DNA from: a virus
Reading direction: 5' to 3' (one strand)
Length of the DNA stretch: 64,000 nucleotides
Virus genome (UHGV): UHGV-0117634
Positions 1-64,000 of this stretch are shown here, piece by piece. How positions within the stretch are numbered: the first letter of the stretch is position 1; every line of letters starts with the position of its first letter. A program made the position numbers and the translations under genes. The notes beneath the pieces were generated by a model. It was not told where the DNA came from. It ran no database searches and saw only the letters and a list, made by a program, of their open reading frames with translations.

Positions 1-19
1 GGGTCTCCGAAGAGACCCC
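1..19 (-). terminator. Stem-loop at window edge (GGGTCTC-CGAAGA-GAGACCC) downstream of minus-strand ORF 27..362
   Basis: 7-bp GC-rich inverted repeat seen directly; U-tract would lie outside the window. Confidence 0.3.
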
Positions 20-26
20 TTAGAGA

Positions 27-362
27 TTAAATGCTAAAAATCTTTTTACTTTCCCAGAGTTCAATGAACTTCTGTGACACTTTTGTTAGTGAACCTTTAG
101 ACATTGTATTCATATACCAGTAACGTTTACCTTCATCGAATGCCATGTCAAGTTTCTCACTAATATCTTCTTCAAGTCTTGCAATTGAAAAGTTACCACG
201 TACTTTGCAGACAACTCGTCCAAATTTGATATCGCTGCGGCCTTTGCAATCTTCAGTGTACATTACAAAGTCACCATGATGTAATGTCTCACCAAACTTA
301 TCATTGCCTAGTTCTTCACCAGCTTTGATTTCTTCTTTAGTTAACTTTTTAATTTTAGACAT
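27..362 (-). CDS. hypothetical protein
   Basis: ORF track, 111 aa; no recognisable motif. Confidence 0.45.
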   Translation of the reverse strand: MSKIKKLTKEEIKAGEELGNDKFGETLHHGDFVMYTEDCKGRSDIKFGRVVCKVRGNFSIARLEEDISEKLDMAFDEGKRYWYMNTMSKGSLTKVSQKFIELWESKKIFSI

Positions 363-681
363 GGTATCTATCCAAGTTTCGTTTCAAGTAAATCCACTGG
401 TCATCTGTGCGCTCTACACCCATGAACAGGGGGGCTACAACAACTTTACCAAAAGTATTTCTGTGCTGGCAAATCTCGTAAGAGTACGGTTTATCAATAT
501 TTAAGCCATACTTATACAACACTGCTGCTAATACTTGTTCATTATCCAGAATCGTTTCTGGCTTCTCTCCGTACTTGTCTAACAGTGAATCATTCATAAA
601 CACTGTCATAGAGAGGTTGTAGTTGGAGAAGTGGCTTTTTGCCACCACTTCTTCACCTTTATTAATGTTCTGTGAATCCAT
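355..681 (-). CDS. hypothetical protein
   Basis: ORF track, 108 aa; tightly packed in minus-strand operon. Confidence 0.45.
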   Translation of the reverse strand: MDSQNINKGEEVVAKSHFSNYNLSMTVFMNDSLLDKYGEKPETILDNEQVLAAVLYKYGLNIDKPYSYEICQHRNTFGKVVVAPLFMGVERTDDQWIYLKRNLDRYHV

Positions 682-1417
682 TATAACCGACTCCTTTCAA
701 CCACTGCTTGAGGTTGATTGCATCATAATTCAATTTCGGATATGAGGTTACATGGAACTTCTCACCATCATAGTACACAATATCCGCAAGCCATAATCCA
801 TTCTCACGGCAGAAATCTTTATCTGCTTTTGAAGAGATTGGTTCAACTTTAGAAAAGTTTTTAATGCCAAGACTACCAAGACTTCCAATCAGTCCTTGGC
901 AGATAACGCATGTGTCAGATGTTACCACAAATAATTCTTTTGCGTCAACTTCTGCAACAAAACTTTCAAGTTGAACTTTTGGAAGATTAGACTGTTTCAT
1001 AACCTTACCATCAGACTTGCGAATAATTGCAAACCACTCTTTGCCTTCGATGATTGATTGGCGCAGGTAGCATTCATCACCAGTACGTTTCTCAATATCA
1101 AACATTCGCTGTACAGCTTCTTGATAGTCATCTGTGTATTTGAGGTTGTTGTTTTCACAAACAGCCTTGATAGCACCATCATGGTCATGCTGTGTTAGGA
1201 AAATTAAACCGTCAAGTACATACTGCAAATCAGCTTGAGCATCAAGAGTTTCAATGGGGTCTTTGGCTTCTACTGCTGCGACTAACTCTCTAGCTTCTTC
1301 AAGCATGCACAGAGATTGACTTTTCAGTGATTCCCAATACTCTGTGCTGTATGGCTCTTTTGGGTTATTGCCACAACGTAGATTCCAATTTCTTACGGAT
1401 TCTCTGGAATTAAACAT
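662..1417 (-). CDS. MazG-like nucleoside triphosphate pyrophosphohydrolase domain protein (putative)
   Basis: N-terminal acidic helix motifs LEEARELVAAVE and DAQADLQYVLDGL resemble the MazG all-alpha NTP-PPase signature; weak. Confidence 0.4.
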   Translation of the reverse strand: MFNSRESVRNWNLRCGNNPKEPYSTEYWESLKSQSLCMLEEARELVAAVEAKDPIETLDAQADLQYVLDGLIFLTQHDHDGAIKAVCENNNLKYTDDYQEAVQRMFDIEKRTGDECYLRQSIIEGKEWFAIIRKSDGKVMKQSNLPKVQLESFVAEVDAKELFVVTSDTCVICQGLIGSLGSLGIKNFSKVEPISSKADKDFCRENGLWLADIVYYDGEKFHVTSYPKLNYDAINLKQWLKGVGYNGFTEH

Positions 1418-1647
1418 TAAGCCTCCTTATCTTCAAACAACTTTTGTTGAGACTCAATATATTCCATTCGTTCTTTGAGTTCAACACGTTTGCTTAACAG
1501 ATGTTGAATTTGTGATTCCAGAGCATCCATCTCAGCTTCTGTAGCTGACTTAGCTTTACTGATAGTTTCCTTCAGTGCTGCTACGCCACTCTGGATTTTA
1601 GAAACATGGTCATTTTTGATTTTATTAAACATTTTAAACTCTCTCAT
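1417..1647 (-). CDS. hypothetical coiled-coil protein
   Basis: ORF track, 76 aa, heptad-like charged sequence. Confidence 0.4.
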   Translation of the reverse strand: MREFKMFNKIKNDHVSKIQSGVAALKETISKAKSATEAEMDALESQIQHLLSKRVELKERMEYIESQQKLFEDKEA

Positions 1648-2134
1648 TAAGTTTCATGATTTTAGTGATTCTCTTCTCAGCTTCATCATAAGTCTCTTTT
1701 GTAAGAAACTTGATTGCTGCAATGTTTGCATTGTAGAAGAGTCGAAGCTTAGAGTCAATCCTTTTTGTCATGACGTCAAACTTATGCTGTAGGTTAGCTT
1801 CGCCATAAACTAAGCCACCTCGCGTATAGTAAGTCTGGATGATGTAGAAGTCAAACTCTTTTTCACCAAAAGATTCAATATCCTTCTTAATGTATTCAGA
1901 AGATGTTTGATAAGTCATCCAATCACTTTCTTTTGTCACGACTTTACGTCTGGTCTTTCCAGCAACCTTTCTCTTAGTGACATTATTAAATTGTTTCTTT
2001 CCAATATAATATTGCCCAGTTTTCTTACAGTATACTAAATAGACAAAACCAAAATAGTTAGCGGGGTCAATTTCCCCGCACAGTGAAATCCAATGTCCAT
2101 AAACAGGGCAATTTCCAAATCCTTTAATCTTCAT
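1634..2134 (-). CDS. GIY-YIG-like nuclease domain protein (putative)
   Basis: FVYLVYCKKTGQYYIGKK matches the GIY...YIG core pattern. Confidence 0.4.
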   Translation of the reverse strand: MKIKGFGNCPVYGHWISLCGEIDPANYFGFVYLVYCKKTGQYYIGKKQFNNVTKRKVAGKTRRKVVTKESDWMTYQTSSEYIKKDIESFGEKEFDFYIIQTYYTRGGLVYGEANLQHKFDVMTKRIDSKLRLFYNANIAAIKFLTKETYDEAEKRITKIMKLNERV

Positions 2135-3191
2135 TCATAACTGGCTCCCAATTGTATTTTTTAAACGTAAAATCATCTTTAGGATTTCGTTCTTGATAAG
2201 CAATCCAGAAGTGCTGCTCCATTAGTTCTAGTGGAGTTCTTGTCACAATCTGACCATCCCACGATTCATAAGTATATGACTCTTTCTTAGCATAAAGTTC
2301 ATAGATTGCGTCTAAGCACTCTTTGTAGGTAGTTTTACCTTCCAGTGCATTCATCACTGCAACCTTACCAGCACCTTTTAAACCGAAGTAGTTATCTGCA
2401 TTATCACCTGCTACAGCTTGATAGCAGAGGAATTTAAAACCTACTCCAACTGTCTTCTTAGCTTTCGGTTTAGATTTGATAGGGCAATCCCAAATCTCAC
2501 CAACGTTATTATCTGCAATGAAAATTAATGGAGCTTTCTCATAAGTCATATCAATACAGTAAGTTCCTTCAGCTTGACGAAGGTCTTTATCAATACTCAT
2601 CAGAGCAGCTTTTTTACCCATCTTCTCAGCTTTTGCAATAACGATAGAGTCTGCTTCGAAGCCCCCCTTTAGGAGCTTAAACTCTGGTCGTGACAGAAGA
2701 TACTCACGACAAGCAACTAGGTGTGTAGGTGTTACAGCTTCTTTTCTGTTACCTTGGTATTGGTGTTCAAGACCTTTGATATCCTTGTGTTTGTGAACAC
2801 CTTTCTCAGTAAGGTAACCCATCCATTTGCGTTCTTTACCAACGACTTTCAACCACTCCTGAAGAACTTGCTGTGTAGCCATAATTGCTTCAGCTTCACT
2901 CTTAGCCTCCTTCCAAGTCTGTCTTTCCCATTCATCTTCATCAAAGTCAAGTCCTAACTCTTCAGTTAAAACTCTTTGGTCAGACAGCCATTGTGCTGCC
3001 AGTTTTGCACTATCAAAAGCGTCGGATTCTTCAGCAGTGATTTTATTCACATACTTGTACTTTGCTTTTTCAACTACACAAGCACCTTTGTAAGCAATGC
3101 TATCAGAGTCAATAAAGACGTGTGTAACGCTCTCTGGGAGCTTTGTTAAGGTGTATTGTTCCATTGTACTCTCCATACGAAAAAGCCCCAT
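2124..3191 (-). CDS. 5'-3' exonuclease / flap endonuclease (T5 D15 / T4 RNase H-like)
   Basis: N-terminal VFIDSDSIAYKGA and C-terminal GDNADNYFGLKGAGKVAV (H3TH-like) motifs. Confidence 0.7.
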   Translation of the reverse strand: MGLFRMESTMEQYTLTKLPESVTHVFIDSDSIAYKGACVVEKAKYKYVNKITAEESDAFDSAKLAAQWLSDQRVLTEELGLDFDEDEWERQTWKEAKSEAEAIMATQQVLQEWLKVVGKERKWMGYLTEKGVHKHKDIKGLEHQYQGNRKEAVTPTHLVACREYLLSRPEFKLLKGGFEADSIVIAKAEKMGKKAALMSIDKDLRQAEGTYCIDMTYEKAPLIFIADNNVGEIWDCPIKSKPKAKKTVGVGFKFLCYQAVAGDNADNYFGLKGAGKVAVMNALEGKTTYKECLDAIYELYAKKESYTYESWDGQIVTRTPLELMEQHFWIAYQERNPKDDFTFKKYNWEPVMNED

Positions 3192-3226
3192 ACGTCTGTA
3201 CAGGGCTTTGTAGTAGTTACTGACTA

Positions 3227-4087
3227 TTACTCGTCGTCAGTTTCGAAATCATCTTCGTCATCATCATCTGGGTTTGGCAGGTCGTCGTCATCGTCATCAC
3301 CACCTTTACCTTCATCACCAGAATCTTTTGCATCTTCTTCAGTGATTTCGCCGTTGTCTTCAACACCTGCAAGACCAAGCATTGCCAGTTCATCTTCATC
3401 CAGTTCAGTCTCAGTAGCACCACCAGTACCACCAGTGTAAGGAACCAGAGTATCAATGATAAATTGTTCCTGAATTGGCTTGGTCAGAACGTTACCTTCA
3501 AATGTGTAGAAGTGAGTCGCCAGAATCACACTACCAAATGAGCCGTTACCAACTGCAATATCTGGATGAATTACATCGTAAGTCTTATCATCATCGTGCT
3601 TATCAGATTTTGCTGCCTTGATTTTCTTCATAGGCTGCTTAACTGCAACACGCTTACCGTTGATTTCTTCAACCAGCATTACAGGGAAACTCTGTTTTGC
3701 TGACCACACAGCACCGTCTTTATATGCTGCTGAACGGCTAACCTTCAGGATGTGATAGGTGTCAGCTTCAAACGGAGGCTCACAACCAAACTTCTCTTCG
3801 AAGTCATCTGCATCAACAGCCTCTGTAGTAACTTTATCCCAACCTTCAGGACTCTTTTTAGACTTGGTGAACTCTTTAAAGAGCTTGTTACCATCTTTTG
3901 CCAGAATTGAAACGCTGTAGTTACAATCTTTGCCCGGAAAATGCTTATCCACAGATTTACCCTTTTGAGGACGTGGAATAGTGTTCAGGTAATAGAACCA
4001 AACATCTTTCAGCAGGTAACGAAGAGTCTCACGTTCTTGACCATTGTACTTCTCTACCGGAGCTTTCATTTTAACACCTTTAGACAT
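3227..4087 (-). CDS. single-stranded DNA-binding protein (putative)
   Basis: Strongly acidic C-terminal tail DDDDDDLPNPDDDDEDDFETDDE typical of phage SSBs; sits in replication operon. Confidence 0.55.
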   Translation of the reverse strand: MSKGVKMKAPVEKYNGQERETLRYLLKDVWFYYLNTIPRPQKGKSVDKHFPGKDCNYSVSILAKDGNKLFKEFTKSKKSPEGWDKVTTEAVDADDFEEKFGCEPPFEADTYHILKVSRSAAYKDGAVWSAKQSFPVMLVEEINGKRVAVKQPMKKIKAAKSDKHDDDKTYDVIHPDIAVGNGSFGSVILATHFYTFEGNVLTKPIQEQFIIDTLVPYTGGTGGATETELDEDELAMLGLAGVEDNGEITEEDAKDSGDEGKGGDDDDDDLPNPDDDDEDDFETDDE

Positions 4088-4173
4088 TTTAATACCTCTT
4101 TCTCAAATTAACTTTCAACTCAATTATCAAGGAGTACAATCTTACAGACTTCGTACTCCATTGTCAAACATTT

Positions 4174-4311
4174 TTAAGCAGATTTTTTAGCTGCTTTACG
4201 AGCTGTCTTACCTGTGCGAACTCGCTTCTGTACATAGTGTTCAGCAGACTTACCAGCAGTTGCTTTCATGGAATCGCCAAATACTTTCTCAAATGCTTTA
4301 GAATGTTTCAT
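4174..4311 (-). CDS. small basic protein (about 45 aa), hypothetical
   Basis: Not in ORF track (<60 aa); ATG overlaps upstream stop as ATGA; GGAG 7 nt upstream. Confidence 0.3.
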   Translation of the reverse strand: MKHSKAFEKVFGDSMKATAGKSAEHYVQKRVRTGKTARKAAKKSA

Positions 4312-4589
4312 GAATCTCTCCGATATATTTCATATTCAAAATGTTTATTTGTCAAGGTAAACATGTAAACTGTGGACAAATTATCAATTGCTAATGCAAA
4401 CATCTCAACATTGTCTTTTGATATATGTTCAAACTTTACTTCATGTCCCTTGTTGATGAGTACTTTACCGAACTGTTCTATCTTAGTCAAGCACTCATTT
4501 ACAAATTTTTCTCTACTTTTTTCTGAATAGAAGGGTGTAAAACACTCCTTCAGATAGCTATCAATCAGTTTCGAACGGACAGTCATCAT
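4308..4589 (-). CDS. hypothetical protein
   Basis: ORF track, 93 aa. Confidence 0.45.
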   Translation of the reverse strand: MMTVRSKLIDSYLKECFTPFYSEKSREKFVNECLTKIEQFGKVLINKGHEVKFEHISKDNVEMFALAIDNLSTVYMFTLTNKHFEYEIYRRDS

Positions 4590-6552
4590 TATCCTCGTTA
4601 ATCACAGGTGGAATGGTGGAACTTTCACGTTGTTCTTGTGTGTAAATCTCTCCAGATTCACGGTCAAAATCAACATCTTCATAGTGTGGCATAGAGTCAT
4701 CGTAATGGTCTTCAGCCTCACCAATACCAAACTGCTGACGAATATTCTCTGCTGCACCATCAATATCAACACCACATCCAGCAGCCTTTACAAGACGACC
4801 TGTATCTGGATTATACCAAGTGTGACCAGCAATACCAGTTGACTTACCATGACGGCGACATTTTGTTAGCTTGATTTTTGTCAAGTTCTTTTTAACAGGG
4901 TCTGGGTCAACCTTGTTACGCATAAGCAAAATGTTGTTCATGGAAATCTGGAAGTATGCACCAGAACCCTTGATATCTTCTTCAGAAATATCACCACCTT
5001 CAGAGTTGGCCTTTTGACCACCTGCACTCTTACGAACGTGACATACGTTTACCTGAGCATACTGATAACGCTTACAGCGACGAAGTAACTCAGACAGAAC
5101 TTCTTCTTCATCTGTATCAGAGCGTGACAGTGCCAATGTAATAGGGTCAAGGATGATAATCTTACAATCGAGACTGTTAACAAGATAGTCAACAAACTCC
5201 AGCAGGTTATCTTGGTCAATTGCCCCTTGGTGGTCTACGATGTGAATACGACGACCTTTTGATAACTCAGCATGTGCAACCTTAATCTCATCCCAATTAC
5301 GCTCATCGTAAGGAATCTCTGAAATCTGCTTACTAAGATGGATTGCACAGAGCATTTCCATAAGTTCTTCGTAAGTATCCTCTACAGGAATCACACCGAT
5401 GTTGTACTCAGTATCTTTCCATGCTTTGTAAATCATCTCACGAGTATATGCAGATTTACCTACAGATGAAGGTGCAGCAAGGGTTGTAATCTCGCCTAAA
5501 CCATACCCGCCATAAGTCAGCTTATTCAAATCCCCGAAAGAATCTGGGAAAGGAATTAAAGGAATCTGACCACGATTCTTCATAGCATCGAAACCGTCTG
5601 CAAAGTTCTTGATACCAGCAGGACAGTAACGAGGTGCATTGTAGATTCGTTGTTTAAATCCTTCTAAGACTGTATCTTTGTCTTTGAAGAACTTAGTCCA
5701 CCACTCACTAAGGTCTTTAATACCTTCAGGATACTGGAACAGTCTTACTTTCTCAATAGGTAAGATACCAGCAGCTTCCTTAGTTGCTTTAGCCCCTGCT
5801 TCATCATTATCAAAGCACAGGTAGATTTCATCAAAGGAAGTAATATACTGATAGTTCTCTTTGATAGACTTAACATTAGCACCAGATGGTACAGAAACGT
5901 GGCAGTAATTCTTACGTCTAGACTTATCTTTAATTGCTAAAGAAGTCATGTAGATTGCTGTAGCACATTCCATCTCACCTTCCCAGATGAAAAGACGGTT
6001 ACCACCTTCTGGAGCAATCCATGAACCGAACATAGCCAGTTCACCTTTAATATCTCCGACACCACCAGAAAAGTCTTTCAACTTCCCACGTAAGTGCTCT
6101 TTGTGATAGTCATCTGGATATTTGTGACGAACACGATAACCTACATGTTGCAACTTACCATCTTCATCTTTTTTGTATGTTGGATAGAAATGTGCATCAA
6201 TGTCGCCATTATCGTCAATATCAACTTTAATACCAAGACGCTCAAGGACTTTTGCAGGAATCTTCCTGTCTTTTAAATCCATTGCTTCTAGGTTTTCTTT
6301 CACATCATCCAAATCCATACCACGAAATGTACGGTTTTTATTCTCTGAACCTGAAGTATGAGTACTCACAATCTGCCCTTTATCAAAATCCCACTCTGGA
6401 AAACCTTTTCCACAACTGAAACATGTCATTGAATATGAACCGTCATCATGACGATATATAGAACCTGCATCTGAAGATAAACATTGAGGGCGTGGACATG
6501 CACAGTGACCTACAAATGTTCCAGCATCTTTCAGTTTTCTCTGTTTAGCCAT
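4561..6552 (-). CDS. bifunctional DNA primase/helicase (T7 gp4-like)
   Basis: N-terminal Cys4 zinc finger, TOPRIM-like LCFDNDEAG, Walker A AAPSSVGKSAYT, Walker B IIILD. Confidence 0.85.
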   Translation of the reverse strand: MAKQRKLKDAGTFVGHCACPRPQCLSSDAGSIYRHDDGSYSMTCFSCGKGFPEWDFDKGQIVSTHTSGSENKNRTFRGMDLDDVKENLEAMDLKDRKIPAKVLERLGIKVDIDDNGDIDAHFYPTYKKDEDGKLQHVGYRVRHKYPDDYHKEHLRGKLKDFSGGVGDIKGELAMFGSWIAPEGGNRLFIWEGEMECATAIYMTSLAIKDKSRRKNYCHVSVPSGANVKSIKENYQYITSFDEIYLCFDNDEAGAKATKEAAGILPIEKVRLFQYPEGIKDLSEWWTKFFKDKDTVLEGFKQRIYNAPRYCPAGIKNFADGFDAMKNRGQIPLIPFPDSFGDLNKLTYGGYGLGEITTLAAPSSVGKSAYTREMIYKAWKDTEYNIGVIPVEDTYEELMEMLCAIHLSKQISEIPYDERNWDEIKVAHAELSKGRRIHIVDHQGAIDQDNLLEFVDYLVNSLDCKIIILDPITLALSRSDTDEEEVLSELLRRCKRYQYAQVNVCHVRKSAGGQKANSEGGDISEEDIKGSGAYFQISMNNILLMRNKVDPDPVKKNLTKIKLTKCRRHGKSTGIAGHTWYNPDTGRLVKAAGCGVDIDGAAENIRQQFGIGEAEDHYDDSMPHYEDVDFDRESGEIYTQEQRESSTIPPVINEDNDDCPFETD

Positions 6553-6745
6553 TCACACCTCTTCGTTGTAGTTCTGCCTTAAGACCGTTTTCAATCTTAT
6601 CAAGCTCATGGATTTCTTCTGCAATCTCTTTCCTTCTTGAAGCGACCCTTTCAAGTCGCTCCATCATAACTTCTTTGGAAAGAGATGAGAGTTCCACTGT
6701 ACGGTGGTCAATTACTTTAAAGTTATTCTCTCTCATCTTCAACAC
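6545..6745 (-). CDS. hypothetical protein
   Basis: ORF track, 66 aa. Confidence 0.4.
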   Translation of the reverse strand: MLKMRENNFKVIDHRTVELSSLSKEVMMERLERVASRRKEIAEEIHELDKIENGLKAELQRRGVNG

Positions 6746-6748
6746 CTT

Positions 6749-7489
6749 TTACAGATTGATAATGGTTTTAAGTTTACTCTCTAATTCTTCCATCGTTCCA
6801 TTATTCTGGATAATATCACGAGAGAAGTTAGTGGAAATACCACGTTCAGAGCTATGGGAAGCCACCTGAATAGCATCTTTTCTTGTAATCTCAATTATCT
6901 GGCTATCATAGCTTTGAAGGAACTCAGCTTCAATATCAAACCTTAAATCACATATCAGTGCAATACCTATGTGACTTTTCTTAACACAATCACCATAGAA
7001 TTTTTCAATACGTTCTGCTAAGTCTGTAATCCAGAAACGCTCTCCAAGAATTTTACGGATAACCTCACTACCCCAGACTTGCTGTATTTGTCTTGAGGAA
7101 ATCATATATTCATTTTTCAAACCAAGCTTTGTAAGCAATGTTGGCTTACCAACTTTCTTTAACTCTTTGATAAGTCTGTCTGTGATTTCCCCACAAAGTT
7201 TTGCATCATCTTGTATACCCTTGCTTTTCATGTTTATATTGAAAGCCCATGCCACACGAGAGTTAAGGTTGTCAAAATCTAAGCTAAACTTTTTAGGCGT
7301 TTCTTTCGTATCACCATATAGGTCGTGCCAGTTTAAGTCAAAGATAAACCCAGCAGTTGCTTTTAAGTTATCGGCAAACGCAAACACTTTAACAGTGTAT
7401 CCAGCCTCATTCAATAGATTTTTTACAATGCTGCAAGACGTATCCTTTCCAGAACGAGCTTTTCCAGTAAATGCAATAACACTTTTCAT
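6749..7489 (-). CDS. deoxynucleoside monophosphate kinase (T4 gp1-like)
   Basis: MKSVIAFTGKARSGKDT P-loop and C-terminal GTMEELESKLKTI parallel T4 dNMP kinase ends; start moved to internal ATG with GGAG SD. Confidence 0.8.
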   Translation of the reverse strand: MKSVIAFTGKARSGKDTSCSIVKNLLNEAGYTVKVFAFADNLKATAGFIFDLNWHDLYGDTKETPKKFSLDFDNLNSRVAWAFNINMKSKGIQDDAKLCGEITDRLIKELKKVGKPTLLTKLGLKNEYMISSRQIQQVWGSEVIRKILGERFWITDLAERIEKFYGDCVKKSHIGIALICDLRFDIEAEFLQSYDSQIIEITRKDAIQVASHSSERGISTNFSRDIIQNNGTMEELESKLKTIINL

Positions 7490-7546
7490 ATAAGTCACTC
7501 CATAATAAAAAGCCCCCAATTAAGGAGGCTGAAGGGTATGCCACAA

Positions 7547-8341
7547 TTATTGTAGTTGAGAACCAGTGAGTTCACGCTCAGACATTGCTTCTAGCTGCTG
7601 AACAAACTCTTCACCGAAGTTGATTGCAATTTTGGTGCTAAGAACTGCTGCACCAGTTTGACTAAATACTTCTCCGAGTGCTGCTGTATGAGCACCTTGT
7701 GACATGCTCTCTACAAAGCTTGGGTCAGACTCTAACATTTTTGACACTTCAAGTAAAGCATGAATACCCATGATACTAAAGATGGCATTTAACATTGAAG
7801 TTACTTTAACCTGAATAGGGTCTAGAGAGAGACCATTAGTAATCTCTGACAGCTTATTCATTGTCTCATCAGCATACTGAATTGCCTTGTCAGATACTTC
7901 ATCAAAGCCCCAATCCAGTTTTACATAACGTGGTGACTTATCATTCATACGCTTCTCTAGTGATGCCATTACAGCAGCAACTGGCGTACAAATACCTTTC
8001 AGAAGGTCTTCATCACTCATGTTATCAAGCTCTTTAATACCCTGCTCAGTAATCTGGATGTATCCACCTGAATACATTTCATCAAAGATATATGTTGCAA
8101 AAGCATCAACACCAATGAGGATGGTTTTCAGAGCATCAGTCTTATTAGATAGCAGGTATTCAACCTCTTTACGGAAATCTTCGTCATTCTCTACAGCGTT
8201 TTTTACAACACGCAGAGATTCAGGGATAAATTTTCCTGACAGTGAGTTGCTACGCATAATGATAGCAAGAGTCTCAACAGTGTTCAGCATGAATGCTTCG
8301 TCAATACCTTTTTCTTCCAGAATCTCATTTACAGTTTTCAT
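7547..8341 (-). CDS. hypothetical protein
   Basis: ORF track, 264 aa. Confidence 0.5.
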   Translation of the reverse strand: MKTVNEILEEKGIDEAFMLNTVETLAIIMRSNSLSGKFIPESLRVVKNAVENDEDFRKEVEYLLSNKTDALKTILIGVDAFATYIFDEMYSGGYIQITEQGIKELDNMSDEDLLKGICTPVAAVMASLEKRMNDKSPRYVKLDWGFDEVSDKAIQYADETMNKLSEITNGLSLDPIQVKVTSMLNAIFSIMGIHALLEVSKMLESDPSFVESMSQGAHTAALGEVFSQTGAAVLSTKIAINFGEEFVQQLEAMSERELTGSQLQ

Positions 8342-8765
8342 CTTTAATCTCTCTCATTTTGTTAATAGTAAGTCGTGATAATCTTAAGCTTTCTTGTGAA
8401 GAGAAGTCAAGTCCTTTTTCAGACCGTGGGAAGTAATTTCTGTCCCACGTATTCTCTGCATCCTGAAGCAGTTGGGATAGACTATCTAAGTCCGTTCCAT
8501 TTTGCAACTTATTTTTTAAGGTATCTATCAAAAAGATTGTGTCTTTCGCTTTACGTCTTTCTGAAGATATCTCTTTCATGTGCTCAAATACCGAGCACTT
8601 TAAACCTTCGTCGTATCCACTTGATAGTTCTATCTCATGCTGAACATCAACCATTCGACGATGTTGATAAGCATACTCCTTCTGAGCCTCAATGTAAAGT
8701 GCTTCAACTCTTTCTAAAGCTTGGACAAGGTTATTGATATCTGGGTGAACGTACATCCTCTGCAT
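8325..8765 (-). CDS. hypothetical protein
   Basis: ORF track, 146 aa; first gene of minus-strand operon next to divergent region. Confidence 0.5.
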   Translation of the reverse strand: MQRMYVHPDINNLVQALERVEALYIEAQKEYAYQHRRMVDVQHEIELSSGYDEGLKCSVFEHMKEISSERRKAKDTIFLIDTLKNKLQNGTDLDSLSQLLQDAENTWDRNYFPRSEKGLDFSSQESLRLSRLTINKMREIKDENCK

Positions 8766-8937
8766 AATTGCCTCTGTTAAGTATCTATAAAGATTTTAAT
8801 CTCTTATCTTTATGTATGTTATACATATAACTTTAAAGCTTTTTTAAAAGCTATTAAAAATCTTTTGAGACTTTTAAAGAAACTGTATAGTTAATCTATA
8901 AAGGGAGTCTATTAAGATAAAACCCACTTCGAAAAGA

Positions 8938-8962
8938 CTAACACCTTGTCAAGCAGTTTGTC
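8938..8962 (-). promoter_or_regulatory. Tandem CTTGACA(-35-like) motifs in divergent intergenic region
   Basis: plus-strand TTGTCAAG-N4-TTGTCAAC; same tandem motif recurs at 49826-49851. Confidence 0.3.
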
Positions 8963-9025
8963 AACTTGCTTTTTGCAGAAAATTGCTGTAGGGTATTATC
9001 CAGAATGATTTGAGAGGGAGTAAAA

Positions 9026-11725
9026 ATGGACAATGTAGATTTCGAAAAATTACATTTGGTTGGTGATACAGAAACTGATGGGTTGCTCCTTGAGTTTACA
9101 AAAGCACACGTAATGGCTTTCGCAGACTATAAAGATGACAGTGATGAACCTGCTGTGTGGGTTTTCACTGATGAGCCTATTCTTGGTCACAAGTATACAA
9201 AATACATCAAAGGTGGTCTGCGTGAAGGTGTTGAGTTTGCACTGAAAGCTAAACGTCTTTGTATCCACAATGGTCTTGGTTATGACTGGTGGGTGTTTAA
9301 TCACATTGCACCTGACCTGTGGAACTTTGAGAATCCTAAGTGTAAGCCTTGGAGTGACTTCTTTCAGGATTCACTTATCCAATCTCGCGTACAGTGGATG
9401 GATAGAACTACACCAAAAGGTTACAAAGGTGCTCATGGTTTGGCTGCATGGGGTGCTCGTGTTGGTGTTCGTAAACCAGAGATTGAAGAGTGGGGTGTCT
9501 GGAATGCAGAGATTCTTACTCGTGTTGTAGAAGATATTAAGATTAACGCCAAAACTAAACGTGCTCTTGACAATGAGTATCTCAAGCTTAAGAAGTGTGG
9601 CGTGGATACTTATGAAACCTACATGCGAGCTAAAGAAACATCTTTCTGGATGAGTCAGCAAGCTATCAACGGTTGGAAAGCTGATGTAGAGCTTATGCAG
9701 TTCCACGTTAAAGAGCTTGACAAGTTAACTAATGAGTTGGCTGCTGAGGTTGAACCACACCTTCCACCAACTATTAAGACAAAAGGTAAAGTCACAGGTG
9801 AAGAATTTGCCAAGTCTTGGAACGAGTATGTAGATACATTTGGTCACGTTGACGGCTTAAAAAGGATTACCAAGTACCCTAAGACAAAGTATCGTGAACA
9901 GATGCGTGAAGGTGAGTTGAAGCAGTACCCTATTAAGCCATATGGTAAGCCAACTACAAAGATTTTTAATGTTGAGAAACGCAACTGCTACACTCCAACT
10001 AACACGGTCACAAAAGAAGAGTACCCTGAAGGTTTTGTAGCAATGAAAGATGCTCGTGCAGTTTGTAATGAACTGAATGAGAAGATTGGCAAGAAGTGTA
10101 AAGATTGGAAGCCAGTTAAGACTGTGAAAACTGTGAAGTACTACAATGTTCACGTTGTTAATCACTTTGAGTTAGAGTCTAGTCGCTACACTGGTTTGAT
10201 TGATGCACCATTTACACCAATTGAGTTTGAAGTTTCACGAATGACTCAGGTAGCTGTGGTGAAGGATTACTTAAAATCTGTTGGTTGGATTCCTGATGAT
10301 TGGAACTATAAAAAAGATTCTGATGGTCGTCCTATCAAGGTTTGCAGATTCAAAGACAACAAAAAGATGATTCGCAAACATCCTAAGTGGGATGAGATGG
10401 TTGAGCGTTGTGGGTTGAACTATATTGAGCATGAAGGTGTCTATTACATCGAGCATAACTGGTCTGTTAAGAAGTACACAGATGTGCTTGAACCTTGCTT
10501 GATTAGGACTTCACCAAAGCTTACAGAGTCTTCTTATGATACAATCGAAGGTGAGCTTGGACAGAAGATTGCGAAGTACTATACTTTGATGCACCGACGC
10601 AGGACTATTGAGAACTCAAAGGATGATGAGAAAGGTTGGCTGAACCAGATTCGTCCAGATGGTCGTTTGAGTGCAGGTGCAATGGTGTTTGGTACTTCTA
10701 CTGGACGTATGACTCAGTATGGTATTGTAAACGTACCTTCTGGTGCTGCTGTTTACGGTGAGCCAATGAGGGCAGTGTGGATTTGTGAAGAGGGAACCAA
10801 CGTAGTATCTGTTGATATGAACTCTGCACAGCTTGTACTACTCTGTAACTTCATGGGTGATAAAGACTTCACCAAAGCGGTAACAGAGGGTAAAGAAGAG
10901 ATTGAGTTTGTTCGTCAAGAGGATGGAAGATACTACTGCAAACACTTTGACCAGTATCTGAATCCAGAGATTGACAAGTATCTGCGTTATGACTCTGAAA
11001 ACGATTTGTACGTAGTTTACTCAGGGACTGATGCTCACACTCTGAACAGTATCTACTTCAGCCTTAATGATGAGCAAGATATCTTGACTTGTCGTGCTAC
11101 TCAGGATGAGAATCTTCTTCATGAGATTAGCAAGGGACGTAAGAAAGCTAAGAATGGTATCTATGCCCTGTTGTTCGGTGCAGGTGATGAGAAGTTTGCT
11201 AAAACAATTAAAGCAGCAACTACTCAGGAAGGTGCATTGACTAAGCAGACTTACTTTGTGCGTTTACCGAAGATTAAGAAACTGTTAGACAACTTGGAAG
11301 CTGATTTCAAAGCAACTAAGAAAGCACTTGAAGAGGTGTTTGGTAAGACTGCTGCAATCTCTAAAGGTGGTTTTGTGAAGGTTGCTGGGGCTTGGCTGTG
11401 GTGTAAGTCTCCACACAAACTCTTGAACTATTTGTTAATGGGTTCAGAAGCACAAGTTCAGAATGAAGCAATCAACCTTGCATGTCGTCGTATGATTGAT
11501 GAGGGTTTGATGAAGTTGAATGGTCGTAAACCAGCTATTGGTGCTCGCTTACTCTGTGCTTACCACGATGAAACAAGCTGGGAATGTCCAGAGAGCATGA
11601 CAGCAGATGTGAAAGCAGTAACTGACTGGTATTATGGTCAAGCATCTAAGAACCTTGGACTAAGAAAAGAGACACTAGTCACAGGTGCAGGGAAAGTTGG
11701 TAAATCGTGGCTTGAAGTCCACTAA
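9026..11725 (+). CDS. DNA polymerase, family A with 3'-5' exonuclease domain
   Basis: Exo motif DTETDG, motif B KKAKNGIYALLFG, motif C YHDE; 899 aa. Confidence 0.9.
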   Translation: MDNVDFEKLHLVGDTETDGLLLEFTKAHVMAFADYKDDSDEPAVWVFTDEPILGHKYTKYIKGGLREGVEFALKAKRLCIHNGLGYDWWVFNHIAPDLWNFENPKCKPWSDFFQDSLIQSRVQWMDRTTPKGYKGAHGLAAWGARVGVRKPEIEEWGVWNAEILTRVVEDIKINAKTKRALDNEYLKLKKCGVDTYETYMRAKETSFWMSQQAINGWKADVELMQFHVKELDKLTNELAAEVEPHLPPTIKTKGKVTGEEFAKSWNEYVDTFGHVDGLKRITKYPKTKYREQMREGELKQYPIKPYGKPTTKIFNVEKRNCYTPTNTVTKEEYPEGFVAMKDARAVCNELNEKIGKKCKDWKPVKTVKTVKYYNVHVVNHFELESSRYTGLIDAPFTPIEFEVSRMTQVAVVKDYLKSVGWIPDDWNYKKDSDGRPIKVCRFKDNKKMIRKHPKWDEMVERCGLNYIEHEGVYYIEHNWSVKKYTDVLEPCLIRTSPKLTESSYDTIEGELGQKIAKYYTLMHRRRTIENSKDDEKGWLNQIRPDGRLSAGAMVFGTSTGRMTQYGIVNVPSGAAVYGEPMRAVWICEEGTNVVSVDMNSAQLVLLCNFMGDKDFTKAVTEGKEEIEFVRQEDGRYYCKHFDQYLNPEIDKYLRYDSENDLYVVYSGTDAHTLNSIYFSLNDEQDILTCRATQDENLLHEISKGRKKAKNGIYALLFGAGDEKFAKTIKAATTQEGALTKQTYFVRLPKIKKLLDNLEADFKATKKALEEVFGKTAAISKGGFVKVAGAWLWCKSPHKLLNYLLMGSEAQVQNEAINLACRRMIDEGLMKLNGRKPAIGARLLCAYHDETSWECPESMTADVKAVTDWYYGQASKNLGLRKETLVTGAGKVGKSWLEVH

Positions 11726-11786
11726 TAGTGTTGACAAGGTGCTCATGGAAGAGTACCTTATACTATATATTATATAGGAGACTTGT

Positions 11787-11987
11787 ATGACTATTTCAGA
11801 AATTGAAGTTCAACTGCAATGTGCTGGATATTCTCAAAGTGAGATTGAGGCTATGTGCATCATCATTTGCAGTAGCCATAAGCACCTCAAGCTTTCTAAT
11901 GAAAATCTTCGCAAGGTTGATATTTTTATTGCTGGAGGTAAGATTATCAAGGATAAGACAGGATACCTTAAAGGTGAACGTCTATGA
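11787..11987 (+). CDS. hypothetical protein
   Basis: ORF track, 66 aa. Confidence 0.4.
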   Translation: MTISEIEVQLQCAGYSQSEIEAMCIIICSSHKHLKLSNENLRKVDIFIAGGKIIKDKTGYLKGERL

Positions 11988-12193
11988 GCCATCGTGGAAG
12001 AACTCATCTCGCTATGATGCAAGGTGCTTCAAAAGAGACTATCAAGAATCGGAAGAAAACTCTTTTTGACAGAATGAATAGACTCATTGATAATGCGAGC
12101 CTACCTAACTCTGAAAAGGTTTTCTTGAAAGGAAATCTGAAGAGTATTGCACAGGAACTTATTGACATTGAATTTTGGAGACACCAAAAATGA
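11984..12193 (+). CDS. hypothetical protein
   Basis: ORF track, 69 aa, overlapping stop/start. Confidence 0.4.
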   Translation: MSHRGRTHLAMMQGASKETIKNRKKTLFDRMNRLIDNASLPNSEKVFLKGNLKSIAQELIDIEFWRHQK

Positions 12194-12447
12194 GCAGCAA
12201 AGAAGAAGAAGGTTTAGCAATAATCCGTCACAAAAACCCTCAGATATCATTCGTTTCTGAAGCATGGTGTCGTGGTTTAGACTATCAATGGTACTTAGAT
12301 TTGTGTAAAATGAAATCTGTAGAGCCAGTAAAAGAAGGGACTTTCAAGGAACTTTACAAGACCGTCCAAGAAGGTTACGAAGAAAACTGTGAAAAAGGAA
12401 ATCAACTATGTGGAAAACAATCATTGCACTTGGAGTGCTTTTTCTAA
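12175..12447 (+). CDS. hypothetical protein
   Basis: ORF track, 90 aa. Confidence 0.4.
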   Translation: METPKMSSKEEEGLAIIRHKNPQISFVSEAWCRGLDYQWYLDLCKMKSVEPVKEGTFKELYKTVQEGYEENCEKGNQLCGKQSLHLECFF

Positions 12448-12653
12448 CTGGCTGTAACCCAAGCTACGATAACAAAGAAGGGAGCTACACACTACCTCCA
12501 GAGATGAGAGATTGCTCAATCTATCGGCTGAATGGTTCCATGATTAATAGGGACTTGGTAGTTGTTCGTTGTCCAAATTCACAGACTACAACTACCTCTA
12601 AAGTTGGTAGAAGTAGTACCCAAAGTGTAACAGTTATCAACGAAGGATATTAA
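12408..12653 (+). CDS. small lipoprotein (putative)
   Basis: Signal peptide with lipobox LFLTGC at N-terminus. Confidence 0.5.
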   Translation: MWKTIIALGVLFLTGCNPSYDNKEGSYTLPPEMRDCSIYRLNGSMINRDLVVVRCPNSQTTTTSKVGRSSTQSVTVINEGY

Positions 12654-12654
12654 G

Positions 12655-12861
12655 ATGCAAGTACTGGTAAACTTTATTCACCTATATGACGTTATACACT
12701 CAACTACTACAGTTGCCCAACGTAACCCTATCGTACCACGAGAAGGTGAGTGGGTAAGGATTGATGGTTGGACTTACACTGTAGAAAATGTCATTCACAA
12801 GTTTGATGTTTGTGGAGACACTCAAGTTATCGACGTAGAAATTGGTGGTAAGAGAAAATGA
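12655..12861 (+). CDS. hypothetical protein
   Basis: ORF track, 68 aa. Confidence 0.4.
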   Translation: MQVLVNFIHLYDVIHSTTTVAQRNPIVPREGEWVRIDGWTYTVENVIHKFDVCGDTQVIDVEIGGKRK

Positions 12862-13958
12862 CAATTCTGTACAAACAAAACAAAGATGGTTCTTTCAACG
12901 TTTGGTCATGTGTTGCTGTAGGTGATAAAGTTGTTACAACCTACGGTAAAGAAAATGGCAAGATGATGTTCGAAGAGTACACAGCAGAACCAAAGAACAT
13001 TGGTAAGAAGAATGAGCGTAATGCTGAACAGCAAGCTCTCTTTGAAGTTGCTGCTAAGTACAAGAAGCAAGTTGACCGTAAAGGATACGCTTACACAAAA
13101 TCTGAAGCAGAGAATGTTGAGAAGGTTGGTGTACAGCTTGCTCAAGATGCTTCCAAGATAAGTCATAAGAAATATTTGAAGTTCCCTGCTGACGCTCAAC
13201 CAAAACTTGATGGTGTTCGTTGCAGGATTTCAAGGAATACTGATACTGTAAGCTTCACAGCTTATTCTCGTGAGAATACGGTATATAGCATACCTGAAGA
13301 GTTAATTCCTGATGTTCTTCTCATGTTGAAGCTTCACAAAGATGTTAAAGACTTCGATGGTGAGATTTATGCTCATGGTTGGGACTTAGAAGATATTGTT
13401 TCGATGATTAAGAATGCTGACAATCCAGACCGTCACCTTCTTAAATTCTACTGGTATGATATCTGTGACAAGACCAAATCTTGGCCTGAGCGTCGTGAAG
13501 TTATTGACAATTCGCCAATCGTTGAACTCGGTGATGCTTGCAGGGTTGTACCTGTTCAGACAATACGTGTCAACTCTTGGGAAGAGTTTGATACTGCTCA
13601 TGACAATTGGGTTAAGCTTAAGTTTGAAGGGGCAATGTATCGCTCAATCTCACCAGATTCGTTCTATGAGTGTAGTCACCGTTCATACTTCCTGATTAAG
13701 CATAAGAAGATGCACACACAGGAATTTAAAGTAACTGGTGTAAAGACTGATAAGCGTGGTCATGGCAAGTTCGTTGTAGAAACACTTCCTAATGTCTTTG
13801 TAGATGTTTCATGGAAGACTACACACGAGAAGAAACAGTATCTTGCTGAACATCCTGAAGAGTTTATCGGGAAACCTTTGACTGTTCAGTTCCAGAAGAT
13901 GACTCGTAAGGGTTCTTTACAGTTCCCTGTTGGGCTAGTAATTCGAGACTATGAATAG
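12858..13958 (+). CDS. ATP-dependent DNA ligase
   Basis: Nucleotidyltransferase motif I KLDGVRC (KxDG). Confidence 0.8.
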   Translation: MTILYKQNKDGSFNVWSCVAVGDKVVTTYGKENGKMMFEEYTAEPKNIGKKNERNAEQQALFEVAAKYKKQVDRKGYAYTKSEAENVEKVGVQLAQDASKISHKKYLKFPADAQPKLDGVRCRISRNTDTVSFTAYSRENTVYSIPEELIPDVLLMLKLHKDVKDFDGEIYAHGWDLEDIVSMIKNADNPDRHLLKFYWYDICDKTKSWPERREVIDNSPIVELGDACRVVPVQTIRVNSWEEFDTAHDNWVKLKFEGAMYRSISPDSFYECSHRSYFLIKHKKMHTQEFKVTGVKTDKRGHGKFVVETLPNVFVDVSWKTTHEKKQYLAEHPEEFIGKPLTVQFQKMTRKGSLQFPVGLVIRDYE

Positions 13959-13966
13959 AGGCCAGT

Positions 13967-14116
13967 ATGTTTAGTGCAATTGTTCTGTTTATATTTGTTG
14001 TTTTATCATTGGCTTACTTCACAAGTAAACTCTTAAGTATAACATACAAAGCAGCCTTAGCCTTTACTCTGTTGTCATTTGTAGTAAATGCAGTAGTCAG
14101 AGAATTTTTAGTATAA
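13967..14116 (+). CDS. small hydrophobic membrane protein (about 49 aa), hypothetical
   Basis: Not in ORF track; ATG with AGAGG SD; two predicted TM stretches. Confidence 0.3.
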   Translation: MFSAIVLFIFVVLSLAYFTSKLLSITYKAALAFTLLSFVVNAVVREFLV

Positions 14117-14121
14117 AGTTG

Positions 14122-14149
14122 TTGACATGAAGAATCTGACGGGTATACT
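14122..14149 (+). promoter_or_regulatory. sigma70-like promoter TTGACA-N16-TATACT overlapped by a 9-bp inverted repeat
   Basis: Consensus -35 and near-consensus -10; CTGACGGGT (14136-14144) and ACCCGTCAG (14174-14182) flank the -10. Confidence 0.45.
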
Positions 14150-14199
14150 GCCTATATAGAAAATTATATATTAACCCGTCAGAAATCTCGGAGGTAGTT

Positions 14200-14580
14200 A
14201 TGAAAAAGTTACTTGTTGGTGTCATTGCTCTTGGTATGAGTTTTAGTGCAGTGGCTATGAAGATGCCTGAAGCAAACTTTAATGGTGTTGCTTTAGAGTC
14301 TTGTAAGATTGTACAGAAAATTGCATCAAATGCTGGAGAGTTAACTAAACCGTTATCTGCTCCAACTGTTCAAGAAATGACTGATAAGATGGTTGACTAC
14401 AATTACCATTTTATGGGTGATTACTATGACAGATTAGCAGATGAGATGGTCACCCAGAATGTCGATGTTCTTGACAGCAAAGGTATCGAAACTGTAGAAG
14501 ATGTGAAAGATAATTTTATGCGTGAGTCTTTCAAAGGTGTCCAATATTTTATTGAAAATCGTAACTGCATAGGTTTATAA
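14200..14580 (+). CDS. secreted protein with signal peptide, hypothetical
   Basis: N-terminal MKKLLVGVIALGMSFSAVA signal-like sequence. Confidence 0.5.
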   Translation: MKKLLVGVIALGMSFSAVAMKMPEANFNGVALESCKIVQKIASNAGELTKPLSAPTVQEMTDKMVDYNYHFMGDYYDRLADEMVTQNVDVLDSKGIETVEDVKDNFMRESFKGVQYFIENRNCIGL

Positions 14581-14582
14581 TC

Positions 14583-14786
14583 ATGAAGAAGAACATCTGT
14601 AGAACAGACTATGGTGAAGTGGTCGATGATGACGGAGTAGTTATTTACAGAGTTTGGGCTAATGATTTTTCAACCCTTGTAGAGTCTTTAGATAACTACA
14701 TCAACGGGACTCGTGAAAACGTCAGAGCAACTAATCTTGATTCGTTAATAGACACTTCTCGAAAGCGGAGAAAGAAAGATGAATGA
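14583..14786 (+). CDS. hypothetical protein
   Basis: ORF track, 67 aa. Confidence 0.4.
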   Translation: MKKNICRTDYGEVVDDDGVVIYRVWANDFSTLVESLDNYINGTRENVRATNLDSLIDTSRKRRKKDE

Positions 14787-15078
14787 AGTCTTCGACCCTT
14801 ATGCACCTCAAGATTCTTGGGAGGCTGATAGAGAGGCTGAAATGGAGAGTTATGTCTGTCCAATGGATATAGAAGAGATGAAAGACTTTGTATCTTTCAG
14901 ATTCTCTAAAGAGATTGAGAAGCTAAAACTTTCTCAGGCTCAAGTAGCAACTGTTTGTGAAATCTCACAGAGTCGTGTATCAAATATCATTAACGACCCT
15001 CAAAAGATTTCTTTAGAGTACATGCTTAATGCTTGTACAAAACTTGGTGTAAATTTTAACTTAAGGCTGGCAGATTAA
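14779..15078 (+). CDS. HTH (XRE/Cro-like) DNA-binding protein (putative)
   Basis: C-terminal LSQAQVATVCEISQSRVSNIIN helix-turn-helix-like segment. Confidence 0.5.
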   Translation: MNEVFDPYAPQDSWEADREAEMESYVCPMDIEEMKDFVSFRFSKEIEKLKLSQAQVATVCEISQSRVSNIINDPQKISLEYMLNACTKLGVNFNLRLAD

Positions 15079-15079
15079 T

Positions 15080-15439
15080 ATGAAACGTGAAAATGCAATC
15101 TTTAACGATAACTTTGCAATTGGCTTCTATGGTAAACCAACTCCAGCAGAGAAGCTTTATGGTAATGCAATTCTGGAGACCTTGAAAGAGGTTTACACAA
15201 CTGGTGGTATGAAGCATACTGAAGCAAACCGTGTAAGAGGTTATATGGCAATTGGCTCTGCAATCTCTAACATCAAACTTGAAACCACCAGTGCCAAAAA
15301 GGTACGAGACCACTTCATCAAAGAGTTGTCAGAGAATCTAGATGGTGTTGATGTTAAGGCTGTCTGGTTAGATGTTGATGGTCACAACTACACAACTTTT
15401 GTGTTTAAAAATGAGGATATCAAATGTCTCTTCCCTTAA
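15080..15439 (+). CDS. hypothetical protein
   Basis: ORF track, 119 aa. Confidence 0.45.
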   Translation: MKRENAIFNDNFAIGFYGKPTPAEKLYGNAILETLKEVYTTGGMKHTEANRVRGYMAIGSAISNIKLETTSAKKVRDHFIKELSENLDGVDVKAVWLDVDGHNYTTFVFKNEDIKCLFP

Positions 15440-15927
15440 AACTCGATTTATACTTTGGGTACAGTGTATTGCAAGGCAGCATACTATCACTACCAAAGTC
15501 AGATTATCGTTGTGATTTAGGTTCTGTGAAACGTGCATCACACTTTAACAACAACATCTTAGGCTTGCAGACACTTCACAGGTGGCTTGAGGAAGATGGA
15601 CGGTTGAATGAGTATCTTCACCAACTCGAACTAGCCAAAGAAGAAGGTCATATGGGCTATGAAATGCTTCCACGTCTTTACAAACCTGTAAGCCCAAATG
15701 AGATTCGTTGGAATGAGCAAGCTGTTGAGAGCTATAATAAATTTAATATAACTATTTGCTCCAGAGCTTGGAAGGAGTATATGAAACTCCGTGAAATCAT
15801 CATACAGACTATTGGAAAGCGTGTAGCAAAAGGTCTTGCTTATGATGAAAAGGTTGACTGGAATACACAAAAGTGTATAAAATTCTTCAAGTACGATAAT
15901 GACAAGGATACTTTTGTAGAGGTTTAA
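15424..15927 (+). CDS. hypothetical protein
   Basis: ORF track, 167 aa. Confidence 0.45.
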   Translation: MSLPLKLDLYFGYSVLQGSILSLPKSDYRCDLGSVKRASHFNNNILGLQTLHRWLEEDGRLNEYLHQLELAKEEGHMGYEMLPRLYKPVSPNEIRWNEQAVESYNKFNITICSRAWKEYMKLREIIIQTIGKRVAKGLAYDEKVDWNTQKCIKFFKYDNDKDTFVEV

Positions 15928-15928
15928 C

Positions 15929-16444
15929 ATGAAAATTGGAATTACCCTTTGCCAGCCTGAAGCAGAGTTCTTGAAATCAATGTTGTCTGAGCATATGAAA
16001 GCTACAAATCATACTGAGAAGACATTCTTGATTGATACAAACTATGATGCAGGAACTATTGAGTTCATCGATGAAGACACTGCTGACTCTCTGTGTGTTC
16101 TTCCTGCTCACTTATTTACTCCAGAGCTACGGGATAGTCGTTCTATTGAAGTTAATCTGGAGCCAAGTATTGAACTGTACTCAGATACACAGTATCCAAG
16201 AAGTTTTAAAGCATTGCTAAACATCTTCATAGCTGATATTGTAGAGATTGTTAAGCAGACTGAAGGTGGTCATGTAGTAACTGCTGAGTATGAACAAGGA
16301 ACTATCAAACTGACAGGTGACTTTGGTTCTATGAGTTTCTTAGACTTTGTGCCAAAACACTTTGAAGATTTTCTGTCAAGTGAAGTTGATGACCTTGATT
16401 TCATACTAAAATTTGAACGCACTTTTAAGGTAAACAAAAAATGA
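15929..16444 (+). CDS. hypothetical protein
   Basis: ORF track, 171 aa. Confidence 0.45.
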   Translation: MKIGITLCQPEAEFLKSMLSEHMKATNHTEKTFLIDTNYDAGTIEFIDEDTADSLCVLPAHLFTPELRDSRSIEVNLEPSIELYSDTQYPRSFKALLNIFIADIVEIVKQTEGGHVVTAEYEQGTIKLTGDFGSMSFLDFVPKHFEDFLSSEVDDLDFILKFERTFKVNKK

Positions 16445-16713
16445 AAATCTTAAGCGGAGTATCACAGTGTTACATGAATAATGGTGAGCCAGTTAAATGC
16501 TGCCATTGTGGAGGTGAGAACTTCCAAGGTGAAGTTTCAGAGATTGTCTCTGGCAATATCGCTGAAGAGTACACCCGTTGCTGTGGATGTGGAAAGATTT
16601 TATCTTTTTGGGCTTATGGAAGTTATGAACCACAGCCTCACCTTATTTACCATCCGAACAGGATTGTGAAGCGTGTTCTAAACTGGTTCATTATCAAAGG
16701 ATTTACAAAATGA
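16441..16713 (+). CDS. Cys-rich small protein (putative zinc-binding)
   Basis: CCHCGG...CCGCGK cysteine clusters. Confidence 0.4.
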   Translation: MKILSGVSQCYMNNGEPVKCCHCGGENFQGEVSEIVSGNIAEEYTRCCGCGKILSFWAYGSYEPQPHLIYHPNRIVKRVLNWFIIKGFTK

Positions 16714-17255
16714 TTAAGTTAATTTTTGCAAGTGGTATTAACGGGGAGTTTGGCACAGCTACTGGAATGCCTTGGCCTCGTAATAAACAAGATATGGCAG
16801 AGTTTAAGAAGCAGACTGTTAACCAGTTAGTCTTGATGGGTAGCGAAACTTGGAAGACTCTTGGGAGCAAACCTTTGCCAAACCGTGAGAACCTTGTCTT
16901 AACAAACTCTCTTGACTTTTATGGTCTGGACTTTAAAGATGACTCTCATTGCAAAGCAAGAGTTAAGTCTGAAGCTTTTGGGGCTTTCCTAAAGTATATT
17001 GATAGTTCTATTGAGGAAGATGTTTTAGTAATCGGTGGAGCCAATATCTTAATCTCAGCTTTGCCGTATGCTGACGTAGTTTTCCACAGTGTTATTAAGG
17101 AAGTTACTGAAGAGGCTACTGTCAAGCTACCTTATGAGGGTTTCTTCCAGTGCTTGTATGACACAGAGTTATTTGCTAAAGTACAGTCCAAACCCTCAGA
17201 AGATAAGTCTGTGGTGTTTGATACCTATGTTCCACAAGTAAGAGGACGTTTCTAA
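16710..17255 (+). CDS. dihydrofolate reductase
   Basis: N-terminal IFASGINGEFG..MPW...F...T....VLMGSETW...LPNRENLVLT matches DHFR core pattern. Confidence 0.75.
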   Translation: MIKLIFASGINGEFGTATGMPWPRNKQDMAEFKKQTVNQLVLMGSETWKTLGSKPLPNRENLVLTNSLDFYGLDFKDDSHCKARVKSEAFGAFLKYIDSSIEEDVLVIGGANILISALPYADVVFHSVIKEVTEEATVKLPYEGFFQCLYDTELFAKVQSKPSEDKSVVFDTYVPQVRGRF

Positions 17256-17256
17256 T

Positions 17257-18156
17257 ATGTCACAAGCAGATGTAAGCTACAAAGCTATTTTAAACCATGT
17301 TTTATCAGTTGGTGAGTTGCGTAAAACCCGAACTGGCTCAGTGATTTCGACCTTTGCTCCACCTGAGTTCCGTTTTGATATGCGTAGTGGATTCCCATTA
17401 ATCACCTCAAAACAAACATTTATGCGTCAAGTCCTCGGTGAAGCATTATGGTTTATGAACGGTGAAAACCAACTAGGCCATTTGCGTTACAGAACTTGGG
17501 GGGAGAACGACGGAGAGCGTTGGACTATCTGGACAGATGATTTTAAACGTTGGTTGAAAACAACCTATGCTACAGAGAATGATTGGCTGGAGGACGCTGG
17601 AGGAAGAATCTATGGGGTCCAATGGAGAGCCTACGAAGGTCATGGTGGCGTTGTTGTAGACCAGTTGAGTAATCTTGTAGAGAAGATGAGAAAGTCCCCT
17701 ACAGACCGTTACATGCTCGTTAACGCATGGAATGCAGCAGATATCTCAAGTAACTCTATGGCATTAGCACCTTGTCATGTACTTTTTCAGATTTATATCT
17801 CGAATACTAATGAGGTGGATTTAAAATGGTATCAGCGTTCTTGTGATACGTTCTTAGGGTTACCGTTTAACATCGCTTCCTATGCCTTTATCTTGGAAGT
17901 GTTGTGTAAACTGACGGGATATACACCGAGATATCTGATAGGTACTTATGGTGATACTCAAATCTACCAGAACCATATGTCGCAGGTTTTTCAACTTCTT
18001 GGTAATGAAGAGTTTCCAGCACCTAAGTTTGAAATTCATCAAGATTTGAAGTCTCTTGAAGACTTGAGACATATGACAGCAGATGACTTTCTAGGTGGGT
18101 TGAAAGGGTATAAACATGCTGGTAAGATTGAAGCGCCTTTATCAGTAGGTAAGTAG
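17257..18156 (+). CDS. thyA: thymidylate synthase (ThyA family)
   Basis: Active-site region ALAPCH and YQRSCDTFLGLPFNIASYAF signature. Confidence 0.85.
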   Translation: MSQADVSYKAILNHVLSVGELRKTRTGSVISTFAPPEFRFDMRSGFPLITSKQTFMRQVLGEALWFMNGENQLGHLRYRTWGENDGERWTIWTDDFKRWLKTTYATENDWLEDAGGRIYGVQWRAYEGHGGVVVDQLSNLVEKMRKSPTDRYMLVNAWNAADISSNSMALAPCHVLFQIYISNTNEVDLKWYQRSCDTFLGLPFNIASYAFILEVLCKLTGYTPRYLIGTYGDTQIYQNHMSQVFQLLGNEEFPAPKFEIHQDLKSLEDLRHMTADDFLGGLKGYKHAGKIEAPLSVGK

Positions 18157-18163
18157 AAACAAA

Positions 18164-18190
18164 AAAGGCTCCCGTAAAAAGGAGCCTTAT
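18164..18190. terminator. Bidirectional intrinsic terminator between convergent thyA and minus-strand gene
   Basis: AGGCTCC-CGTAAAAA-GGAGCCT hairpin flanked by A-run upstream and T-rich downstream. Confidence 0.6.
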
Positions 18191-18192
18191 AG

Positions 18193-18567
18193 TTATTTCT
18201 TTTTAGTGCTTTGGGTATTTTGTTCTGTAATTGCCTGCAAAGCTGATACAGATTGTGCTAAGTTGTTAACACTGTCAGAGAACTTATCAAGGGTCTTAGT
18301 CAACTTAGCGTTTTCTCCCTTAACATTCTCTAGCTGAACTTTCTGGTTCTCCATCCCTAATTGTAGGAGCTTCATATCAGATTGTAAGTCACGAATAGCT
18401 GAATAGTTACCTTTTGAGTAACCATCCAACTGCTGTAACTTATTTGTGATAGACACTTCCTGTTTACCATCAGAGACCTGCATTGTAGTGTACATACCAA
18501 TTACACTGAAAATACCTACAACGATTGCACCAATATTATTCTTAAAAGCATCTTCAAGCCACTTCAT
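18193..18567 (-). CDS. membrane-anchored coiled-coil protein, hypothetical
   Basis: N-terminal hydrophobic segment then coiled-coil. Confidence 0.4.
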   Translation of the reverse strand: MKWLEDAFKNNIGAIVVGIFSVIGMYTTMQVSDGKQEVSITNKLQQLDGYSKGNYSAIRDLQSDMKLLQLGMENQKVQLENVKGENAKLTKTLDKFSDSVNNLAQSVSALQAITEQNTQSTKKK

Positions 18568-18761
18568 TATTTCTCACCTTTAAAAGCCTTTTCCAAGGTA
18601 TCTACAAATTCATCATCAATAGGTGTATCTGTTTTACTCGCAAGGTATCTTGCAAGCTTAAAGAACACTTTTTCAATCATGTATTCGCTAAGAAGAGAAA
18701 GTAGAAGCTTCCAGAAGAATGCCCCAAGATTTTTCAAGAGGATTGCTAGAATGGTTGGCAT
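18567..18761 (-). CDS. small membrane protein, hypothetical
   Basis: 64 aa with N-terminal hydrophobic helix. Confidence 0.35.
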   Translation of the reverse strand: MPTILAILLKNLGAFFWKLLLSLLSEYMIEKVFFKLARYLASKTDTPIDDEFVDTLEKAFKGEK

Positions 18762-18806
18762 TTAATCACCTTACTTCTTGAGCCAAGATGGTGAGAATAC
18801 CTACTA

Positions 18807-18837
18807 AGAAATATTAACACCATCTTGACAGTTAGTC
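18807..18837 (-). promoter_or_regulatory. sigma70-like promoter (minus strand) TTGACT-N17-TAATAT
   Basis: Read on minus strand upstream of 18567..18761; overlaps 10-bp inverted repeat CAAGATGGTG/CACCATCTTG (18786-18828). Confidence 0.45.
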
Positions 18838-18847
18838 AACAAGGTAA

Positions 18848-21223
18848 TTATGCAGTTCTTACCCAAGCCATTAGTTTAATGTAAGTGTTAAGAACACTGA
18901 ATGCTGCACCAGAACCAGTTGCCCTAGTGTTACCACTGAATGTGTGGTTGTGTCTACCAATACCTACACCGTGACCATGAGCACCTACCCAACTAGTTCT
19001 ACCTGTCCAAGTTCTGGAAGCATAGAAGTTAACTGGCGCACCATAAGTGAAGTTAGAACCAGTGAAACTATGACCACCTTGGCTACCACTCATTGCAAAA
19101 GCACCGTCTGCAAGGTAAAATGACTCATTATCACTTCTAAACCATCCAAAGTTACCAGAGATTTCCATATTACCTCTGTCGTGGTCGTGAGCACCATTAA
19201 CATCTGTGTACTTAGTACCATAGTCAAACCAAGAAGTTGTTCCAGAGAAGCTGTGAGTGTGTGCAGGGATGTGACCAACACTTAATGCAACCGTATCAGC
19301 ACCACCAAGACCCTTCACATCAGAACCATTTTCAGAACCAATCCTAATAGTTCTGTTTGCACCCTCAGTTAAGTAAGTCCAAGTAGTGCCTGGGAAAGCT
19401 GTATTTGGGTTGACATTAGAAGCAAAGAACGCCACAATACCAACCGGATACACTTTCTTAAGGTCTGTAGCATCAGTTACAGCGGAAGCAATACGTTGGT
19501 CCACTTCAGCCTTGGTGTAAGCACCAAGTTCAGAGGGTGTAGGTTTGTCTTTGTCGGTGTAGATTTTAGCCCAAGCCTCTTCAAAACCAAACCCATCCCT
19601 TGCTGTTCTATAATAGATTCCAGTATTCTTGTAGTTAAATTTAAACTGTGCAGTTGGTGTAGATGCACCAACTCCAAGGTACATTTGGTAAACTAAGTGA
19701 GTAGACCCACCAGTTGAATTTGTAACACTGTACAAACCTGTTTTTGCATCCCAAGCAACACCTGTGCCATCACCTACTTCTGTTCCAGTTCCAGATACAC
19801 CAGACAACATATATCTTGAGTTTGCAGCAGATTGTGTGTAGTATCTTGAGTCAAAGTTTGACCAATCGCTTGGTCTTACTTGTCCAACAATATTCATATG
19901 TGTATTCACATCTAAATCAGTACCAATATTGATTGCCTTTCCTGTTACATCATTGTTAAGTACCACATTGTTTTGACCAGCATCACCAATACCCAACCAC
20001 CATCTCCTGCTCCCATTAGCATTATGTGCAGACATGTAGATTCCAGAGTCTTGTACTGTTGCCTGTAGTCTAAAAGGATTGTCGCTGTCAGTATTGATAG
20101 TCTGTGGACTAGTAAAAACGTTTGCAGCATTAGTTCTTGCAAGAACGTTCGTCAAAGAGCTTGGAACATATCTTGTATCAAAGTTAGAAAAGTCACTTGG
20201 TTTTACCTGACCAGCTACATTGATAGCTTTGTTAAATGAAAACTCTGTAGCAATTTTCAAGTTAACATTTGTCATCTGGTTTGCTAAAACAATCTCAGAC
20301 TGCGTACCATCTGGTTGACCTACATACCAAGCACCTGTCCCAGCACTGTTGTAACCACGCATAAATAATGCAGCATTCTCTGAAGCCGCTCTTAAGTTAA
20401 GTGCATTCCTATCTGCAATAACATAAGTCTTCCCGTTGAAGTTGTTAACCCCAACAAAGTTATTACTTGCATTAAGTCTTGCAAATCTCTGGTCAGCAGC
20501 AGTCTGTGTAAAGAATCTTGCATCAAGGTTGTTCCAGTTATTAGGCTGAACCTGACCATTGATTTTAAAGTTCTTGTCAACACTAACAGAGTTTGTACCA
20601 AGAGTCAACGTAGCACCTTTGCTGTTAACTAATGTAACATCAGTCCCAGAAGTCAAGTTACCAACTGTGAATCTCAAAGCATTATTTGAGTCTCTTGCTT
20701 CAATATATGCTCCACCATCTGGTAAGATGCTTTTAAGTGTCAAACCAACACCGTTGATATTAATGATTTGTCTTGCCAAGAAGGTATTTTCAGTTTCCTT
20801 CATAGCGTATCTTGCATCATTTTCAGTATTAGTTCTCATACCTAATTCATTAGGAGATGGTTTATTAAGTGTGTGATAAACTGTTGCAGACCTTGTGGCA
20901 TCATTTACAGTTAATCTTAAAGCACTTGCATTAATTCTAAAGGTCTTGGCAGTGTCACCGAGAATAACCTCAGAAGAACCTGTTGGGTCTAATAAGTCTT
21001 TTCCACCGTATCTTAATTTGACGATGCCAAGATTCCCTGTCATATCCCCACCAGTTAGTTGTAAGAATCTTTCTAGTTTGAAAGAGGCAAGGAAATTTGC
21101 ATAGGTCATTTTACGGTCTTCATCACCTAGCATATCAGACCTTTTGATAATTCTTAGGTGAAGTAAATCTTCTGAGCGAACTGTATCAATACTGTTTAGC
21201 TCACTTAGCTTATATTCAGCCAT
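18848..21223 (-). CDS. tail fiber protein with His-rich C-terminal repeats
   Basis: 791 aa; repetitive beta-rich sequence; C-terminal HTHSFSG...HDHD...HGHGVGIGRHNHTFSG shared with next ORF. Confidence 0.7.
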   Translation of the reverse strand: MAEYKLSELNSIDTVRSEDLLHLRIIKRSDMLGDEDRKMTYANFLASFKLERFLQLTGGDMTGNLGIVKLRYGGKDLLDPTGSSEVILGDTAKTFRINASALRLTVNDATRSATVYHTLNKPSPNELGMRTNTENDARYAMKETENTFLARQIININGVGLTLKSILPDGGAYIEARDSNNALRFTVGNLTSGTDVTLVNSKGATLTLGTNSVSVDKNFKINGQVQPNNWNNLDARFFTQTAADQRFARLNASNNFVGVNNFNGKTYVIADRNALNLRAASENAALFMRGYNSAGTGAWYVGQPDGTQSEIVLANQMTNVNLKIATEFSFNKAINVAGQVKPSDFSNFDTRYVPSSLTNVLARTNAANVFTSPQTINTDSDNPFRLQATVQDSGIYMSAHNANGSRRWWLGIGDAGQNNVVLNNDVTGKAINIGTDLDVNTHMNIVGQVRPSDWSNFDSRYYTQSAANSRYMLSGVSGTGTEVGDGTGVAWDAKTGLYSVTNSTGGSTHLVYQMYLGVGASTPTAQFKFNYKNTGIYYRTARDGFGFEEAWAKIYTDKDKPTPSELGAYTKAEVDQRIASAVTDATDLKKVYPVGIVAFFASNVNPNTAFPGTTWTYLTEGANRTIRIGSENGSDVKGLGGADTVALSVGHIPAHTHSFSGTTSWFDYGTKYTDVNGAHDHDRGNMEISGNFGWFRSDNESFYLADGAFAMSGSQGGHSFTGSNFTYGAPVNFYASRTWTGRTSWVGAHGHGVGIGRHNHTFSGNTRATGSGAAFSVLNTYIKLMAWVRTA

Positions 21224-21267
21224 TTATAAATCCTCTTTCTAGGGGCTGTGTAGCCCCTTATAAATAA

Positions 21268-22443
21268 TTACGCAGTTCTCTTCCAAACATATACAACATA
21301 AGAAGGTTGCTCAATATTAAATGCTTGTCCAGCACCAAATGCACCAGTTGTACCTGAGTGAGTGTGCTCAGAAGATTGAACTGTCACAGTACCTGAGTGT
21401 CCATGTGAACCAATTGCAACGCTGTGTCCATGTGCTCCGATATACACACTGTGAGAGTGGTTACCACCAACTGAAGAGTTAACGTTGAAGGTATGTGTGT
21501 GAACCCCATCAAAGTCTGTATATGACGCATTACCAACACCTGCATCAGCCGTTGCCGTAATAGCGTTTACACCACCCCTGTCAGAACCCCTCAATGGAAT
21601 CCTGTGGCTGTGACTACCAGCACTGCTTACAGAACCATTAACATTATGAGCGTGGCTTCCAGAGTCGTTTGTGGCCTTAGAACCATAATCAAAACTTGAT
21701 GTGCTCTTAGTCCCATAGTCAAAGCTAGAAATTACTACTGTTGCATTATGGGAGTGTCCACCACCAGTTAACAACACAGAGTGTGTGTGACTTGGAATGT
21801 TATTTTGTGTAAGTGTTACAGTAGCAGAACCAAATACTGATTCTACAGGTCTTGTATCTGTGTCATAACCGACAAGAGACCTTCCTTTAGAAACTAACTC
21901 CCAAGTACCACCACAAAGTAAATATGTAGATGGGTTTGCAGGGTTAACTGACAAATGAATAGTACCAATTGGATAGCTATTCTGGATAGCTCTATATAAA
22001 GCATTCACAGCTTTTGCAGTAGCATACTTATCAGCATCTTCAGAGTAAGAGTTTGAATATGTCCAGTTTTGAATATTAGACAAACCTACTTGAATCTTGT
22101 TAGTGTTGTGAGGGTTATTCTTGTCATTAATGTGATTTTGAATAAGGGCATTAACTTCATCACTTGATAGAATATTAAGGTTCTGTCTAGCCTCTTCAAC
22201 ACTAACCACGTCTGACAAGTTATTAGCAGCCACTAATTGGAGTGCGTTAACAACATTACCAAGTTCTACGTGAACCTTTGTAACACCGTGTGGGTTATTT
22301 CTTAAAGATGCGTGTGGAGCAAGTAATTGCTCAAGTGTGCATCGTTTATCCTCAATACCTTGCTTCAGGTGAAAGATATCACTTAAATCAATCGGTAATG
22401 AGGCTTGAGGCAATGCACTAATTTGAATTTCACCGACTGCCAT
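21268..22443 (-). CDS. tail fiber protein with His-rich C-terminal repeats
   Basis: 391 aa; HTHS/HSHN/HAHN/HGHS repeats; same C-terminal ...RTA ending as 18848..21223. Confidence 0.7.
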   Translation of the reverse strand: MAVGEIQISALPQASLPIDLSDIFHLKQGIEDKRCTLEQLLAPHASLRNNPHGVTKVHVELGNVVNALQLVAANNLSDVVSVEEARQNLNILSSDEVNALIQNHINDKNNPHNTNKIQVGLSNIQNWTYSNSYSEDADKYATAKAVNALYRAIQNSYPIGTIHLSVNPANPSTYLLCGGTWELVSKGRSLVGYDTDTRPVESVFGSATVTLTQNNIPSHTHSVLLTGGGHSHNATVVISSFDYGTKSTSSFDYGSKATNDSGSHAHNVNGSVSSAGSHSHRIPLRGSDRGGVNAITATADAGVGNASYTDFDGVHTHTFNVNSSVGGNHSHSVYIGAHGHSVAIGSHGHSGTVTVQSSEHTHSGTTGAFGAGQAFNIEQPSYVVYVWKRTA

Positions 22444-22445
22444 TA

Positions 22446-22745
22446 TTAGCTCCCTTTATATTCATATGTGTAAAGGTTAGTCGTGCTGGTGTGTGCAGTT
22501 CCTGTTACTGTTTCAATTAATTCCCAACCATTGGAAACTAAATCAGGTTGCTCCGTAGCAAATGAACGAACCTCTCCAACCGTACCATTTACTTTGTTAA
22601 GCAAATAGTTGATAATATAGTTAAACCACTGACGACCCATAGGTTCACCCCTTAATAGGCCAGTGGCTTGAATTTCTGGAGGTGGTAAAACTTTAAGCTG
22701 GTTACCGTCAGCATCAACTGTATCTGTAGACCATGAAAGAGACAT
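22446..22745 (-). CDS. hypothetical tail-associated protein
   Basis: ORF track, 99 aa, between baseplate and fiber genes. Confidence 0.4.
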
Positions 22746-23602
22746 TATGAACTTCCTTCTTGTTGAGATTTATCTTTTCTGCCTTTGACGATTTGGGCGA
22801 CTTCTGCCATAATCCCATAATCACCACCTGCTACTGTTTCTTTACCAGCAATGAAATAGTCGTTGCTATTGTTTGTTTTGCTGACTTTTAAATAATCTTT
22901 ACTGGTACTTCCACCAGTTTTATCCACTCTTACATAACCATCCCTTACACCTGCATCTGCAAAACTACCTAATTTGTTTGCTTCTAGAGAGCCACCTGTG
23001 TTGTTCGTAATAAGACCCTTGTTAGTGTTTGTTACAAACCAGTTATTGTTCTCATCAGTAATTGCCAGAGATGAATCAGCAACCTCTACAGGAGTCCAAG
23101 CAGTACCATTTAAGGTAACATCTCTAAGGATAACTGCTGAACCAATAGTTGTTGCAGCAATCTTAGAAAGTGTGTATGCTGTATCTAACACGTTATTACG
23201 AGTGTTTACACGGATAACAATTCCACCAGTCATTGGCGTAATGTGCTCAAAAATCTGACTGAATGATGCGTTGTAAAGGGTCATAACAGCCCTTTGTAAG
23301 AAGCTTGGTGTGGTGTCAGAACGTCTTAAGAAAATTTGAATGTAGAGGATAGCTCTGTAAGTGTCATCATCAGCACCAATAGGTCTAGGGACTTTAATCA
23401 AAGCCCCGATGTTATCAAGTTGTGTGCCAACACCTACACGAATATTCCTTTCAGTATATAACTGATTACTGATATCCTCTAATAATTGTAACTCATCTGT
23501 GATAGATTTCAATAGACTTGTGTAAATAAACTTATCTTTGAATTGAGTTACAGTTCTTTCGTCCAATGTTTTCTCATAAAAGTTTTCAATCTTTTTAAAC
23601 AT
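22745..23602 (-). CDS. baseplate/tail protein (P2 gpI-like position)
   Basis: Position downstream of J-like baseplate gene; start moved to internal ATG with GGAG SD. Confidence 0.45.
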
Positions 23603-23604
23603 TG

Positions 23605-25074
23605 TTACTCCTTGGTAATTGTATACTGTGAGCTTTCCCAAACAGTGTACTGGTCACCATCAATAGTGATTCTTGAAGTTGTGTACTGCCCCTCAGCAGG
23701 TGGAATTGCTTGGTTATTTGAAAGTGCAACCTTAATCTCATTAATCTCGATACCTTGAATCACATCATAGATATGTCCATAGATTCTGTTAGGGATTACA
23801 TCATTACCAACTTTCAAAGTTCTACCGTAGGCATTAATACCTTGAACAATTCTGTCATGAATATCCTGTTCAGGGATGTTAAGAGTTTCTTCATCGTAAA
23901 GAGAGTAAGTAACCTTGACAAAAACGTATTTAGGCATTGGTCTACTAAAGTAAACGTCGTGAGGAAGAGAACCTAAGTCATATGCAGTACCAAAGATTGT
24001 ACCAAATGGGCGAATACCAGCAGGTTTCGTGTCCCAGATTGCCTGTGCAATATTATCATTCTGACCACCAACTACAACAATCTTAAAAGACTTCGGAGGA
24101 AGACCGTCAGCGTTTGTTGTCTCAGTATCATTTTCTACACCAGAAGCATCAGACACACCTTGCACTCTCTTGACAGCAGCTACAATAGCATCTAGAGTAC
24201 CTACACCAGTAACAGCCAGAGATTCTAAGTAACGCTGTCTCAGTTCTGTGTCAGTTTCCTCATCACGACCTGTTGTCAAGTCATATCTGTTGAAAACACT
24301 ATCAAGACCATCTACAGTTGTTTCAATCTCAATCAAGGTTCCTGCAAGAGTCTGGATAGCTCCAGTTTCATCTGCTACAACGTCACTGATTGAAGTAATC
24401 TTTGTAAATGTTAAGAATGTCGTTGCAGTAACAACCATAGGGTTAGTTCTGGCAATGATATCTCCAGTGTCTTTATAGATTCTTAGGACTGAACCATCAT
24501 TAATAACTTCAGCCTTTGCAATAATACCACCATTGATAGCATCTGCAAGTTTCTGTAGCAATGTTGTAATGGTGTCAGAGCTAGTCGGCTGATATGAATA
24601 CTCAATGTTGTCAATGATAATAACATAGTTTGCATCTGTTCGTAAAGAGTTAACTTCTAAGTTTGCCTCTACACAGTAAGATGGAGTCAGCGTGAAAGTT
24701 GACACAGGGTAAAAGATGTTACCTGCTGTGCTTCTTAGTCTTGTAGTGGCTGGTACAGGAGCACCAGAATTACCAGTGAACTCAGCTTGACCTCTTGTAG
24801 CCTGCGCCACATATCTGTATACAGCATTCAAAGCTGTTACATCATCTAAACTGAATCCTTCAGCTTTGTCAATAGTACCACCGTCATAAATTTCTGACAA
24901 GATTTCATGAACGTCTGCAAGACCTCGGCAAACAGAAGCTAAGAATAACCCAAGTTCGCTATCTTCAGAAACATCAAGGTTTGGTGAGATATCTCTATAC
25001 AGACTTGCTTTAACATCATCCAAGATTTCTTGATATCTTTTTGTTTGTAAACCTGTAGTTGTTAATCCAGCCAT
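23605..25074 (-). CDS. baseplate J-like protein (putative)
   Basis: 489 aa; size and synteny in contractile-tail baseplate module. Confidence 0.5.
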
Positions 25075-25489
25075 TAAATGTTTACCTCTGTATTAATTTC
25101 AACATCGTCAGCAGTTGTCGTTGCATTAAATCTTACTGACACTTTCCTCATTGCATTATCCATTGTTGAAGAGTAGTTGTAGATGTTTGTTACATCTCTC
25201 GTTTCAACAAGGTAACCTTTCATATAATTATCAAAAATAGAGGTCTTCTGCTTGAACTTAGCAAGCTGTAAATAAGGGAATCCAGCAGATGTATTAAAGA
25301 ATACCTCTCCAGCCCTTAGAAGACACCTAATATGTAATCTTTGAGCTACCTGAGTAGCTTTATCGTCTTCTGGGATAATTCTAATCTGATTACCCGTAAT
25401 TTTTAAATCTCCGTGAGCAACGTATACAGAATCATTTCCTAATTTAGCTACGTAGTCACCACCAAGATTAATTGCAAAATCTGTTTTCA

Positions 25490-25490
<1 letters not shown>
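25074..25490 (-). CDS. baseplate wedge protein (gp25/gpW-like, putative)
   Basis: 138 aa; size and synteny. Confidence 0.45.
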
Positions 25491-28251
<2,761 letters not shown>

Positions 28252-28252
<1 letters not shown>

Positions 28253-30489
28253 TATTCATCCTCTGGGTAGCTAGAGTTTAACAGAATATCTTCCTGACTC
28301 TTATCAGTGATATCCACCATCTTAGTAGCAATCTGCTTACCATCCAGATTAAAGGAAACGTTAAGCGTCTGCTTAGTTTGCAATGGTAGTCCAGAAGGAG
28401 TCATCATCATAGGTGTCTGGTTAAACTTGTTTGCAAAGTTATTTAGAGACTCAGACAGGTTGTTCATGATAATATCCCAATTTGACAAACCATTATCAAC
28501 TCTCTGAATATTTCCAGAAGTGTCTGTGGTATATTGTGCAAACTGAAGTTGCCCATTCTGGTCAAAGAACATTGGACGTTTTGGATTAGTGATTCCTGAG
28601 ATAGCTTCATTGAAAGGATTAGGTGTGTTAACCTCGTTAAATCTCTTTCCAGCATTCTTGTCAACTGAACCAGATAACATTAATGCAGAACCACCTACAC
28701 CAAGAGCCATTCTGGTTGCTGATACACCAGCCGTTGTAGCTGCTGTTTCTGCTGCTGTAGTTAACCCAAACTTCTGTGCAATCTTAGCTAAGATACCTTC
28801 TTCAAAAATACTCTTGACAAATGCTACAGTACCACCAAAGATTTTAGCAACTTTTGTAATAGCTGCAATTGAGACACCAATAGCAGTGAACGTAGCAACT
28901 AACTCAGCAGAATCCTTGATTAGTTTCTGTTGACTAGCATCTAATTCCTTGAAATAGCCCATTGAGGTATAGTACAATGAAGAAATGCGGTACATGATAT
29001 CTGTCACGAAGTCTAGAAGGTTACTAGCACCTTTTAAAAGGTAACCAATACCTGTACCAAGTGCTTCAGATGTACCAAGGGAACCTTGCAAGAACATTGC
29101 AACTGAGTTAGAGAGTTGTGAGATACCTTCACTAGAGTTGTTAAACAAAGCTACAAGGGTGTTATCCCACATTGCCTTTGCTTGACCCATAGAGGTAGCT
29201 GTCTGCTTAGAAACTGCATTCATACCACCTGCTGCTTCAACAAGCTCTCTCATTTTTTCTGAGACTTTTGGTAGAACGTCTTTTGCAAGAAGCTGACCAT
29301 CTTTCATCATCTTGTCAAGTTCTTGTGGAGTTTTACCAATAGCATCAGCAAATAACTGAACAGCACCTGCCAAACGGTCACCTAACTGTCCACGAAGTTC
29401 TTCAGCCTGAATCTTACCTTTAGATGCCATTTGCTGGAAAGCAACCATGATACCTTTCAAGTCTTCATCAGAAGCACCACGAATACGTGAGAACATAGCA
29501 GCATTCTTATAGAACTCTTGAGTTCCTTTAAAACCTAACTCTGGTTGAGCACCAGCAGCGAAGTTTGAGTACTGCTTCATAGTGTCTGTGTAGTTCTGAC
29601 CAATCTGGTGAGAGAACGTAGCAGCGAACATTCTAGCTTGCTGTGTATCCCCTCCAAAGATAGCTGTTGAGGCTAACTGTGCAGACTGTCTCTTTACACC
29701 TGCATCAATAGTCTTCTGAGCTAATTCCAGCATAGCATACGCTGAAACAAAACCACCTACAAGCTGTCTTAGTGAAGAGTTTGCTCTGTCTTGTAACCAA
29801 GCTGACTCTCTGACTGCCTTAAGTCTAGCATTTTCTGCAATAACCCAACGTTTGGTAGTGTCAATGAGTTTCTTGACTTCCATCTCATACTCACCAACTT
29901 TACCACTACCTTTGTACTTATTATAGATTCCTTGTAAGCTTCCTCTGAAGGAAGTAGCCATTTGGTTACCTTGTCCACCAATTGTTTCAAGACGACGAGT
30001 CAAACCAGAATAGAAGTTGTTATTAAACATTCTTTCCATTTGTCTTTGAGCAATATCAGGTCTAACTCTAGGTGAACCACCACCTCCAACCGGAGGGATA
30101 GTATTACCACGGCCTCTACCAACTCCACCACGAACATTGACTTTACCTTCAACATTCATAGCTTGTCTTAGAGCCTTATTAATTTCTTTGGCTGTTTTCT
30201 TACCCTGTGTTTCTAATCTACGAAGTGATTTTACACCTTGTGAATCTAAATTCATAGCATTGTTTAGGGATTTATTGATTCTGCCTGAAGCAGTCTGAGC
30301 GTTTTTTACAAGTCTGTTTAGAGCGTCTTGTGAACTTCTATTAGGCTTCACATCAAAGGCTTTATTGATATTGCGTTCGATACGTTGAGCAGACTGCATA
30401 GCCATTTTCTCAACTCTTTGCAAACCCTTAATAACCTTTTCACTGAATCCAAGTTCAACAACAAAACTATCAACTGTATATTGTGCCAT
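28252..30489 (-). CDS. tail tape measure protein
   Basis: 745 aa; long alpha-helical Ala/Gly/Gln-rich sequence; follows chaperone pair. Confidence 0.8.
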
Positions 30490-30716
30490 TAAATTTTACC
30501 TGCTTTTCTGAGTTCGTTGTAAGCCATTTCTTCTTTATATGACTTCTGGATTTCTAAATATTGACGTAGAGATAATAAATCAACGAAGGTCATATCAAAA
30601 AGTTGGTTGAGTGTTTCTTTACACCCATCCATACCATAAATAGCAAGCACAAATTTCATCTCATCTGCTTCATCATAAGTTGCCTTTACAGCCCCGTCAG
30701 TCAGCGGGGTCTGCAT
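30489..30716 (-). CDS. tail assembly chaperone (distal small ORF, putative)
   Basis: 75 aa between chaperone and tape measure. Confidence 0.4.
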   Translation of the reverse strand: MQTPLTDGAVKATYDEADEMKFVLAIYGMDGCKETLNQLFDMTFVDLLSLRQYLEIQKSYKEEMAYNELRKAGKI

Positions 30717-30724
30717 AGAATAAC

Positions 30725-31126
30725 TTAAGCTTCCTGCTGAGAAGTTAGGCTTTTGAAAATGCTTGCCTCGAAAAAACTTCCGAAGTTTGCCTCCAAAGCA
30801 AAAGCTAAGAAGTCAATAAATTCACCGTAGTTCGCTTGGAAGTAACTATCAATTTTCAGTGGGAAGTCATTAACTGTTGCCCCCTGAAATAGTGTCTCTG
30901 CCATTGCATCAATATCTAGTTCGTCAACCTTTTCAAAGCAAGCTTCAACGAGTTCTTTAAATGGAATTTTAGCTTCCCCATCTTTAGAGGTTAAACCAGA
31001 GAGCATCTGTGCAAATGCTGGTACAACTGCTTTACCAAGTTTCATAGAGATACGGATACCATCTCTTGCTCCAAGAAGAATAATAGTTACCTTCTTGCCA
31101 TTAATCATTTTAGTTTCAGTCTTCAT
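30725..31126 (-). CDS. tail assembly chaperone (putative)
   Basis: 133 aa; between tail tube and tape measure. Confidence 0.45.
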   Translation of the reverse strand: MKTETKMINGKKVTIILLGARDGIRISMKLGKAVVPAFAQMLSGLTSKDGEAKIPFKELVEACFEKVDELDIDAMAETLFQGATVNDFPLKIDSYFQANYGEFIDFLAFALEANFGSFFEASIFKSLTSQQEA

Positions 31127-31202
31127 TGTGATTCCTTAAAAGTTATGCTATAAAAACACAAAAGGGGAAGACCTTTTACAGTCTCCCCCTTATTAGGATT
31201 TG

Positions 31203-31649
31203 TTAAACGCTTGACGCAGGGATTGTTGAAGTGTAGTCTAACTTCTCACAACCGAAAATCCAAGTTTTCGAGTTCTGGTCACGACCTAGCTCAATCTGTG
31301 GAAGCTCTTGCAACCAAGCATTAATACCTGTTGCCAGAACTGAACCAGATGGGTCGTAAATTACAAAGTTAGATGAGATATCTTCTTCAAGTTCCATGTC
31401 ATCTTGTTTAGCTTGAATTGCAGAAAGCATCTGGTTTGATAGAGAAGTCTGCATTAGCTCAATCTCAATCGTACCTGTCTTGTCTGCATTTCTTGTCAGA
31501 GCTACTTGACCACCTGCACCTACAACTGGCGTAACAAGTGGAGAAGTTCTCTGAAGACGCAAGAATGAGTCTGGTGCAAAACCTTCAATGGCAATGCCAT
31601 TCCAGCTACAAACTACATCTTTAGGGGAATATTGCTGATACATAGCCAT
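31203..31649 (-). CDS. tail tube protein (putative)
   Basis: 148 aa, immediately downstream of sheath gene. Confidence 0.55.
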   Translation of the reverse strand: MAMYQQYSPKDVVCSWNGIAIEGFAPDSFLRLQRTSPLVTPVVGAGGQVALTRNADKTGTIEIELMQTSLSNQMLSAIQAKQDDMELEEDISSNFVIYDPSGSVLATGINAWLQELPQIELGRDQNSKTWIFGCEKLDYTSTIPASSV

Positions 31650-31663
31650 TCCTAATTACTCCT

Positions 31664-33016
31664 TTATTCGTAAGCCACTGTGCCTTTCAAGTCAACATCC
31701 AAGATAGCCCCTGCAAGAATACCGTGGAAGGTAACGTCTTTCAGGATACGTGCTTTCTTATCTGCCAATGCAACTTGTGAGGCTTTAGGAACAGTAACAG
31801 TGTAAGTTGACAAAAAGTTTCTGTTAACTGCTCGCTGAAGAGATGTTTCAATGACCTGACGAATACGGGTAATACCAGTATCATCATAAGTAATCTTACC
31901 ACCCTTCTGATTAATTAGCAAGTCTCTCAGAGATGTTTTCAAATCAGATTCAAGCCAATCAACACCACGTACAATATCAATCCATTCACCACCAGAAGTG
32001 ATACCTCTACGCACTACAGGAACCCCACCATCGAGGTCAATGAAATTACAGCTACGGGTATCCAAAGCTGACTTCTGAATGCTTGTCAGTGGTCTCTGGT
32101 TAGCAGGTTGTAGAGATGCTGCAACACCAGTTAATTGAGCGTTACCCCAAGCAATTGAACCTGCATCATATGGAGCACCATATGCGATGTAAGCCATTTC
32201 TGGGTAGTCATACTCGGCTGTGTGATGCCACAAGCAAACTGTACGAGTGTACTTTCTCTTAGCTAACTGTGCCGGAACATCTGTTGCAGAGGTCAAATCA
32301 GTGCCTTGCAGAGCCTTAACGTCAGCATTAGCTGTGAAGAAAATCTTCTTACGAGCCTGAATCTCTGAAGCCATTGCCAAGACAAACTGTTGAGTTCTGT
32401 CTTCTGCTGAGATGAAGTACCAATCTGTTGAATATGCTTCAATGGATGCCAGAGCAGCGGAAGCCGTGTCAGCAGTTGTTGCTGCAATAGATGTTGTAGG
32501 TGTAATAGACGTTACTTTTACGAAGTCATTATCACCAGCTTTAGTAATAATCATCGTCGCAGAAGCACCAGTACCTGTTACACTAACATTAACACCATCT
32601 TTAATTGTTGGGCTTGCTTCAATCTGTGATTTAAACTCATTCAAGACAATAAGTGCTGTGTCGTTTTCTTTTGCAGTGTACTGGAATGGCTGAGAAACAC
32701 CACCACCGATAGCAACTGTCAATGAATATTCATTTCCTTCAGCCACTGTGTCAGGAATAGAAACAGTATATTGCATAGTTCTTCTACCAATATACAGTTG
32801 AGTTACTTTTGGAGTTTGGCTCCATAGCTGTTTTGCAGCTTTATACGCAGCAGTACTTTCATCAAAGTCTTCAGCTACTTCTGTTAATGAAGTATAACCA
32901 CGGATTCTTTCTTCAAAGTTATCTGTTGAAGCAAGGAATAATGGTAAACCAAAACCTTCTCTTGTAGTTCCTGCTGTGTTCAATGTAATATCTACATTAA
33001 CAATTGGATTCCACAT
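31664..33016 (-). CDS. tail sheath protein (putative)
   Basis: 450 aa; N-terminal pattern resembles P2 FI / Mu L sheath N-termini. Confidence 0.6.
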   Translation of the reverse strand: MWNPIVNVDITLNTAGTTREGFGLPLFLASTDNFEERIRGYTSLTEVAEDFDESTAAYKAAKQLWSQTPKVTQLYIGRRTMQYTVSIPDTVAEGNEYSLTVAIGGGVSQPFQYTAKENDTALIVLNEFKSQIEASPTIKDGVNVSVTGTGASATMIITKAGDNDFVKVTSITPTTSIAATTADTASAALASIEAYSTDWYFISAEDRTQQFVLAMASEIQARKKIFFTANADVKALQGTDLTSATDVPAQLAKRKYTRTVCLWHHTAEYDYPEMAYIAYGAPYDAGSIAWGNAQLTGVAASLQPANQRPLTSIQKSALDTRSCNFIDLDGGVPVVRRGITSGGEWIDIVRGVDWLESDLKTSLRDLLINQKGGKITYDDTGITRIRQVIETSLQRAVNRNFLSTYTVTVPKASQVALADKKARILKDVTFHGILAGAILDVDLKGTVAYE

Positions 33017-33616
33017 TTATTTTACCCCTTTGGAGTCTACATCTAGATGGATAGTATATTCTGGTGGCTCCTGTCCTTCCTCGTAAACCAATTCACCATC
33101 CACAATGACACGTTCAATAATACTTCCACGTTCATCTTTTAATACTGAATTTTTTACAAGGGTTACAACAAGAGGTGCAGAATTTTCAAAATCTGTGTTG
33201 AGATAAGTATAATCATTTGGGATAGCCCCTGTATCAAGTACTGAAGCACCTGTCATGTCAGCTAGATAATCTCTTGTAGTACTCATCTCTAATCTTTGTT
33301 TTAGCTCAAGCATAATACTGTGAGCACCTTTACCATTTACAGTAATCAGTACAGGAATCTGAAAAGCAATTCTATAACAAACTACATCATCTTCCACGAA
33401 CTTATCAAGAACCCAACCATAAGGTGTGGTAGCATCTTGACAGTATACTGTAATAAAAGGCTGGTCTGGTTTTAGACCTTTATCATTGGAATTATCTGAA
33501 GGGTAAGCCCTAATAACATTTGGTCTGTTATTCTTGTCTCTCGCTAAACGGTGACCAATAACATCAACCAAAACTCGGACAATACCTTTCTCAAGTTCTG
33601 CTGTTTCTAACTGCAT
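33017..33616 (-). CDS. head-tail joining / tail completion protein (putative)
   Basis: 199 aa; position between capsid and sheath genes. Confidence 0.4.
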   Translation of the reverse strand: MQLETAELEKGIVRVLVDVIGHRLARDKNNRPNVIRAYPSDNSNDKGLKPDQPFITVYCQDATTPYGWVLDKFVEDDVVCYRIAFQIPVLITVNGKGAHSIMLELKQRLEMSTTRDYLADMTGASVLDTGAIPNDYTYLNTDFENSAPLVVTLVKNSVLKDERGSIIERVIVDGELVYEEGQEPPEYTIHLDVDSKGVK

Positions 33617-33992
33617 TCATCTTATCCCTTCTAATAATGATATACTCATAATGGGATGTGTGAGCTAATTGTTCAGACCAATCCATTGTCATAAAGACTT
33701 CGTATTCGTGTCCCTTAATCATGACAATATCCGCTTCAGTCCAATCAACATCATCAGACGTTCTTAACTCAGCTACAGTGAAAAGGATTCTTGTATCTGT
33801 CAATCTGATACCTTCAGGTAAAACAATCTGTGTACCATTCTTTACAGAACCCTTAATATAAGGTTGAATATTACCTTTACAGTTAATTGATACAATATCC
33901 TGTGAAGCTACCCAATCACCATCTTCATTGTAATAACCATCTTCAGATACCTTTCTTTTAACTACAAAGCTGTGTCTATTTAAGAGTCTCAT
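33591..33992 (-). CDS. head-tail connector protein (putative)
   Basis: 133 aa; synteny. Confidence 0.4.
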   Translation of the reverse strand: MRLLNRHSFVVKRKVSEDGYYNEDGDWVASQDIVSINCKGNIQPYIKGSVKNGTQIVLPEGIRLTDTRILFTVAELRTSDDVDWTEADIVMIKGHEYEVFMTMDWSEQLAHTSHYEYIIIRRDKMNAVRNSRT

Positions 33993-34471
33993 TTTTTAAT
34001 ACCTTTCTTAGTAGAGATTTTATAAGCAAGGTTATCTCGTAAATCTCCAGTTTCCACAAGAGGGGCATTGAAGCCTTTCTTTTTAACTGTAGATGGAGCG
34101 TTAGGAGGCAATATAGCCGTATTACCAAAACCTCTTTTAATTGCTTTCTGAGCACTCTTTGCAAATGCTTCTAAAGTATCTGAGGGGTCAGTATTAAGAC
34201 TGTTTAATTGCTTATAGAGATTCTTCTTAGTCTGCTCTAACAAGGTCTGTCTGTGTAACATCATAGTAATTTCAAACAACCTACGATATACTTTACCTGA
34301 AGCTGCTGGTACACCAATAACTTCATGCAAGTACATTAAAGCAGAGTAAGAAAAACCAGAGCTATGTTGACCTTGTTCCTGAAAATACCCAACTTGAGCA
34401 TTAGCCGTATGCAAGTTCTTCATAGCCCCGACTAATTTAGCTCTAGCGGGGTGAATAACCCTTTTAACCAT
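33989..34471 (-). CDS. head-tail connector protein (putative)
   Basis: 160 aa; synteny. Confidence 0.4.
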   Translation of the reverse strand: MVKRVIHPARAKLVGAMKNLHTANAQVGYFQEQGQHSSGFSYSALMYLHEVIGVPAASGKVYRRLFEITMMLHRQTLLEQTKKNLYKQLNSLNTDPSDTLEAFAKSAQKAIKRGFGNTAILPPNAPSTVKKKGFNAPLVETGDLRDNLAYKISTKKGIKK

Positions 34472-34920
34472 TATTCATCTCGCTCGATAATAAATACACC
34501 ATTGACACGTTCACAGTAATCTCTACCATTGTATCTAACAGCATCGCCATATTCAGTATATTTCTTGACAGAGCAAGGATTTTGACGACGCATATTAATA
34601 TCACACTGGTTAATACCACCCGCATAAGGGAGGCCACTAACAGAGCTTTTAACTAGGTCGTCATAGACAGCTTTCAGAGATTTGAATCTGGAAGAGTTTC
34701 GTAAATAAACACCACCAACTTTCTCATCTCCCATCTTGGCTACTTGAAAGAGTAAATATTTAAGAGCTTTGATGGCTGCTTTCTTTTCATCCTTTCCAGA
34801 TTCTTGGTAGAACCACTCTAGCACCGATTGGTCAATGAGGATTTCATTGTTGTCAGTATCGGTGCAGAGGATTCGAACTCTATCAAGAGGGTTATTAGCG
34901 GGGTCGCCTGTATAACACAT
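34471..34920 (-). CDS. head completion protein (putative)
   Basis: 149 aa; synteny. Confidence 0.4.
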   Translation of the reverse strand: MCYTGDPANNPLDRVRILCTDTDNNEILIDQSVLEWFYQESGKDEKKAAIKALKYLLFQVAKMGDEKVGGVYLRNSSRFKSLKAVYDDLVKSSVSGLPYAGGINQCDINMRRQNPCSVKKYTEYGDAVRYNGRDYCERVNGVFIIERDE

Positions 34921-34942
34921 TTATAACCCTCCTTTCAAGTTA

Positions 34943-36046
34943 TTACTCAGCGTCTGAACGAACGTCAACAAGCAGTTGAGGACGTGTGCAGTATGGCAGC
35001 ATGTAAGAGTGGGCTTCGAAGTCAATACCTTCGTCACGGTCTTTCTCATATTCGAACACATACAGTTCCTGACCCAGAGTGTTTGCATAACCCATCTTAG
35101 GACATGGAGCGTAAGCAACTTCGAAGATGTTGTTAGCTTCACCCAACATTGCTACGTTAGGGAATGCGTGACCTACACCAATATTAGTGTCAGATACACC
35201 GTCAATGCTAACCAGAGTATGAGTCTTACCACGCTTGTCTTTGAACTTACCGTTGTACTGTACGAATACAACACCACCGTAGTAGAAGCGGTTCATGTGA
35301 GCCTGAACACCATCAGTACCACCAGTTCTCAGAGAACCAGTAATCTGTTGCCAAGCCAGCGGAGTCTGCTGTGCAAGGTATGCGTCACGAATCTTAGGAT
35401 GCTTGATAAGCTTGCTGAAAAAAGTTCTGTCAACAACGATGTGAATTTCTTCACCGTTAATTACAGTACCTGTCTTAGCTTCATCTTCCATGTGCATACG
35501 CAGGTCTTCAATGTGCGCATCGATATCAGAGTTCGGGTTGTCCAAGTCGAAGTAGATAGTCTTCTTAGTTACATCGAACTGCTTGTACAGGTCTGCGTAC
35601 AGAACACCGTTAGCGTCGATAACTTTACCCTTCAGGGCTTGCATAAACAAGAACTCACGAGTAATATCAAACTTGGTACGAATCTTCATCAGCTTCTTAG
35701 CACGTACAACTGCTTCAGTAGTCAGTTCATTTGCAGTGCCTGGCTGACGAACACCCTGAATCTCATCAGGAGTGATGCTTTCAACTTCCTTGAAGTACAT
35801 CATCGGGAAGCTAATCTGACGAACACGCTCAGGAGCGCTAGTCTCAGCTTTACGGCTGGTACGGTCTACCGCATCCAGTAAGCTGATATCCCAATCAGTC
35901 AAGTCCATCAGGAAAGTAGTCTGTGTTTGTGGGGCAGAACGGAACAGTCCCAGACCAGAGATATATCCGTAAGTATTTGGAATAGACTGGACTTCACCAG
36001 TTAAGTCAGCAAGGAAAAATCTGCTTTTTTCAGAATTAGTCAACAT
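34943..36046 (-). CDS. major capsid protein (lambda gpE-like)
   Basis: 367 aa; FMQALKGKVIDANG and C-terminal segments align by eye to lambda gpE. Confidence 0.75.
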   Translation of the reverse strand: MLTNSEKSRFFLADLTGEVQSIPNTYGYISGLGLFRSAPQTQTTFLMDLTDWDISLLDAVDRTSRKAETSAPERVRQISFPMMYFKEVESITPDEIQGVRQPGTANELTTEAVVRAKKLMKIRTKFDITREFLFMQALKGKVIDANGVLYADLYKQFDVTKKTIYFDLDNPNSDIDAHIEDLRMHMEDEAKTGTVINGEEIHIVVDRTFFSKLIKHPKIRDAYLAQQTPLAWQQITGSLRTGGTDGVQAHMNRFYYGGVVFVQYNGKFKDKRGKTHTLVSIDGVSDTNIGVGHAFPNVAMLGEANNIFEVAYAPCPKMGYANTLGQELYVFEYEKDRDEGIDFEAHSYMLPYCTRPQLLVDVRSDAE

Positions 36047-36077
36047 TGTAAAATTCTCCAGAATGTCTTATTATTAA

Positions 36078-36455
36078 TTACAGGCCAGTTGGGACGAAAT
36101 CAATACCTTTCGCCTTAAGAGCAGACTTGACAGCAGCAGCATCAACGCCACTCTCTAGCTTCAGCAAGTCTTTCAGTTCAGCGTCACGGTAGATACCAAC
36201 GACTTTCAACTGACCATGATAAGACAGTTGTAGGTCTGCATAGAAGTTAACGATACATACAGAATCTGCCTGAGCTTCTTGACCAGCAGCTACTTTAGAG
36301 CCGTCAGCCTTCAGAACTTCACCAACACGGTATTCTGTGCTTGCTACTGGAGCATACTCTTTACGAGAGTGACCAGTTGGGGTAATTTCTTCCCAAAGGA
36401 TGATATCGTTAAGAGGTTCTCTTTCACCTAATTTAGTAAAACCTTGATATGCCAT
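36078..36455 (-). CDS. head decoration protein (lambda gpD-like, putative)
   Basis: 125 aa between protease and capsid genes. Confidence 0.5.
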   Translation of the reverse strand: MAYQGFTKLGEREPLNDIILWEEITPTGHSRKEYAPVASTEYRVGEVLKADGSKVAAGQEAQADSVCIVNFYADLQLSYHGQLKVVGIYRDAELKDLLKLESGVDAAAVKSALKAKGIDFVPTGL

Positions 36456-36467
36456 TATTTGTGTTCC

Positions 36468-37817
36468 TTATTTCTTGATAAGAGTATTCAAAGCATTCTG
36501 GAGAGCCAGTTTGCGTTGGTCAGCGTTAGCATTAACATTTGCTTCTGGAGTGGTATCTTTACCATCATCCACTTCTGCTTCGCCGTCATTGCCAAGTTCT
36601 TCCATAGCGTTTGAGTGTTCCAGAACAGCACCAGCAGCTTCTTTCAGCTTAGTGATTTCAGAATCCTTCTCAGACATGGCAGAAGCATGGGACGCGATAG
36701 TTTCATTAAGTTTCTGGTTAGCACCTTCCATAGCATTCATAAACAGAACACTCAGAGGGTTGTCAAGACCAGCACCTAAAATAGCTGTTGCAGCTTCTTT
36801 TGCATCAAACCCAAAAGCTTCAGCAGATGCAGAAATCTTACCAGTTAAATCTGTAAGAACTGTTTCCTGTTCCTTAGCTTTCATTTGAGCAACCTGAAGA
36901 CGCAGAGCTTCTAGTTCTTGCTTTTCTTGTTCAGTCATTTCTTCACCTGAATTGTTTGTGTTTAAACTTACAGGAGCTTCTTCAGAACCTTGTAAGTAAT
37001 TTAAGAAATCATCTTGAGACATGATAGAGTTAATTAAACCAAGTTCAAGAGCTTCCTGAGCAGAATAAACATTCGCCTCAGTATTCTTTACAGCTTCTTC
37101 AGAGATATTACGTGAGTCTGCAACAAAACTAGTAAAAGTCTTGTAAGTGTCATCAATTCTCTTTTGAAGTCTATTCTTGCTTTCTTCTGATAATGCTTGG
37201 AATGGGGAACCCATACCTTTAAATTCACCAGCTTTAATAACGTTAATAGTTACGCCATTCTTTTCAAATGCTTTAGTTAATTCTTGGTGAACCATAATCA
37301 CACCAATTGAACCAACATCTGCATCTGGTGATGCAATAATTTCTTCAGCGGAAGATGCAAGAGCGTATGCAGCAGAGCAAGCAAACTCATCTACATAAGC
37401 AATAATTTTCTTTTGGCCTCTTGAAGCCATGATGTGACGTGCCAACTCAAAACAACCTGACGCTTCACCACCACCTGAATCAACGTGCAGCACGATAGTC
37501 TTAATAGACTCATCTGCTAGGGCTTCGTCAAAGCCTCTGCGTAAACCTTCATAAGAACTTAGTCCACCAGTACACATTGCATCCATGAAGGTCATACGAT
37601 GTGTTAGGCCACCCATAATAGGGATGATAGCAATGTCTTCTTTAACTTTTAAAAGACTCCTTGCTTCACCTTTTGGCTTATCGAAGTTTACTGCTGCTTG
37701 TACCTCACCTAACAAGCGGTTATTAACATAAGTCGCTGCTGAGTGGGCTAATGATTCTGTAGCTAGTAAAGGTTGGTTGAATAATCTGTCAGCAAGTCTG
37801 AAGATATTCGAACTCAT
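36468..37817 (-). CDS. prohead protease (S49/ClpP-like) with C-terminal scaffold-like region
   Basis: S49 peptidase-like core IVLHVDSGGGEASGCFE...FACSAAYALASSA; coiled-coil C-terminus. Confidence 0.75.
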   Translation of the reverse strand: MSSNIFRLADRLFNQPLLATESLAHSAATYVNNRLLGEVQAAVNFDKPKGEARSLLKVKEDIAIIPIMGGLTHRMTFMDAMCTGGLSSYEGLRRGFDEALADESIKTIVLHVDSGGGEASGCFELARHIMASRGQKKIIAYVDEFACSAAYALASSAEEIIASPDADVGSIGVIMVHQELTKAFEKNGVTINVIKAGEFKGMGSPFQALSEESKNRLQKRIDDTYKTFTSFVADSRNISEEAVKNTEANVYSAQEALELGLINSIMSQDDFLNYLQGSEEAPVSLNTNNSGEEMTEQEKQELEALRLQVAQMKAKEQETVLTDLTGKISASAEAFGFDAKEAATAILGAGLDNPLSVLFMNAMEGANQKLNETIASHASAMSEKDSEITKLKEAAGAVLEHSNAMEELGNDGEAEVDDGKDTTPEANVNANADQRKLALQNALNTLIKK

Positions 37818-37828
37818 TTTTACTCACC

Positions 37829-38161
37829 CTATTTATTTAAGTCAATGGATACTGAAGAGATAACATAAATTCCTTCTTCAGCAAAGAACTGAGGGCTACT
37901 TAGAGCACCTGTTGCCACGCACTTAGAGTTGTCATCCCATAAGCTAAAATGAGAAACTGTAGCAGAAGCCGGAACAGTAATATTAACTGTGTCTTCTGAG
38001 GCAATTAATCCATTATTAGGTTCTGAGAAGAAGATAGCCACTGGCTGAGTAACCTTGTTTGCTGTAGGGTCTGCCGTTGGGTCTACATTGTGTAATACAA
38101 TAGTTGTCGGGGTTAGTGTGGCTAGGATTTTATTCTTACCATCAATCGTTAATGTTCCCAT
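37829..38161 (-). CDS. hypothetical head protein
   Basis: ORF track, 110 aa. Confidence 0.4.
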   Translation of the reverse strand: MGTLTIDGKNKILATLTPTTIVLHNVDPTADPTANKVTQPVAIFFSEPNNGLIASEDTVNITVPASATVSHFSLWDDNSKCVATGALSSPQFFAEEGIYVISSVSIDLNK

Positions 38162-38661
38162 TAATTAAACCTTACTTTTTGTTTAAGGATTGTTGAATGG
38201 TTACCAGATTCATCTACCACATTTACAATCATATCATAAACTTTACCTTTGACAAGTACTTTGTAATCATTTTGTGAAAAAATGTACTCAAGTCTGTTAG
38301 ACTCTTTATTTACTGTCATTGGAGATTGAAATGCTGTATCAATGGTAATGAATGCAGCTTCAACACTATTAACGTTAACACGTTTATTCTCACAGTTATA
38401 TAACTTTACACCCAAAAGGCATGAACTGTCAAATGGAATTTTAACAATTTCGTTACAATTGTTTGAAATAAACTGTTTTCCGCTCATTGGAGCATCAAGT
38501 AACCTGCAAATAGTGAAAACGTCAGAGGTTCCACCATCACTAACATACCCTGAAAGGCTGACCCTTGAGCCAGCCTCTACAGTTAATTCATCAGTGATAA
38601 TTAAGACACCTCTATAAGAATGCACTCGCGTAGCATTGGAAATAGAGATAACTTCTGCCAT
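38161..38661 (-). CDS. hypothetical head protein
   Basis: ORF track, 166 aa. Confidence 0.4.
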   Translation of the reverse strand: MAEVISISNATRVHSYRGVLIITDELTVEAGSRVSLSGYVSDGGTSDVFTICRLLDAPMSGKQFISNNCNEIVKIPFDSSCLLGVKLYNCENKRVNVNSVEAAFITIDTAFQSPMTVNKESNRLEYIFSQNDYKVLVKGKVYDMIVNVVDESGNHSTILKQKVRFN

Positions 38662-40127
38662 TATTTGTTTGCCTTATTAGCTGTACTTGGGTCTTTAGCT
38701 GAAGGAGTATTAGCAGTCCCTTCTCCAGCAGTTTTATAACCATCACCAGAACGACTTTGAGTGTTTGGAGATAGTTTCTCAGATACTGGTTTAGACTCAT
38801 CAGCAGGTTCAAGGTCAAGATATTCTCTAAGCTTGTCAGACAATGGCTTGTCAACTTCCAGAGCACCAACTGCAACTGTTTTCTGAATGAATGATGCAAT
38901 AGCTTCAAGGTCTGGTGTCTCAATATCATCATACACAATTTCTACGTGTTCTTCATCATCCCACATATTTAGTGCATAAGTCTGAGCAACCAAATCACGG
39001 TTAATTACATTCTTCACTTGCTTCAGAAGAATATCAACTGACATTGCCAGTAAGCTTGTCTTAGAATCTGCCAGAGAGAATGAGCCATACTTTGACTGTC
39101 CCATAGCAAGAACATCAGACATAAACGCCATCATAATTTGCTTAGAGTATCTATCAATGATAGAACCTGTATCATAAGCTTTAGCACCCTGTCGAGAAAC
39201 TAATGAGAACTCAAAGATATCTTCTTTAGTTTCTGGGTCGATAAATCTAGGCCAAATTAAACCTGCTCTGTCATTAGCAATTAAATCATTTACTACTTCT
39301 TGGCAGTATTTAACAAAAGCTTTCTTTTCAGGTTCTGCATCTTCACCTAAGTAATCAGGTGGAAGACCAATCTTTGGCATACCTACTAAGTCTCTGGAAA
39401 CACCAACTGCTTCAAACTCTTCAATTTGAACTTTGTATTTCCAAGGAACATAAGCATTAAGTAATGGTGAACGTCCCTCTGGGTTACCATATTCATCGTC
39501 ATACTTGAACAATAAGAATTTACTTCTAGGAAGCTTTCTTGTCAATGGTTGTTCACCAAGATTAATTGCTCCTGCAATATGGGAAACATTACGCAGGTTC
39601 TGTCTAACACCAATGACTTTTCTATAGTCAGAGTCAAAGTACCATTTGTCTAATGTAGTCTGATTACGGATTGGTAATTTAGCCCAACCAATTAAACCAT
39701 CATTATATTTTGAAGGGTACTTACCTTTCTTGCCTTGACGTTTCTTATAAACTTTTTCGTTTACACAGAAACCGTAAGTACAGAATGACATTACAGAGTT
39801 AATAAAGTCAGCCCAATCGTGCTCCATGTCATTCATTAGTGAGTTAAAGAAATTAGCCCTTTCAATCATCTTGGCATCTTTCTCTTTTCCCTTCGGTGGT
39901 ACGAATCTCCAGTTAACCTTTCTGACAAACATCTTAATAATATTTACAGAGGCTGCTACTGAAGGGTCTCTCATCATAAGTTGGAAAGTCTTAATACTTT
40001 CTGGGAATCTTAAAGCCTGTCTAGGTTCTTCATAGATTCTTCCTGAGCGAACTTTAAGGCCAAGACTCCCAACCTCACCCATTCTGAATGGAGGAAGGCT
40101 TTCTTGTGTTTCTGTGATATCTGCCAT
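38661..40127 (-). CDS. portal protein
   Basis: 488 aa directly downstream of large terminase. Confidence 0.7.
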   Translation of the reverse strand: MADITETQESLPPFRMGEVGSLGLKVRSGRIYEEPRQALRFPESIKTFQLMMRDPSVAASVNIIKMFVRKVNWRFVPPKGKEKDAKMIERANFFNSLMNDMEHDWADFINSVMSFCTYGFCVNEKVYKKRQGKKGKYPSKYNDGLIGWAKLPIRNQTTLDKWYFDSDYRKVIGVRQNLRNVSHIAGAINLGEQPLTRKLPRSKFLLFKYDDEYGNPEGRSPLLNAYVPWKYKVQIEEFEAVGVSRDLVGMPKIGLPPDYLGEDAEPEKKAFVKYCQEVVNDLIANDRAGLIWPRFIDPETKEDIFEFSLVSRQGAKAYDTGSIIDRYSKQIMMAFMSDVLAMGQSKYGSFSLADSKTSLLAMSVDILLKQVKNVINRDLVAQTYALNMWDDEEHVEIVYDDIETPDLEAIASFIQKTVAVGALEVDKPLSDKLREYLDLEPADESKPVSEKLSPNTQSRSGDGYKTAGEGTANTPSAKDPSTANKANK

Positions 40128-40139
40128 TCTTTCTACCTA

Positions 40140-41756
40140 TTAGCGTCTTAGCCCCTGATATGGATTACTCTTCATAATATCTGTATGAGCACCCATTGAA
40201 GGTGGCTTGAATAGTTTAACTTCGTTTAGACTGTTGAAAGCATCACTGGTAGCATCCACTTGGTCATCCTTAGTACGACCATCGCCACAAAAACCTTCTA
40301 GTTCTTGGAAATATGCTTCATTCCAAGAGCCTCTAACAATTTTGACAAGTCCTGCCTCAGAAGCAGCAGAGAAACCCGCAAAACGGGTGACTTTATCTTT
40401 ATTTGTTGGTTTAGCTCTTGCTCGGAAACCTTTCTCAGCAAGTTTTCTAATAAGGGAGGTTGCGTAGGATTTACCAGCAGCGCCGGGGTCTTGAGGGATA
40501 AAAATACCTGTGCGCTTACCATCACCTTCAGCAGTTTGGTTAATTTGTGTTTCAACTCCAGAAGGTCTATCTCTAAATCTTACTACGTTAATCACATAAT
40601 AGCAACCATCTTTTTTAGATTTACCCATTTTAACACCTGCTGTCCAGTCAGGGTTAGGGTTAACCTCAGAAGGTAATGTTGCTGCTAAGTCCCATGCTCT
40701 TACGTCAAATACGTCTGCTGGAACACTATCAACAATTTCACACCATTGTCTTTGCCAGTAGTTTGAACCTTCAGCACGAGCTTTCCAGTTACCAAAACGT
40801 AAACGTGCAACGTTAACTGGTGTGTTGTTTTCTAATTTACCACGATACTTAGGTTCAAGGAAATCTAGAATAGGGTTGTCATCAATTGTACCGGAAATAA
40901 AGGTATATGTTTGAGGAATCTCAAGAGGGAACATTTCAAGAATTTTATCCCTATCCCAATCAGAAACCATGACACCATCATTCATAACATACCAACGAAT
41001 CCTACCGCACTTCTCTGGGTCTGGATATCCAGCATCATCTAGGAAAGGTTCTACCCAATCATAAATAAAGTGGTCTCTATCTGGGTTCATTGAGATTTTC
41101 ATATATGAGTCACCTTCAGCACCAGAACGTAAACGTGTCTGAAGATATGAAATCTGTGAAGCCGAGAAGTGTGTACCTTCGTCGAAATAAATAGCTGAGT
41201 ATTCGATACCTTGGTGACCTTCTGAGTGTTTCTCAAGTTCCAAATAAGTAAACTTGATAGTTGCTCCAGAAGGGAAAGTGATAGTCATTTTCTGTTCATG
41301 TGGAACTCCACCAAACTTACCAAATAACTTCTTAGCCGCAGGCCACAGACCACCTTGTAACTGTGTTGTATTTCGACGGAAATAAACAGCGTTATAGTTT
41401 GGGTCTTCAATAAACCTTAGTGAGTCCATTAAAAGGGCAGCAGTCTTACCAGCACCAGCAGCACCACCATATAGTACCAAGTCAGCATTAGTGTTCAAGA
41501 ATACCTCTTGAGAGCCAGGCTGTGGAGCTACATAGTTCTTGTCAGTCATCAATTTAAAGATGAGTCTTACTTGGTCTGGGGTGTATCTTAATAAAGTCAG
41601 AATTTGAGTTGGAAGGAATTTAGAGGGGTCTTTACCAAAGGATTTGATAATATCTTTTACTTCTTCAGAAAGCCCCAACTCACCTGCTAGGACTTTCCTT
41701 ACATCTTCCACTCGCTTCTGCTTAATAACATTTAAGTCCATTAAGCACCTCTGCAA
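40140..41756 (-). CDS. terminase large subunit
   Basis: Walker A LYGGAAGAGKT; 538 aa; first gene of structural operon. Confidence 0.9.
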   Translation of the reverse strand: MQRCLMDLNVIKQKRVEDVRKVLAGELGLSEEVKDIIKSFGKDPSKFLPTQILTLLRYTPDQVRLIFKLMTDKNYVAPQPGSQEVFLNTNADLVLYGGAAGAGKTAALLMDSLRFIEDPNYNAVYFRRNTTQLQGGLWPAAKKLFGKFGGVPHEQKMTITFPSGATIKFTYLELEKHSEGHQGIEYSAIYFDEGTHFSASQISYLQTRLRSGAEGDSYMKISMNPDRDHFIYDWVEPFLDDAGYPDPEKCGRIRWYVMNDGVMVSDWDRDKILEMFPLEIPQTYTFISGTIDDNPILDFLEPKYRGKLENNTPVNVARLRFGNWKARAEGSNYWQRQWCEIVDSVPADVFDVRAWDLAATLPSEVNPNPDWTAGVKMGKSKKDGCYYVINVVRFRDRPSGVETQINQTAEGDGKRTGIFIPQDPGAAGKSYATSLIRKLAEKGFRARAKPTNKDKVTRFAGFSAASEAGLVKIVRGSWNEAYFQELEGFCGDGRTKDDQVDATSDAFNSLNEVKLFKPPSMGAHTDIMKSNPYQGLRR

Positions 41757-41762
41757 ATAGAA

Positions 41763-41969
41763 TTATTCAGAAACTTCTTCAGATTCCTGTTTAGGTTCTA
41801 CACCAAACTTTTCATCTACCAAATTAAGAAGTTTATCCATCGTTGCTTCTTGTGGGTTAATACCAGTTGCAACAATTAAACGTTCAGCCACAGCCATTAC
41901 AGTTGCCTGAAGCATCTGAGCCTGTTTCTGAGTTTCATATAGTTCTTTGTAAACATTAGTCTCGTTCAT
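41763..41969 (-). CDS. hypothetical small protein upstream of terminase
   Basis: 68 aa; too small for a confident small-terminase call. Confidence 0.4.
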   Translation of the reverse strand: MNETNVYKELYETQKQAQMLQATVMAVAERLIVATGINPQEATMDKLLNLVDEKFGVEPKQESEEVSE

Positions 41970-42188
41970 TGTATTTCTCCAAAATTAAAGTTATAGTGAT
42001 TCTCCTGAAAAAAGACGGTGCAGAGACCGTCAAGGAGAAACCACAATGTATGCCAGAGACATACTGTATAGGTCTTCCCATAAAGTATAACTCTATAAAA
42101 AAGCCCTGTCTAAAAATACTCTCCGGTAGCGAAAGGGAGAATACTCATAGCAGGGCATAATAACTTTGAGAGAGATATTAATATAAAT

Positions 42189-42264
42189 TGGAGTATCGGA
42201 AGGGACTCGAACCCTCATAAACCTGTTTTGCAGACAGGCACATAACCATTTCTGACACCGACAC
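42189..42264 (-). tRNA. tRNA-Cys (anticodon GCA)
   Basis: Hand-folded cloverleaf: 7-bp acceptor, T-loop TTCGAGT, anticodon loop CTGCAAA, encoded CCA. Confidence 0.75.
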
Positions 42265-42270
42265 ATAATT

Positions 42271-42364
42271 TGGAGGAAGATACCAGACTTGAACTGGTAC
42301 GCCGATTTCTCGGTTACTGGCAGTTTAGCAAACTGCTCCCTTACCTTTTAGGGTTAATCTTCCA
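42271..42364 (-). tRNA. tRNA-Ser (anticodon GCT), class II
   Basis: Acceptor GGAAGAT/ATCTTCC, anticodon loop TTGCTAA, long variable arm, T-loop TTCAAGT, CCA. Confidence 0.7.
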
Positions 42365-43098
42365 TTATTTGTTCAGAGCTTCTTTCATCTCTGGAGTTGC
42401 GATAGTATCAATCACACCAGTTTTACATGAATCATCAAACCAGCTTGGTAGAACATTCGCAAGGAAACCATTAATATTTGTTTTCAGGTATTCTGCAATC
42501 AGTGCTGCTTCATCTGCAATCATCTGAGTTACTTCATTAGCATATGCAGTAATCTTTGCAATACCCTCATTAATTGCTGTAACGGCCTGTGTAGCGAGTT
42601 CAGAGATTGTATCTAGTCCTTGGTCGATTGCATCTTGCAAATCGCTTAGAACGCCATTTACAGCGTCTATGGAGGTATTAATCAAATCCATCGCTTTATT
42701 ACCGTACTCGGTAGCTACGCCCATGATACCGCTAAACGGTGTACATCCAACCTGTTCACCTGCTGCTCCCATAACGTTAGAGTAACCTTTAGCTACTTGC
42801 ATACGTTGTGAAAACTCATCTACAGACTTTTGTCCATACTCAGTAAGTGTACTTGTCGTTGAAGTTGTACTTCCAAGGCTTGTTGTGAAGCTTCCTAATA
42901 AGGCTGTTGTCAGTCCAGCAGCAACTAAAATCTGTTGTGTAGCTGGGTCTGTTACAGAACTAATTGAGTTAACTAATGATTGAGAGGCAGCTATAGTACC
43001 ACCAAGAACTGCTGCACCAGTAATAAGAGGGTTTGAGAAACCATTACCGGTTTTAAGGAGATTAAAAATCTCTTTACTTTGTTCTGTCATCTCTTTCA
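42365..43098 (-). CDS. hypothetical protein embedded in tRNA cluster (Gly/Ala/Thr/Ser-rich N-region, helical C-region)
   Basis: ORF trimmed to internal ATG with AGGTG SD because the track N-terminus overlaps a tRNA; about 244 aa. Confidence 0.5.
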
Positions 43099-43114
43099 TT
43101 ATGCACCTATAAAG

Positions 43115-43191
43115 TTGGTAGCCCATCGGGATTTGAACCCTGTTCTCATGTTTTTCAGACACGCGCTTTAACCATATAAGCTAATTGAGCT
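43115..43191 (-). tRNA. tRNA-Phe (anticodon GAA), atypical D-arm and T-stem
   Basis: Acceptor TAGCTCA/TGGGCTA, anticodon arm CGTGT-CTGAAAA-ACATG, T-loop TTCAAAT; only 3 clean T-stem pairs. Confidence 0.55.
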
Positions 43192-43197
43192 ATTAAA

Positions 43198-43274
43198 TTG
43201 GGGTGACCTACGGGAATCGAACCCGTATAGACCATGTTCACAGCATGGGTCATTATCCATTTATGATAAGGCCA
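43198..43274 (-). tRNA. tRNA-His (anticodon GTG)
   Basis: Anticodon arm CCATG-CTGTGAA-CATGG, T-arm ACGGG-TTCGATT-CCCGT, discriminator C, CCA. Confidence 0.7.
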
Positions 43275-43305
43275 CATTTAAGGACTCTCGTAAGAACCCT
43301 TAGAA

Positions 43306-43381
43306 GTGGCAGCAGTATAAGGATTTGAACCTTAATCTTTCAGCTTCAGAGGCTGGAGCATTGCCAGTTATGCTATACTGC
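43306..43381 (-). tRNA. tRNA-Gln (anticodon CTG)
   Basis: Canonical 76-nt fold; anticodon loop CTCTGAA; T-arm TAAGG-TTCAAAT-CCTTA; CCA. Confidence 0.65.
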
Positions 43382-43387
43382 TAATAT

Positions 43388-43459
43388 TTGGTACTCCATA
43401 TCGGATTCGAACCGATACATAACACAGATTTTAAGTCTGGCCTCTCTGCCAATTGGAGT
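43388..43459 (-). tRNA. tRNA-like gene, atypical (short D region; anticodon loop CTTAAAA, anticodon TAA)
   Basis: 7-bp acceptor TACTCCA/TGGAGTA, T-arm with TTCGAAT, but truncated D-arm and no long variable arm. Confidence 0.45.
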
Positions 43460-43468
43460 AATGGAGCA

Positions 43469-43544
43469 TTGGCGGGGGATGTTGGAATTGAACCAACTTC
43501 TTCGATTTCAAAGACCGAGGTTTTAACCTTGTAAACTAATCCCC
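43469..43544 (-). tRNA. tRNA-Gln (anticodon TTG)
   Basis: Anticodon arm TCGGT-CTTTGAA-ATCGA, T-arm GTTGG-TTCAATT-CCAAC, CCA; A1-C72 mismatch. Confidence 0.7.
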
Positions 43545-43771
43545 TAACTAACTCTTGTAAGAATATATGCGTTATTGCATGTATCTTTATTTTCTGGCAA
43601 CATTGTTTCAAAGATAACTTGCTTTAATTCCAAACCAGCAAAGTTGTAGACAATCTTTCTAACTTCTAATGGGTCAGCTTTCCAGCCAACTCTGATAAAG
43701 AAAGTATCTCCAAATCTCCCTGTTTCAAGCTTGTCATCTTCTGGGTGTTTTTCAACTATGAGTTTAAACAT
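43544..43771 (-). CDS. hypothetical small protein within tRNA cluster
   Basis: 75 aa; AAGGG SD-like sequence upstream; stop abuts tRNA-Gln. Confidence 0.35.
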   Translation of the reverse strand: MFKLIVEKHPEDDKLETGRFGDTFFIRVGWKADPLEVRKIVYNFAGLELKQVIFETMLPENKDTCNNAYILTRVS

Positions 43772-43790
43772 AAGTTACCCTTTTAAATTT

Positions 43791-43867
43791 GGTGCAGAAT
43801 AAGGGATTCGAACCCCTAACTAACAACTTCGTAGGTTGCTGCTCTGTCCATTTGAACTAATTCTGCA
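43791..43867 (-). tRNA. tRNA-Arg (anticodon ACG)
   Basis: Acceptor GCAGAAT/ATTCTGC, anticodon arm GCAAC-CTACGAA-GTTGT, T-arm AGGGG-TTCGAAT-CCCTT, CCA. Confidence 0.75.
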
Positions 43868-50906: not shown

Positions 50907-50949
50907 GTTTTATGGGGCGAAAGCCCCTTTTATTTGTTAAGGATAGATA

Positions 50950-51318
50950 ATGAAGGCAAAGAGTGGAAAAGACTTTTATTGCTTCCTACAATCTTATGTC
51001 CAAAGTGTTCAAGAAGGTGACAGGTATAATCTTGATGATGTACTTCCGACACCCTTAACATGGCGTGATAGCAAATGGCCTGAGAAGGATATCAACCCTA
51101 CCGAAACATATTCCGAATACACACCTAAAATTCCTCTACCAGATACTGAAGAACTTCTTTACCCAATGTTTCATATCGTTGGTCTTGGTACATTTTTGAT
51201 GGATATTCAATATGTGATGGGTAAAGGCTATAAGATTGACGGAGTTGTTGTAGGTGATGTTTCACCGCAGCACAAAGGTTATTTTAGACTAAATGCAAGA
51301 TTAGAGGCTAAGAAATGA
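50950..51318 (+). CDS. hypothetical protein (paralogous to N-terminal domain of next ORF)
   Basis: 122 aa; shares WPE.DI...EELLY...MDIQY pattern with 51315..52199. Confidence 0.45.
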   Translation: MKAKSGKDFYCFLQSYVQSVQEGDRYNLDDVLPTPLTWRDSKWPEKDINPTETYSEYTPKIPLPDTEELLYPMFHIVGLGTFLMDIQYVMGKGYKIDGVVVGDVSPQHKGYFRLNARLEAKK

Positions 51319-52199
51319 TTAAAGCAAAGACATATCCAGATTTTAAAGAGTTCGTTAAAGACTTTGTAGCGAATGTTAAAGCTGGCAAAAGATACGACTT
51401 CAGAAAGTATCAAGAGGCCGTTCTGCCTCTGACATATAGCTCACCGTGGCCTGAGTCTGATATTCCAGAAGTTACTGACTTCAATTACACACCAGACTAC
51501 ACAGTTCCATTTAGTGAAGAACTTTTATATTCAGTTGGTGCTCAGATGAGGACTGCTGACTTCTTCATGGACTTGCAGTATGCAATCATCAATGGGAAGG
51601 ATGTTGACACAGTTTATTGTGAATGGTTGGCAAGGGTTAAACCTTTCTCCATGCTTAATGCAAAGTTGAAGGATGCAATCACACCTCCAGTTATTACACA
51701 GCAGCCAACTGACCAAACTGTTAACGAGGGTGGAACACTTACACTTTCAGTTGTTGCTACTGGTGCAACTGGTTATCAGTGGAAGAAAGGTGCATCAAAC
51801 ATCTCTGGAGCAACCTCTGCAACATATACTAAGAATGGCGTAGTCCCTACTGATGCTGGCGCATACACCTGTGTAGTTTCTGGTGAAGGTGGCTCAAGTG
51901 TTAATTCCAACGCTGCCACAGTAACTGTGAATGCACTGCCTGTGATTACACAGCAACCTACTAACCAAGAGATTACAGAGGGAGATACACTCACCCTTAG
52001 CATCGTAGCCACTGGTGCAACTGGTTATCAGTGGAAGAAAGATGATGTAGATATCCCTTCAGCAACATCTGCAACATATGAAAAGACACCGACTTCTAAA
52101 GCTGATGATGAAGGTACTTACTCTTGTGTTGTAACTGGTGTAGGTGGCTCAATCACATCCCAATCTGCCAAGGTGGTTATTAACGCAGTAGGAGGTTGA
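51315..52199 (+). CDS. protein with two Ig-like repeat domains
   Basis: Tandem about 80-aa repeats PVITQQPT(D/N)Q...LTLSVVATGATGYQWKK...SATSATY...Y(T/S)CVV(S/T)G(E/V)GGS. Confidence 0.55.
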   Translation: MIKAKTYPDFKEFVKDFVANVKAGKRYDFRKYQEAVLPLTYSSPWPESDIPEVTDFNYTPDYTVPFSEELLYSVGAQMRTADFFMDLQYAIINGKDVDTVYCEWLARVKPFSMLNAKLKDAITPPVITQQPTDQTVNEGGTLTLSVVATGATGYQWKKGASNISGATSATYTKNGVVPTDAGAYTCVVSGEGGSSVNSNAATVTVNALPVITQQPTNQEITEGDTLTLSIVATGATGYQWKKDDVDIPSATSATYEKTPTSKADDEGTYSCVVTGVGGSITSQSAKVVINAVGG

Positions 52200-52666
52200 T
52201 AATGCAACTCTCAAGTAAAGGCTTAGAAGCCATTAAGTTCTTTGAAGGGCTTCGCTTAGAAGCTTATAAAGACTCTGCTGGAATCCCCACAATCGGCTAT
52301 GGAACAATCCGTATCAACGGAAGACCTGTAACAATGGGGATGAAGATTACTGCTGAACAAGCTGTTCAATATCTCCTTGCAGATGTTGAAAGTTATGTAG
52401 GTGCAGTAAACAGAGCAATTAAGGTTCCGACTACGCAGAACGAATTTGACGCACTTGTTGTAGAGACTTACAACATTGGTATCGGTGCTATGCAGGATTC
52501 AACTTTTATCAAGCGTCACAATGCTGGTAACAAAGCTGGTTGTGCAGAAGCTATGCAGTGGTGGAACAAGATTACAGTGAATGGTCAAAAAGTAACTTCC
52601 AAGGGTCTACAAAATAGACGTAGTTTGGAAGCCAAGATTTACCTTGACGCTGTTTATCCAAAATAG
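52196..52666 (+). CDS. endolysin, T4-type lysozyme (GH24)
   Basis: N-terminal FEGLRLEAYKDSAGIPTIGYG matches T4 lysozyme catalytic region [20 protein letters not shown]. Confidence 0.85.
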   Translation: MIMQLSSKGLEAIKFFEGLRLEAYKDSAGIPTIGYGTIRINGRPVTMGMKITAEQAVQYLLADVESYVGAVNRAIKVPTTQNEFDALVVETYNIGIGAMQDSTFIKRHNAGNKAGCAEAMQWWNKITVNGQKVTSKGLQNRRSLEAKIYLDAVYPK

Positions 52667-52673
52667 TAGATTA

Positions 52674-52700
52674 AGAGGCTCCTTCGGGAGCCTTTTTTAT
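52674..52700 (+). terminator. Rho-independent terminator after endolysin
   Basis: GAGGCTCC-TTCG-GGAGCCTT hairpin followed by TTTTTT. Confidence 0.7.
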
Positions 52701-52716
52701 TTCTATGGAGAAAACT

Positions 52717-53115
52717 ATGAAGCTTTGGGCAAATGATAATGGTACTTTCAAGTACACAAGAAGTGGTATGAAGGTTCGTATTGCAGGAACCAAGTTGATT
52801 ACGATGGGCGATAAGGTGTTCACAAAGTTTGTTGTTGAGGTCATTGAACGTTCACCTATCACAATGGCTAACAAAGGTTTCTTTGCTGGTGAACTGTACA
52901 ACGTGGATGACAATGGTATGTTCTCACCTTTAGGTGAAAGTTCTCTTGATATTATTTCAGAGCACCCCTTGACAAGAGGGCAGTTATCAGGTTACTATAA
53001 ATTTCTACTTGAGCAGAAGAAGAAGTTACACCAGAGTGAGGCTACATACCATAACAATGAGTGTATTAAACTTCTGGATAAAATTGAGAAAGCTGAGAGA
53101 GGTTATTATGAATAA
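52717..53115 (+). CDS. hypothetical protein
   Basis: ORF track; start set to second ATG with GGAG SD. Confidence 0.45.
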   Translation: MKLWANDNGTFKYTRSGMKVRIAGTKLITMGDKVFTKFVVEVIERSPITMANKGFFAGELYNVDDNGMFSPLGESSLDIISEHPLTRGQLSGYYKFLLEQKKKLHQSEATYHNNECIKLLDKIEKAERGYYE

Positions 53116-53488
53116 GATTGATGTATTGGTTGACACTTCAGGTCACGATGATAACGATTGCCGCGATTTTGCAAAAGCAATTATTTTCCAAGACAATGGG
53201 AAACTGAAGTTACAGTTTGAATCAGGTAGCACATTAGACCACCGAGGGGATGATGCAGATGGTTGTCCAATTTTTGGATGGTTTGACCTGAACTTTAACA
53301 AATATGCTTACCACTACCCAGACGGTCAGGAAGATTGGACTACACAAGCTATCTTTGATGAACTGAATGGTGTACCTCTGGAAGATGAGGTTTCAGAACC
53401 AACTCTTCTAACTTTCACCTTCATCAAAGAAGAAAAAGTAGGTGATATCTCCGTAACAGAAGCGTTGCAAGTTACACAGGTACTTTGA
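53108..53488 (+). CDS. hypothetical protein
   Basis: Internal ATG (MNKIDVL) with GAGAGG SD; track N-terminal extension overlaps previous gene. Confidence 0.45.
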   Translation: MNKIDVLVDTSGHDDNDCRDFAKAIIFQDNGKLKLQFESGSTLDHRGDDADGCPIFGWFDLNFNKYAYHYPDGQEDWTTQAIFDELNGVPLEDEVSEPTLLTFTFIKEEKVGDISVTEALQVTQVL

Positions 53489-53489
53489 T

Positions 53490-53783
53490 ATGAGTAAAGT
53501 ACAGGTTATCTTTCCGATTAATGACTTTAGCTATGAAGCTGAGTTTGACCTGTACGAAGAACTCACTGATGATGTTATCTGGAGCGTGGTATCAAAGGCC
53601 ATTAAGAAACTTTATGGTGGCCTTTTAAACCCTAATAACCCAAAAGTGTCAACAAAGCAAGTTTCCGAGCCATACACAAGCTACGATGCTGAAAAGAGTA
53701 AGTTCGAAATTACTTGCTATGACCTTCTGGTATCTGATAACAAAATCAACTACTTCTTCGTCAGAGAATACGCAGATGCTTAA
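53490..53783 (+). CDS. hypothetical protein
   Basis: ORF track, 97 aa. Confidence 0.45.
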   Translation: MSKVQVIFPINDFSYEAEFDLYEELTDDVIWSVVSKAIKKLYGGLLNPNNPKVSTKQVSEPYTSYDAEKSKFEITCYDLLVSDNKINYFFVREYADA

Positions 53784-54120
53784 GCTCCACATCGTTGTTT
53801 ATAAGAATTTTGCAGATATACAAGAAGCCCTGTCATCAAGGCTGGACAAATGTCAGCAAAGACTATTTCTGATGTTTGATATGCTTGACTATAAACAACC
53901 TGATAAGCTTGTGTATAAAGATGGTACAGTAATCTTTAAAAGTGAAGATTCAGTGACCATCTTTGTTAAGCATGGTATGCCAGCTAAAAATATAGGGATG
54001 CTTGAGTTCTACATCTACCAATCCACAGGTATGCGTGGTGAGGGCATCAAAATAGATTCTATTGAGGTCTTTGAAAAACCGAAGACACCACTTAAAAAGT
54101 ATTTAGTGAGGAAGTTATAG
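53776..54120 (+). CDS. hypothetical protein
   Basis: Internal ATG (MLKLHIV) overlapping upstream stop. Confidence 0.4.
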   Translation: MLKLHIVVYKNFADIQEALSSRLDKCQQRLFLMFDMLDYKQPDKLVYKDGTVIFKSEDSVTIFVKHGMPAKNIGMLEFYIYQSTGMRGEGIKIDSIEVFEKPKTPLKKYLVRKL

Positions 54121-54121
54121 T

Positions 54122-54715
54122 ATGAGTGTAAACATTAAAGAAAATGGTGGAGTTGATTCTCCACAAGTTGCATTAGTTCAACACTACGGTAATGTTCAGG
54201 GTGTGCTTGCTGCGTTCCAGCCAAACATTAACTCACCAGCAAAAGTTGTCAAATTGACTATGGATGTGAACAACATCTCTGCATGTATCATTGAAGATGT
54301 GCAGTACTTTAAGTTCTCATCTAAAGAAGTTGATGAAGCACTTCTGAAGTACCGTTTAGACCTTGAGAAAGACATTAACCACCAAGAGGTTGTGAAACTG
54401 TTTGGTGACCTACATGATATGCTTGATAAAGTCCACAAGCGTACATATTACATGAATGGCGGTTCAGTTATCACCACGTACACCTCCCCATTCACTAAAG
54501 AGGTCATCTTAACCGATGATGAGCAGTTCTTTGTTATGACTGCTTCAAGCTCAGATTGGTGGATGAAGAACACAGGTATGAAGACGATTATTGAAGCTAT
54601 TCGTCAGTATATCCCAAACTTCAGCCCTTGGAAGGGTGCTTCTGATGACTTCATAGCTATCCTTGAAGATGTTCGAAGCAGAAAAAGTAAGTTACTGCCT
54701 AGAAAATATACTTGA
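54122..54715 (+). CDS. hypothetical protein
   Basis: ORF track, 197 aa. Confidence 0.45.
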   Translation: MSVNIKENGGVDSPQVALVQHYGNVQGVLAAFQPNINSPAKVVKLTMDVNNISACIIEDVQYFKFSSKEVDEALLKYRLDLEKDINHQEVVKLFGDLHDMLDKVHKRTYYMNGGSVITTYTSPFTKEVILTDDEQFFVMTASSSDWWMKNTGMKTIIEAIRQYIPNFSPWKGASDDFIAILEDVRSRKSKLLPRKYT

Positions 54716-54741
54716 CAGTAATATCTAGAATTTTGTATGAT
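54712..54741 (+). promoter_or_regulatory. sigma70-like promoter TTGACA-N18-TATGAT
   Basis: Consensus -35 overlapping the stop of the previous gene; upstream of 54786..55526. Confidence 0.45.
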
Positions 54742-54785
54742 GGGAGCTATCGAAAGGTGGTTCCCTTTTTTGTTGGAGAGATAAA

Positions 54786-55526
54786 ATGAACAAAGTTAAT
54801 GAATCAGATACAATATTTATATATGTCAAGGAAAACCCATTGCGTAGAGTTGCAGCCACGGTCACACATGTCTCTGATAGTGGTGTGGTGTACTTCAGAC
54901 CTTTGAAAAATATACACTTCAAGCTGTACCCAGATTCTCAAAACCTTGCAGAAGGACATTTGTGGGCTGGTAAAGTTTATTCAACTGCTGATATAGAAAA
55001 TCTGGTATTCACAGGAAGCTTTAGAGACCTCCTTGGTATTGCTTTGGTAGATACTGGAATTGTTAAAGATGAAGAGTCTGAAAAGGCAACTTTTGAGGCA
55101 ACTCCGACTCTGAAGAAAGAGGTAACTCCAAAGGTTAGAACGATTGATGTTACTATTGAGTCTCCTACACACAGACTCGCAGATGTACCTGAGCAAGAGT
55201 CTCGATACCAAACTAAAGAAGATGGTCATCAAACTCTGGTTGTAGATAACGTCAGAGATTACTTCAAGTATTTCTGTGATGCAAATCCACATAGTCATGC
55301 TTGGACTACACCACAAAAGAAATTTGACTCTGTGTTGACCAGCACTTGTGAAGATGCTAAAAAGAAAGCTGAAGAGTTAAAAGAAGCAATCAGTGTCACA
55401 GACCATGTGGTTAATAAGAATGACATTGAGTACACAGTCAGGATGATGTTAAAAGCTGGTTTCACACCTTATCAGATTGCTGAAGAGATTCAAAGGCAAT
55501 TCTACAACGCAATGGTGAAAGAATGA
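54786..55526 (+). CDS. hypothetical protein
   Basis: ORF track, 246 aa; GGAGAG SD. Confidence 0.45.
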   Translation: MNKVNESDTIFIYVKENPLRRVAATVTHVSDSGVVYFRPLKNIHFKLYPDSQNLAEGHLWAGKVYSTADIENLVFTGSFRDLLGIALVDTGIVKDEESEKATFEATPTLKKEVTPKVRTIDVTIESPTHRLADVPEQESRYQTKEDGHQTLVVDNVRDYFKYFCDANPHSHAWTTPQKKFDSVLTSTCEDAKKKAEELKEAISVTDHVVNKNDIEYTVRMMLKAGFTPYQIAEEIQRQFYNAMVKE

Positions 55527-55741
55527 AAAAGTTTACAACTCTAGGTGAATACTGGAAGCTCTCTGTTTCTGAGCAGTACAGACGAGCTAAGAAGACTAAA
55601 CAGTGTTATGGCAAATTTGCCAGAGGTGATATCTTAGTATGTACTGAAGAATCACTTAAGAACGTTACTCCAAGAGGTAAGACATTCCAGAGAATGATTG
55701 ACAGAGAGTGGAATGCACGATTAAAGAGGATTGAGCAATGA
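55523..55741 (+). CDS. hypothetical protein
   Basis: ORF track, 72 aa. Confidence 0.4.
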   Translation: MKKFTTLGEYWKLSVSEQYRRAKKTKQCYGKFARGDILVCTEESLKNVTPRGKTFQRMIDREWNARLKRIEQ

Positions 55742-56244
55742 TTTACGAAGATTCAAGAGACCAGATTTCTTATGAGAAGTCAAGACACCATGTCTCATTC
55801 AAGATTGTGAAAGCAAATGGTGAAGAAGGAACTATTTCACACTTTGGAGGTGAAAATTGGTTTGGTACAGGATGTTTTGAAGGTTACAGCAGAGAGTACT
55901 TGAAAGCTTTCTACAGAGACTTCTCAGCAGACTACAACGAACTTATCAATCTTGAAAATAAGCGTAGAAATGCTGAACATAATACCAGAGGGTGGGCAGG
56001 AATAGCAATCATGTTATCTGTATTCCTTGCTATGATTTGTGTAATCTCCTTCGGTGGCATGTACATGCAGGATTTAACGTTTAACCAAGCTGAGAAGAAA
56101 ATTTCTGAGATTTGGTTCTTGTATGTGATTCCAATAGTTGGTATCATCCTCTCATGTTTGAGAATGACGACTTACAAGAAGAGAATTGTAGAGTCTGAGA
56201 AGAATTTTGAAGAGGTCAGTAAAGAATGCAACCTAAAATTTTAG
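55738..56244 (+). CDS. membrane protein, hypothetical
   Basis: Two hydrophobic helices (WAGIAIMLSVFLAMICVISFGG; FLYVIPIVGIILSCL). Confidence 0.45.
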   Translation: MIYEDSRDQISYEKSRHHVSFKIVKANGEEGTISHFGGENWFGTGCFEGYSREYLKAFYRDFSADYNELINLENKRRNAEHNTRGWAGIAIMLSVFLAMICVISFGGMYMQDLTFNQAEKKISEIWFLYVIPIVGIILSCLRMTTYKKRIVESEKNFEEVSKECNLKF

Positions 56245-56314
56245 TAATTTGTATCCGCTATGCTATTGCGGAAATGATTAACCAGAAAATCTTAAAAGAT
56301 ATCTCGGAGGGTAA

Positions 56315-56524
56315 ATGATTAGAACACCTGTCAAGCCTTTTGGCTTTAACACTCTGGAAGAGTTCAAAGAGTACCTTGAGAAAGGTTTCTACAACGAACA
56401 ACCAGTAACAGTGATTAAGTCTGACTTAGCACAGCTTGTTGACATTGCTATTGCAGCAACTGAGCCTAAGAAGAAAGAGAAAAAGGCTTCTTCAAAGAAA
56501 GATAAAGAATCTGTTGAAGAGTAA
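56315..56524 (+). CDS. hypothetical protein
   Basis: ORF track, 69 aa, Lys-rich C-terminus. Confidence 0.4.
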   Translation: MIRTPVKPFGFNTLEEFKEYLEKGFYNEQPVTVIKSDLAQLVDIAIAATEPKKKEKKASSKKDKESVEE

Positions 56525-56566
56525 TCTGTCAAGGGGGTGTAAAAGCCCCTGTTTAGAGGAAAATCT

Positions 56567-56863
56567 ATGACTCCACAATCCAGAGGTGTTAAAGGTATCC
56601 ATCCTCCAAAGGGTGGTTGGAAAGATAACACTTTCTACATCGTTGAAGTTGCTTACAAGCCACTTAACATGATTCATAAAGCAATGTTCTACACAGGGTT
56701 CTGCGATGATAATGGTGTACCTGCTGGTTACAACTGGCTTATGAATGGTGGTTATGAAGAACTTTGCAATATTCAAGAAGCTTATTACTTGAAAGCTATT
56801 GCAGAGTTACCTGACGAGTTTCAAATTGAGAGAGATGAGGATTGGAAAGATGAAGAATGTTAA
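56567..56863 (+). CDS. hypothetical protein
   Basis: ORF track, 98 aa. Confidence 0.4.
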   Translation: MTPQSRGVKGIHPPKGGWKDNTFYIVEVAYKPLNMIHKAMFYTGFCDDNGVPAGYNWLMNGGYEELCNIQEAYYLKAIAELPDEFQIERDEDWKDEEC

Positions 56864-57284
56864 AGATATAGTGCGTAAAGCTTTGCTTAACAACGGAACT
56901 AAAGATGATATGTACAAAGATATCGTTGCAGAATTTGGTTGTTCAAGACATGCTGCAAAGGTTCTTCTTCATAGCTTTATCTGGGAGTGTTCAGAAGCTT
57001 ACATGCAATCTGTAATAACTGAAGGGCTTGATATGTCTCTATCTGAATGCTTCAAAGAAGAGACTAAAGTTAGTTCCATAAAGCTAAACACACTCTATAT
57101 TGTAGAAACCGTTGATACAGGTGAACCAGTAGGCACAATACATATCGAAAGTGTGTGTGATGGTAAGTTTCTTGGTTATGGTGAAGCAAACGCATATAGT
57201 GCATTCTCAACCGCACACTGGATAGTTGAAAATGATGGGCATATTCAGGTCAATGGTAAAAATACTTTCAAACTTAAGATGTGA
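56850..57284 (+). CDS. hypothetical protein
   Basis: Internal ATG (MKNVKDIV) overlapping upstream gene end. Confidence 0.4.
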   Translation: MKNVKDIVRKALLNNGTKDDMYKDIVAEFGCSRHAAKVLLHSFIWECSEAYMQSVITEGLDMSLSECFKEETKVSSIKLNTLYIVETVDTGEPVGTIHIESVCDGKFLGYGEANAYSAFSTAHWIVENDGHIQVNGKNTFKLKM

Positions 57285-57952
57285 TTATGGGACACCTACT
57301 GAAGAAGAGTTGGAAGAACTTAATAGATATGGTTCCCCATCTGAAGAGGAAGAGAAAGAACTCCGAAGAATGGGAAGCAATTACTAAGAAATGTTTTAAG
57401 GATTTGATAGAGATGAAAAAGTTTGAACTTGAAAGAAAGTATCTGGTACTGAGTCTAGATGATATCAATACATATTTTGACGAAAGTGAGAAGTGGTCTT
57501 TAGACTTACTTGTTAATCGACTTAAGATGGAACGAGAAGATTCAGGTAAAGAGCCACTTGAAGGTGTCTTTGTCAAGAAGTCTTATCCGTTCTTTGAAGA
57601 TACTTTGAAGAAACTTGAGATGTATGTTAAGCAGCAGAACCGTAAAGAGTTCTCTATGATTTCTCTTGGTGGACAACAAATGCTGGTTATGGAAGATATA
57701 AACCCTAAGAGAACCAACAAAGGTGTTTGTATCAAGGTCACAGGTAAAGAAGAATTTATCAATATTGGACATTTGAAACATGTCAGTGAAGGTGGCTCCA
57801 TTTCACTCAATGGTAACCATTATTACATACGAACATACCCAATTAAGGGTTCACAGATTATGATTACAGTCATGGATGATGGTACTGGATTCACACACTT
57901 CTTCCAAACTACAAAGCAAGCTATACAAGCAATCATTGAAGAATTGTGTTGA
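57281..57952 (+). CDS. hypothetical protein
   Basis: ORF track, 223 aa; last plus-strand gene before the repeat region. Confidence 0.45.
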   Translation: MIMGHLLKKSWKNLIDMVPHLKRKRKNSEEWEAITKKCFKDLIEMKKFELERKYLVLSLDDINTYFDESEKWSLDLLVNRLKMEREDSGKEPLEGVFVKKSYPFFEDTLKKLEMYVKQQNRKEFSMISLGGQQMLVMEDINPKRTNKGVCIKVTGKEEFINIGHLKHVSEGGSISLNGNHYYIRTYPIKGSQIMITVMDDGTGFTHFFQTTKQAIQAIIEELC

Positions 57953-57961
57953 TTAATATTT

Positions 57962-58011
57962 AGCCCCTTAAAATGGATTCGCTAGAATCTATCTCATAGG
58001 GGCTTTTTATT
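57962..58011 (+). terminator. Candidate terminator after the plus-strand block (AGCCCCT ... AGGGGCT + TTTTTATT)
   Basis: 7-bp stem with a long loop followed by a T-run; weaker than a classical terminator. Confidence 0.35.
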
Positions 58012-58019
58012 GAGTAAAA

Positions 58020-59600
58020 TTTACGAAATTTATATTTTTATAAAATTTGGGATTCACTCCGTTCATCTTGGGTCACCATGATATGTGATAAAATATCTAT
58101 ACCCTTCTAAACACCCTCTCTAAGCATCATCTCTATATAGTATTATATAGTATCTATATAGCCTCTTAGTCCCTAAATAGTGCTCTCTATATAACCCTCT
58201 ATAAAGCCTTCTAAGCCTACCATTAATCAACCCTATACAATCACCTTCCTAGCCTCTTCCTAGCCCCTATAGCCATCTTAATCTCTAGGTTATCTGTGTT
58301 ACTTAACAGTAACCCATTAGGTAAACGATAGTACCCTATATAGCAGAATCACTAGGTATTACTAAGCCTCTATATAGACTGTTATATAACACTAAACAGG
58401 TATTCCCTGTAAAGGCTTATCCTACAAGGTCTAACACGGTACTAACAAGGTATCTTATAAGCCTGTTAATTCCTGTTTTATATAAGATAGTGTATAGATA
58501 GCTATTCAGTTCTATAAAATTTTTATAAAATAGACTAGGTAGGCCACTTTTTAGGTTCTTGGGAGTATCTGAAAAATATCTACAAAGGCTGTATATCTGC
58601 TTGGTAGCCCTTAACAGCCCTGTAACATCCCCTTTGCAAAATCTTAAAATATCATTAACAATCCCTTAACAACTCTCTCAAGCTCTTAACATCTCTTCAG
58701 AGTTCTTAACAGTTTCTTAACAGGACTAGCAAGGGCTTAACAAGTCTGTAATATTGCTTACAAGAGTCTAACAAGTTGCTTATAAGTTGCTAAATAGTTA
58801 AATCTTAAGAGTTATTTTGTTAAGATAATTAACAAGATGCTAACAAGTTCTAAATCTTTTTAACAAGCTATTAACATGGTCACTATCTCTTGGTCTATAG
58901 TTCCCTATCCCTCTTAGTGACTCTTTATAAAGCCCTCTATAAAGCTCTGTATAGCTCTGTATAGCCTCTTCTAAGCTTCTCCCTAGTAACTACACCCCAA
59001 ATACCTGTATAGCTCTTTATAGGGCTTTCTAGGGGCTTATACAGGGACTTCAAAGTGTCTAACAAGCTTTTAACATACCTCTAACAAGGATTTAACAAGG
59101 GGCTAACAAGTCTCTAATAAGCATAACTATGTTGCATTTGTTAAGATTTTGTTAAGAGAATGTAAAGGGGGCTAACTTTTACGTAACTTTATAGCCTCTT
59201 TTACGTAACTTTGAAGTAACTTCATAGCCCCTATAACATGTTTTTTAGTGACTATCAAGCCCTTTTTAGATATTCACAAGATACTAACGAGATGATAAAG
59301 CTTACACCCTTATAAGATTCTTTTAAGGCTCTAGGAAGCTCTATAGAGGGCTTTTAAGAGTGGGTTAATATGATTGGTTAAGTTGAGTTGATAAGCCGTT
59401 ATAGAGCGTTATAGAGCGTTTAAGGGATTGCCCTTCCCTTTCGGGTTATGGGCTTATATTTAAGGGATTGGTAACAATACCAATTAGTTGATTTGATAAG
59501 AGGTTATAGAGTAATCTATAGAGTTATTGCTCTAAATGTCTGGTAAGAGTCTAGAAAGGGATTGTATGAGGATTCGATAGAGTCCTATCTTATAGACGTT
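58020..59600. repeat. 1.6 kb non-coding region of short degenerate direct repeats with a strand-skew switch
   Basis: No ORF of 60 aa or more; repeat families CTATA(A/T)AG, CTTAACA, TAACAAG, CTTCTAAG; tandem CTCTGTATAG x2 and CGTTATAGAG x2; plus strand is G-depleted up to about 59300, then G-rich with inverted motifs. Confidence 0.6.
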
Positions 59601-59622
59601 AAAAAGCCCCATTGAAGGGGCT
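59600..59622 (-). terminator. Rho-independent terminator ending the minus-strand early gene array
   Basis: On minus strand GCCCC-TTCAAT-GGGGC followed by TTTTT; a second GC hairpin at 59647-59661. Confidence 0.6.
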
Positions 59623-59663
59623 TGTATAGGGTCTGGGGCTATTTGCCCCGTTGCGGCGACTTG

Positions 59664-59915
59664 TTAGTCATTATAACCAAATTTTTGATGGTAAAGCGTG
59701 ATAAGGGAACCATCCCAATAGTAAGACACTACACCATTTTTCAAGACTTCCTGTTTGACTTCTTTCCAGAAGTTTTCAGTTGGTTTATAGTCCTGAATAG
59801 TTGCCTTCAGACACATATCAACCATACCGAAAGCATCACCAGTGCCAACCATATCAAATTTAACATCTAATACGTTAAAACCAAAAGTGTTTACAGTTGC
59901 GCGGATAGTTGCCAT
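59664..59915 (-). CDS. hypothetical small protein (early array)
   Basis: ORF track, 83 aa; conserved upstream cassette. Confidence 0.45.
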   Translation of the reverse strand: MATIRATVNTFGFNVLDVKFDMVGTGDAFGMVDMCLKATIQDYKPTENFWKEVKQEVLKNGVVSYYWDGSLITLYHQKFGYND

Positions 59916-59985
59916 TTTTTGAATCTCCAGTTTAGGATTTTGGGTTAGTGGGGAAGTCTCCCTCCCCGTTGAAAGTAATATTAAT
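59916..59985 (-). promoter_or_regulatory. Conserved upstream cassette 1 (SD plus variable GC hairpin)
   Basis: minus-strand ...CCTAAACTGGAGATTC(A/T)AAA-ATG core; hairpin GGGGAAGTCTCCCTCCCC. Confidence 0.4.
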
Positions 59986-60244
59986 TCATTGCGGCGTATG
60001 TTGCAAGTCTTTTTTCTTTGTATTTTGTAAGAATCTCACAAGATAAAACGTCATACTTTACAATTGCTTCAGATTTAGTTAGACCAAAATGGCTTATAAT
60101 TTCACCATTCATGAATCCAACTACCTCATAAGATTCTGCGATGATTTCCCCGTTAAACCAGTCACTTTCTATACGTTTGCAAAGTTGGATATCTTCTTTG
60201 TCAGTACCAATCTGTAACAGGATAGTGATTTCTGCGTTATTCAT
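59981..60244 (-). CDS. hypothetical small protein (early array)
   Basis: ORF track, 87 aa. Confidence 0.45.
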   Translation of the reverse strand: MNNAEITILLQIGTDKEDIQLCKRIESDWFNGEIIAESYEVVGFMNGEIISHFGLTKSEAIVKYDVLSCEILTKYKEKRLATYAAMN

Positions 60245-60310
60245 TTCTAGTCTCCAGTTTAGGATTGTTGGGGAAGGCCATTCCCTCCCCGTTGATGAGT
60301 ACTTTATAGA
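60245..60310 (-). promoter_or_regulatory. Conserved upstream cassette 2
   Basis: Same core; hairpin GGGGAAGGCCATTCCCTCCCC shows compensatory changes; AGTACT palindrome. Confidence 0.4.
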
Positions 60311-60831
60311 GTTCTGATGATTTCGTCAAGCTCTTTTTCCATATCTTTTACAGATTTTTCGTGTAGTTTAATCATATCATTTAATGCTTGCCCTAACTGT
60401 AAGTTAAAATCACTGTCTTTTGTCTCGCTTAGATAGATGTTTTCTACGTCGTAAAGCTTGCAAGGGTGGCAACCTGTACCCATCGCCATAATCCCATGTG
60501 CCAACGGCATGATATACATGTTATGGGACTTGATAGAGCGCTCATAAGCCATTTTAAAGTGGTTTAACTCTTCTTTTGATGATTTGATGCAATGTTCACA
60601 AAGTTCTGCGACTAGTGCCATAAAATCAGGGAGGATTGTTGCAACAGCTTGCATAAAGTTTTCTGCTGTTACTACCTTAACGTTTTGGTGATGTACATAA
60701 TATTTTTTATCCTCCCCTTTCGTAATGACTGCAAACAACTTGTCATTGCAGCGAAATTCGAAAGTGTCTTTTACTGGCTTGCTCATCACGGCATTGGAAC
60801 GGATATGATTGATAGCTTGAAACTTATTCAT
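60304..60831 (-). CDS. hypothetical protein (early array)
   Basis: ORF track, 175 aa. Confidence 0.5.
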   Translation of the reverse strand: MNKFQAINHIRSNAVMSKPVKDTFEFRCNDKLFAVITKGEDKKYYVHHQNVKVVTAENFMQAVATILPDFMALVAELCEHCIKSSKEELNHFKMAYERSIKSHNMYIMPLAHGIMAMGTGCHPCKLYDVENIYLSETKDSDFNLQLGQALNDMIKLHEKSVKDMEKELDEIIRTL

Positions 60832-60915
60832 TTTTAGATTCTCCAGTTTAGGATTGTTTTATGGCTTGAATAGAACTATACAGAATTACTTAGTGTCTTG
60901 CAAGTACTTTTTCGC
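60832..60915 (-). promoter_or_regulatory. Conserved upstream cassette 3 with candidate promoter TTGCAA-N17-TATAGT
   Basis: Read on minus strand; -35 overlaps the AAGTACTT palindrome. Confidence 0.4.
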
Positions 60916-61028
60916 TTATCTATAAAGAATCTTTTAAGTGAATCCCTTTAGATAAACCCCTCGAACAAATGTACTATTGTCAAGGGGCAATGTCAACAGT
61001 TTTTTCAAAGAATTTTGTAAGTTGTTGA

Positions 61029-61370
61029 TTAGCTTATAAAGATTTTTTCAGGCTTGACGTAGGTTAATGCTTGTTTTTTAAGCAAATCAGACCAAATCAA
61101 AGCGGCAATGTGACTATAGCCCTTTTCTCTTAGTTCCCGCATAGCTTCTTTGCGAGTCTCAAAACGTGTAGCATAGTATTCAGTGTTAAGTGTAGTTTTG
61201 TTCCCTTCATTGTCAACATGCACAACCTGCATTACTTGGAAAGGGCTTACATCTTCCCCCCTGTTCCATTGCTCAAAGTATTTGAGGCATTGCATAGGTG
61301 TCATTTTGTCGCTTACTTGAGTGGACCAAGATGAATTCTCTTTATCAGTAATGACTGTTACGTATGCCAT
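61029..61370 (-). CDS. hypothetical protein (early array)
   Basis: ORF track, 113 aa. Confidence 0.5.
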   Translation of the reverse strand: MAYVTVITDKENSSWSTQVSDKMTPMQCLKYFEQWNRGEDVSPFQVMQVVHVDNEGNKTTLNTEYYATRFETRKEAMRELREKGYSHIAALIWSDLLKKQALTYVKPEKIFIS

Positions 61371-61432
61371 TTTTAGATTCTCCAGTTTAGGATTGTTGGG
61401 GCTTGCTTGCCCCGTTGATAAGTACTTTACTT
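61371..61432 (-). promoter_or_regulatory. Conserved upstream cassette 4
   Basis: Core plus hairpin GGGGCTTGCTTGCCCC plus GTACTTT element. Confidence 0.4.
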
Positions 61433-61452
61433 GTTTTGATTTTCAGTGTCAA

Positions 61453-61683
61453 TCATTTTTCTATGATTATTTCATATTGACCATCGACACTATCAAAATA
61501 AATTCCGTCATCATCTTCTGATTTGAAGTAACATTGTATATCATCGCTTTTTGGGTAGTCAAGCCTTGCAATTTGGCAAGCCTCTATAGCATTTTCTTTA
61601 CTTCCTGTAAACTCTTCAAGTCCTTTGAAGTCCCATTCAGTACCATTTGACAAGGAAAGAATAAGATAGATTGTTGTAAGCAT
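61453..61683 (-). CDS. hypothetical small protein (early array)
   Basis: ORF track, 76 aa; AGAGG SD; different upstream element. Confidence 0.45.
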   Translation of the reverse strand: MLTTIYLILSLSNGTEWDFKGLEEFTGSKENAIEACQIARLDYPKSDDIQCYFKSEDDDGIYFDSVDGQYEIIIEK

Positions 61684-61701
61684 GTTTTAAGCCTCTTGTA
61701 A

Positions 61702-61722
61702 GCCCCTGTGCGGGGCTTTTTT
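61702..61722 (+). terminator. Plus-strand-oriented hairpin plus T-run inside the minus-strand array (antisense terminator?)
   Basis: GCCCC-TGTGC-GGGGC followed by TTTTTT on the plus strand. Confidence 0.35.
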
Positions 61723-61746
61723 AGTTAACTAATAAGATTCTATAGA

Positions 61747-62304
61747 TTATGCTTCAAAGTCGCTTAGATTGCTTTCTACGACGTTGGATTGCATAGTCTC
61801 GAAAATGTCACAATAAACATTATTCATTTCATCGCTACGTTGTACCATTGCTGCAATGTTGCGTAATTCATCCGGTACATACCCAAGGTTACGATTTTGT
61901 AAAGATGGTACAAAAAACGGGGCATACATAGCATTGAATTCAGTTGTGTAAAGCTTTTTAATCCAAGATTTATCAAAGTGTTCTGTAAAACTTGCTACGT
62001 CGCTCATATTCTCACAACTCCAGTCATCTTGTAAATCTTCGTCTGGAATGTCAAGCTCTAAGATAACGATATTCTGTGATTTCATTTGAAACGCTGCTGT
62101 AATACTTGCGCTATCCAGAGCATTTTTTATACCCTCATCAGTGATTTGTTCTGCGTCCATATCTTCTACATCATAGAACTTGCTAACAGGGTAAACATAA
62201 AAACACCCATCACTATCAGAGCAATTCCAAGCCCCTGAAGGTTTTTCTCCACCACTTAGCAGGTTTGCAAAGTTTTCTTGAGTAGTTCCGTGAAAGCATT
62301 TCAT
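61747..62304 (-). CDS. hypothetical protein (early array)
   Basis: ORF track, 185 aa. Confidence 0.5.
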   Translation of the reverse strand: MKCFHGTTQENFANLLSGGEKPSGAWNCSDSDGCFYVYPVSKFYDVEDMDAEQITDEGIKNALDSASITAAFQMKSQNIVILELDIPDEDLQDDWSCENMSDVASFTEHFDKSWIKKLYTTEFNAMYAPFFVPSLQNRNLGYVPDELRNIAAMVQRSDEMNNVYCDIFETMQSNVVESNLSDFEA

Positions 62305-62365
62305 TTTAGAATCTCCAGTTTAGGATTGTTGGGGCTTGCTTGCCCCGTTGATGAGTACTTTAATA
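62305..62365 (-). promoter_or_regulatory. Conserved upstream cassette 5
   Basis: Core plus hairpin GGGGCTTGCTTGCCCC plus GAGTACTTT. Confidence 0.4.
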
Positions 62366-62387
62366 TATCTAAAATCAGTGTCAAACG

Positions 62388-62406
62388 TTTTTTTTTTTTT
62401 TTTTTT
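62388..62406. repeat. Homopolymeric T19 tract (A19 on the coding strand) overlapping the stop of 62405..62806
   Basis: 19 consecutive T directly visible. Confidence 0.8.
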
Positions 62407-62806
62407 AAAGTTCTGCGTAAATTGTGTCACAGATATCTTCAAAATCTTGTTTAGACAAATTACGTTGTAACCATGTAGCAAAGAAATCAGCAATTGCAAA
62501 ATTAGCGTCGAAATCTACAGATAGCCACACTTTAACAGCAAATCGAAACATTTTCAAGTCTAATTCCTTATTAAGGACTTTTGACTTTGCCAGCATTTCA
62601 GCCATTTCATATTGTGCGCCGTCAAGTGTAGCACCATTTGCAACGTTTGCAAGAGAATTTTTGATGTTTTCAACGTCTAAAATTACACCTTGAATTTTAC
62701 CAATAATATTATGCAGTGTCTCATCAGGTGCAGTTGATGTGATAGAGTTAATACGGTTTACGGTCAAGCGTGCTTTCAGAATTGCGATATCTTTATTTGT
62801 AGCCAT
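62405..62806 (-). CDS. hypothetical protein (early array)
   Basis: ORF track, 133 aa. Confidence 0.5.
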   Translation of the reverse strand: MATNKDIAILKARLTVNRINSITSTAPDETLHNIIGKIQGVILDVENIKNSLANVANGATLDGAQYEMAEMLAKSKVLNKELDLKMFRFAVKVWLSVDFDANFAIADFFATWLQRNLSKQDFEDICDTIYAEL

Positions 62807-62892
62807 TTTTGAATCTCCAGTTTAGGTTAGTGATAAAGTTCTTTATCTGGGGCTTATCTTATCGAACTATAAACCCCATGTAAAGTACTTTG
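62807..62892 (-). promoter_or_regulatory. Conserved upstream cassette 6 (long variant) with perfect palindrome AAAGTACTTT
   Basis: Variant B: AGTGATAAA...CTGGGGCT...AACCCC plus GTAAAGTACTTTG. Confidence 0.4.
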
Positions 62893-63165
62893 TTAAGCAA
62901 GATGTAACTTTTTACCGTTAACAATAATGTAACTTACTCCACTATTACTGTAAACATCTTGATAAATTCTGCGTAACTTGCCTAAATATCGAACTTTCCA
63001 AGATGTAGGAATTTTCTTCCCGTATCCGGTAGCGGTTTTCTGTAAACCTGCTACTTGCCAATCTAATAAATGTTGCTCCGCTTGCAAGTCTTCAAAGTTT
63101 AATACACCGTCTACATAGTGCTTTAAAATTACGTTTAAAGTGCGGCCATTGTTAGTTGCAAACAT
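62893..63165 (-). CDS. hypothetical small protein (early array)
   Basis: ORF track, 90 aa. Confidence 0.45.
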   Translation of the reverse strand: MFATNNGRTLNVILKHYVDGVLNFEDLQAEQHLLDWQVAGLQKTATGYGKKIPTSWKVRYLGKLRRIYQDVYSNSGVSYIIVNGKKLHLA

Positions 63166-63260
63166 CTTTGAATCTCCAGTTTAGGATTGTTGGGGCTTGC
63201 TTGCCCCGTTGATGAGTACTTTACTTATTTTGGTTTGGTCTTGCAAGTACTTTTTAAAAC
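63166..63260 (-). promoter_or_regulatory. Conserved upstream cassette 7 with candidate promoter TTGCAA-N17-TAAAGT
   Basis: Read on minus strand; both promoter hexamers overlap AGTACT palindromes. Confidence 0.4.
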
Positions 63261-63584
63261 TTATTTTCGTTTGCTTATTTCTTGAACGATAACAGGATAA
63301 TAATCTTTTAAATCAGTGACTTGTAAAGCTTCTAATAACGCATTGTAACTATTAATAAGTTGATAATCACCGTTTAAAATGTCTTGTATCTTGTACATGT
63401 TTACACTGTATCGAAAACTCATCTCTAAACGTTCCAACTGACTAGCGTCTAAACGCTCTAGGAAGCCCGTTACAAGATTATTTTTAACCTGTAGTGTAGT
63501 TGCATCACTTGCCAGCTTATGCGCCTGATAAGCCTTATAGAGTGCGACAATTGAAATCAGAATTGCAATGCCAGATAGTAACAT
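63261..63584 (-). CDS. hypothetical membrane protein (early array)
   Basis: 107 aa; N-terminal hydrophobic helix; start 4 nt after upstream stop with AAGGAAAG SD. Confidence 0.45.
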   Translation of the reverse strand: MLLSGIAILISIVALYKAYQAHKLASDATTLQVKNNLVTGFLERLDASQLERLEMSFRYSVNMYKIQDILNGDYQLINSYNALLEALQVTDLKDYYPVIVQEISKRK

Positions 63585-63588
63585 TTTA

Positions 63589-63876
63589 TTACTTTCCTTT
63601 ATGTGACAGTTTACCAGTGTGACTAATTTCGAATGAATCTATCATATCTTTTGTGGATTTAATAACAGATTTGTTAGTGTTATCATAAATATCCACCTGA
63701 AGCAATGGCTTTTTATATCCTTTTGTGTAATTCCATACACAAATCACAACTTCTTTACCATTAATCTTTCCATGATACCATTCCATAACATCTTGTGAAC
63801 GTCTATGGGACTCAATAAAGGAAATGTTTTGTAGTAGTTGGCTTAATTTTGAGCGTACATTAGCAGCAATTTTCAT
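63589..63876 (-). CDS. hypothetical protein (early array)
   Basis: ORF track, 95 aa. Confidence 0.45.
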   Translation of the reverse strand: MKIAANVRSKLSQLLQNISFIESHRRSQDVMEWYHGKINGKEVVICVWNYTKGYKKPLLQVDIYDNTNKSVIKSTKDMIDSFEISHTGKLSHKGK

Positions 63877-63965
63877 TTTAGATTCTCCAGTTTAGGATTG
63901 TTTAGTGATAAATCTCTTTATCTGGGGCTATCTTATCAGCCTGATAACCCCATGTAAAGTACTTT
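63877..63965 (-). promoter_or_regulatory. Conserved upstream cassette 8 (long variant) with perfect palindrome AAAGTACTTT
   Basis: Near-identical to cassette 6. Confidence 0.4.
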
Positions 63966-64000
63966 ATTAGTTAATTTCAAAGATTGTTACATAGCCATCA

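Follow-up and report, generated by a model that had tools for sequence, protein, structure and literature searches.

A second TTGACA hexamer in the spacer of three predicted leftward sigma-70 promoters of a Mooglevirus genome

At three intergenic sites in the window (the whole stretch of viral DNA analysed here, UHGV-0117634, 64,000 nucleotides), the minus strand carries two perfect copies of TTGACA in tandem, followed by a hexamer of the form TAnnnT. Our reading, which we favour with modest confidence, is that each of these sites, termed R1, R2 and R3, is a leftward promoter for the host sigma-70 RNA polymerase in which the distal TTGACA serves as the -35 element and the proximal TTGACA as an extra docking site for sigma-70 region 4. 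The first part of this reading, a sigma-70 promoter with the distal box as its -35, is well supported, since the layout, the spacing rule, the signature of the -10, the orientation of the genes and the presence of the distal register in distant genera all point to it. Earlier papers and annotations record just the distal box, and the doubled -35 promoter, which, unusual as it is, we would still class as a variant of the ordinary host-type promoter, is apparently undescribed. R1, R2 and R3 stand at the start of major transcription units or within them, and few other non-coding stretches of the genome are as well conserved.

The window derives from a Mooglevirus, with ~99% identity to Shigella phage Sf16; Mooglevirus belongs to the Ounavirinae, the Felix O1-like myophages of ~88 kb. 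Among ~260 related records, identity falls to ~79% in Felixounavirus and lower in Erwinia and Pectobacterium phages. The genes of the window are laid out in four units, as in Felix O1:

ends at 8765, leftward: unit 1, replication and nucleotide metabolism
starts at 9026, rightward: unit 2, with the DNA polymerase first
starts at 49698, leftward: unit 3, tRNA and structural genes
from 49946, rightward: unit 4

The Felix O1 genome paper placed divergent promoters between genes 96/97 and 40/41, with P41 as the sole promoter candidate there; it described a phage without an RNA polymerase and without a known sigma modifier or polymerase-modifying protein, and its authors stated the timing of transcription to be unsolved (PMC3185647). 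Their RT-PCR classes are noisy, and differ among the genes downstream of R1, R2 and R3 (PMC3185647). No start-site or RNA-seq data for Felix O1-like or Moogle-like phages were found in the literature searched. Cumulative GC skew was considered as an indicator of the origin and rejected, given that the skew merely tracks the direction of transcription. The 25 tRNA genes are clustered on the minus strand at 42189-47673 (ARAGORN), a weak extra Rfam tRNA match at 46689-46763 is absent from the ARAGORN list, and strong TTGACA promoters are found in the area of the cluster at 47820, 47730 and 46165.

An earlier note on this DNA had proposed that each of two divergent intergenic regions carries two closely spaced copies of one octamer, acting perhaps as tandem -35 elements or as binding sites for a shared regulator. 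The two regions, which are 96-99% identical to those of Mooglevirus phages (Sf16 and E. coli phage 3HA14), are indeed divergent, lying between 8765 (minus) and 9026 (plus) and between 49698 (minus) and 49946 (plus). The pairing is also real, but in each region only one copy of the octamer is exact, the other matching at 7/8 positions. In region 1 (ccTTGTCAAGcagtTTGTCAACttgc), the exact octamer TTGTCAAG is at 8946-8953 and the 7/8 copy TTGTCAAC at 8958-8965, so that the span of 8938-8962 first given contains the copies except for the last 3 nt of the second. In region 2 (cgTTGTCAAGaggaATGTCAAGt), TTGTCAAG is at 49829-49836 and the 7/8 copy ATGTCAAG at 49841-49848. What is shared is the unit TGTCAA (TTGACA on the minus strand), present twice at 12 bp from start to start in both R1 and R2. 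A plus-strand -35 reading (TTGTCA, 5/6) was rejected, there being no -10 at 16-18 bp in R1 or R2, and a literature text search for TTGACAAAG returned primers only.

Over the whole window, TTGTCAAG occurs 14 times against 4.8 ± 2.3 expected, with 0/100 shuffles reaching 14, although the majority of copies are inside genes. For the tandem TGTCAA-N5-9-TGTCAA, 0.16 occurrences were expected and 3 are present, a count that 0/100 shuffles reached. A chance origin of the three perfect tandems is excluded. With one mismatch allowed (5/6 plus 6/6) the window holds 9 tandems against 4.1 expected, which is no clear enrichment, and it holds 7 instances of TTGACA-N4-6-TAnnnT against 4.2 expected, none of them intergenic besides R1-R3. 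All three perfect tandems are intergenic and on the same strand as the downstream gene. The third, R3 (60978-60996, 13 bp spacing), which the earlier note had missed, lies between the minus-strand genes 61029..61370 and 60304..60831; since this site is not divergent, the motif is not bound to divergent regions or to divergent promoters.

The elements of the three sites are these:

8959-8964, minus strand: R1 distal TTGACA, proposed -35, 18 bp upstream of TAGTCT; invariant in 10 unique orthologs
8947-8952, minus strand: R1 proximal TTGACA, about -24 to -19; invariant in 10 unique orthologs
8935-8940, minus strand: R1 predicted -10, TAGTCT, preceded by TGt (extended -10)
49842-49847, minus strand: R2 distal TTGACA, proposed -35, 17 bp upstream of TAGCCT
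49830-49835, minus strand: R2 proximal TTGACA, about -23 to -18; invariant in all orthologs
49819-49824, minus strand: R2 predicted -10, TAGCCT, with a predicted start near 49812
60991-60996, minus strand: R3 distal TTGACA, proposed -35, 17 bp upstream of TACATT
60978-60983, minus strand: R3 proximal TTGACA, about -22 to -17, 13 bp from the distal box; invariant in 14 orthologs
60968-60973, minus strand: R3 predicted -10, TACATT, placed by pattern match and alignment

Read along the minus strand, R1 is aaaaagcaag TTGACA aactgc TTGACA aggtgt TAGTCT, R2 is aaaaaatttac TTGACA ttcctc TTGACA acgtg TAGCCT, and R3 is gaaaaaactg TTGACA ttgcccc TTGACA atag TACATT. The common layout is an A-tract, the distal TTGACA, 17-18 bp and TAnnnT. 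The distal box is 18, 17 and 17 bp from the -10 (R1, R2 and R3) despite inner gaps of 6+6, 6+5 and 7+4, while the proximal box lies within the spacer, 4-6 bp from the -10 and at about -24 to -17. Each distal box is immediately preceded by an UP-like A-tract, AAAAAGCAAG in R1, AAAAAATTTAC in R2 and GAAAAAACTG in R3; the A-runs are conserved in orthologs and agree in sequence with an AAAAAARNR-like element at about -46 to -38. TG precedes the -10 in R1 (TGtTAGTCT) and abuts the hexamer in R2 (gTGTAGCCT); R3 has none.

All three distal boxes match the sigma-70 -35 consensus perfectly, and the T-12, A-11 and T-7 of a sigma-70 -10 are found at 17 ± 1 bp from the distal box but not from the proximal box, beyond which the sequence at 17 bp is AAGTGG (R1), GGGGTT (R3) and TACTTA (R2, not conserved). 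The proposal of tandem -35 elements thus stands in part: the minus-strand copies are the exact sigma-70 -35 consensus, are aimed at downstream minus-strand genes, and show conservation that ends precisely at the hexamer borders, but the copies are not equivalent, as the distal one alone is 17-18 bp from the conserved TAnnnT. The -10s match the consensus at just 3-4/6 positions, and a standard promoter scan missed R1-R3 because of this. The window holds many single TTGACA-16/18-TAnnnT promoters, among which the tandem ones have the weakest -10s (3/6 vs a mean of ~4.1). R1-R3 are all aimed at minus-strand genes ~130-210 bp downstream: the predicted targets are the ORF97-like gene with the replication and nucleotide-metabolism unit for R1, the DUF5681 gene 49330..49698 for R2, and the gene 60304..60831 for R3. 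Transcription from R1 would start near 8928, giving the transcript 5' end GAAGTGGGTTTTATCT, and that from R3 is predicted to start near 60961, with the 5' end GAGGGGTTTATCT. The R1 distal site is annotated in silico as a promoter in phage ASO1B, and the R2 distal box is the counterpart of the in-silico promoter P41 of Felix O1 (PMC3185647).

Four further promoters adjoin these sites:

8966-8994, plus strand: DNA-polymerase promoter, TTGCTT (8966-8971)-17-TAGGGT (8989-8994), divergent
49861-49889, plus strand: first rightward promoter of region 2, TTGCAA (49861-66)-17-TATGGA (49884-89)
49873-49901, plus strand: second rightward promoter of region 2, TTGACT (49873-78)-17-TACCAT (49896-901)
60875-60903, minus strand: ordinary promoter, TTGCAA-17-TATAGT, ~95 bp downstream of R3

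The DNA-polymerase promoter stands back to back with the R1 distal box across a 1 bp gap; in its orthologs CTTGCTTTTT is invariant and TAnnGT at 17 bp is conserved, whereas the alternative proposed by the scan tool, TTTGCA-16-TATTAT, is not conserved. The two rightward promoters of region 2 (49861..49901) are complete, overlap at 12 bp from one another, and are nearly invariant in orthologs.

To assess conservation we aligned upstream orthologs from isolates and IMG/VR contigs, which gave 10, 14 and 14 unique sequences for R1, R2 and R3. Ignoring relatedness between the sequences, 35/36 hexamer columns are invariant against 4/19 inter-hexamer columns (Fisher p = 5e-9), and the other columns from -25 to +40 are invariant at 127/203 (p = 9e-6 against the hexamers, relatedness again ignored). 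The sole exception in the R3 distal box is a single TTGACG among the 14 orthologs. Between the boxes, 4-5 nt vary at R1 and 5-6 of the 6 positions at R2, and 15 further R2 orthologs from metagenomes keep both hexamers while adding new inter-hexamer variants. The central A of the hexamers is never replaced by T, and the bases next to each hexamer are variable; the conserved unit is therefore the asymmetric TTGACA rather than the near-palindrome CTTGWCAAG. In every ortholog set the -10 keeps its first T, its A and its last T, and varies in its interior: position 3 is G or A at R1, the forms at R2 are TAGCCT, TAGGCT, TAAGTT and TAGTGT, and those at R3 are TACATT, TAACTT, TAGATT and TAATGT. Fixed ends around a variable interior read as the signature of a sigma-70 -10, and the alignments indicate that the proximal box is under selection. 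Both 3HA14 and Felix O1 contain exactly three perfect tandems, at the same three loci.

Of the more distant Ounavirinae, Erwinia phage M7 (Kolesnikvirus) reads TTGACA-17-TACATT at R1, with one box there and one at R2. Pectobacterium phage Wc4-1 has TTGACA-N8-TTTACA-tgc-TAGGCT at R1, with a distal spacing of 17 and a degenerate box in the spacer, and it too has just one box at R2. Since both phages retain the distal register, this is the ancestral promoter core; the perfect second box at R1-R3 is a feature of the clade of Felixounavirus and Mooglevirus. M7 does have one perfect tandem elsewhere, TTGACA-ttccac-TTGACA-ggggc-TAAAGT, with a distal spacing of 17, which is aimed into a terminal non-coding repeat region (L007, 41700-42694).

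The same design is found outside this group. Scanning IMG/VR for TTGACA-N6/7-TTGACA-N4/6-TAnnnT gave at least 120 matches; ~1/3 of the matches listed are one orthologous site in uncultured T4-like phages, an assignment that rests on gp23, UvsW and gp55 matches, and the singletons are probably due to chance. One match near-identical to the Felix R2 core (L140) lies within an ORF and was left out. In these T4-like phages the site occupies the ~100 bp that separate a small ORF from the late-sigma gene g55, on the upstream side of g55 and next to uvsW; it is conserved, of sigma-70 promoter type and antisense to all neighbouring genes, with no ORF downstream; examples are L083 2211-2239 and ~40 other IMG/VR loci among the matches listed (such as L084, L089 and L116). 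In order to remove the ascertainment bias of the pattern scan, we used protein similarity to collect the sequences upstream of 80 g55 genes and took the -10 and the conserved start region as fixed points; this left 48 unique sites, as follows:

both hexamers (at least 5/6 each): 26/48
proximal hexamer only (4-6 bp from the -10, none at 17 bp): 10/48
canonical hexamer only: 7/48
neither hexamer: 5/48

A hexamer of at least 5/6 stands 3-7 bp upstream of the -10 in 36/48. The distal box is 17-18 bp from the -10 and the proximal box shifts by ±1, and the canonical-only sites have near-consensus -10s (5.4/6 vs 4.0-4.5 in the other states). Among cultured phages, Methylophilales phage Melnitz has TTGCTT-5-TTGACA-6-TATATT, and Prochlorococcus phage P-HM1 has the canonical form. 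Recurrence of the design in this unrelated T4-like group points to RNA polymerase, rather than a lineage-specific regulator, as the reader.

The steps we envisage at such a promoter begin with an UP-like element in the A-tract at about -46 to -40. The distal TTGACA would be the working -35, with a weak TAnnnT -10 lying 17-18 bp on, and transcription would start ~7 nt downstream of the -10 and run into a conserved AT-rich leader. The proximal box would not be the -35 of a second productive promoter; it would be an additional docking site on roughly the same helix face, read by sigma-70 region 4 in a separate docking event, and might raise the capture of RNA polymerase where the -10 is weak, or else hold the polymerase in a second, non-opening register. 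In a single canonical open complex, sigma region 4 cannot contact a box that is 4-6 bp from the -10. Because it does not fit there, the proximal box would have to act in a separate binding event, for which, with a box so placed, we know of no direct precedent. Region 4 nevertheless seems the likeliest reader, since the conservation is bounded by the hexamer, the position of the box floats, and the design recurs in phages of other hosts. A tie between the proximal box and weak -10s in both phage groups is suggestive only. Against this model, an independent DNA-binding factor would explain the 10 T4-like sites with only a proximal box at least equally well, and the T4-like promoter runs antisense to its neighbours. 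A bolder version, of which we are decidedly doubtful, is that TTGACA 4-6 bp upstream of a -10 is an unrecognised element read by RNA polymerase through a non-canonical docking of sigma-70 region 4, possibly freed from the beta-flap by a phage factor as in lambda Q complexes. Such an element might work in the absence of a canonical -35, as the proximal-only sites suggest, and key phage promoters, possibly ones that prime replication, would then stay active while -35-dependent ones are off.

A different explanation, unlikely in our judgement but deserving real weight, is that a phage or host DNA-binding protein uses the hexamer pair, or the proximal box by itself, as its operator and switches the three promoters during infection. 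The candidate binder is the only annotated transcription regulator:

14779-15078, plus strand: 99-aa Xre-type HTH protein, homolog of Felix O1 ORF85 (Pfam HTH_3, E = 2.8e-8; PHROG 1373)

An operator would account for a proximal box that is conserved where RNA polymerase normally reads no sequence, for the proximal-only sites of T4-like phages, and for the unusual leaders common to all three sites, which suggest co-regulation. Felix O1 and Mooglevirus (Felix O1 and 3HA14 were checked), with tandems at all three sites, have the HTH_3 gene, which was not found in M7 or Wc4-1, both without tandems at R1 and R2; M7, however, has its perfect tandem elsewhere without the HTH gene, and the design recurs in T4-like phages of other hosts. 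Moreover, what is conserved is precisely two sigma-70 -35 hexamers, and a direct repeat with a spacing of 11-13 bp, an asymmetric centre and variable flanks is a poor fit to an Xre-type dimer: the symmetric inverted half-sites of an Xre/Cro-type operator are absent from R1-R3, and better dimer targets are found in the leaders (AGATATC-N6-GATATCT and TATGTATaacATACATA). Comparison of the HTH protein with PDB and PHROGs returned a generic Xre-type match that gives no binding specificity.

We regard it as improbable that each site instead combines two productive sigma-70 promoters, each with one TTGACA as its -35, that overlap with a 12-13 bp shift of register and give two starts. Such a pair does exist on the plus strand of region 2, at 12 bp apart, and the R2 proximal box has TACTTA at 17 bp, but this hexamer ends in A and is lost by indel in several orthologs (AAAACACTTAG). 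At R1 the sequences 16-18 bp from the proximal box (GAAGTG, AAGTGG and AGTGGG) and at R3 GGGGTT are fully conserved, and these registers lack the essential A at -11 and T at -7, so that the explanation is rejected at both sites. That the second box was left by an ancient 12-bp duplication of the -35 region and has no function is more improbable still: the two 12-mers are alike (GTTGACAAACTG and CTTGACAAGGTG) and the intergenic regions are highly conserved overall, yet the bases between and beside the hexamers vary freely while 35/36 hexamer columns are fixed. The same pattern is seen at all three paralogous sites, across both genera and among the 15 metagenome variants, and the independent T4-like site has a hexamer of at least 5/6 at 3-7 bp upstream of the -10 in 36/48 cases. 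Hardly credible is a reading in which the plus-strand TGTCA repeats form a pho-box-like or OmpR/PhoB-family site that activates the rightward promoters. The consensus of the PhoB box is CTGTCATAWAWCTGTCAY, which the TGTCA core and the direct repeats resemble, but the period is 12-13 bp and not 11, outside the 10-11 bp of such sites; R1 and R2 lie at different distances from the rightward -10s and do not overlap the rightward -35s; R3 has no rightward promoter at all; and all copies are oriented with the leftward genes, an anatomy that largely refutes the reading. We also compared the consensus sequences of sigma-E, sigma-32, sigma-54 and sigma-28, and those of host regulators (CRP, FNR, LexA, DnaA, PhoB and others), and none seems to fit.

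The promoter reading that we favour can be set beside known systems. R1-R3 have the A-tract, TTGACA, 17-18 bp spacer, TAnnnT and orientation of canonical sigma-70 promoters with an UP element, such as the strong early ones of coliphages, but differ in carrying a second perfect TTGACA in the spacer, conserved equally, and in their weak (3-4/6) -10s. At lambda PR', an extra -35-like TTGACT is used by sigma region 4 in the paused complex on which Q is loaded. This is the nearest conceptual precedent, with a second -35-type hexamer at a very short distance from a -10-type element; the extra element of PR', however, is downstream of the -35, in the transcribed region, 1 bp from the -10-like pause site and dependent on Q, whereas the proximal box of R1-R3 is upstream of the real -10 by 4-6 bp, and we identified no Q-like gene or pause element. 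Lambda CII and P22 C1 (TTGC-N6-TTGC) and the T4 MotA box likewise place short repeats or a box between -35 and -20, to be read by a phage factor, but in the CII sites the repeats recur every 10 bp around a poor -35, and the MotA box is TGCTTtA at -30, while R1-R3 have a period of 12-13 bp and boxes that are the sigma-70 consensus itself, and so belong to neither type. No CII, MotA or AsiA homologs are annotated in Felix O1 or 3HA14. Two polymerase registers within about one helical turn are found at gal P1/P2 and in the region 2 rightward pair, as here, but at R1-R3 one register alone has a -10. A known effect of spacer sequence is the sensing of position -18 by sigma R451 (Singh et al. 2011, PMC3130263), with a preference of T>A>C>G and TTT nearby (PMC3130263); R1-R3 have A, A or C at -18, and what is conserved in them is the full TTGACA.

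The leaders that follow the tandem promoters are ~110-160 nt long, AT-rich and highly conserved, two of them being:

8766-8927, minus strand: R1 leader, ~160 nt, AT-rich and rich in CTWWWWAG
49699-49811, minus strand: R2 leader, with the highest density of CTWWWWAG in the window

The CTWWWWAG octamers (CTTTAAAG, CTTAAAAG, CTATAAAG and CTTTATAG) reach a density of 14-39 per kb in the leaders (8766-8940, 49699-49825 and 60832-60975) vs 1.1 per kb window-wide, and of ~11 per kb at 57960-59660, these being the four densest places in the window. The last of them is a 1.7-kb non-coding region between convergent unit ends, containing the repeats ctataaag, ctatatag, cttaacag and ctaacaag, which could be the terminus of the genome, an origin or a packaging region; its M7 equivalent is entered directly by the tandem-TTGACA promoter of that phage. 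Within the R1 leader, at 8790-8870 of the minus strand, there are the perfect palindromes AGCTTTTAAAAAAGCT and TATGTATaacATACATA, the latter with a compensatory change to ACGTATagaATACGT in Felix O1-type phages; these could be RNA hairpins or operator-like inverted repeats. The R2 leader contains the inverted repeat AGATATC-N6-GATATCT (49745-49765), which is unchanged in 14/14 unique orthologs and is the sort of sequence that a dimeric HTH protein would be expected to bind. A start-region motif, TTCGArGkGGGTTT(T)ATCT, is common to R1 and R3. At R3, a stretch of ~60 nt downstream of the promoter (60905-60965, minus strand; GAGGGGTTTATCT...CTTTATAGATAAGC, with a possible stem GTTTATCT/AGATAAGC) is ~95% identical between Mooglevirus and Felixounavirus, when the adjacent protein (60304..60831) is just ~50% identical. 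We found no credible small ORFs in the three leaders, and over the whole window tRNAs alone pass the gathering threshold of the Rfam covariance models, with no match in a leader.

Judged by their leaders, start motif, palindromes and the conservation at R3, R1-R3 form a distinct module. Promoters associated with replication origins include T7 phi1.1A/1.1B, with an AT-rich region, and T4 oriF at uvsY, where, as at R1-R3, conserved non-coding DNA rich in A and T comes after the promoter. The polymerase and primase/helicase genes flank R1, and the T4-like counterpart adjoins uvsW; at R1-R3, on the other hand, ordinary genes follow, and to call them origin-type promoters by this comparison is speculative. 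A second consensus -35 in the spacer, in two unrelated phage families, hints at modes of polymerase engagement beyond the textbook models; were the proximal box a modest tuner of strength, it would still be useful for promoter annotation and for the engineering of therapeutic Ounavirinae phages.

Elsewhere in the window, on the minus strand at 61400-61460 and 62330-62390, early-region promoters of the form TTGACA-16/17-TAAAGT are each followed directly by a 5' hairpin, ATCAACGGGGCAAGCAAGCCCC, and these units of promoter and hairpin are the counterparts of the Felix O1 39-bp repeats. Finally, the 11-mer TTGACAAGGTG of the R1 proximal box is also the -35 region of two single promoters, at 11731-11760 (plus strand) downstream of the polymerase gene and at 8754 (minus strand) of the 3HA14 record upstream of nrdD, a recurrence that suggests promoter duplication or a favoured -35 context.

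Follow-up and report, generated by a model that had tools for sequence, protein, structure and literature searches.

A long and a short Mooglevirus tail fibre with probable T4 gp37-type receptor-binding tips

Two adjacent genes in a 64,000-nucleotide stretch of the virus genome UHGV-0117634 (the window) very probably encode the long and the short tail fibre of a Mooglevirus, both of them homotrimers that end in receptor-binding tips of the T4 gp37 type. The initial annotation had pointed to histidine-rich C-terminal modules in both fibres, and this observation is correct, but the architecture was already published for sister phages in 2025, when cryo-EM of Bas63 showed both Ounavirinae fibres with a collar, an H-x-H needle and a head, the chain doubling back on itself (PMC12609058). 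Going by homology and by this published work, each fibre would be a homotrimer in which the C-terminal 200-245 residues fold as a gp37-type tip. This tip would consist of a collar with the fold of T4 gp10/gp11/gp12 and of a needle inserted in it, six-stranded in the trimer because every chain would pass along it twice, outwards and back. At each metal site the three chains would contribute one H-x-H motif apiece, so that six imidazoles coordinate a single ion on the three-fold axis (Fe2+ in T4), and the host receptor would be contacted by a small hypervariable head where the hairpin turns. On the same grounds, the LPS core is the most likely receptor for Mooglevirus, a genus for which the use of LPS has been reported (PMC12671091; PMC11821841).

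The phage and its two fibre genes

From its sequence the window can be assigned to Mooglevirus (Ounavirinae, Felix-O1-like phages), since Shigella phage Sf14 matches it with about 97% DNA identity and Mooglevirus phages (Sf14, BSwM KMM2, SFPB) show 95-98% DNA identity over the 5.7 kb of the fibre region. The fibre genes lie in a conserved neighbourhood at the end of the baseplate module, where Baseplate_J (23605-25074), wedge 1 (22745-23641), a 99-aa protein, the short fibre and the long fibre stand in the same order as in Sf14. On the 3′ side of the long fibre gene are ORFs of 64 and 124 aa, with matches only to PHROGs of unknown function, followed by a bidirectional terminator at 18165-18188. 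The 99-aa protein (22446..22745, minus strand) is encoded immediately 5′ of the short fibre gene and matches phrog_4141 (1.5e-60). The gene order around it agrees with Sf14 and Bas63, and by synteny only it is a putative counterpart of the Bas63 ‘LTF platform’ (gp25, gp9-like), to which the long fibre of that phage is attached (PMC12609058). The two fibre genes themselves are orthologous to, and in the same order as, those for gp53/gp52 of Sf14 (PMC11821841) and gp27/gp26 of Bas63, and the Bas63 fibres are described as identical in domain organisation to Sf14 gp53 and gp52 (PMC12609058).

The long tail fibre gene (18848..21223; 791 aa) and the short tail fibre gene (21268..22443; 391 aa) are both on the minus strand, as are all of their parts given below, and their limits are exactly those first annotated. 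The long fibre, the orthologue of Sf14 gp53 and Bas63 gp27, matches phrog_4277 (tail fiber) over its full length with 1284 bits and carries three Pfam gp37_trimer domains, a gp37_C domain and a weak Gp10_C domain. It differs from Sf14 gp53 at 93 of 793 aligned positions, most of them in the head or in a single mosaic patch that corresponds to the third shaft repeat (aa 372-455). Its N-terminal region (aa 1-70; 21014..21223) is presumed to be the baseplate-binding domain by analogy with that of Bas63 (PMC12609058). The shaft that comes after it (aa about 150-473; 19805..20776) is built of three ~110-aa repeats (Pfam gp37_trimer); PF20744 matches three stretches of it (E = 4e-45), each repeat closes with GQV.P...N.D.R(F/Y), with GQV.P at aa 223, 338 and 447, and the copies of DNA repeat family D1 are spaced 327 and 345 nt apart. 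The knob domain (aa 476-586; 19466..19798; Pfam gp37_C, PF12604, E = 1e-17) is homologous to the tail fibre protein S of phage Mu, the structure of which (PDB 8JU3) matches aa 476-581 with E = 1.3e-21.

The short fibre, the orthologue of Sf14 gp52 and Bas63 gp26, is identical to Sf14 gp52 at 390/391 residues and matches phrog_2097 (4e-131). Its N-terminal attachment region and helical shaft (aa 1-145; 22009..22443) contain NNPH repeats and show a mean identity of 0.72 in the short-fibre alignment A1; in the AlphaFold2 secondary structure, aa 37-156 are mainly helical.

The C-terminal modules and the T4 gp37 tip

Judged by sequence comparison, both C-terminal modules are tips of the T4 gp37 type, with a gp10/gp12-type collar, an H-x-H needle insertion and a hypervariable head. 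The short fibre matched the gp37 tip crystal structure 2XGF over aa 146-363 with E = 4e-25, and the family profiles matched it with 2e-30 (A1, short fibre) and 8e-18 (A2, long fibre), while the match of the long fibre sequence alone was weak (E = 9e-4). The likeness to metal-coordinating gp37-type tips that had been suggested at the outset is true homology on the evidence of these matches and of the register of the H-x-H motifs. Against the curated cut-off of 27 bits, Pfam Gp10_C scored 63.5 bits on the short fibre (aa 155-390, profile positions 4-139 of 139) and 24.5 bits, below the cut-off, on the long fibre (aa 589-790, profile positions 3-139 of 139), and the collar assignment in the long fibre is supported by a match of the A2 profile to T4 gp10 (2FKK; 4e-5). 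Given that the Gp10_C profile spans the whole module of the short fibre, the needle is an insertion in the collar.

In the short fibre, the N-terminal part of the collar (aa 146-221; 21781..22008) ends in IPSHTH, which contains the first H-x-H motif, and is matched by the C-terminal domain of T4 gp10 (2FKK, 5HX2) with about 5e-7. The ascending needle strand (aa 222-280; 21604..21780), aligned to 2XGF, holds H-x-H motifs at 230, 264 and 278 and two FDYG(T/S)K units that are marked by DNA repeat family D2. Next come the hypervariable head (aa 281-314; 21502..21603), presumed to be the receptor-binding tip, and the descending needle strand (aa 315-362; 21358..21501), with H-x-H motifs at 315, 329, 338, 347 and 360 and a tandem 9-aa IGxHxHxV unit that appears in the DNA as a 27-nt tandem repeat (family D4). 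The C-terminal part of the collar (aa 363-391; 21271..21357) ends in VYVWKRTA. The long fibre has the same succession of parts: the N-terminal part of the collar (aa 588-657; 19253..19462), ending in IPAHTH with the first H-x-H; an ascending strand (aa 658-681; 19181..19252) with one FDYGTK unit and the second motif; a hypervariable head devoid of H-x-H (aa 682-748; 18980..19180), reading DRGNMEISG...ASRTWTGRTSWVGA; a descending strand (aa 749-760; 18944..18979) with the third and fourth motifs (HGH and HNH); and the C-terminal part of the collar (aa 761-791; 18851..18943), ending in LMAWVRTA.

The shared RTA terminus that had been noticed is present (...AWVRTA in the long and ...VWKRTA in the short fibre, W-x-R-T-A in both), and homologous modules across the family close with W-x-R-(T/S)-A. 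The idea that this terminus and the histidine-rich stretch form the distal end of the fibre is probably wrong, however: by homology the chain would fold back, the heads lie in the middle of the module (aa 281-314 and 682-748), and RTA would be the end of the last collar strand at the base of the needle and not the tip.

AlphaFold2 modelled the fibre monomers with little confidence (mean pLDDT 58 and 65, with the heads below 50). The best-modelled part of the short fibre was the N-terminal part of its collar (pLDDT 76-85), and a strand was predicted at aa 381-389 (pLDDT 78). A Foldseek search of the PDB with these low-confidence monomers found nothing significant, and the best of the weak hits fell within the same family, the T4 gp10 C-terminal domain (E about 0.05-0.1) being followed by C24 and gp12.

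Several features distinguish the fibres described here from their T4 relatives. The T4 gp37 tip (2XGF; collar D10, needle D11 and a tip subdomain) has a split collar and FDYGTK units as here, whereas the C-terminal collar strand is longer here (...VYVWKRTA compared with ...NYIVRLA in T4). Here the tip belongs to a single-protein fibre placed directly on a simple Mu/P2-like baseplate, and in T4 to a four-protein fibre with a hinge. The collar domain of T4 gp10/gp11/gp12 (PF21939 Gp10_C; related PF07484 Collar) resembles both modules in its YP(I/V)G...W...IPxHTH start and in its terminal strand; gp10, however, has a compact domain and is a baseplate component, while the modules here carry a needle-plus-head insertion of 104-142 aa and stand at the far end of the fibre. 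Furthermore, T4 gp37 needs the chaperone gp38 to fold, whereas no gp38-type gene follows the fibres here; a tblastn search of the 64-kb window (of a genome of about 88 kb) with T4 and ZQ3 gp38 gave nothing better than E = 1.2. No Mu chaperone homologues were reported in the Sf14 genome (PMC11821841).

The H-x-H motifs: number, register and conservation

The long fibre contains four H-x-H motifs (HTH at aa 655, HDH at 679, HGH at 749 and HNH at 758) and the short fibre nine (HTH at 219, HSH at 230, HAH at 264, HSH at 278, HTH at 315, HSH at 329, HGH at 338, HGH at 347 and HTH at 360). They cluster near both C-termini as originally described, and all five tetrapeptides then quoted (HTHS, HSHN, HAHN, HGHS and HNHT) were found. 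G, S and T abound in the modules, and histidine makes up 8% of the short-fibre one, so that the motifs might be thought a compositional accident of low-complexity sequence rich in Gly, Ser, Thr and His. When the C-terminal 240 aa were shuffled 20,000 times, however, the long fibre yielded a mean of 0.37 motifs and reached the observed four with P = 1e-4, and the short fibre yielded a mean of 1.41 and reached nine in no shuffle; in equivalent shuffles of the whole proteins the observed counts were never reached for either fibre. Together with the homology to a solved metal-binding structure, the register of the motifs with gp37 and the conservation of their positions across homologues, these shuffles refute such an accident, and we regard it as having practically no chance of being right.

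The alignment with T4 gp37 paired its H-x-H motifs at 883, 915, 929, 966, 980, 989 and 998 with those of the short fibre at 219, 264, 278, 315, 329, 338 and 347, at nearly identical spacing (14, 37, 14, 9, 9). In the long fibre, the motifs at 655, 679, 749 and 758 were paired with 883, 915, 989 and 998 of T4, and 929, 966 and 980 had no counterpart; a three-way alignment placed aa 679 and 681 (HDH 679-681, the second motif) with gp37 His915/917, and the third and fourth motifs align with His989/991 and His998/1000. Thus, the short fibre matches 7/7 of the iron-coordinating motifs of T4 and has two extra ones, one at each collar-proximal end, and the long fibre matches 4/7, with a larger 67-aa head lacking H-x-H where the three tip-proximal motifs are absent. 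Translated into sites, the short fibre would have seven of the T4 metal type flanked by the two additional ones, and the long fibre would have kept the four collar-proximal sites and had the other three replaced by its head. These numbers differ from those that the Bas63 authors report for their phage, which are seven for the short fibre (nine here) and six for the long fibre (four here). The Sf14 paper mentions H-x-H for the tail needle only, and not for the fibres (PMC11821841).

Among 35 homologues the motif histidines were 59-100% conserved, and at least 83% conserved except at aa 264/266 and 679, where FDYG units stand in for H-x-H in some homologues; non-motif histidines (58, 651 and 718) were conserved in 3-23%. 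The histidines at 315-349 of the short fibre were 100% conserved in A1, His655 and His657 of the long fibre were invariant in A2, and the third and fourth motifs of the long fibre (aa 749-760) showed a conservation of 0.77-1.0 in A2.

The motifs might also be structural β-strand elements that bind a metal other than iron (e.g., zinc), bind metal at some sites only, or bind none, a reading that we consider possible but unlikely. The first motif, IP(S/A)HTH, belongs to a collar-type domain common to gp10 and gp12, and the metal of the T4 short fibre gp12 is zinc, which can be taken in support of this reading. Three sites have been lost in the long fibre, and the replacement of H-x-H by FDYG at equivalent needle positions in some homologues suggests that a needle layer can exist without metal. 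On the other hand, each of the seven iron sites of 2XGF is paired exactly in register with one motif, and these motifs are strongly conserved. In T4, gp37 binds seven iron ions through its H-x-H motifs, and the iron-binding histidines are essential for function, His929 and His931 among them (PMC6957217).

Hypervariable heads and the origin of the two modules

In both fibres the hypervariable segment sits exactly between the ascending and the descending H-x-H motifs, and it shows many length changes among homologues. Its position lends indirect support to a chain that turns back at the head, the topology published for the Bas63 orthologues (PMC12609058). The short fibre head has a mean identity of 0.20 and a column entropy of 2.96 bits, compared with 0.53-0.72 and about 1.0-1.5 bits in its flanks, and its 34 residues are spread over 83 columns of A1; for the long fibre head, the mean identity with homologues falls to 0.24 from 0.52-0.57 on either side. 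With the gp37 domain limits taken from PMC6957217, the first 28 residues of the short fibre head align with the T4 tip subdomain (aa 932-959), which binds LPS and OmpC (PMC6957217), and the stretch between the flanking motifs is 34 aa long, equal to that of T4. The head sequence of T4 gp37 is unrelated to both heads here, which would imply a receptor specificity different from that of T4. We presume that aa 281-314 of the short fibre and aa 682-748 of the long fibre form the receptor-binding surfaces.

A different placement of the contact was put forward for Sf14, where AlphaFold trimers docked in a moderate-resolution map led the authors to describe a ‘C24-like domain’ at the centre of the fibre, not at its tip, and to propose receptor contacts of gp52 proximal to the tip (PMC11821841). 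The Bas63 paper and the present analysis instead read the chain as a hairpin; on the Sf14 view, contact with the receptor would be made from the side, by mid-fibre parts of the needle or collar. We find this distinctly improbable, given that the most variable segment among the 35 homologues lies between the third ascending and the first descending T4-equivalent motif, that the equivalent segment of T4 is the head that binds LPS and OmpC (PMC6957217), and that the Bas63 paper puts the head at the distal end (PMC12609058).

A sequence search of the PDB with the long fibre head found no match. This type of head is rare, with 51 matching representative clusters among 1.84 billion proteins, and recurs in gp37 of the T4-like Mosigvirus vB_EcoM-ZQ3: in a tblastn comparison, ZQ3 gp37 and aa 675-765 of the long fibre were 60% identical over 80/91 query residues, and the alignment placed H-x-H motifs on both sides of the ZQ3 cassette. 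ZQ3 gp37 and other fibres with an ‘RGNMEISG...ASR.W(T/S)G’ head have the same cassette type; the collar and needle that bear it in ZQ3 are of the T4 type and richer in H-x-H motifs, and the ZQ3 fibre gene is followed by one of gp38 size. Head cassettes between H-x-H anchors clearly move between phage families.

The initial annotation had also read the shared C-terminal domain as a sign of module exchange. The domains are indeed homologous and head cassettes do travel between phages, but a recent swap or gene conversion between the two fibre genes of this phage is very unlikely. The modules are homologous (BLASTP 29% identity over 242 aa, E = 3e-16), the genes are adjacent and have short FDYGTK-coding repeats in common (family D2; 34 nt, 74-82% identical), and their N-termini show a weak local similarity (score 31, shuffle P = 0.016), a perhaps distant relationship that would suit an ancient tandem duplication. 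However, a second comparison gave an identity of just 28% (62.8 bits), and both modules are much more similar to fibres of other phages: prophage fibres of Erwinia, Photorhabdus and Pragia match the long-fibre module with 150-161 bits, and the T4 gp37 tip matches the short-fibre module with 93 bits. Moreover, the H-x-H numbers (4 and 9) and the head types are unlike, and a repeat search of the two genes found no long DNA repeat common to both. Because of this low identity, the closer outside relatives and the lack of a shared long DNA repeat, which largely refute a recent exchange, the two modules are best taken as old paralogues of a widespread domain family.

This family extends to prophage and tailocin-like fibres of Erwinia, Photorhabdus, Pragia and Pantoea, which have the same C-terminal collar and H-x-H module, 41-47% identical to that of the long fibre. 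These enterobacterial fibres differ from those of the window in their entirely different N-terminal shafts (PF03406, PF03335, PF12571) and in their heads, and their clusters contain one fibre gene, not two. The gene order in Erwinia is Baseplate_J, Wedge1 and then the fibre, with no downstream chaperone, as here. In addition, the side tail fibre Stf of lambda matches the needle of the short fibre.

Histidine motifs and the gp37-type tips of both fibres

The window comes from a Felix-O1-like myovirus that is nearly a twin of Sf14; over the 5.7 kb surrounding the fibre genes, it shares 95-98% DNA identity with Mooglevirus phages (Shigella Sf14, SFPB and ESh19; Citrobacter BSwM KMM2). The two fibre ORFs are adjacent on the minus strand, at 18848-21223 (long fibre, 791 aa) and 21268-22443 (short fibre, 391 aa), with the same boundaries as in the initial annotation; the short fibre differs from Sf14 gp52 at one residue and the long fibre from Sf14 gp53 at 93 aligned positions. 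The clustering of H-x-H motifs near both C-termini, claimed from the raw sequence, was confirmed: there are four motifs in the long fibre (aa 655, 679, 749 and 758) and nine in the short fibre (aa 219, 230, 264, 278, 315, 329, 338, 347 and 360), against means of 0.37 and 1.41, respectively, when the last 240 residues are shuffled. Counts as high as those observed turned up in a fraction of 1e-4 of the shuffles for the long fibre and in no shuffle out of 20,000 for the short fibre, and the enrichment is not due to chance.

Searches against Pfam matched Gp10_C, the C-terminal domain of the T4 baseplate protein gp10, to aa 155-390 of the short fibre (profile positions 4-139, 63.5 bits) and to aa 589-790 in the long fibre, where the score of 24.5 bits lies slightly below the cut-off of 27 bits. 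Since the 139 positions of this profile are spread over 200-235 residues, the domain must contain a large insertion, identified from its sequence as the needle at the tip of the T4 long tail fibre. Comparison with 2XGF, the crystal structure of the T4 gp37 tip, gave E = 4e-25 for aa 146-363 of the short fibre, and module family profiles built from 36 homologues each gave E = 2e-30 (short fibre) and 8e-18 (long fibre). In T4 the collar D10 comprises residues 811-881 and 1010-1026 with the needle D11 (882-1009) inserted in it, seven iron ions sit on the histidine motifs, of which His929 and His931 are essential, and the tip subdomain 932-959 binds LPS and OmpC (PMC6957217).

The suggested comparison with gp37-type tips was also borne out by motif register in a three-way alignment. 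All seven T4 motifs, at 883, 915, 929, 966, 980, 989 and 998, aligned with motifs of the short fibre, at 219, 264, 278, 315, 329, 338 and 347, respectively, with almost identical spacing, and the two extra short-fibre motifs (230 and 360) lie in small insertions at the collar-proximal end of each strand. Four of the seven were found in the long fibre, where 883, 915, 989 and 998 correspond to 655, 679, 749 and 758; the three tip-proximal motifs (929, 966 and 980) are absent and a 67-residue segment without histidine pairs takes their place. Conservation across 35 homologues per family is 59-100% for the motif histidines and 3-23% for the non-motif histidines (58, 651 and 718). Within the module, conservation is lowest in the segment between ascending and descending motifs, with an identity of 0.20 and an entropy of 2.96 bits for the short-fibre head (aa 281-314, whose 34 residues span 83 alignment columns) and an identity of 0.24 for the long-fibre head (aa 682-748), compared with 0.5-0.7 in the flanks. 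This is what would be expected if the motifs were structural and the heads served in recognition.

Both fibres end in W-x-R-T-A, so the shared terminus noticed initially is real, and the ending W-x-R-(T/S)-A is family-wide and belongs to the last collar strand. As a signature of that strand, equivalent to the end of T4 gp37 (...IVRLA), it marks the base of the needle and not its tip. The proposal of a metal-coordinating fibre tip is supported by the gp37-type homology and the motif register. For annotation, the putative receptor-binding determinants are the heads and not the C-terminal residues.

In the cryo-EM paper on Sf14, two fibres of roughly 430 and 630 Å are assigned to gp52 and gp53; gp52 is credited with one domain resembling the gp10 C-terminus and another termed 'C24-like', gp53 with a 'gp37-like distal tip', and H-x-H is discussed for the tail needle only (PMC11821841). 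In Bas63 (Felixounavirus, November 2025), both fibres carry a gp37-like tip made of a collar, a small head and a needle in which H-x-H motifs are conserved (seven in the short fibre, six in the long fibre), the chain doubling back to give a six-stranded needle, and the domain organisation is stated to be the same as in Sf14 gp53 and gp52 (PMC12609058). Given that both tips are described there, the central idea of the initial annotation is correct and already in the literature; gp37-type tips with di-histidine motifs on both Ounavirinae fibres are known, and there is little new biology in them. By analogy with T4 and Bas63, each fibre would be a trimer in which six histidines at each H-x-H level would hold one metal ion on the axis (iron in T4) and so stiffen the thin needle, and the head at the hairpin turn would bind the receptor. 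The LPS core is the probable receptor, having been reported or proposed as such for Mooglevirus and related phages (PMC12671091; PMC11821841). If all motifs were occupied, the fibres of one virion would hold about 78 metal ions (6 × 9 + 6 × 4), a load of minor interest for ideas on phage-bound iron.

AlphaFold2 models of the full short fibre (36-sequence alignment) and of the long-fibre module were of low confidence (mean pLDDT 58 and 65), fibre tips being presumably obligate intertwined trimers and the chains having been folded singly; only the collar reached reasonable confidence, and pLDDT in the heads stayed under 50. With these low-confidence monomers, the top Foldseek matches in the PDB were the gp10 C-terminal domain, the Bizionia C24 protein and gp12, which are the expected relatives of the module, although none was significant.

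History of the modules and exchange of heads

The initial annotation had taken the shared module as a sign of exchange between the two shafts. The two C-terminal modules are indeed homologous (BLASTP, 29% identity over 242 aa, E = 3e-16), but a recent swap between the fibres was rejected. The long-fibre module scores 62.8 bits (28% identity) against the short-fibre module, and is nearer to the C-termini of Erwinia, Photorhabdus and Pragia fibres (150-161 bits, 43-44% identity), which are prophage or tailocin-like fibres with N-terminal shafts quite unlike its own. The short-fibre needle is nearer to T4 gp37 (93 bits, 50% identity over 121 aa), and between the two fibre genes we found only short imperfect DNA repeats and no long ones able to drive gene conversion. 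Given this distance, the closer kin elsewhere and the lack of a long repeat, the modules are old paralogues. What remains of the exchange idea concerns the heads.

Exchange of heads between phages does occur. A T4-like head (YIEAWNGTG...HSHTFSF) is found in a Felix-O1-like short fibre (P0019) and in the long fibre of phage REP7 (P0127). The long-fibre head (DRGNMEISG...ASRTWTGRTS) is of a type (HDHDRGNMEISG...ASRTWTGRTS) also present in gp37 of the T4-like Mosigvirus vB_EcoM-ZQ3, whose collar and needle are otherwise T4-type and in which a gene of gp38 size comes after the gp37 gene. The type is rare, matching 51 representative clusters at E ≤ 0.001 in a search of 1.84 billion proteins, and aa 675-765 had no solved relative among PDB sequences even at E = 10. 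Only this head type, having neither histidine pairs nor a solved structure, is new, and only mildly so. Tentatively, and with somewhat less than even confidence, we suggest that it may be a distinct, structurally unsolved receptor-binding fold and a cassette mobile between Ounavirinae long fibres and T4-like (Mosigvirus) gp37, that the G-x-H-x-H units on either side may serve as recombination anchors, and that these needles may fold without a gp38-like chaperone. The available text of the Ounavirinae structure papers (Sf14, Bas63) does not treat a mobile head cassette or chaperone-free needle folding. For engineering, the conserved H-x-H units around the heads would be natural splice points for host-range swaps among Felix-O1-like, T4-like and prophage fibres. 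The 'His boxes' of T-even gp37 were reportedly described as recombination sites by Tétart, Desplats and Krisch in the 1990s.

The long-fibre-type module was also seen in two bacterial loci. In Erwinia (L003, 4001-4891) it is carried by a 296-aa fibre encoded by the last gene of a prophage or tailocin-like baseplate cluster, with no chaperone gene 3' of it, and in Photorhabdus (L005, 4001-5017) by an apparently orphan 338-aa fibre gene amid housekeeping genes.

Outside the modules, most of the 93 differences from Sf14 gp53 fall in a mosaic patch at 19859-20110 (aa 372-455), the third gp37_trimer shaft repeat, the neighbouring repeats being nearly identical, which suggests that one shaft repeat was replaced by recombination; unexpected variability of β-helix repeats is noted for Bas63 (PMC12609058). 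The fibre N-termini (21120-21223 and 22318-22443) share a weak local similarity (DLLHLR...EDRKMT versus DIFHLK...EDKRCT, shuffle P = 0.016), consistent with ancient tandem paralogy of the fibre genes and with the structurally conserved baseplate-binding domain at the fibre N-termini of Bas63 (PMC12609058).

Gene neighbourhood of the fibres

The genes are arranged as in Sf14, with the Baseplate_J wedge and wedge 1 followed by the gene for a 99-aa protein, those for the short and then the long fibre, two small ORFs and a bidirectional terminator adjoining the thymidylate synthase gene. The strong terminator-like hairpin at 18165-18188 (AAGGCTCC...GGAGCCTT, with T-runs on both strands) separates the converging thymidylate synthase gene from the end of the late structural operon. 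The small ORFs occupy 18193-18761 on the minus strand, 3' of the long fibre; one encodes 64 aa (18567-18761) and the other 124 aa (18193-18567), and the order resembles g37, g38 and holin t of T4. Their sole matches were PHROGs of unknown function (phrog_402 and phrog_4038); neither shows any likeness to gp38, and no gp38-like chaperone is encoded in the 64-kb window. The 124-aa protein has a hydrophobic N-terminal segment followed by a long coiled-coil-like tail, and its Sf14 counterpart is annotated 'holin' and listed as virion-detected. A stem-loop (GGGGCT-ACAC-AGCCCC) in the 44-nt gap between the fibre genes (21224-21267), directly 5' of the long-fibre ribosome-binding site, was rejected as a meaningful fold, its energy being indistinguishable from shuffles (z = -1.6), and as a terminator, as it has no T-run.

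On the upstream side, the 99-aa ORF (22446-22745, minus strand) had no match in Pfam and occupies the same place as the 'LTF platform' of Bas63 (gp25, likened to gp9); its Sf14 counterpart was tentatively called a gp11 homologue and was undetected in virions (PMC11821841). Taken mechanically, the ORF of wedge 1, a DUF2612 protein (22745-23641, minus strand), opens with a TTG codon and shares 37 nt with the upstream Baseplate_J gene. Both the PHROG profile and the 285-aa Sf14 annotation begin at residue 14 (MFKKIENF...), so translation probably starts at the ATG at 23602. The 213-aa tail needle (25490-26131, minus strand) contains a single H-x-H, the HTH at aa 194-196 close to its C-terminus, which agrees with the description of an iron-binding site in Sf14 gp47 and in Bas63, and thus would add a third kind of H-x-H metal site to the virion. 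Further along, 25 tRNA genes are clustered at 42189-47673 on the minus strand, as is typical of Felix-O1-like phages.

Follow-up and report, generated by a model that had tools for sequence, protein, structure and literature searches.

The repeat-filled, gene-free island at 57953-59660 of the window (the whole stretch of 64,000 nucleotides that was analyzed) is probably the terminal region of a Felix O1-like genome in its concatemer-junction form, in which a single copy of a short direct terminal repeat (DTR) lies between a left and a right flank. That it corresponds to the DTR region we hold to be very likely, the ends of this particular phage being placed by homology only. The window derives from a Mooglevirus, a Felix O1-like myovirus, and its best match, Shigella phage KPS64 (Mooglevirus), was 91% identical over the whole island. 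The initial annotation had raised the question of whether genome termini map here, and among its candidate roles was that of a packaging site. The termini of relatives do map here, and because the central 570 bp are homologous to the terminal repeat of those phages, the packaging site is the candidate that found support. The features of the island, whose extent is about 1.6 to 1.7 kb between two convergent intrinsic terminators, are as follows.

57962-58009, plus strand: intrinsic terminator of the plus-strand gene block (hairpin 57962-58004; dG -21.4, z -4.6)
58040-58340: outer left flank, a G-depleted array of 10-12 bp units (CTnTATAnAG, CTTCCTAGCC, and TCTAAGCC), from skew, repeats, and motif map
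58341-58602: inner left flank, conserved blocks ending at the predicted left cut position (conservation 0.77-0.99 in 13 genomes)
58603-59172: homologue of the short DTR, 570 bp, present in single copy as in a collapsed, concatemer-like sequence
58611-58877, plus strand: array of 12 YTAACAD sites in a single orientation, from motif map, promoter scan, and alignment
58923-59035: central CTnTATAnAG cluster in the DTR, with inverted repeat arms at 58926-58946 and 59011-59031 (local fold z -4.6)
59059-59109, plus strand: five tandem 11 bp units with TAACAAG, from tandem-repeat listing and motif map
59138-59172, minus strand: two inverted TGTTAAG units 11 bp apart, then AATGTAAAGGGGGC, ending at the predicted right cut position
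59173-59235: palindrome cluster just beyond the right boundary, with TTACGTAA twice, 22 bp apart, plus GAAGTAACTTC
59301-59595: right flank, G-rich on the plus strand (skew +0.31), with inverted TATAGAG units (conservation up to 0.98)
59601-59621, minus strand: intrinsic terminator of the minus-strand small-gene block (hairpin 59606-59621; dG -13.1, z -4.2), followed by UUUUU

The placement of the ends follows from relatives whose records preserve them. The record of Escherichia phage E9 carries an exact 580 bp repeat, 100% identical, at both ends, and that of Escherichia phage Pr103Blw is annotated with a "short direct terminal repeat" at 1-581 and 87841-88421; both repeats align to exactly 58603 and 59172 of the window. 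The ends of Pr103Blw were determined with PhageTerm (PMC8303462), which was also used for Ro111lw and E9. At least five further records start or end at the DTR boundaries: in CRP22, I14.1, ECP2307, and NBEco005 the DTR homologue lies at record position 1 and occurs in two places each, and the record of H12, likewise with the homologue in two places, begins at the right-boundary position. For UAB_Phi87, a DTR of 608 bp was established by Bal31 digestion and run-off sequencing (PMC4837284); in its record the boundary motifs lie 614 bp apart, 6 bp off the published value, and the terminal SpeI fragments that we predict, 4431 and 2751 bp, depart by about 70 to 110 bp from the 4322 and 2819 bp reported. 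The published DTR sizes (UAB_Phi87, 608 bp; Ro111lw, 613 bp; Pr103Blw, 581 bp; E9, 580 bp [PMC4837284, PMC6454146, PMC8303462]) stand beside the 569 to 658 bp that we measured among Felixounavirus, Mooglevirus, and Suspvirus genomes. Among the Mooglevirus records of the collection, none had the repeat at both ends.

Several apparent termini were rejected. The "DTR" of KMM2 is a 64 bp assembly overlap, opened 12 to 75 bp inside the left boundary; the Michonne record was opened at rIIA by convention; and the "repeat_region" features of skuden and warpig are small tandem repeats only. Fifi318 is said to have been reoriented with PhageTerm, yet its record begins at the terminase operon and thus supplied no end coordinates. 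The syntenic island of Fifi318 was usable for comparison.

Across 13 genomes from three genera both DTR boundaries are invariant, and they are recognizable in an Erwinia Kolesnikvirus. Since the determined ends of relatives map to 58603 and 59172 and these boundaries are invariant, the island would be the concatemer junction, the site at which terminase cuts. Comparison with Felixounavirus DTRs revealed orthologous sequence (72 to 80% identity) with identical boundary sequences, in the same syntenic place between the same convergent gene blocks; the window differs in belonging to Mooglevirus, with a DTR of 570 bp. Identity to Felixounavirus was 65 to 88% in the island, 44 to 59% in the terminator and AT-rich stretch at 57953-58089, and 43 to 63% in the flanking genes.

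A terminal region of this kind is already known in these relatives, where the literature that we found on Felixounavirus DTRs gives size only, with no description of internal arrays or boundary motifs; nor did we find an earlier description of repeats spaced one helical turn apart. Most of the approximately 280 related records were opened arbitrarily, with the island left blank or filled with spurious small open reading frames (ORFs). The boundary words TGTATATCTGCTT|GG and AATGTWAAGGGGGC|TA should allow the physical ends to be placed from sequence alone. Felix O1-like phages are used for the diagnostics and biocontrol of Salmonella and E. coli, and genome rebooting, in vitro packaging, and the design of insertions require true ends and intact cis-acting sites. 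To our knowledge, the recognition, cutting, and duplication of exact short terminal repeats are poorly understood even in T7. This group, in which hundreds of genomes have been sequenced, the phased sites are conserved, and copy number varies naturally, offers a good comparative system for DTR processing.

The description of the island as noncoding was accurate: 57953-59660 has no ORF of 60 amino acids or more, and the longest are 36, 36, and 42 amino acids. The initial annotation had named a degraded pseudogene remnant as a finding that would count against its reading, and this is excluded by the presence of the island in 280 of 280 matching records and by conservation at least equal to that of the flanking genes. 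A decayed gene or functionless spacer is almost certainly not what the island represents. Some depositors of related records annotated short hypothetical ORFs within it, as a decayed gene might lead one to expect; however, no ORF is common to the genera or to the 13 related genomes, none of 40 amino acids or more occurs in the islands of Felix O1, VpaE1, and skuden, and autocorrelation found no 3 bp period. The indels have a similar tenor, only 19% being multiples of 3; among 80 distinct gap runs, 15 are multiples of 11 bp and 29 are single-base gaps.

The strong G depletion that had been described for the plus strand from about 58090 to 59300 is real, but in its extreme form it is confined to about 58040-58340, where G falls to 7 to 9% and GC skew reaches -0.61, lower than anywhere else in the 64 kb window; 58090-59300 as a whole is moderately skewed (-0.16 to -0.27). 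The reported switch to G-rich sequence stood, with a skew of +0.31 from 59301, a local maximum of +0.45, and the appearance of TATAGAG-type units. All flanking genes are directed into the island, a plus-strand block on one side and small minus-strand genes on the other, and the two bracketing terminators were confirmed by direct folding; both are annotated in Michonne and Moogle. Our terminator scan, by its loop and tail rules, had overlooked both. The plus-strand terminator is built of an outer stem (AGCCCCU/AGGGGCU) and an inner hairpin (GGAUUC..GAAUC), followed by the U-run UUUUUAUU.

This arrangement invites the explanation that the strand skew serves transcription, the C-rich, G-poor RNA arriving from either direction forming a Rho loading zone that would back up the terminators and insulate the junction. 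Past the plus-strand terminator the plus strand does have 30% C and 8% G and is nearly unstructured (-7 to -12 kcal/mol in 120 nt windows), and in the right flank C-richness falls on the minus strand, for transcripts coming from the right. We nevertheless consider this account quite unlikely. The 10-11 bp period and the indels in 11 bp steps point to a constraint at the level of DNA rather than RNA, and the C-richness of the plus strand extends through the entire DTR as far as 59300, so the two sides of the junction do not mirror each other. A flank of T7 (positions 161-400, analyzed with the same scripts) is equally G-poor, with 11% G, a skew of -0.44, and MMTAARG units at 13 bp spacing, yet it lies upstream of the main rightward promoters, so that its skew would come from oriented DNA repeats.

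Very unlikely, in our judgment, is the suggestion that the island encodes one or more noncoding RNAs or constitutes a cluster of promoters, both of which had been put forward as candidate roles. A possible promoter-like sequence, TTAACA-N17-TAAAAT, is conserved at 58622-58650 within the YTAACAD array, and a hairpin conserved at 59430-59453 in the right flank is followed by a T-rich tail and has a second allele that preserves both stems. Against the promoter cluster, sigma-70-like sites are fewer than in shuffled sequences (7 versus 9.0 expected), and since all flanking genes point inward, no gene needs a promoter in the island. Against the noncoding RNA, a search of 57500-60100 on both strands with Rfam 15 gave no match at E values up to 1. 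In a 120 nt sliding z-score scan most of the island folded no better than shuffles, the exceptions being the terminators and a few inverted repeats; the energy of the hairpin at 59430-59453 was unremarkable (z -1.0). We found nothing relevant in the literature on Felix O1 transcriptome sequencing.

As to repeat architecture, the early description of short degenerate direct repeats with tandem duplications was borne out by 22 direct-repeat families and 18 tandem repeats with periods of 10 to 13. Relative to dinucleotide shuffles, base autocorrelation in the island peaked at lags of 10 (z 8.5) and 11 (z 9.5), harmonics followed at 20-22 and 31-32, and none of five coding controls of the same length had a comparable peak, the largest z being 2.5 at lag 10 in one control. 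TAACAAG occurs 10 times in the island versus 5.5 times per strand in the remaining 62 kb.

The sites are oriented, and their spacing follows the helical turn. The DTR of the window has 17 YTAACAD sites on the same strand at helical-phase spacings of 11, 20, and 31 bp; within 58611-58877, which includes the invariant block CTTTGCAAAATCTTAAAATATC, successive sites are 44, 11, 20, 20, 11, 20, 31, 61, 11, 20, and 11 bp apart. Every DTR compared carries 16 to 19 copies on the plus strand with conserved spacing, and identity is 91% at the site positions versus 73% elsewhere in the DTR (p = 9e-9). In the tandem array at 59059-59109, the number of units differs among relatives by 11 bp steps.

The boundaries themselves are closely marked. 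On the left, the invariant TGTATATCTGCTT ends at the predicted cut position and is a single-copy boundary word in the window; upstream of it, TATAAAAT occurs twice, at 58514 and 58525, 11 bp apart, within a 24 bp stretch (58511-58534) that is the sole AT-rich element of the island. On the right, where the boundary word is likewise single copy in the window, there are four TGTTAAG units in Si3 and one fewer in warpig. The repeated palindromic unit noted in the initial annotation, CTTTTACGTAACTTT, occurs in two exact copies at 59176 and 59198; the first copy of TTACGTAA was kept in 13 of 13 genomes, with additional units of 33 bp in Si3. The right flank also contains two 40 nt units 105 bp apart, at 59381 and 59486.

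An array of this kind could be taken for a replication origin, or part of one, in which the phased YTAACAD sites would be iterons for an initiator and 58511-58534 the unwinding element. The many sites in one orientation, their helical spacing, the conservation of their number and spacing, and the short AT-rich direct repeat are all consistent with such a role, and the ends of T7 are annotated with the phiOL and phiOR promoters, which serve there as secondary origins. We regard an origin as unlikely, however, and this candidate gained nothing beyond its iteron-like appearance. DnaA boxes are not enriched (one box with one mismatch in the island, and 77 versus 91 expected in the window), and a scan with the IHF consensus found one site in the island and no enrichment. 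Beside the island we recognized no initiator-like gene, the flanking genes matching only families of unknown function, and cumulative GC skew over the 64 kb window tracks gene orientation and is uninformative. The sites, moreover, fall exactly within the DTR limits, for which packaging is the simpler account.

The packaging model would run as follows. Replication would generate head-to-tail concatemers with one DTR between neighboring genomes, and terminase would be directed to the concatemer junction, cutting at 58602/58603 and 59172/59173, with the DTR duplicated during packaging as proposed for short-DTR phages of the T7 type. One face of the helix would carry the 17 YTAACAD sites, the inverted TGTTAAG pair, the palindromes of TTACGTAA, and the flank arrays in their mirror orientation. 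These elements would most likely bind and bend around a sequence-specific protein marking the junction, whether a small terminase that escaped recognition or some other protein of phage or host. The convergent terminators would keep transcription out of the junction. That the repeat arrays act in packaging as such a putative protein-binding scaffold we rate at slightly below an even chance. The large terminase subunit is encoded at 40140-41756 on the minus strand (Terminase_6N/6C, phrog_979), and in UAB_Phi87 the terminase phylogeny was consistent with the packaging type (PMC4837284). Among the ORFs adjoining the large subunit or the island, we recognized no small terminase, only families of unknown function.

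Known systems offer partial parallels. The T7 concatemer junction also combines a short exact DTR (160 bp) with noncoding, oriented arrays of short motifs and one G-poor flank, and its flank motif CCTAAAG resembles CTATAAAG and TCTAAG of the window. The ATCTGCTT at the left boundary may likewise resemble, possibly by chance, the ATCTGTT beside the T7 repeat. The two differ in period (13 bp in T7, 10-11 bp in the window) and in the location of the densest array, which in the window (17 sites) lies inside the DTR, unlike in T7. The DTR of the window is 3.5 times longer, with no sequence homology. T7 has inward-reading promoters at its left end and promoters for its own RNA polymerase on both sides, whereas both transcription units of the window end at the island. 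The role of the analogous T7 arrays has, as far as we know, not been established. Lambda cosB, SPP1 pacL and pacR, and P1 pac are arrays recognized by small terminases, and the several short, helically phased sites that they have close to the cut are a likeness that would fit a wrapped nucleoprotein complex; those phages, in contrast, use cohesive ends or headful packaging rather than exact DTRs, and no small terminase was recognized in the window.

The injection stop signal of T5, at which entering DNA pauses, is a further precedent for a terminal noncoding site. As described in 10.1101/866236, it is also a large untranslated portion of the terminal repeat, rich in repeats and palindromes and conserved among relatives. 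Such an injection-control function is nonetheless highly improbable for the island: the set of eight DnaA boxes that is the hallmark of the T5 site is absent, and no genes separate the ends from the island that might be expressed ahead of the rest. We know of no two-step DNA transfer in Felix O1-like phages. The T5 repeat is about 10 kb long and carries genes.

Returning to packaging, a broader and more tentative proposal is that the DTR throughout the Ounavirinae could be a dedicated nucleoprotein platform, in which the 16 to 19 YTAACAD sites in one orientation on one helix face would be read by a putative sequence-specific protein. It is similarly tentative that the right cut site would be closed by the inverted pair and the palindromes, the reader being a cryptic small terminase, an end-binding protein, or a replication protein. 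If so, the arrays would amount to a defined recognition code for DTR packaging of the T7 type in a myovirus, of which we know no example, and the flank motifs would be expected to covary with the reader protein between genera. The flank motif is TATAGAG in the window and TTAGAAG in the Erwinia phages.

The gene-free island at 57953-59660, set between a plus-strand gene block ending at 57952 and a minus-strand run of small genes with its final stop codon at 59664, is the terminal-repeat, or concatemer-junction, region. As the initial annotation held, it contains no ORF of at least 60 aa, is dense in repeats (22 families of direct repeats and 18 rows of tandem repeats, nearly all with a 10-13 bp period), and is bracketed by convergent terminators, both of which fold well, are followed by U-runs, and are annotated as terminators in related records. 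Base autocorrelation of the island peaked at lags 10 (z 8.5) and 11 (z 9.5) against dinucleotide shuffles, with harmonics at lags 20-22 and 31-32; five coding stretches used as controls had no comparable 10/11 peak (maximum z 2.5, at lag 10). The word TAACAAG occurs 10 times in the island versus 5.5 times per strand across the other 62 kb. Strong G depletion had been described from about 58090 to 59300, followed by a G-rich stretch; the skew and the switch at about 59300 are real, but the strong depletion spans about 300 bp, not 1.2 kb. GC skew falls to -0.61 (G 7%) at 58081-58280, the most negative value in the window (mean -0.03, sd 0.15), stays between -0.16 and -0.27 until 59300, and then becomes +0.31, with a local maximum of +0.45. 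With the extent of strong G depletion so corrected, the original observation holds.

The suggested check of whether genome termini map here was positive: where several related records open or close within the island, they do so at only two positions. At each end, the record of Escherichia phage E9 shows an exact 580-bp repeat, and Pr103Blw carries a "short direct terminal repeat" annotated at 1-581 and 87841-88421 and determined with PhageTerm (PMC8303462); aligned to the window with MAFFT, both repeats start on position 58603 and end on 59172. With 58603-59172 as the query, 280 records matched (248 with coverage of 80% or more), and CRP22, I14.1, ECP2307, and NBEco005 match from record position 1, end to end, with two copies per record; no Mooglevirus record in the collection has the repeat twice. 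The direct terminal repeat (DTR) of UAB_Phi87 is 608 bp by Bal31 digestion and run-off sequencing (PMC4837284). The boundary motifs lie 614 bp apart in its record and predict terminal SpeI fragments of 4431 and 2751 bp, versus 4322 and 2819 bp reported, a close but not exact agreement. Short DTRs have also been reported for Ro111lw (613 bp) and Erwinia Kolesnikviruses. What the window presents is therefore a collapsed junction, the ends of this phage itself being assigned by homology:

57953-58602, left flank
58603-59172, one copy of the DTR
59173-59660, right flank

In the UAB_Phi87 record (JN225449.1 13014-19582, locus L051), the SpeI fragment measures 6568 bp in its collapsed state, and the reported 4322- and 2819-bp fragments therefore imply a repeat of ~573 bp; the published end data (608-bp DTR and SpeI fragments) do not sum exactly with the GenBank record. 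The "DTR" of KMM2 was rejected as a true repeat: it is a 64-bp overlap left by assembly, with the record opened slightly inward of the left boundary.

A megablast search of phage records with the island returned 256 matches, led by Shigella phage KPS64 (91%, with 100% of the island covered) and including Citrobacter phages Moogle, Michonne, and Mordin and Shigella phages Sf13-Sf19 near the top; the top matches are all Mooglevirus, in the subfamily Ounavirinae of Felix O1-like myoviruses. The existence and size of the region were known beforehand for Felix O1-like phages. The island is unannotated in most depositors' records; in Mooglevirus it carries no annotation as the terminal region, and its internal organization is without description in the literature searched.

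In an alignment of 13 Mooglevirus, Suspvirus, and Felixounavirus genomes, both putative cut positions (marked by a slash) lie inside invariant blocks:

58602/58603, left boundary block, TGTATATCTGCTT / GGTAGCCC, invariant
59172/59173, right boundary block, TGTTAAG..AATGTWAAGGGGGC / TARCWTTTACGTWACTTT, invariant

Each boundary word occurs once in the window, and the left-boundary word, the sole one scanned, is single-copy in 28 of 28 IMG/VR contigs. Most of the window's island shares 65-88% identity with its Felixounavirus counterparts, the exception being the terminator and AT-rich stretch at 57953-58089 (44-59%); the flanking genes reach only 43-63%. The related-genome alignment contains no island ORF common to the genera. 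This absence and the conservation above that of flanking genes exclude a degraded pseudogene remnant, an outcome that the initial annotation had named as fatal to its reading. Only 19% of the distinct island indels have a length divisible by 3, whereas a length divisible by 11 was seen in 15 of 80 distinct gap runs; Si3, warpig, VpaE1, and skuden differ in repeat-unit number by 11- or 33-bp steps. In an Erwinia Kolesnikvirus, the syntenic position holds an ORF-free island of 1.4 kb with 11-bp periodicity (z 8.7), 12 copies of TCTTAAC (10 with the full CTTAACA core), recognizable homologues of both boundaries ~440-450 bp apart, and a flank motif of TTAGAAG versus TATAGAG in the window.

A mosaic breakpoint coincides with the right edge of the DTR. 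Positions 59173-59300 (128 bp) match Moogle at 99% identity and KPS64 at 73%, whereas the left flank and DTR (57953-59172) match KPS64 at 95-99%, except for one 140-bp DTR segment at 91%. Its position would fit recombination within the terminal repeat.

The DTR and its flanks are composed as follows:

58611-58877, plus strand, 12 YTAACAD sites, inside the DTR
59059-59109, plus strand, YTAACAD sites in five exact 11-bp tandem units, inside the DTR
just before the DTR right end, two inverted TGTTAAG units
58923-59035 (DTR center) and left flank, CTnTATAnAG-type units
right flank, CTnTATAnAG-type units, inverted
immediately outside the right boundary, palindrome TTACGTAA twice, 22 bp apart, plus GAAGTAACTTC

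The DTR thus holds 17 plus-strand YTAACAD sites, and every genome compared has 16-19 in a nearly constant spacing series. When the window is compared with seven Felixounavirus genomes, identity is 91% at the site positions versus 73% in the remaining DTR (p = 9e-9), a difference that marks selection acting on the sites themselves. A minus-strand ORF at 58937-59065 (42-62 aa), present in six of six Mooglevirus and Suspvirus genomes and none of seven Felixounavirus genomes, most likely reflects chance, shared by phages that are closely related.

The same scripts applied to T7 show an exact repeat of 160 bp; its flank at 161-400 (G 11%, skew -0.44) carries MMTAARG units at 13-bp spacing, and the repeat itself and the opposite flank hold additional copies. 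Short-DTR phages thus have in common a repeat-dense, strand-skewed junction, and the likeness argues that the skew arises from oriented DNA motifs rather than RNA function. The two junctions differ in period (10-11 bp in the window, 13 bp in T7), in repeat length, in the dense array inside the window's repeat, and in transcription, which converges in the window but reads inward in T7. Directly outside the left DTR boundary, ATCTGCTT (58595-58602) resembles the ATCTGTT directly outside the T7 repeat, where T7 RNA polymerase pauses at the concatemer junction; the likeness is probably chance. A Rho loading zone would account for the C-rich, unstructured RNA on both approaches but leaves the helical period, 11-bp indels, and asymmetry unexplained.

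The data establish that this is the terminal-repeat region, that it is conserved, and that its repeats follow the helical period; from there, a mechanism can be proposed. Concatemers would carry one DTR per junction, and terminase (large subunit at 40140-41756) would be guided there to cut at the two invariant boundaries, the DTR being duplicated during packaging on the model proposed for T7-type phages. Most plausibly, the phased sites would bind a protein along one DNA face, marking the junction, from which the convergent terminators would exclude RNA polymerase. Among the ORFs adjoining the large subunit and the island, no small terminase or other binding protein could be named. Directly upstream of the large subunit, a 68-aa minus-strand ORF (41763-41969), matching only phrog_4397, a family of unknown function, is a small terminase candidate because none has been recognized in this phage group. 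Replication origin function is less likely; it could coexist with packaging but finds no specific support, as DnaA boxes show no enrichment and nothing was recognized as an initiator gene. A T5-like injection stop signal is unlikely, its DnaA-box hallmark being missing.

Of the non-coding RNA and promoter cluster readings, one site and one hairpin remain, as promoters are not enriched, Rfam gave no match, and there is little structure. The site is the invariant block CTTTGCAAAATCTTAAAATATC at 58622-58650, 20-50 bp inside the DTR left end, readable as a predicted TTAACA-N17-TAAAAT promoter pointing into the repeat; the Erwinia phage keeps the block, with TAACAT replacing TAAAAT. The hairpin, at 59430-59453, is two-tiered (GCCC-TT-CCC-TTTC-GGG-TTAT-GGGC, then TTATATTTA); both stems are preserved in a second allele, GCCA..CCCC..GGGG..TGGC, which E9 and five IMG/VR loci carry, and the Erwinia island has a similarly shaped hairpin. 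Folding energy alone does not set the window hairpin apart (z -1.0 on one strand and -2.2 on the other).

Two further palindromes vary in position. The 22-bp hairpin element GATTCGSTAGAATCTAYCTCAT, single-copy in the window, lies in the loop of the plus-strand terminator (57976-57997), and Moogle (locus L018) and VpaE1 (locus L014) have an additional copy, inserted 13 bp short of the DTR on its left side. The small palindrome ATTGGTAACAATACCAAT (59468-59485) is an insertion in the window's right flank, absent there in most relatives, with a near-identical copy in an IMG/VR contig (locus L031) and a reverse copy inside the VpaE1 DTR. Their distribution suggests mini-palindromes moving within the terminal region.

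What the first reader, a model, noticed from the sequence alone, without database searches (positions are those of the whole stretch)
59916..63965. Conserved 60-90 nt cassette upstream of at least 8 consecutive small genes, with compensatory hairpin changes and AGTACT palindromes
Each gene in the minus-strand array is preceded by a near-identical leader (...AACAATCCTAAACTGGAGATTC(A/T)AAA-ATG) and, upstream of it, a GC hairpin whose sequence varies while pairing is kept. Further upstream lies AAAGTACTTT, a perfect 10-bp palindrome in two cassettes, overlapping candidate -35/-10 hexamers. This looks like a family of early promoters with a shared operator and a structured 5' UTR.
Basis: seen in the sequence. 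Interest (0 to 1): 0.55.

Follow-up and report, generated by a model that had tools for sequence, protein, structure and literature searches.

The report
Promoter–hairpin–RBS cassettes flanking phage orphan genes
The repeated 80–100 nt element is a self-contained "promoter + hairpin + ribosome-binding leader" cassette placed before small genes of unknown function in a Felix O1-like phage; it is the same kind of element as the PeSL cassettes of T4-type phages, and gene gain and loss between related phages happens at the cassettes.

Summary
The window is a Mooglevirus/Felix O1-like (Ounavirinae) phage. Eight of ten consecutive minus-strand small genes (59664–63876) carry the leader CCTAAACTGGAG (8 copies, 0.31 expected). 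It occurs nowhere else in the window or in the rest of the Moogle genome. Each cassette has an A/T-rich tract, a sigma-70-type promoter (TTGACA/TTGCAA/TTTACA, 17 bp, TAnnnT), a GGGG…CCCC-clamped hairpin and a fixed SD leader.

Across 12 related genomes I found 116 cassettes. The hairpins show compensatory changes and many G·U pairs, which favours a sense-strand fold. The hairpin lies at three different positions relative to the promoter:
- just after the start site (type A);
- across the spacer and −10 (type B, where it is part of a roughly 21-bp interrupted hairpin spanning the whole promoter);
- inside the spacer (type C).

Gene content between cassettes varies. BLAST breakpoints fall in cassettes (45 of 58), and about 40% of cassettes are closest to a non-orthologous copy.

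This matches the PeSL (promoter-early stem-loop) cassettes of phage RB49/phi1. I found no description of them in Felix O1-like phages; there the sequences were only listed as "direct repeats".

The AGTACT "operator" idea is not supported: the palindrome is kept in only about half of the copies. Promoter activity, hairpin function and recombination are inferred, not shown.

The parts
63874..63967 (-). Cassette 1, type B. −35 TTTACA 63958–63953; −10 TAAGAT 63935–63930; core hairpin GGGGTTATC…GATAGCCCC 63951–63924; long interrupted inverted repeat about 63967–63908; leader CCTAAACTGGAG 63896–63885; ATG 63876.
63163..63255 (-). Cassette 2, type A. AAAAAGTAC tract; −35 TTGCAA 63246–63241; −10 TAAAGT 63223–63218; ACTCATCAAC; hairpin GGGGCAAGCAAGCCCC 63207–63192; leader 63185–63174; ATG 63165.
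62804..62893 (-). Cassette 3, type B. −35 TTTACA 62884–62879; −10 TAAGAT 62861–62856; hairpin GGGGTTTAT…ATAAGCCCC 62877–62849; inverted repeat extends to about 62833; leader 62826–62815; ATG 62806.
62302..62404 (-). Cassette 4, type A. Preceded by an A19 tract (62386–62404). −35 TTGACA 62384–62379 (16-nt spacer); −10 TAAAGT 62362–62357; hairpin 62346–62331; leader 62324–62313; ATG 62304.
61368..61452 (-). Cassette 5, type A. −35 TTGACA 61452–61447; −10 TAAAGT 61429–61424; hairpin 61413–61398; leader 61391–61380; ATG 61370.
60829..60912 (-). Cassette 6, no hairpin. AAAAAGTAC; −35 TTGCAA 60903–60898; −10 TATAGT 60880–60875; leader 60852–60841; ATG 60831. A further TTGACA-17-TACATT promoter-like site lies upstream at 60996–60968.
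60242..60329 (-). Cassette 7, type A. −35 TTGACG 60329–60324 (inside the end of the upstream gene); −10 TAAAGT 60306–60301; hairpin GGGGAGGGAATGGCCTTCCCC 60290–60270; leader 60263–60252; ATG 60244.
59913..60006 (-). Cassette 8, type A. −35 TTGCAA 60006–60001; −10 TAATAT 59983–59978; hairpin GGGGAGGGAGACTTCCCC 59967–59950; leader 59936–59925; ATG 59915.
59664..63876 (-). Array of ten small genes of unknown function: 63589–63876, 63261–63584, 62893–63165, 62405–62806, 61747–62304, 61453–61683, 61029–61370, 60304–60831, 59981–60244, 59664–59915. They fall in ten different PHROG families, all 'unknown function', and have no Pfam match above cutoff.
59601..59649 (-). End of the array. A type-A-like hairpin remnant GGGGCAAATAGCCCC (59649–59635) is followed by the only hairpin with a T-run on this strand, AAGCCCCTTCAATGGGGCTTTTT (59623–59601). 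The homologous site is annotated as a terminator in Moogle and Michonne.
   Evidence: Felix O1 terminator t23

Best explanation
The elements are PeSL-type composite regulatory cassettes: self-contained early expression units placed in front of small accessory genes of unknown function.

Each unit has four parts:
(i) an A/T-rich tract that usually holds the stop codon of the upstream gene;
(ii) a host sigma-70-type promoter;
(iii) a hairpin clamped by GGGG…CCCC;
(iv) a fixed translation-initiation leader, AACAATCCTAAACTGGAGAWTCWAAAATG.

Inferred mechanism:
- Host RNA polymerase starts at every cassette soon after infection, so each gene is expressed whatever its neighbours are.
- The hairpin acts at the RNA level on the sense strand.
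- In type A it would be the 5'-terminal stem-loop of the cassette's own mRNA, about 2–4 nt from the predicted start. That position is the one known to protect mRNAs from 5'-end-dependent decay (established knowledge, not tested here).
- In all types it is also an intercistronic stem-loop in read-through RNA from the upstream cassette. There it most likely serves as a decay barrier, processing site or attenuator that insulates neighbouring units.
- Because all units share 60–100 bp of near-identical sequence, homologous recombination between cassettes inserts, deletes and swaps whole gene modules and homogenises the cassettes themselves.

Shown here: the anatomy, its conservation, covariation of the hairpins, restriction to one array, and the coincidence of indel boundaries with cassettes.
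Inferred: promoter activity, start sites, the role of the hairpin, and the recombination mechanism.
For: Promoter:
- −35, a 17-nt spacer and −10 TAnnnT are kept in 46 type A and 55 type B cassettes of 12 genomes.
- The T and A at the start of the −10 lie in the hairpin loop of type B and are invariant while other loop bases vary.
- Felix O1 array ORFs 16, 20, 21 and 22 peak at 5 min.

Hairpin:
- All 28 distinct type B hairpins have 7–11 contiguous pairs. All 24 distinct type A hairpins begin at the G-run that follows CAAC/CAAG.
- Type B stem: 90.7% of cells paired, 4 pairs changed on both sides; slid controls ≤63%.
- Extended 21-pair structure: 92.8% paired, 8 pairs and 61 cells changed on both sides, 0 of 500 shuffles as high. 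This includes GGGG/CCCC→GGUG/CACC in Erwinia phage phiEa21-4.
- Internal G·T pairs outnumber A·C by 24 to 4. The sense strand folds better in 23 of 28 type B hairpins.

Modularity:
- The array holds 4–15 cassettes per genome.
- Accessory genes (families 34, 35, 37, 38, 39, 42, 43, 46, 47, 51, 52) each sit between cassettes.
- Five gene families are preceded by different cassette types in different genomes.
- 45 of 58 internal BLAST segment ends fall in cassettes, which cover 19.6% of the region. Adjacent segments overlap in the leader.
- 39 of 94 cassettes are closest only to non-orthologous copies. Type B copies within one genome are as alike as orthologues are (9.8 vs 9.8 edits, against 12.0 for unrelated pairs).
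- Michonne has one cassette fused directly to the next with no gene between.

Match to PeSLs: the definition is. The same layout is seen directly in RB49.
Against: - No transcription start, transcript end or promoter activity has been measured for any of these cassettes.
- The Felix O1 RT-PCR is end-point data and puts array ORFs 17, 19 and 23 at 25 min.
- No single hairpin function fits all three positions. Some cassettes lack a hairpin altogether (window gene 60831; HP1 L003 2735), so it is not essential for expression.
- Indel boundaries would fall between genes under any mechanism that moves whole genes, so the breakpoint enrichment is not independent proof of cassette-mediated recombination.
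- The cassettes compared are related sequences, and the arm alignments were anchored on the stem base. The covariation statistics are therefore inflated.
- For type A, the sense strand does not clearly fold better than the antisense strand (11 vs 9).
Confidence: 0.68

Rival explanations
1. One reading: early promoters controlled through a shared operator, the palindrome AAAGTACTTT (or the pair TAAAGnnCTTTA flanking the type B hairpin), bound by a dimeric phage or host repressor. The hairpin would simply be a structured 5' UTR.
For: - AAAGTACT is enriched: 14 matches against 5 expected, 10 of them in the array.
- It overlaps the −35 or −10 hexamer.
- Type B carries a second copy, TAAAG-AG-CTTTA, just after the hairpin, at about +2 to +14.
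Against: - Dyad symmetry is kept in only 26 of 55 type B and 20 of 45 type A cassettes, whereas promoter hexamers and the GGGG/CCCC clamp are nearly invariant.
- The enrichment comes from copies of one repeat, not from independent sites.
- When the upstream site changes G→T, the downstream site changes C→A. That breaks the symmetry of each site but keeps the two complementary to each other (pair 6–49: GC 36, UA 6).
- In type B and type C the hairpin is not in the cassette's own 5' UTR.
Confidence: 0.08
2. The hairpins are mainly transcription terminators or attenuators that isolate each gene unit from upstream transcription. This is the function proposed for PeSL stem-loops in RB49/phi1.
For: - Arbiol et al. 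report that one PeSL stem-loop reduced lacZ expression about as much as rrnB T1.
- The hairpins are intergenic and G+C-rich.
- Annotators of phage ASO1B labelled the same hairpin as a terminator, predicted by WebGeSTer.
Against: - No hairpin is followed by a T-run; the flanks are AACAATCC or AGATAAAG. The scan found no terminator-like site on the − strand at any cassette.
- In type A, 46 of the 116 cassettes, the hairpin lies about 4–25 nt downstream of the cassette's own predicted start. An efficient terminator there would silence the gene it precedes.
- The one hairpin with a T-run on this strand lies at the end of the array (59623–59601).
Confidence: 0.2
3. The hairpins are RNA processing sites (RNase III-type) that cut read-through polycistronic early RNA into stable monocistronic mRNAs, as in the T7 early region.
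For: - Type B forms an interrupted helix of about 21 bp in three segments over about 60 nt. It has covarying pairs and sense-strand G·U pairs.
- There are no terminators between genes, so read-through RNA is expected.
Against: - Type A and type C stems are only 4–8 bp, too short for RNase III by established knowledge of its substrates.
- There is no Rfam match.
- No cleavage data exist.
Confidence: 0.2
4. The GGGG…CCCC hairpin is a DNA-level signal (cruciform or single-strand hairpin) recognised by a recombination protein that moves cassettes site-specifically, in the manner of an integron.
For: - Arbiol et al. raise this possibility for PeSLs.
- Breakpoints lie at cassettes.
- Cassettes are homogenised within genomes.
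- Cassette fusions occur.
Against: - The bias of G·T over A·C (24 to 4) favours one strand, which is not expected for a double-stranded cruciform.
- Junction overlaps lie in the leader, not at the hairpin.
- Cassettes without a hairpin still bound gene modules.
- No integrase-like gene was found among the ten array proteins.
Confidence: 0.07
5. The repeats are inert leftovers of tandem gene duplication, with upstream regions copied along with paralogous genes.
For: The repeats are tandemly arranged in one orientation.
Against: - The ten downstream genes belong to ten different PHROG families.
- The functional positions (−35, −10, stem pairs, SD) are the conserved ones.
- The design persists from coliphages to Erwinia phage phiEa21-4 with a changed consensus.
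Confidence: 0.02

Closest known systems
PeSL (promoter-early stem-loop) cassettes of T4-type phages RB49/phi1 (Arbiol et al. 2010, PMC2839356; Comeau et al. 2014, PMC4122927)
   Same: Shared features:
- an A/T-rich tract holding the upstream stop codon;
- a sigma-70-like promoter;
- a G-tract…C-tract stem-loop at variable positions (in the spacer, over the −10, or after the −10);
- an SD and start codon at the 3' end;
- a location before small orphan genes in a plastic region;
- indels between relatives at the cassettes.

RB49 cassettes read directly show AAAAGTTG-TTGACA-GGGG…CCCC-TATAAT…GGAGAATCAAAATG. The window has AAAGTAC-TTGCAA/TTTACA…GGAGAATCTAAAATG.

The RB49 PeSL profile's best hit in the 64-kb window is cassette 1 (E = 0.014). 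Reciprocal profile hits between RB49 and phiEa21-4 all fall on cassettes, and the two share the 18-nt word CCCATCGAAACGAAACAA.
   Different: - The host genome is an Ounavirinae phage (about 88 kb), not a T4-type phage.
- All copies sit in one roughly 5-kb array next to the terminal repeat, rather than about 50 copies spread over several plastic regions.
- The leader is much more uniform.
- Type B is part of a long interrupted hairpin of about 21 bp covering the whole promoter.
- Sequence similarity to RB49 PeSLs is marginal, so homology is not established.
- Promoter or terminator activity and mini-circles have not been tested here.
'Direct repeats' listed in the Felix O1 genome paper (Whichard et al. 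2010, PMC3185647) and DR_1–DR_9 in the wV8 GenBank record
   Same: These are the same sequences. The 57-bp repeat CTTTACATGGGGCTTAAAAGTCTGTAAAGTAAGCCCCAGATAAAGAGCTTTACCACT is a type B cassette. The 39-bp repeat TTGACACTGGTTTTTAGATAGATTAAATTACACATCAAC is a type A promoter.
   Different: They were reported only as repeats. No promoter, hairpin or recombination role was assigned. The Felix O1 paper's own promoter list does not include them.
5'-terminal stabiliser stem-loops of bacterial and phage mRNAs (ompA-type; established knowledge, not tested here)
   Same: In type A the hairpin starts 10 nt after the −10 hexamer, so about 2–4 unpaired nt would precede it in the transcript.
   Different: The start site is unmapped, and types B and C place the hairpin upstream of the cassette's own start.
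RNase III processing sites between T7 early genes (established knowledge)
   Same: Intercistronic hairpins in an array of early genes transcribed by host polymerase. Type B has an interrupted helix of about 21 bp.
   Different: Here every gene also has its own promoter, type A stems are too short, and no cleavage evidence exists.
Morons of lambdoid phages and integron gene cassettes
   Same: Single accessory genes carried with their own expression signals and gained or lost as units (comparison made).
   Different: Morons have no shared flanking repeat. Integrons use attC sites and an integrase; no integrase is evident here.

Membership tests
PeSL cassettes (Arbiol et al. 2010) | Sigma-70-like early promoter consensus within the repeat | tested here: met
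   −35 TTGACA/TTGCAA/TTTACA, 17-nt spacer and −10 TAnnnT in 46 type A and 55 type B cassettes. Sequence evidence only.
PeSL cassettes (Arbiol et al. 2010) | A/T-rich region upstream of −35, usually holding the stop codon of the upstream gene | tested here: met
   AAAAAGTAC, CTAATAAAGTAC and AAAAAAGAC tracts with TAA stop codons.
PeSL cassettes (Arbiol et al. 2010) | Stable stem-loop, often polyG…polyC, at variable positions relative to the promoter | tested here: met
   GGGG…CCCC clamp. Three positions are seen: after the −10 (A), across spacer and −10 (B), inside the spacer (C). Covariation.
PeSL cassettes (Arbiol et al. 2010) | Shine-Dalgarno sequence and start codon of the downstream gene at the 3' end | tested here: met
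   CTGGAG, then 7–10 nt, then ATG in all 8 window cassettes.
PeSL cassettes (Arbiol et al. 2010) | Concentrated in a plastic region, immediately upstream of orphan genes | tested here: met
   All copies lie in one array. There are none elsewhere in the window or in the rest of Moogle. The ten proteins are all of unknown function.
PeSL cassettes (Arbiol et al. 2010) | Insertions, deletions and replacements between close relatives are bounded by the cassettes | tested here: met
   Gene-order maps; 45 of 58 segment ends fall in cassettes, with overlaps in the leader; cassette type changes before the same gene.
PeSL cassettes (Arbiol et al. 2010) | Demonstrated promoter activity, stem-loop termination and circular excision products | not testable with these tools
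   Needs reporter assays and outward-facing PCR.
PeSL cassettes (Arbiol et al. 2010) | Resident in a T4-type phage genome, or sequence homology to RB49/phi1 PeSLs | tested here: inconclusive
   The genome is Ounavirinae, not T4-type. Cassette BLAST finds only Felix O1-like records. The RB49 profile hits cassette 1 at E = 0.014, and there is one shared 18-nt word.
Intrinsic (Rho-independent) terminator | G+C-rich hairpin immediately followed by a run of T/U | tested here: not met
   Flanks are AACAATCC or AGATAAAG. No − strand terminator-like site is found at any cassette.
Repressor operator (palindromic) | Dyad symmetry conserved across copies and relatives | tested here: not met
   AAAGTACTTT is intact in 26 of 55 type B cassettes; AGTACT in 20 of 45 type A cassettes.
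RNase III processing site (T7 early type) | Roughly two helical turns of interrupted double-stranded RNA between cistrons, with cleavage by RNase III | tested here: inconclusive
   Type B has 21 pairs in three segments. Types A and C have only 4–8 bp. Cleavage cannot be tested here.
5'-terminal mRNA stabiliser stem-loop | Stem-loop within a few nucleotides of the transcript's 5' end | tested here: inconclusive
   In type A the hairpin starts 10 nt after the −10. The start site is not mapped. This does not apply to types B and C.
Any Rfam RNA family | Match to a curated covariance model | tested here: not met
   No match up to E = 1 in 57500–64000.

The most novel reading that the evidence does not exclude
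PeSL-type cassettes are not peculiar to T4-type phages. They would be a shared, exchangeable 'plug' for accessory genes used by unrelated enterobacterial myoviruses (Krischvirus RB49/phi1 and the whole Ounavirinae subfamily). The Ounavirinae and RB49 cassettes would then descend from a common element or still exchange through co-infection, so that orphan genes flanked by cassettes move between phage families.
Probability: 0.25. Interest if true: 0.65.

Novelty: new member of a known kind. Interest (0 to 1): 0.45.

Why it matters
- Felix O1-like phages are widely used for Salmonella and E. coli typing, biocontrol and therapy. Their transcription programme is still largely unknown; the Felix O1 genome paper says its temporal control is not known.
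- These cassettes give about 8–15 testable early promoters per genome.
- They explain a set of unexplained "direct repeats".
- They mark the part of the genome where accessory, possibly host-takeover or anti-defence, genes are swapped.
- If recombination at the cassettes is confirmed, the PeSL mechanism of modular shuffling extends beyond T4-type phages. Arbiol et al. left that question open in 2010.
- The cassettes would also be a natural, insulated insertion site for engineering these phages.

Tried and rejected
- Rfam search of 57500–64000 at E ≤ 1 gave nothing.
- Pfam on the ten proteins gave only sub-threshold noise. PHROGs gave ten different 'unknown function' families.
- Literature searches for Felix O1 promoters, stem-loops, transcriptomes and PeSL outside T4-type phages found no functional description and no start-site data. 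Two of these searches were too loosely framed and returned unrelated papers.
- A second small hairpin, GAUAAA-GAGA-UUUAUC, at the predicted 5' end of type B transcripts is weak (z −0.75 to −1.65). Its 5' half is invariant while its 3' half varies without compensation. It was rejected as an independent hairpin and reinterpreted as part of the long inverted repeat.
- A 3-bp UCC/GGA stem that would sequester the SD is predicted in every leader. It is too weak, and it is broken in the ACCTAAACTGGAG variants, so it was not pursued.
- The MAFFT alignment of type B (A1) places a gap that shifts stem register between two classes. It could not be used for pair counting, so stem-anchored arm alignments were used instead (A2, A3).
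- The AGTACT operator, the terminator reading and the duplication-relic reading were considered and downgraded, as set out under the rival explanations.

Full report
**Identity of the window**

The region 59600–64000 matches Felix O1-like myoviruses (Ounavirinae). The best match is Citrobacter phage Moogle, at 87.6% identity over the whole query. In all, 216 phage records match, and most of them cover only 60–75% of the query in 3–6 pieces. In Moogle the homologous stretch is a run of 'hypothetical protein' genes downstream of rIIB, the spanins and a macro-domain gene. It ends at an annotated terminator and a roughly 1.7-kb non-coding gap.

**Check of the observation**

- CCCTAAACTGGAG-type leader: CCTAAACTGGAG occurs 8 times in 64 kb. 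All copies are on the − strand between 59925 and 63896, against 0.31 expected. Each lies 7–10 nt before an ATG.
- The array has ten consecutive genes. Two lack the cassette. One is 63261–63584, which starts 1 nt after the upstream stop. The other is 61453–61683, which has a different upstream hairpin.
- Seven of the eight cassettes contain a GGGG…CCCC hairpin, with five different stems.
- The 10-bp palindrome AAAGTACTTT is present at 62882–62891 and 63956–63965.

**Anatomy**

I collected the homologous arrays of eleven relatives: Moogle, ESh21, HP1, phiSUSP1, LNA1, Felix O1, KMM4, Henu11, Michonne, wV8 and ASO1B. With the window these hold 116 leader copies. They fall into three groups.

*Type A (46 copies)*
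- Layout: A-rich tract, −35 TTGACA/TTGCAA/TTGACG/TTGACT, 17 nt (once 16), −10 TAAAGT/TAATAT/TAGTAT/TAAATT, then ACTCATCAAC, a hairpin, and AACAATCCTAAACTGGAG + 7–10 nt + ATG.
- The hairpin always begins at the G-run that follows CAAC/CAAG, which is 10 nt after the −10.

*Type B (55 copies)*
- Layout: TAAAGTRC, −35 TTTACA, 17 nt, −10 TAnnnT, (A)AGCCCC, AGATAAAGAGCTTTAYC, then the leader.
- The hairpin's 5' arm lies in the spacer. Its 3' arm covers the end of the −10 and the discriminator.
- The first two −10 bases (T, A) sit in the hairpin loop and are invariant while other loop bases vary. That argues for a real −10 element.

*Other (15 copies)*
- Two are type C: TTGACA-A-GGGGC…GCCCC-TACTAT, with the hairpin entirely in the spacer.
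- Several have a promoter and leader but a truncated hairpin or none, including the window's gene 60831.

A combined pattern search for a promoter plus a GGGG…CCCC hairpin finds 7 sites in the window, all inside the array. The leader is absent from the rest of the window and from the remaining 24 kb of the Moogle genome.

**Is the hairpin real?**

- Window 5' regions fold with z-scores of −1.9 to −3.1.
- All 28 distinct type B hairpins keep 7–11 contiguous pairs from the GGGG/CCCC base.
- All 24 distinct type A hairpins fold. Their stems include GGGGC/GCCCC, GGGGU/GCCCC, GGGGAG/CUCCCC, GGGGAGG/CUUCCCC, GGGGAAG/CUUCCCC, GGGAGG/CCUCCC and GGGA/UCCC.
- On a stem-anchored alignment of type B arms, 90.7% of cells pair and 4 of 10 pairs change on both sides. 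Controls slid by one to three columns pair in at most 63% of cells.
- Type B is also part of a larger inverted repeat: UAAAG-nn-CUUUA-CA-U-GGGG… / …CCCC-A-GA-UAAAG-AG-CUUUA.
  - On 48 distinct sequences, including four from Erwinia phage phiEa21-4, the 21-pair structure is 92.8% paired.
  - Eight pairs and 61 cells change on both sides, and 0 of 500 shuffles reach these values.
  - In phiEa21-4 the clamp itself changes from GGGG/CCCC to GGUG/CACC.
  - An outer pair switches between G-C (36), U-A (6) and G-U (3).
- Internal G·T pairs outnumber A·C by 24 to 4. The sense strand folds better in 23 of 28 type B hairpins, but only 11 of 20 type A hairpins.

I conclude that pairing is under selection, most likely on the sense strand and therefore in RNA.

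Caveats: the sequences are related, and the arm alignments were built around the stem base. The statistics overstate independence.

**The AGTACT palindrome**

It is intact in 26 of 55 type B and 20 of 45 type A cassettes. The variants (AAAGTGCTTT, AAATTGCTTT, TAAAGTATT, TAAATTACA) break the symmetry, while the promoter hexamers and the clamp stay fixed.

In type A, AGTACT is simply −10 TAAAGT plus ACT. In type B, AAAG-TA-CTTT is the junction of the two outer 5' arms of the long inverted repeat. The operator idea is not supported.

**Modularity**

- Gene-order maps show a common backbone (families 1–10). Accessory genes (34, 35, 37, 38, 39, 42, 43, 46, 47, 51, 52) are present in some genomes only, and each sits between cassettes. 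Arrays hold 4 to 15 cassettes.
- The same gene is preceded by type A in some genomes and type B in others. This holds for families 5, 7, 34, 38 and 39.
- When the window array is compared with each relative, 45 of 58 internal BLAST segment ends lie inside cassettes, which cover 19.6% of the region. After collapsing ends into clusters the count is 14 of 20. Neighbouring segments overlap by about 30 nt in the shared leader.
- 39 of 94 cassettes are most similar only to non-orthologous cassettes. Type B copies within one genome are as alike as orthologous copies are (9.8 vs 9.8 edits, against 12.0 for unrelated pairs). This indicates homogenisation.
- Michonne has one cassette whose ATG runs straight into the next cassette.
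- The ten window proteins belong to ten different PHROG families of unknown function, so the repeats are not by-products of gene duplication.

**Comparison with what is known**

The design matches the PeSLs of coliphages RB49 and phi1. Those have:
- a sigma-70-like promoter with an A/T-rich upstream region;
- a stem-loop 'generally involving GGGG…CCCC' at several positions relative to the promoter;
- an SD and start codon at the 3' end;
- a location before orphan genes in plastic regions;
- a proposed role as recombination linkers that also produce mini-circles.

Reading RB49 directly shows cassettes such as AAAAAGTTGTTGACAGGGGGTCACCGATCCCCTATAATGCACCCATACCGAAACGAAAGGAGAATCAAACATG.

Sequence similarity is weak but falls in the right places.
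- A profile of 14 RB49 PeSLs has its best hit in the window on cassette 1 (E = 0.014).
- Reciprocal profile hits between RB49 and phiEa21-4 all fall just upstream of gene starts; 7 of the 8 are on identified cassettes (E = 0.003–0.45).
- Those two phages share the 18-nt word CCCATCGAAACGAAACAA just after the hairpin.
- This could reflect common descent, exchange, or convergence on the same host machinery. I leave it open.

BLAST with single cassettes finds only Felix O1-like records: 252 records and 1378 places for type B.

In the Felix O1 genome paper the same sequences appear only as 57-bp and 39-bp 'direct repeats', and its promoter list does not include them. The wV8 record labels them DR_1–9. 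The ASO1B record labels one 'promoter' followed by 'terminator'. I found no paper applying the PeSL concept outside T4-type phages, apart from passing mentions.

**Mechanism**

I favour cassettes that act as autonomous early expression units.
- The hairpin would work in RNA. In type A it would be a 5'-terminal protective stem-loop. In all types it would also be an intercistronic barrier or processing element in read-through RNA.
- A strong terminator role is unlikely. No hairpin has a T-run, and in type A such a terminator would sit just downstream of the cassette's own start.
- The array's only hairpin with a T-run on this strand is at its end, 59623–59601.
- The shared 60–100 bp would be the substrate for homologous recombination that shuffles modules.
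- Felix O1 RT-PCR gives partial support for early expression: ORFs 16, 20, 21 and 22 peak at 5 min, and ORFs 17, 19 and 23 at 25 min.

None of the activities has been measured.

**Verdict**

This is a real, well-conserved element. It is best classed as a new member of the PeSL kind, in a phage subfamily where it has not been described.

Noticed in passing
window 57960–59660: A non-coding stretch of about 1.7 kb lies between convergent transcription units. It is packed with short direct repeats (CTATAAAGC, CTGTATAGC, TAACAAG…). The 570-bp terminal repeat annotated in phage HP1 maps to window 58603–59172 at 88% identity. The physical genome end therefore probably lies about 500 bp downstream of the cassette array.
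   Followed up: partly
window 4448–4496 (− strand): TTGACT-17-TAAAGTACTCATCAAC lies inside a coding region. It is a copy of the type A promoter and initial transcribed sequence, without the hairpin or leader, and may be an internal promoter.
   Followed up: no
window 61700–61718: Gene 61453–61683 has no cassette. It is preceded by a reversed-polarity hairpin, AAGCCCCgcacaGGGGCTT, which scores as an intrinsic terminator only for the + (antisense) strand.
   Followed up: no
window 62386–62404 (− strand): A run of 19 A lies just upstream of the −35 of cassette 4. HP1 and ESh21 have only 6 A at this position. It may be a slippage-prone tract or a sequencing artefact.
   Followed up: no
L014 (Erwinia phage phiEa21-4) 5700–12300: The same array exists in this distant Ounavirinae member with a shifted consensus. 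The clamp is GGTG…CACC, the leader is AACAACCCTTAYAAAGGAATCAAAACATG, and some −10 elements lie in the hairpin loop. Its gp16 cassette shares an 18-nt word with RB49 PeSLs.
   Followed up: partly
L009 (Michonne) 153–262: Two type B cassettes lie in tandem with no gene between. The ATG of the first is fused to CTTTACATGGGG of the second, which looks like a recombination scar.
   Followed up: partly
phage database hits: One record named Staphylococcus phage SA1 (GU169904) and one named Campylobacter also carry the cassette. These are probably mixed or mislabelled assemblies rather than true cross-host occurrences.
   Followed up: no
window 60968–60996 (− strand): The 190-nt spacer before gene 60831 holds extra promoter-like sites (TTGACATTGCCCCTTGACA…TACATT) and a CCCC…GGGG inverted repeat upstream of the cassette promoter.
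   Followed up: no
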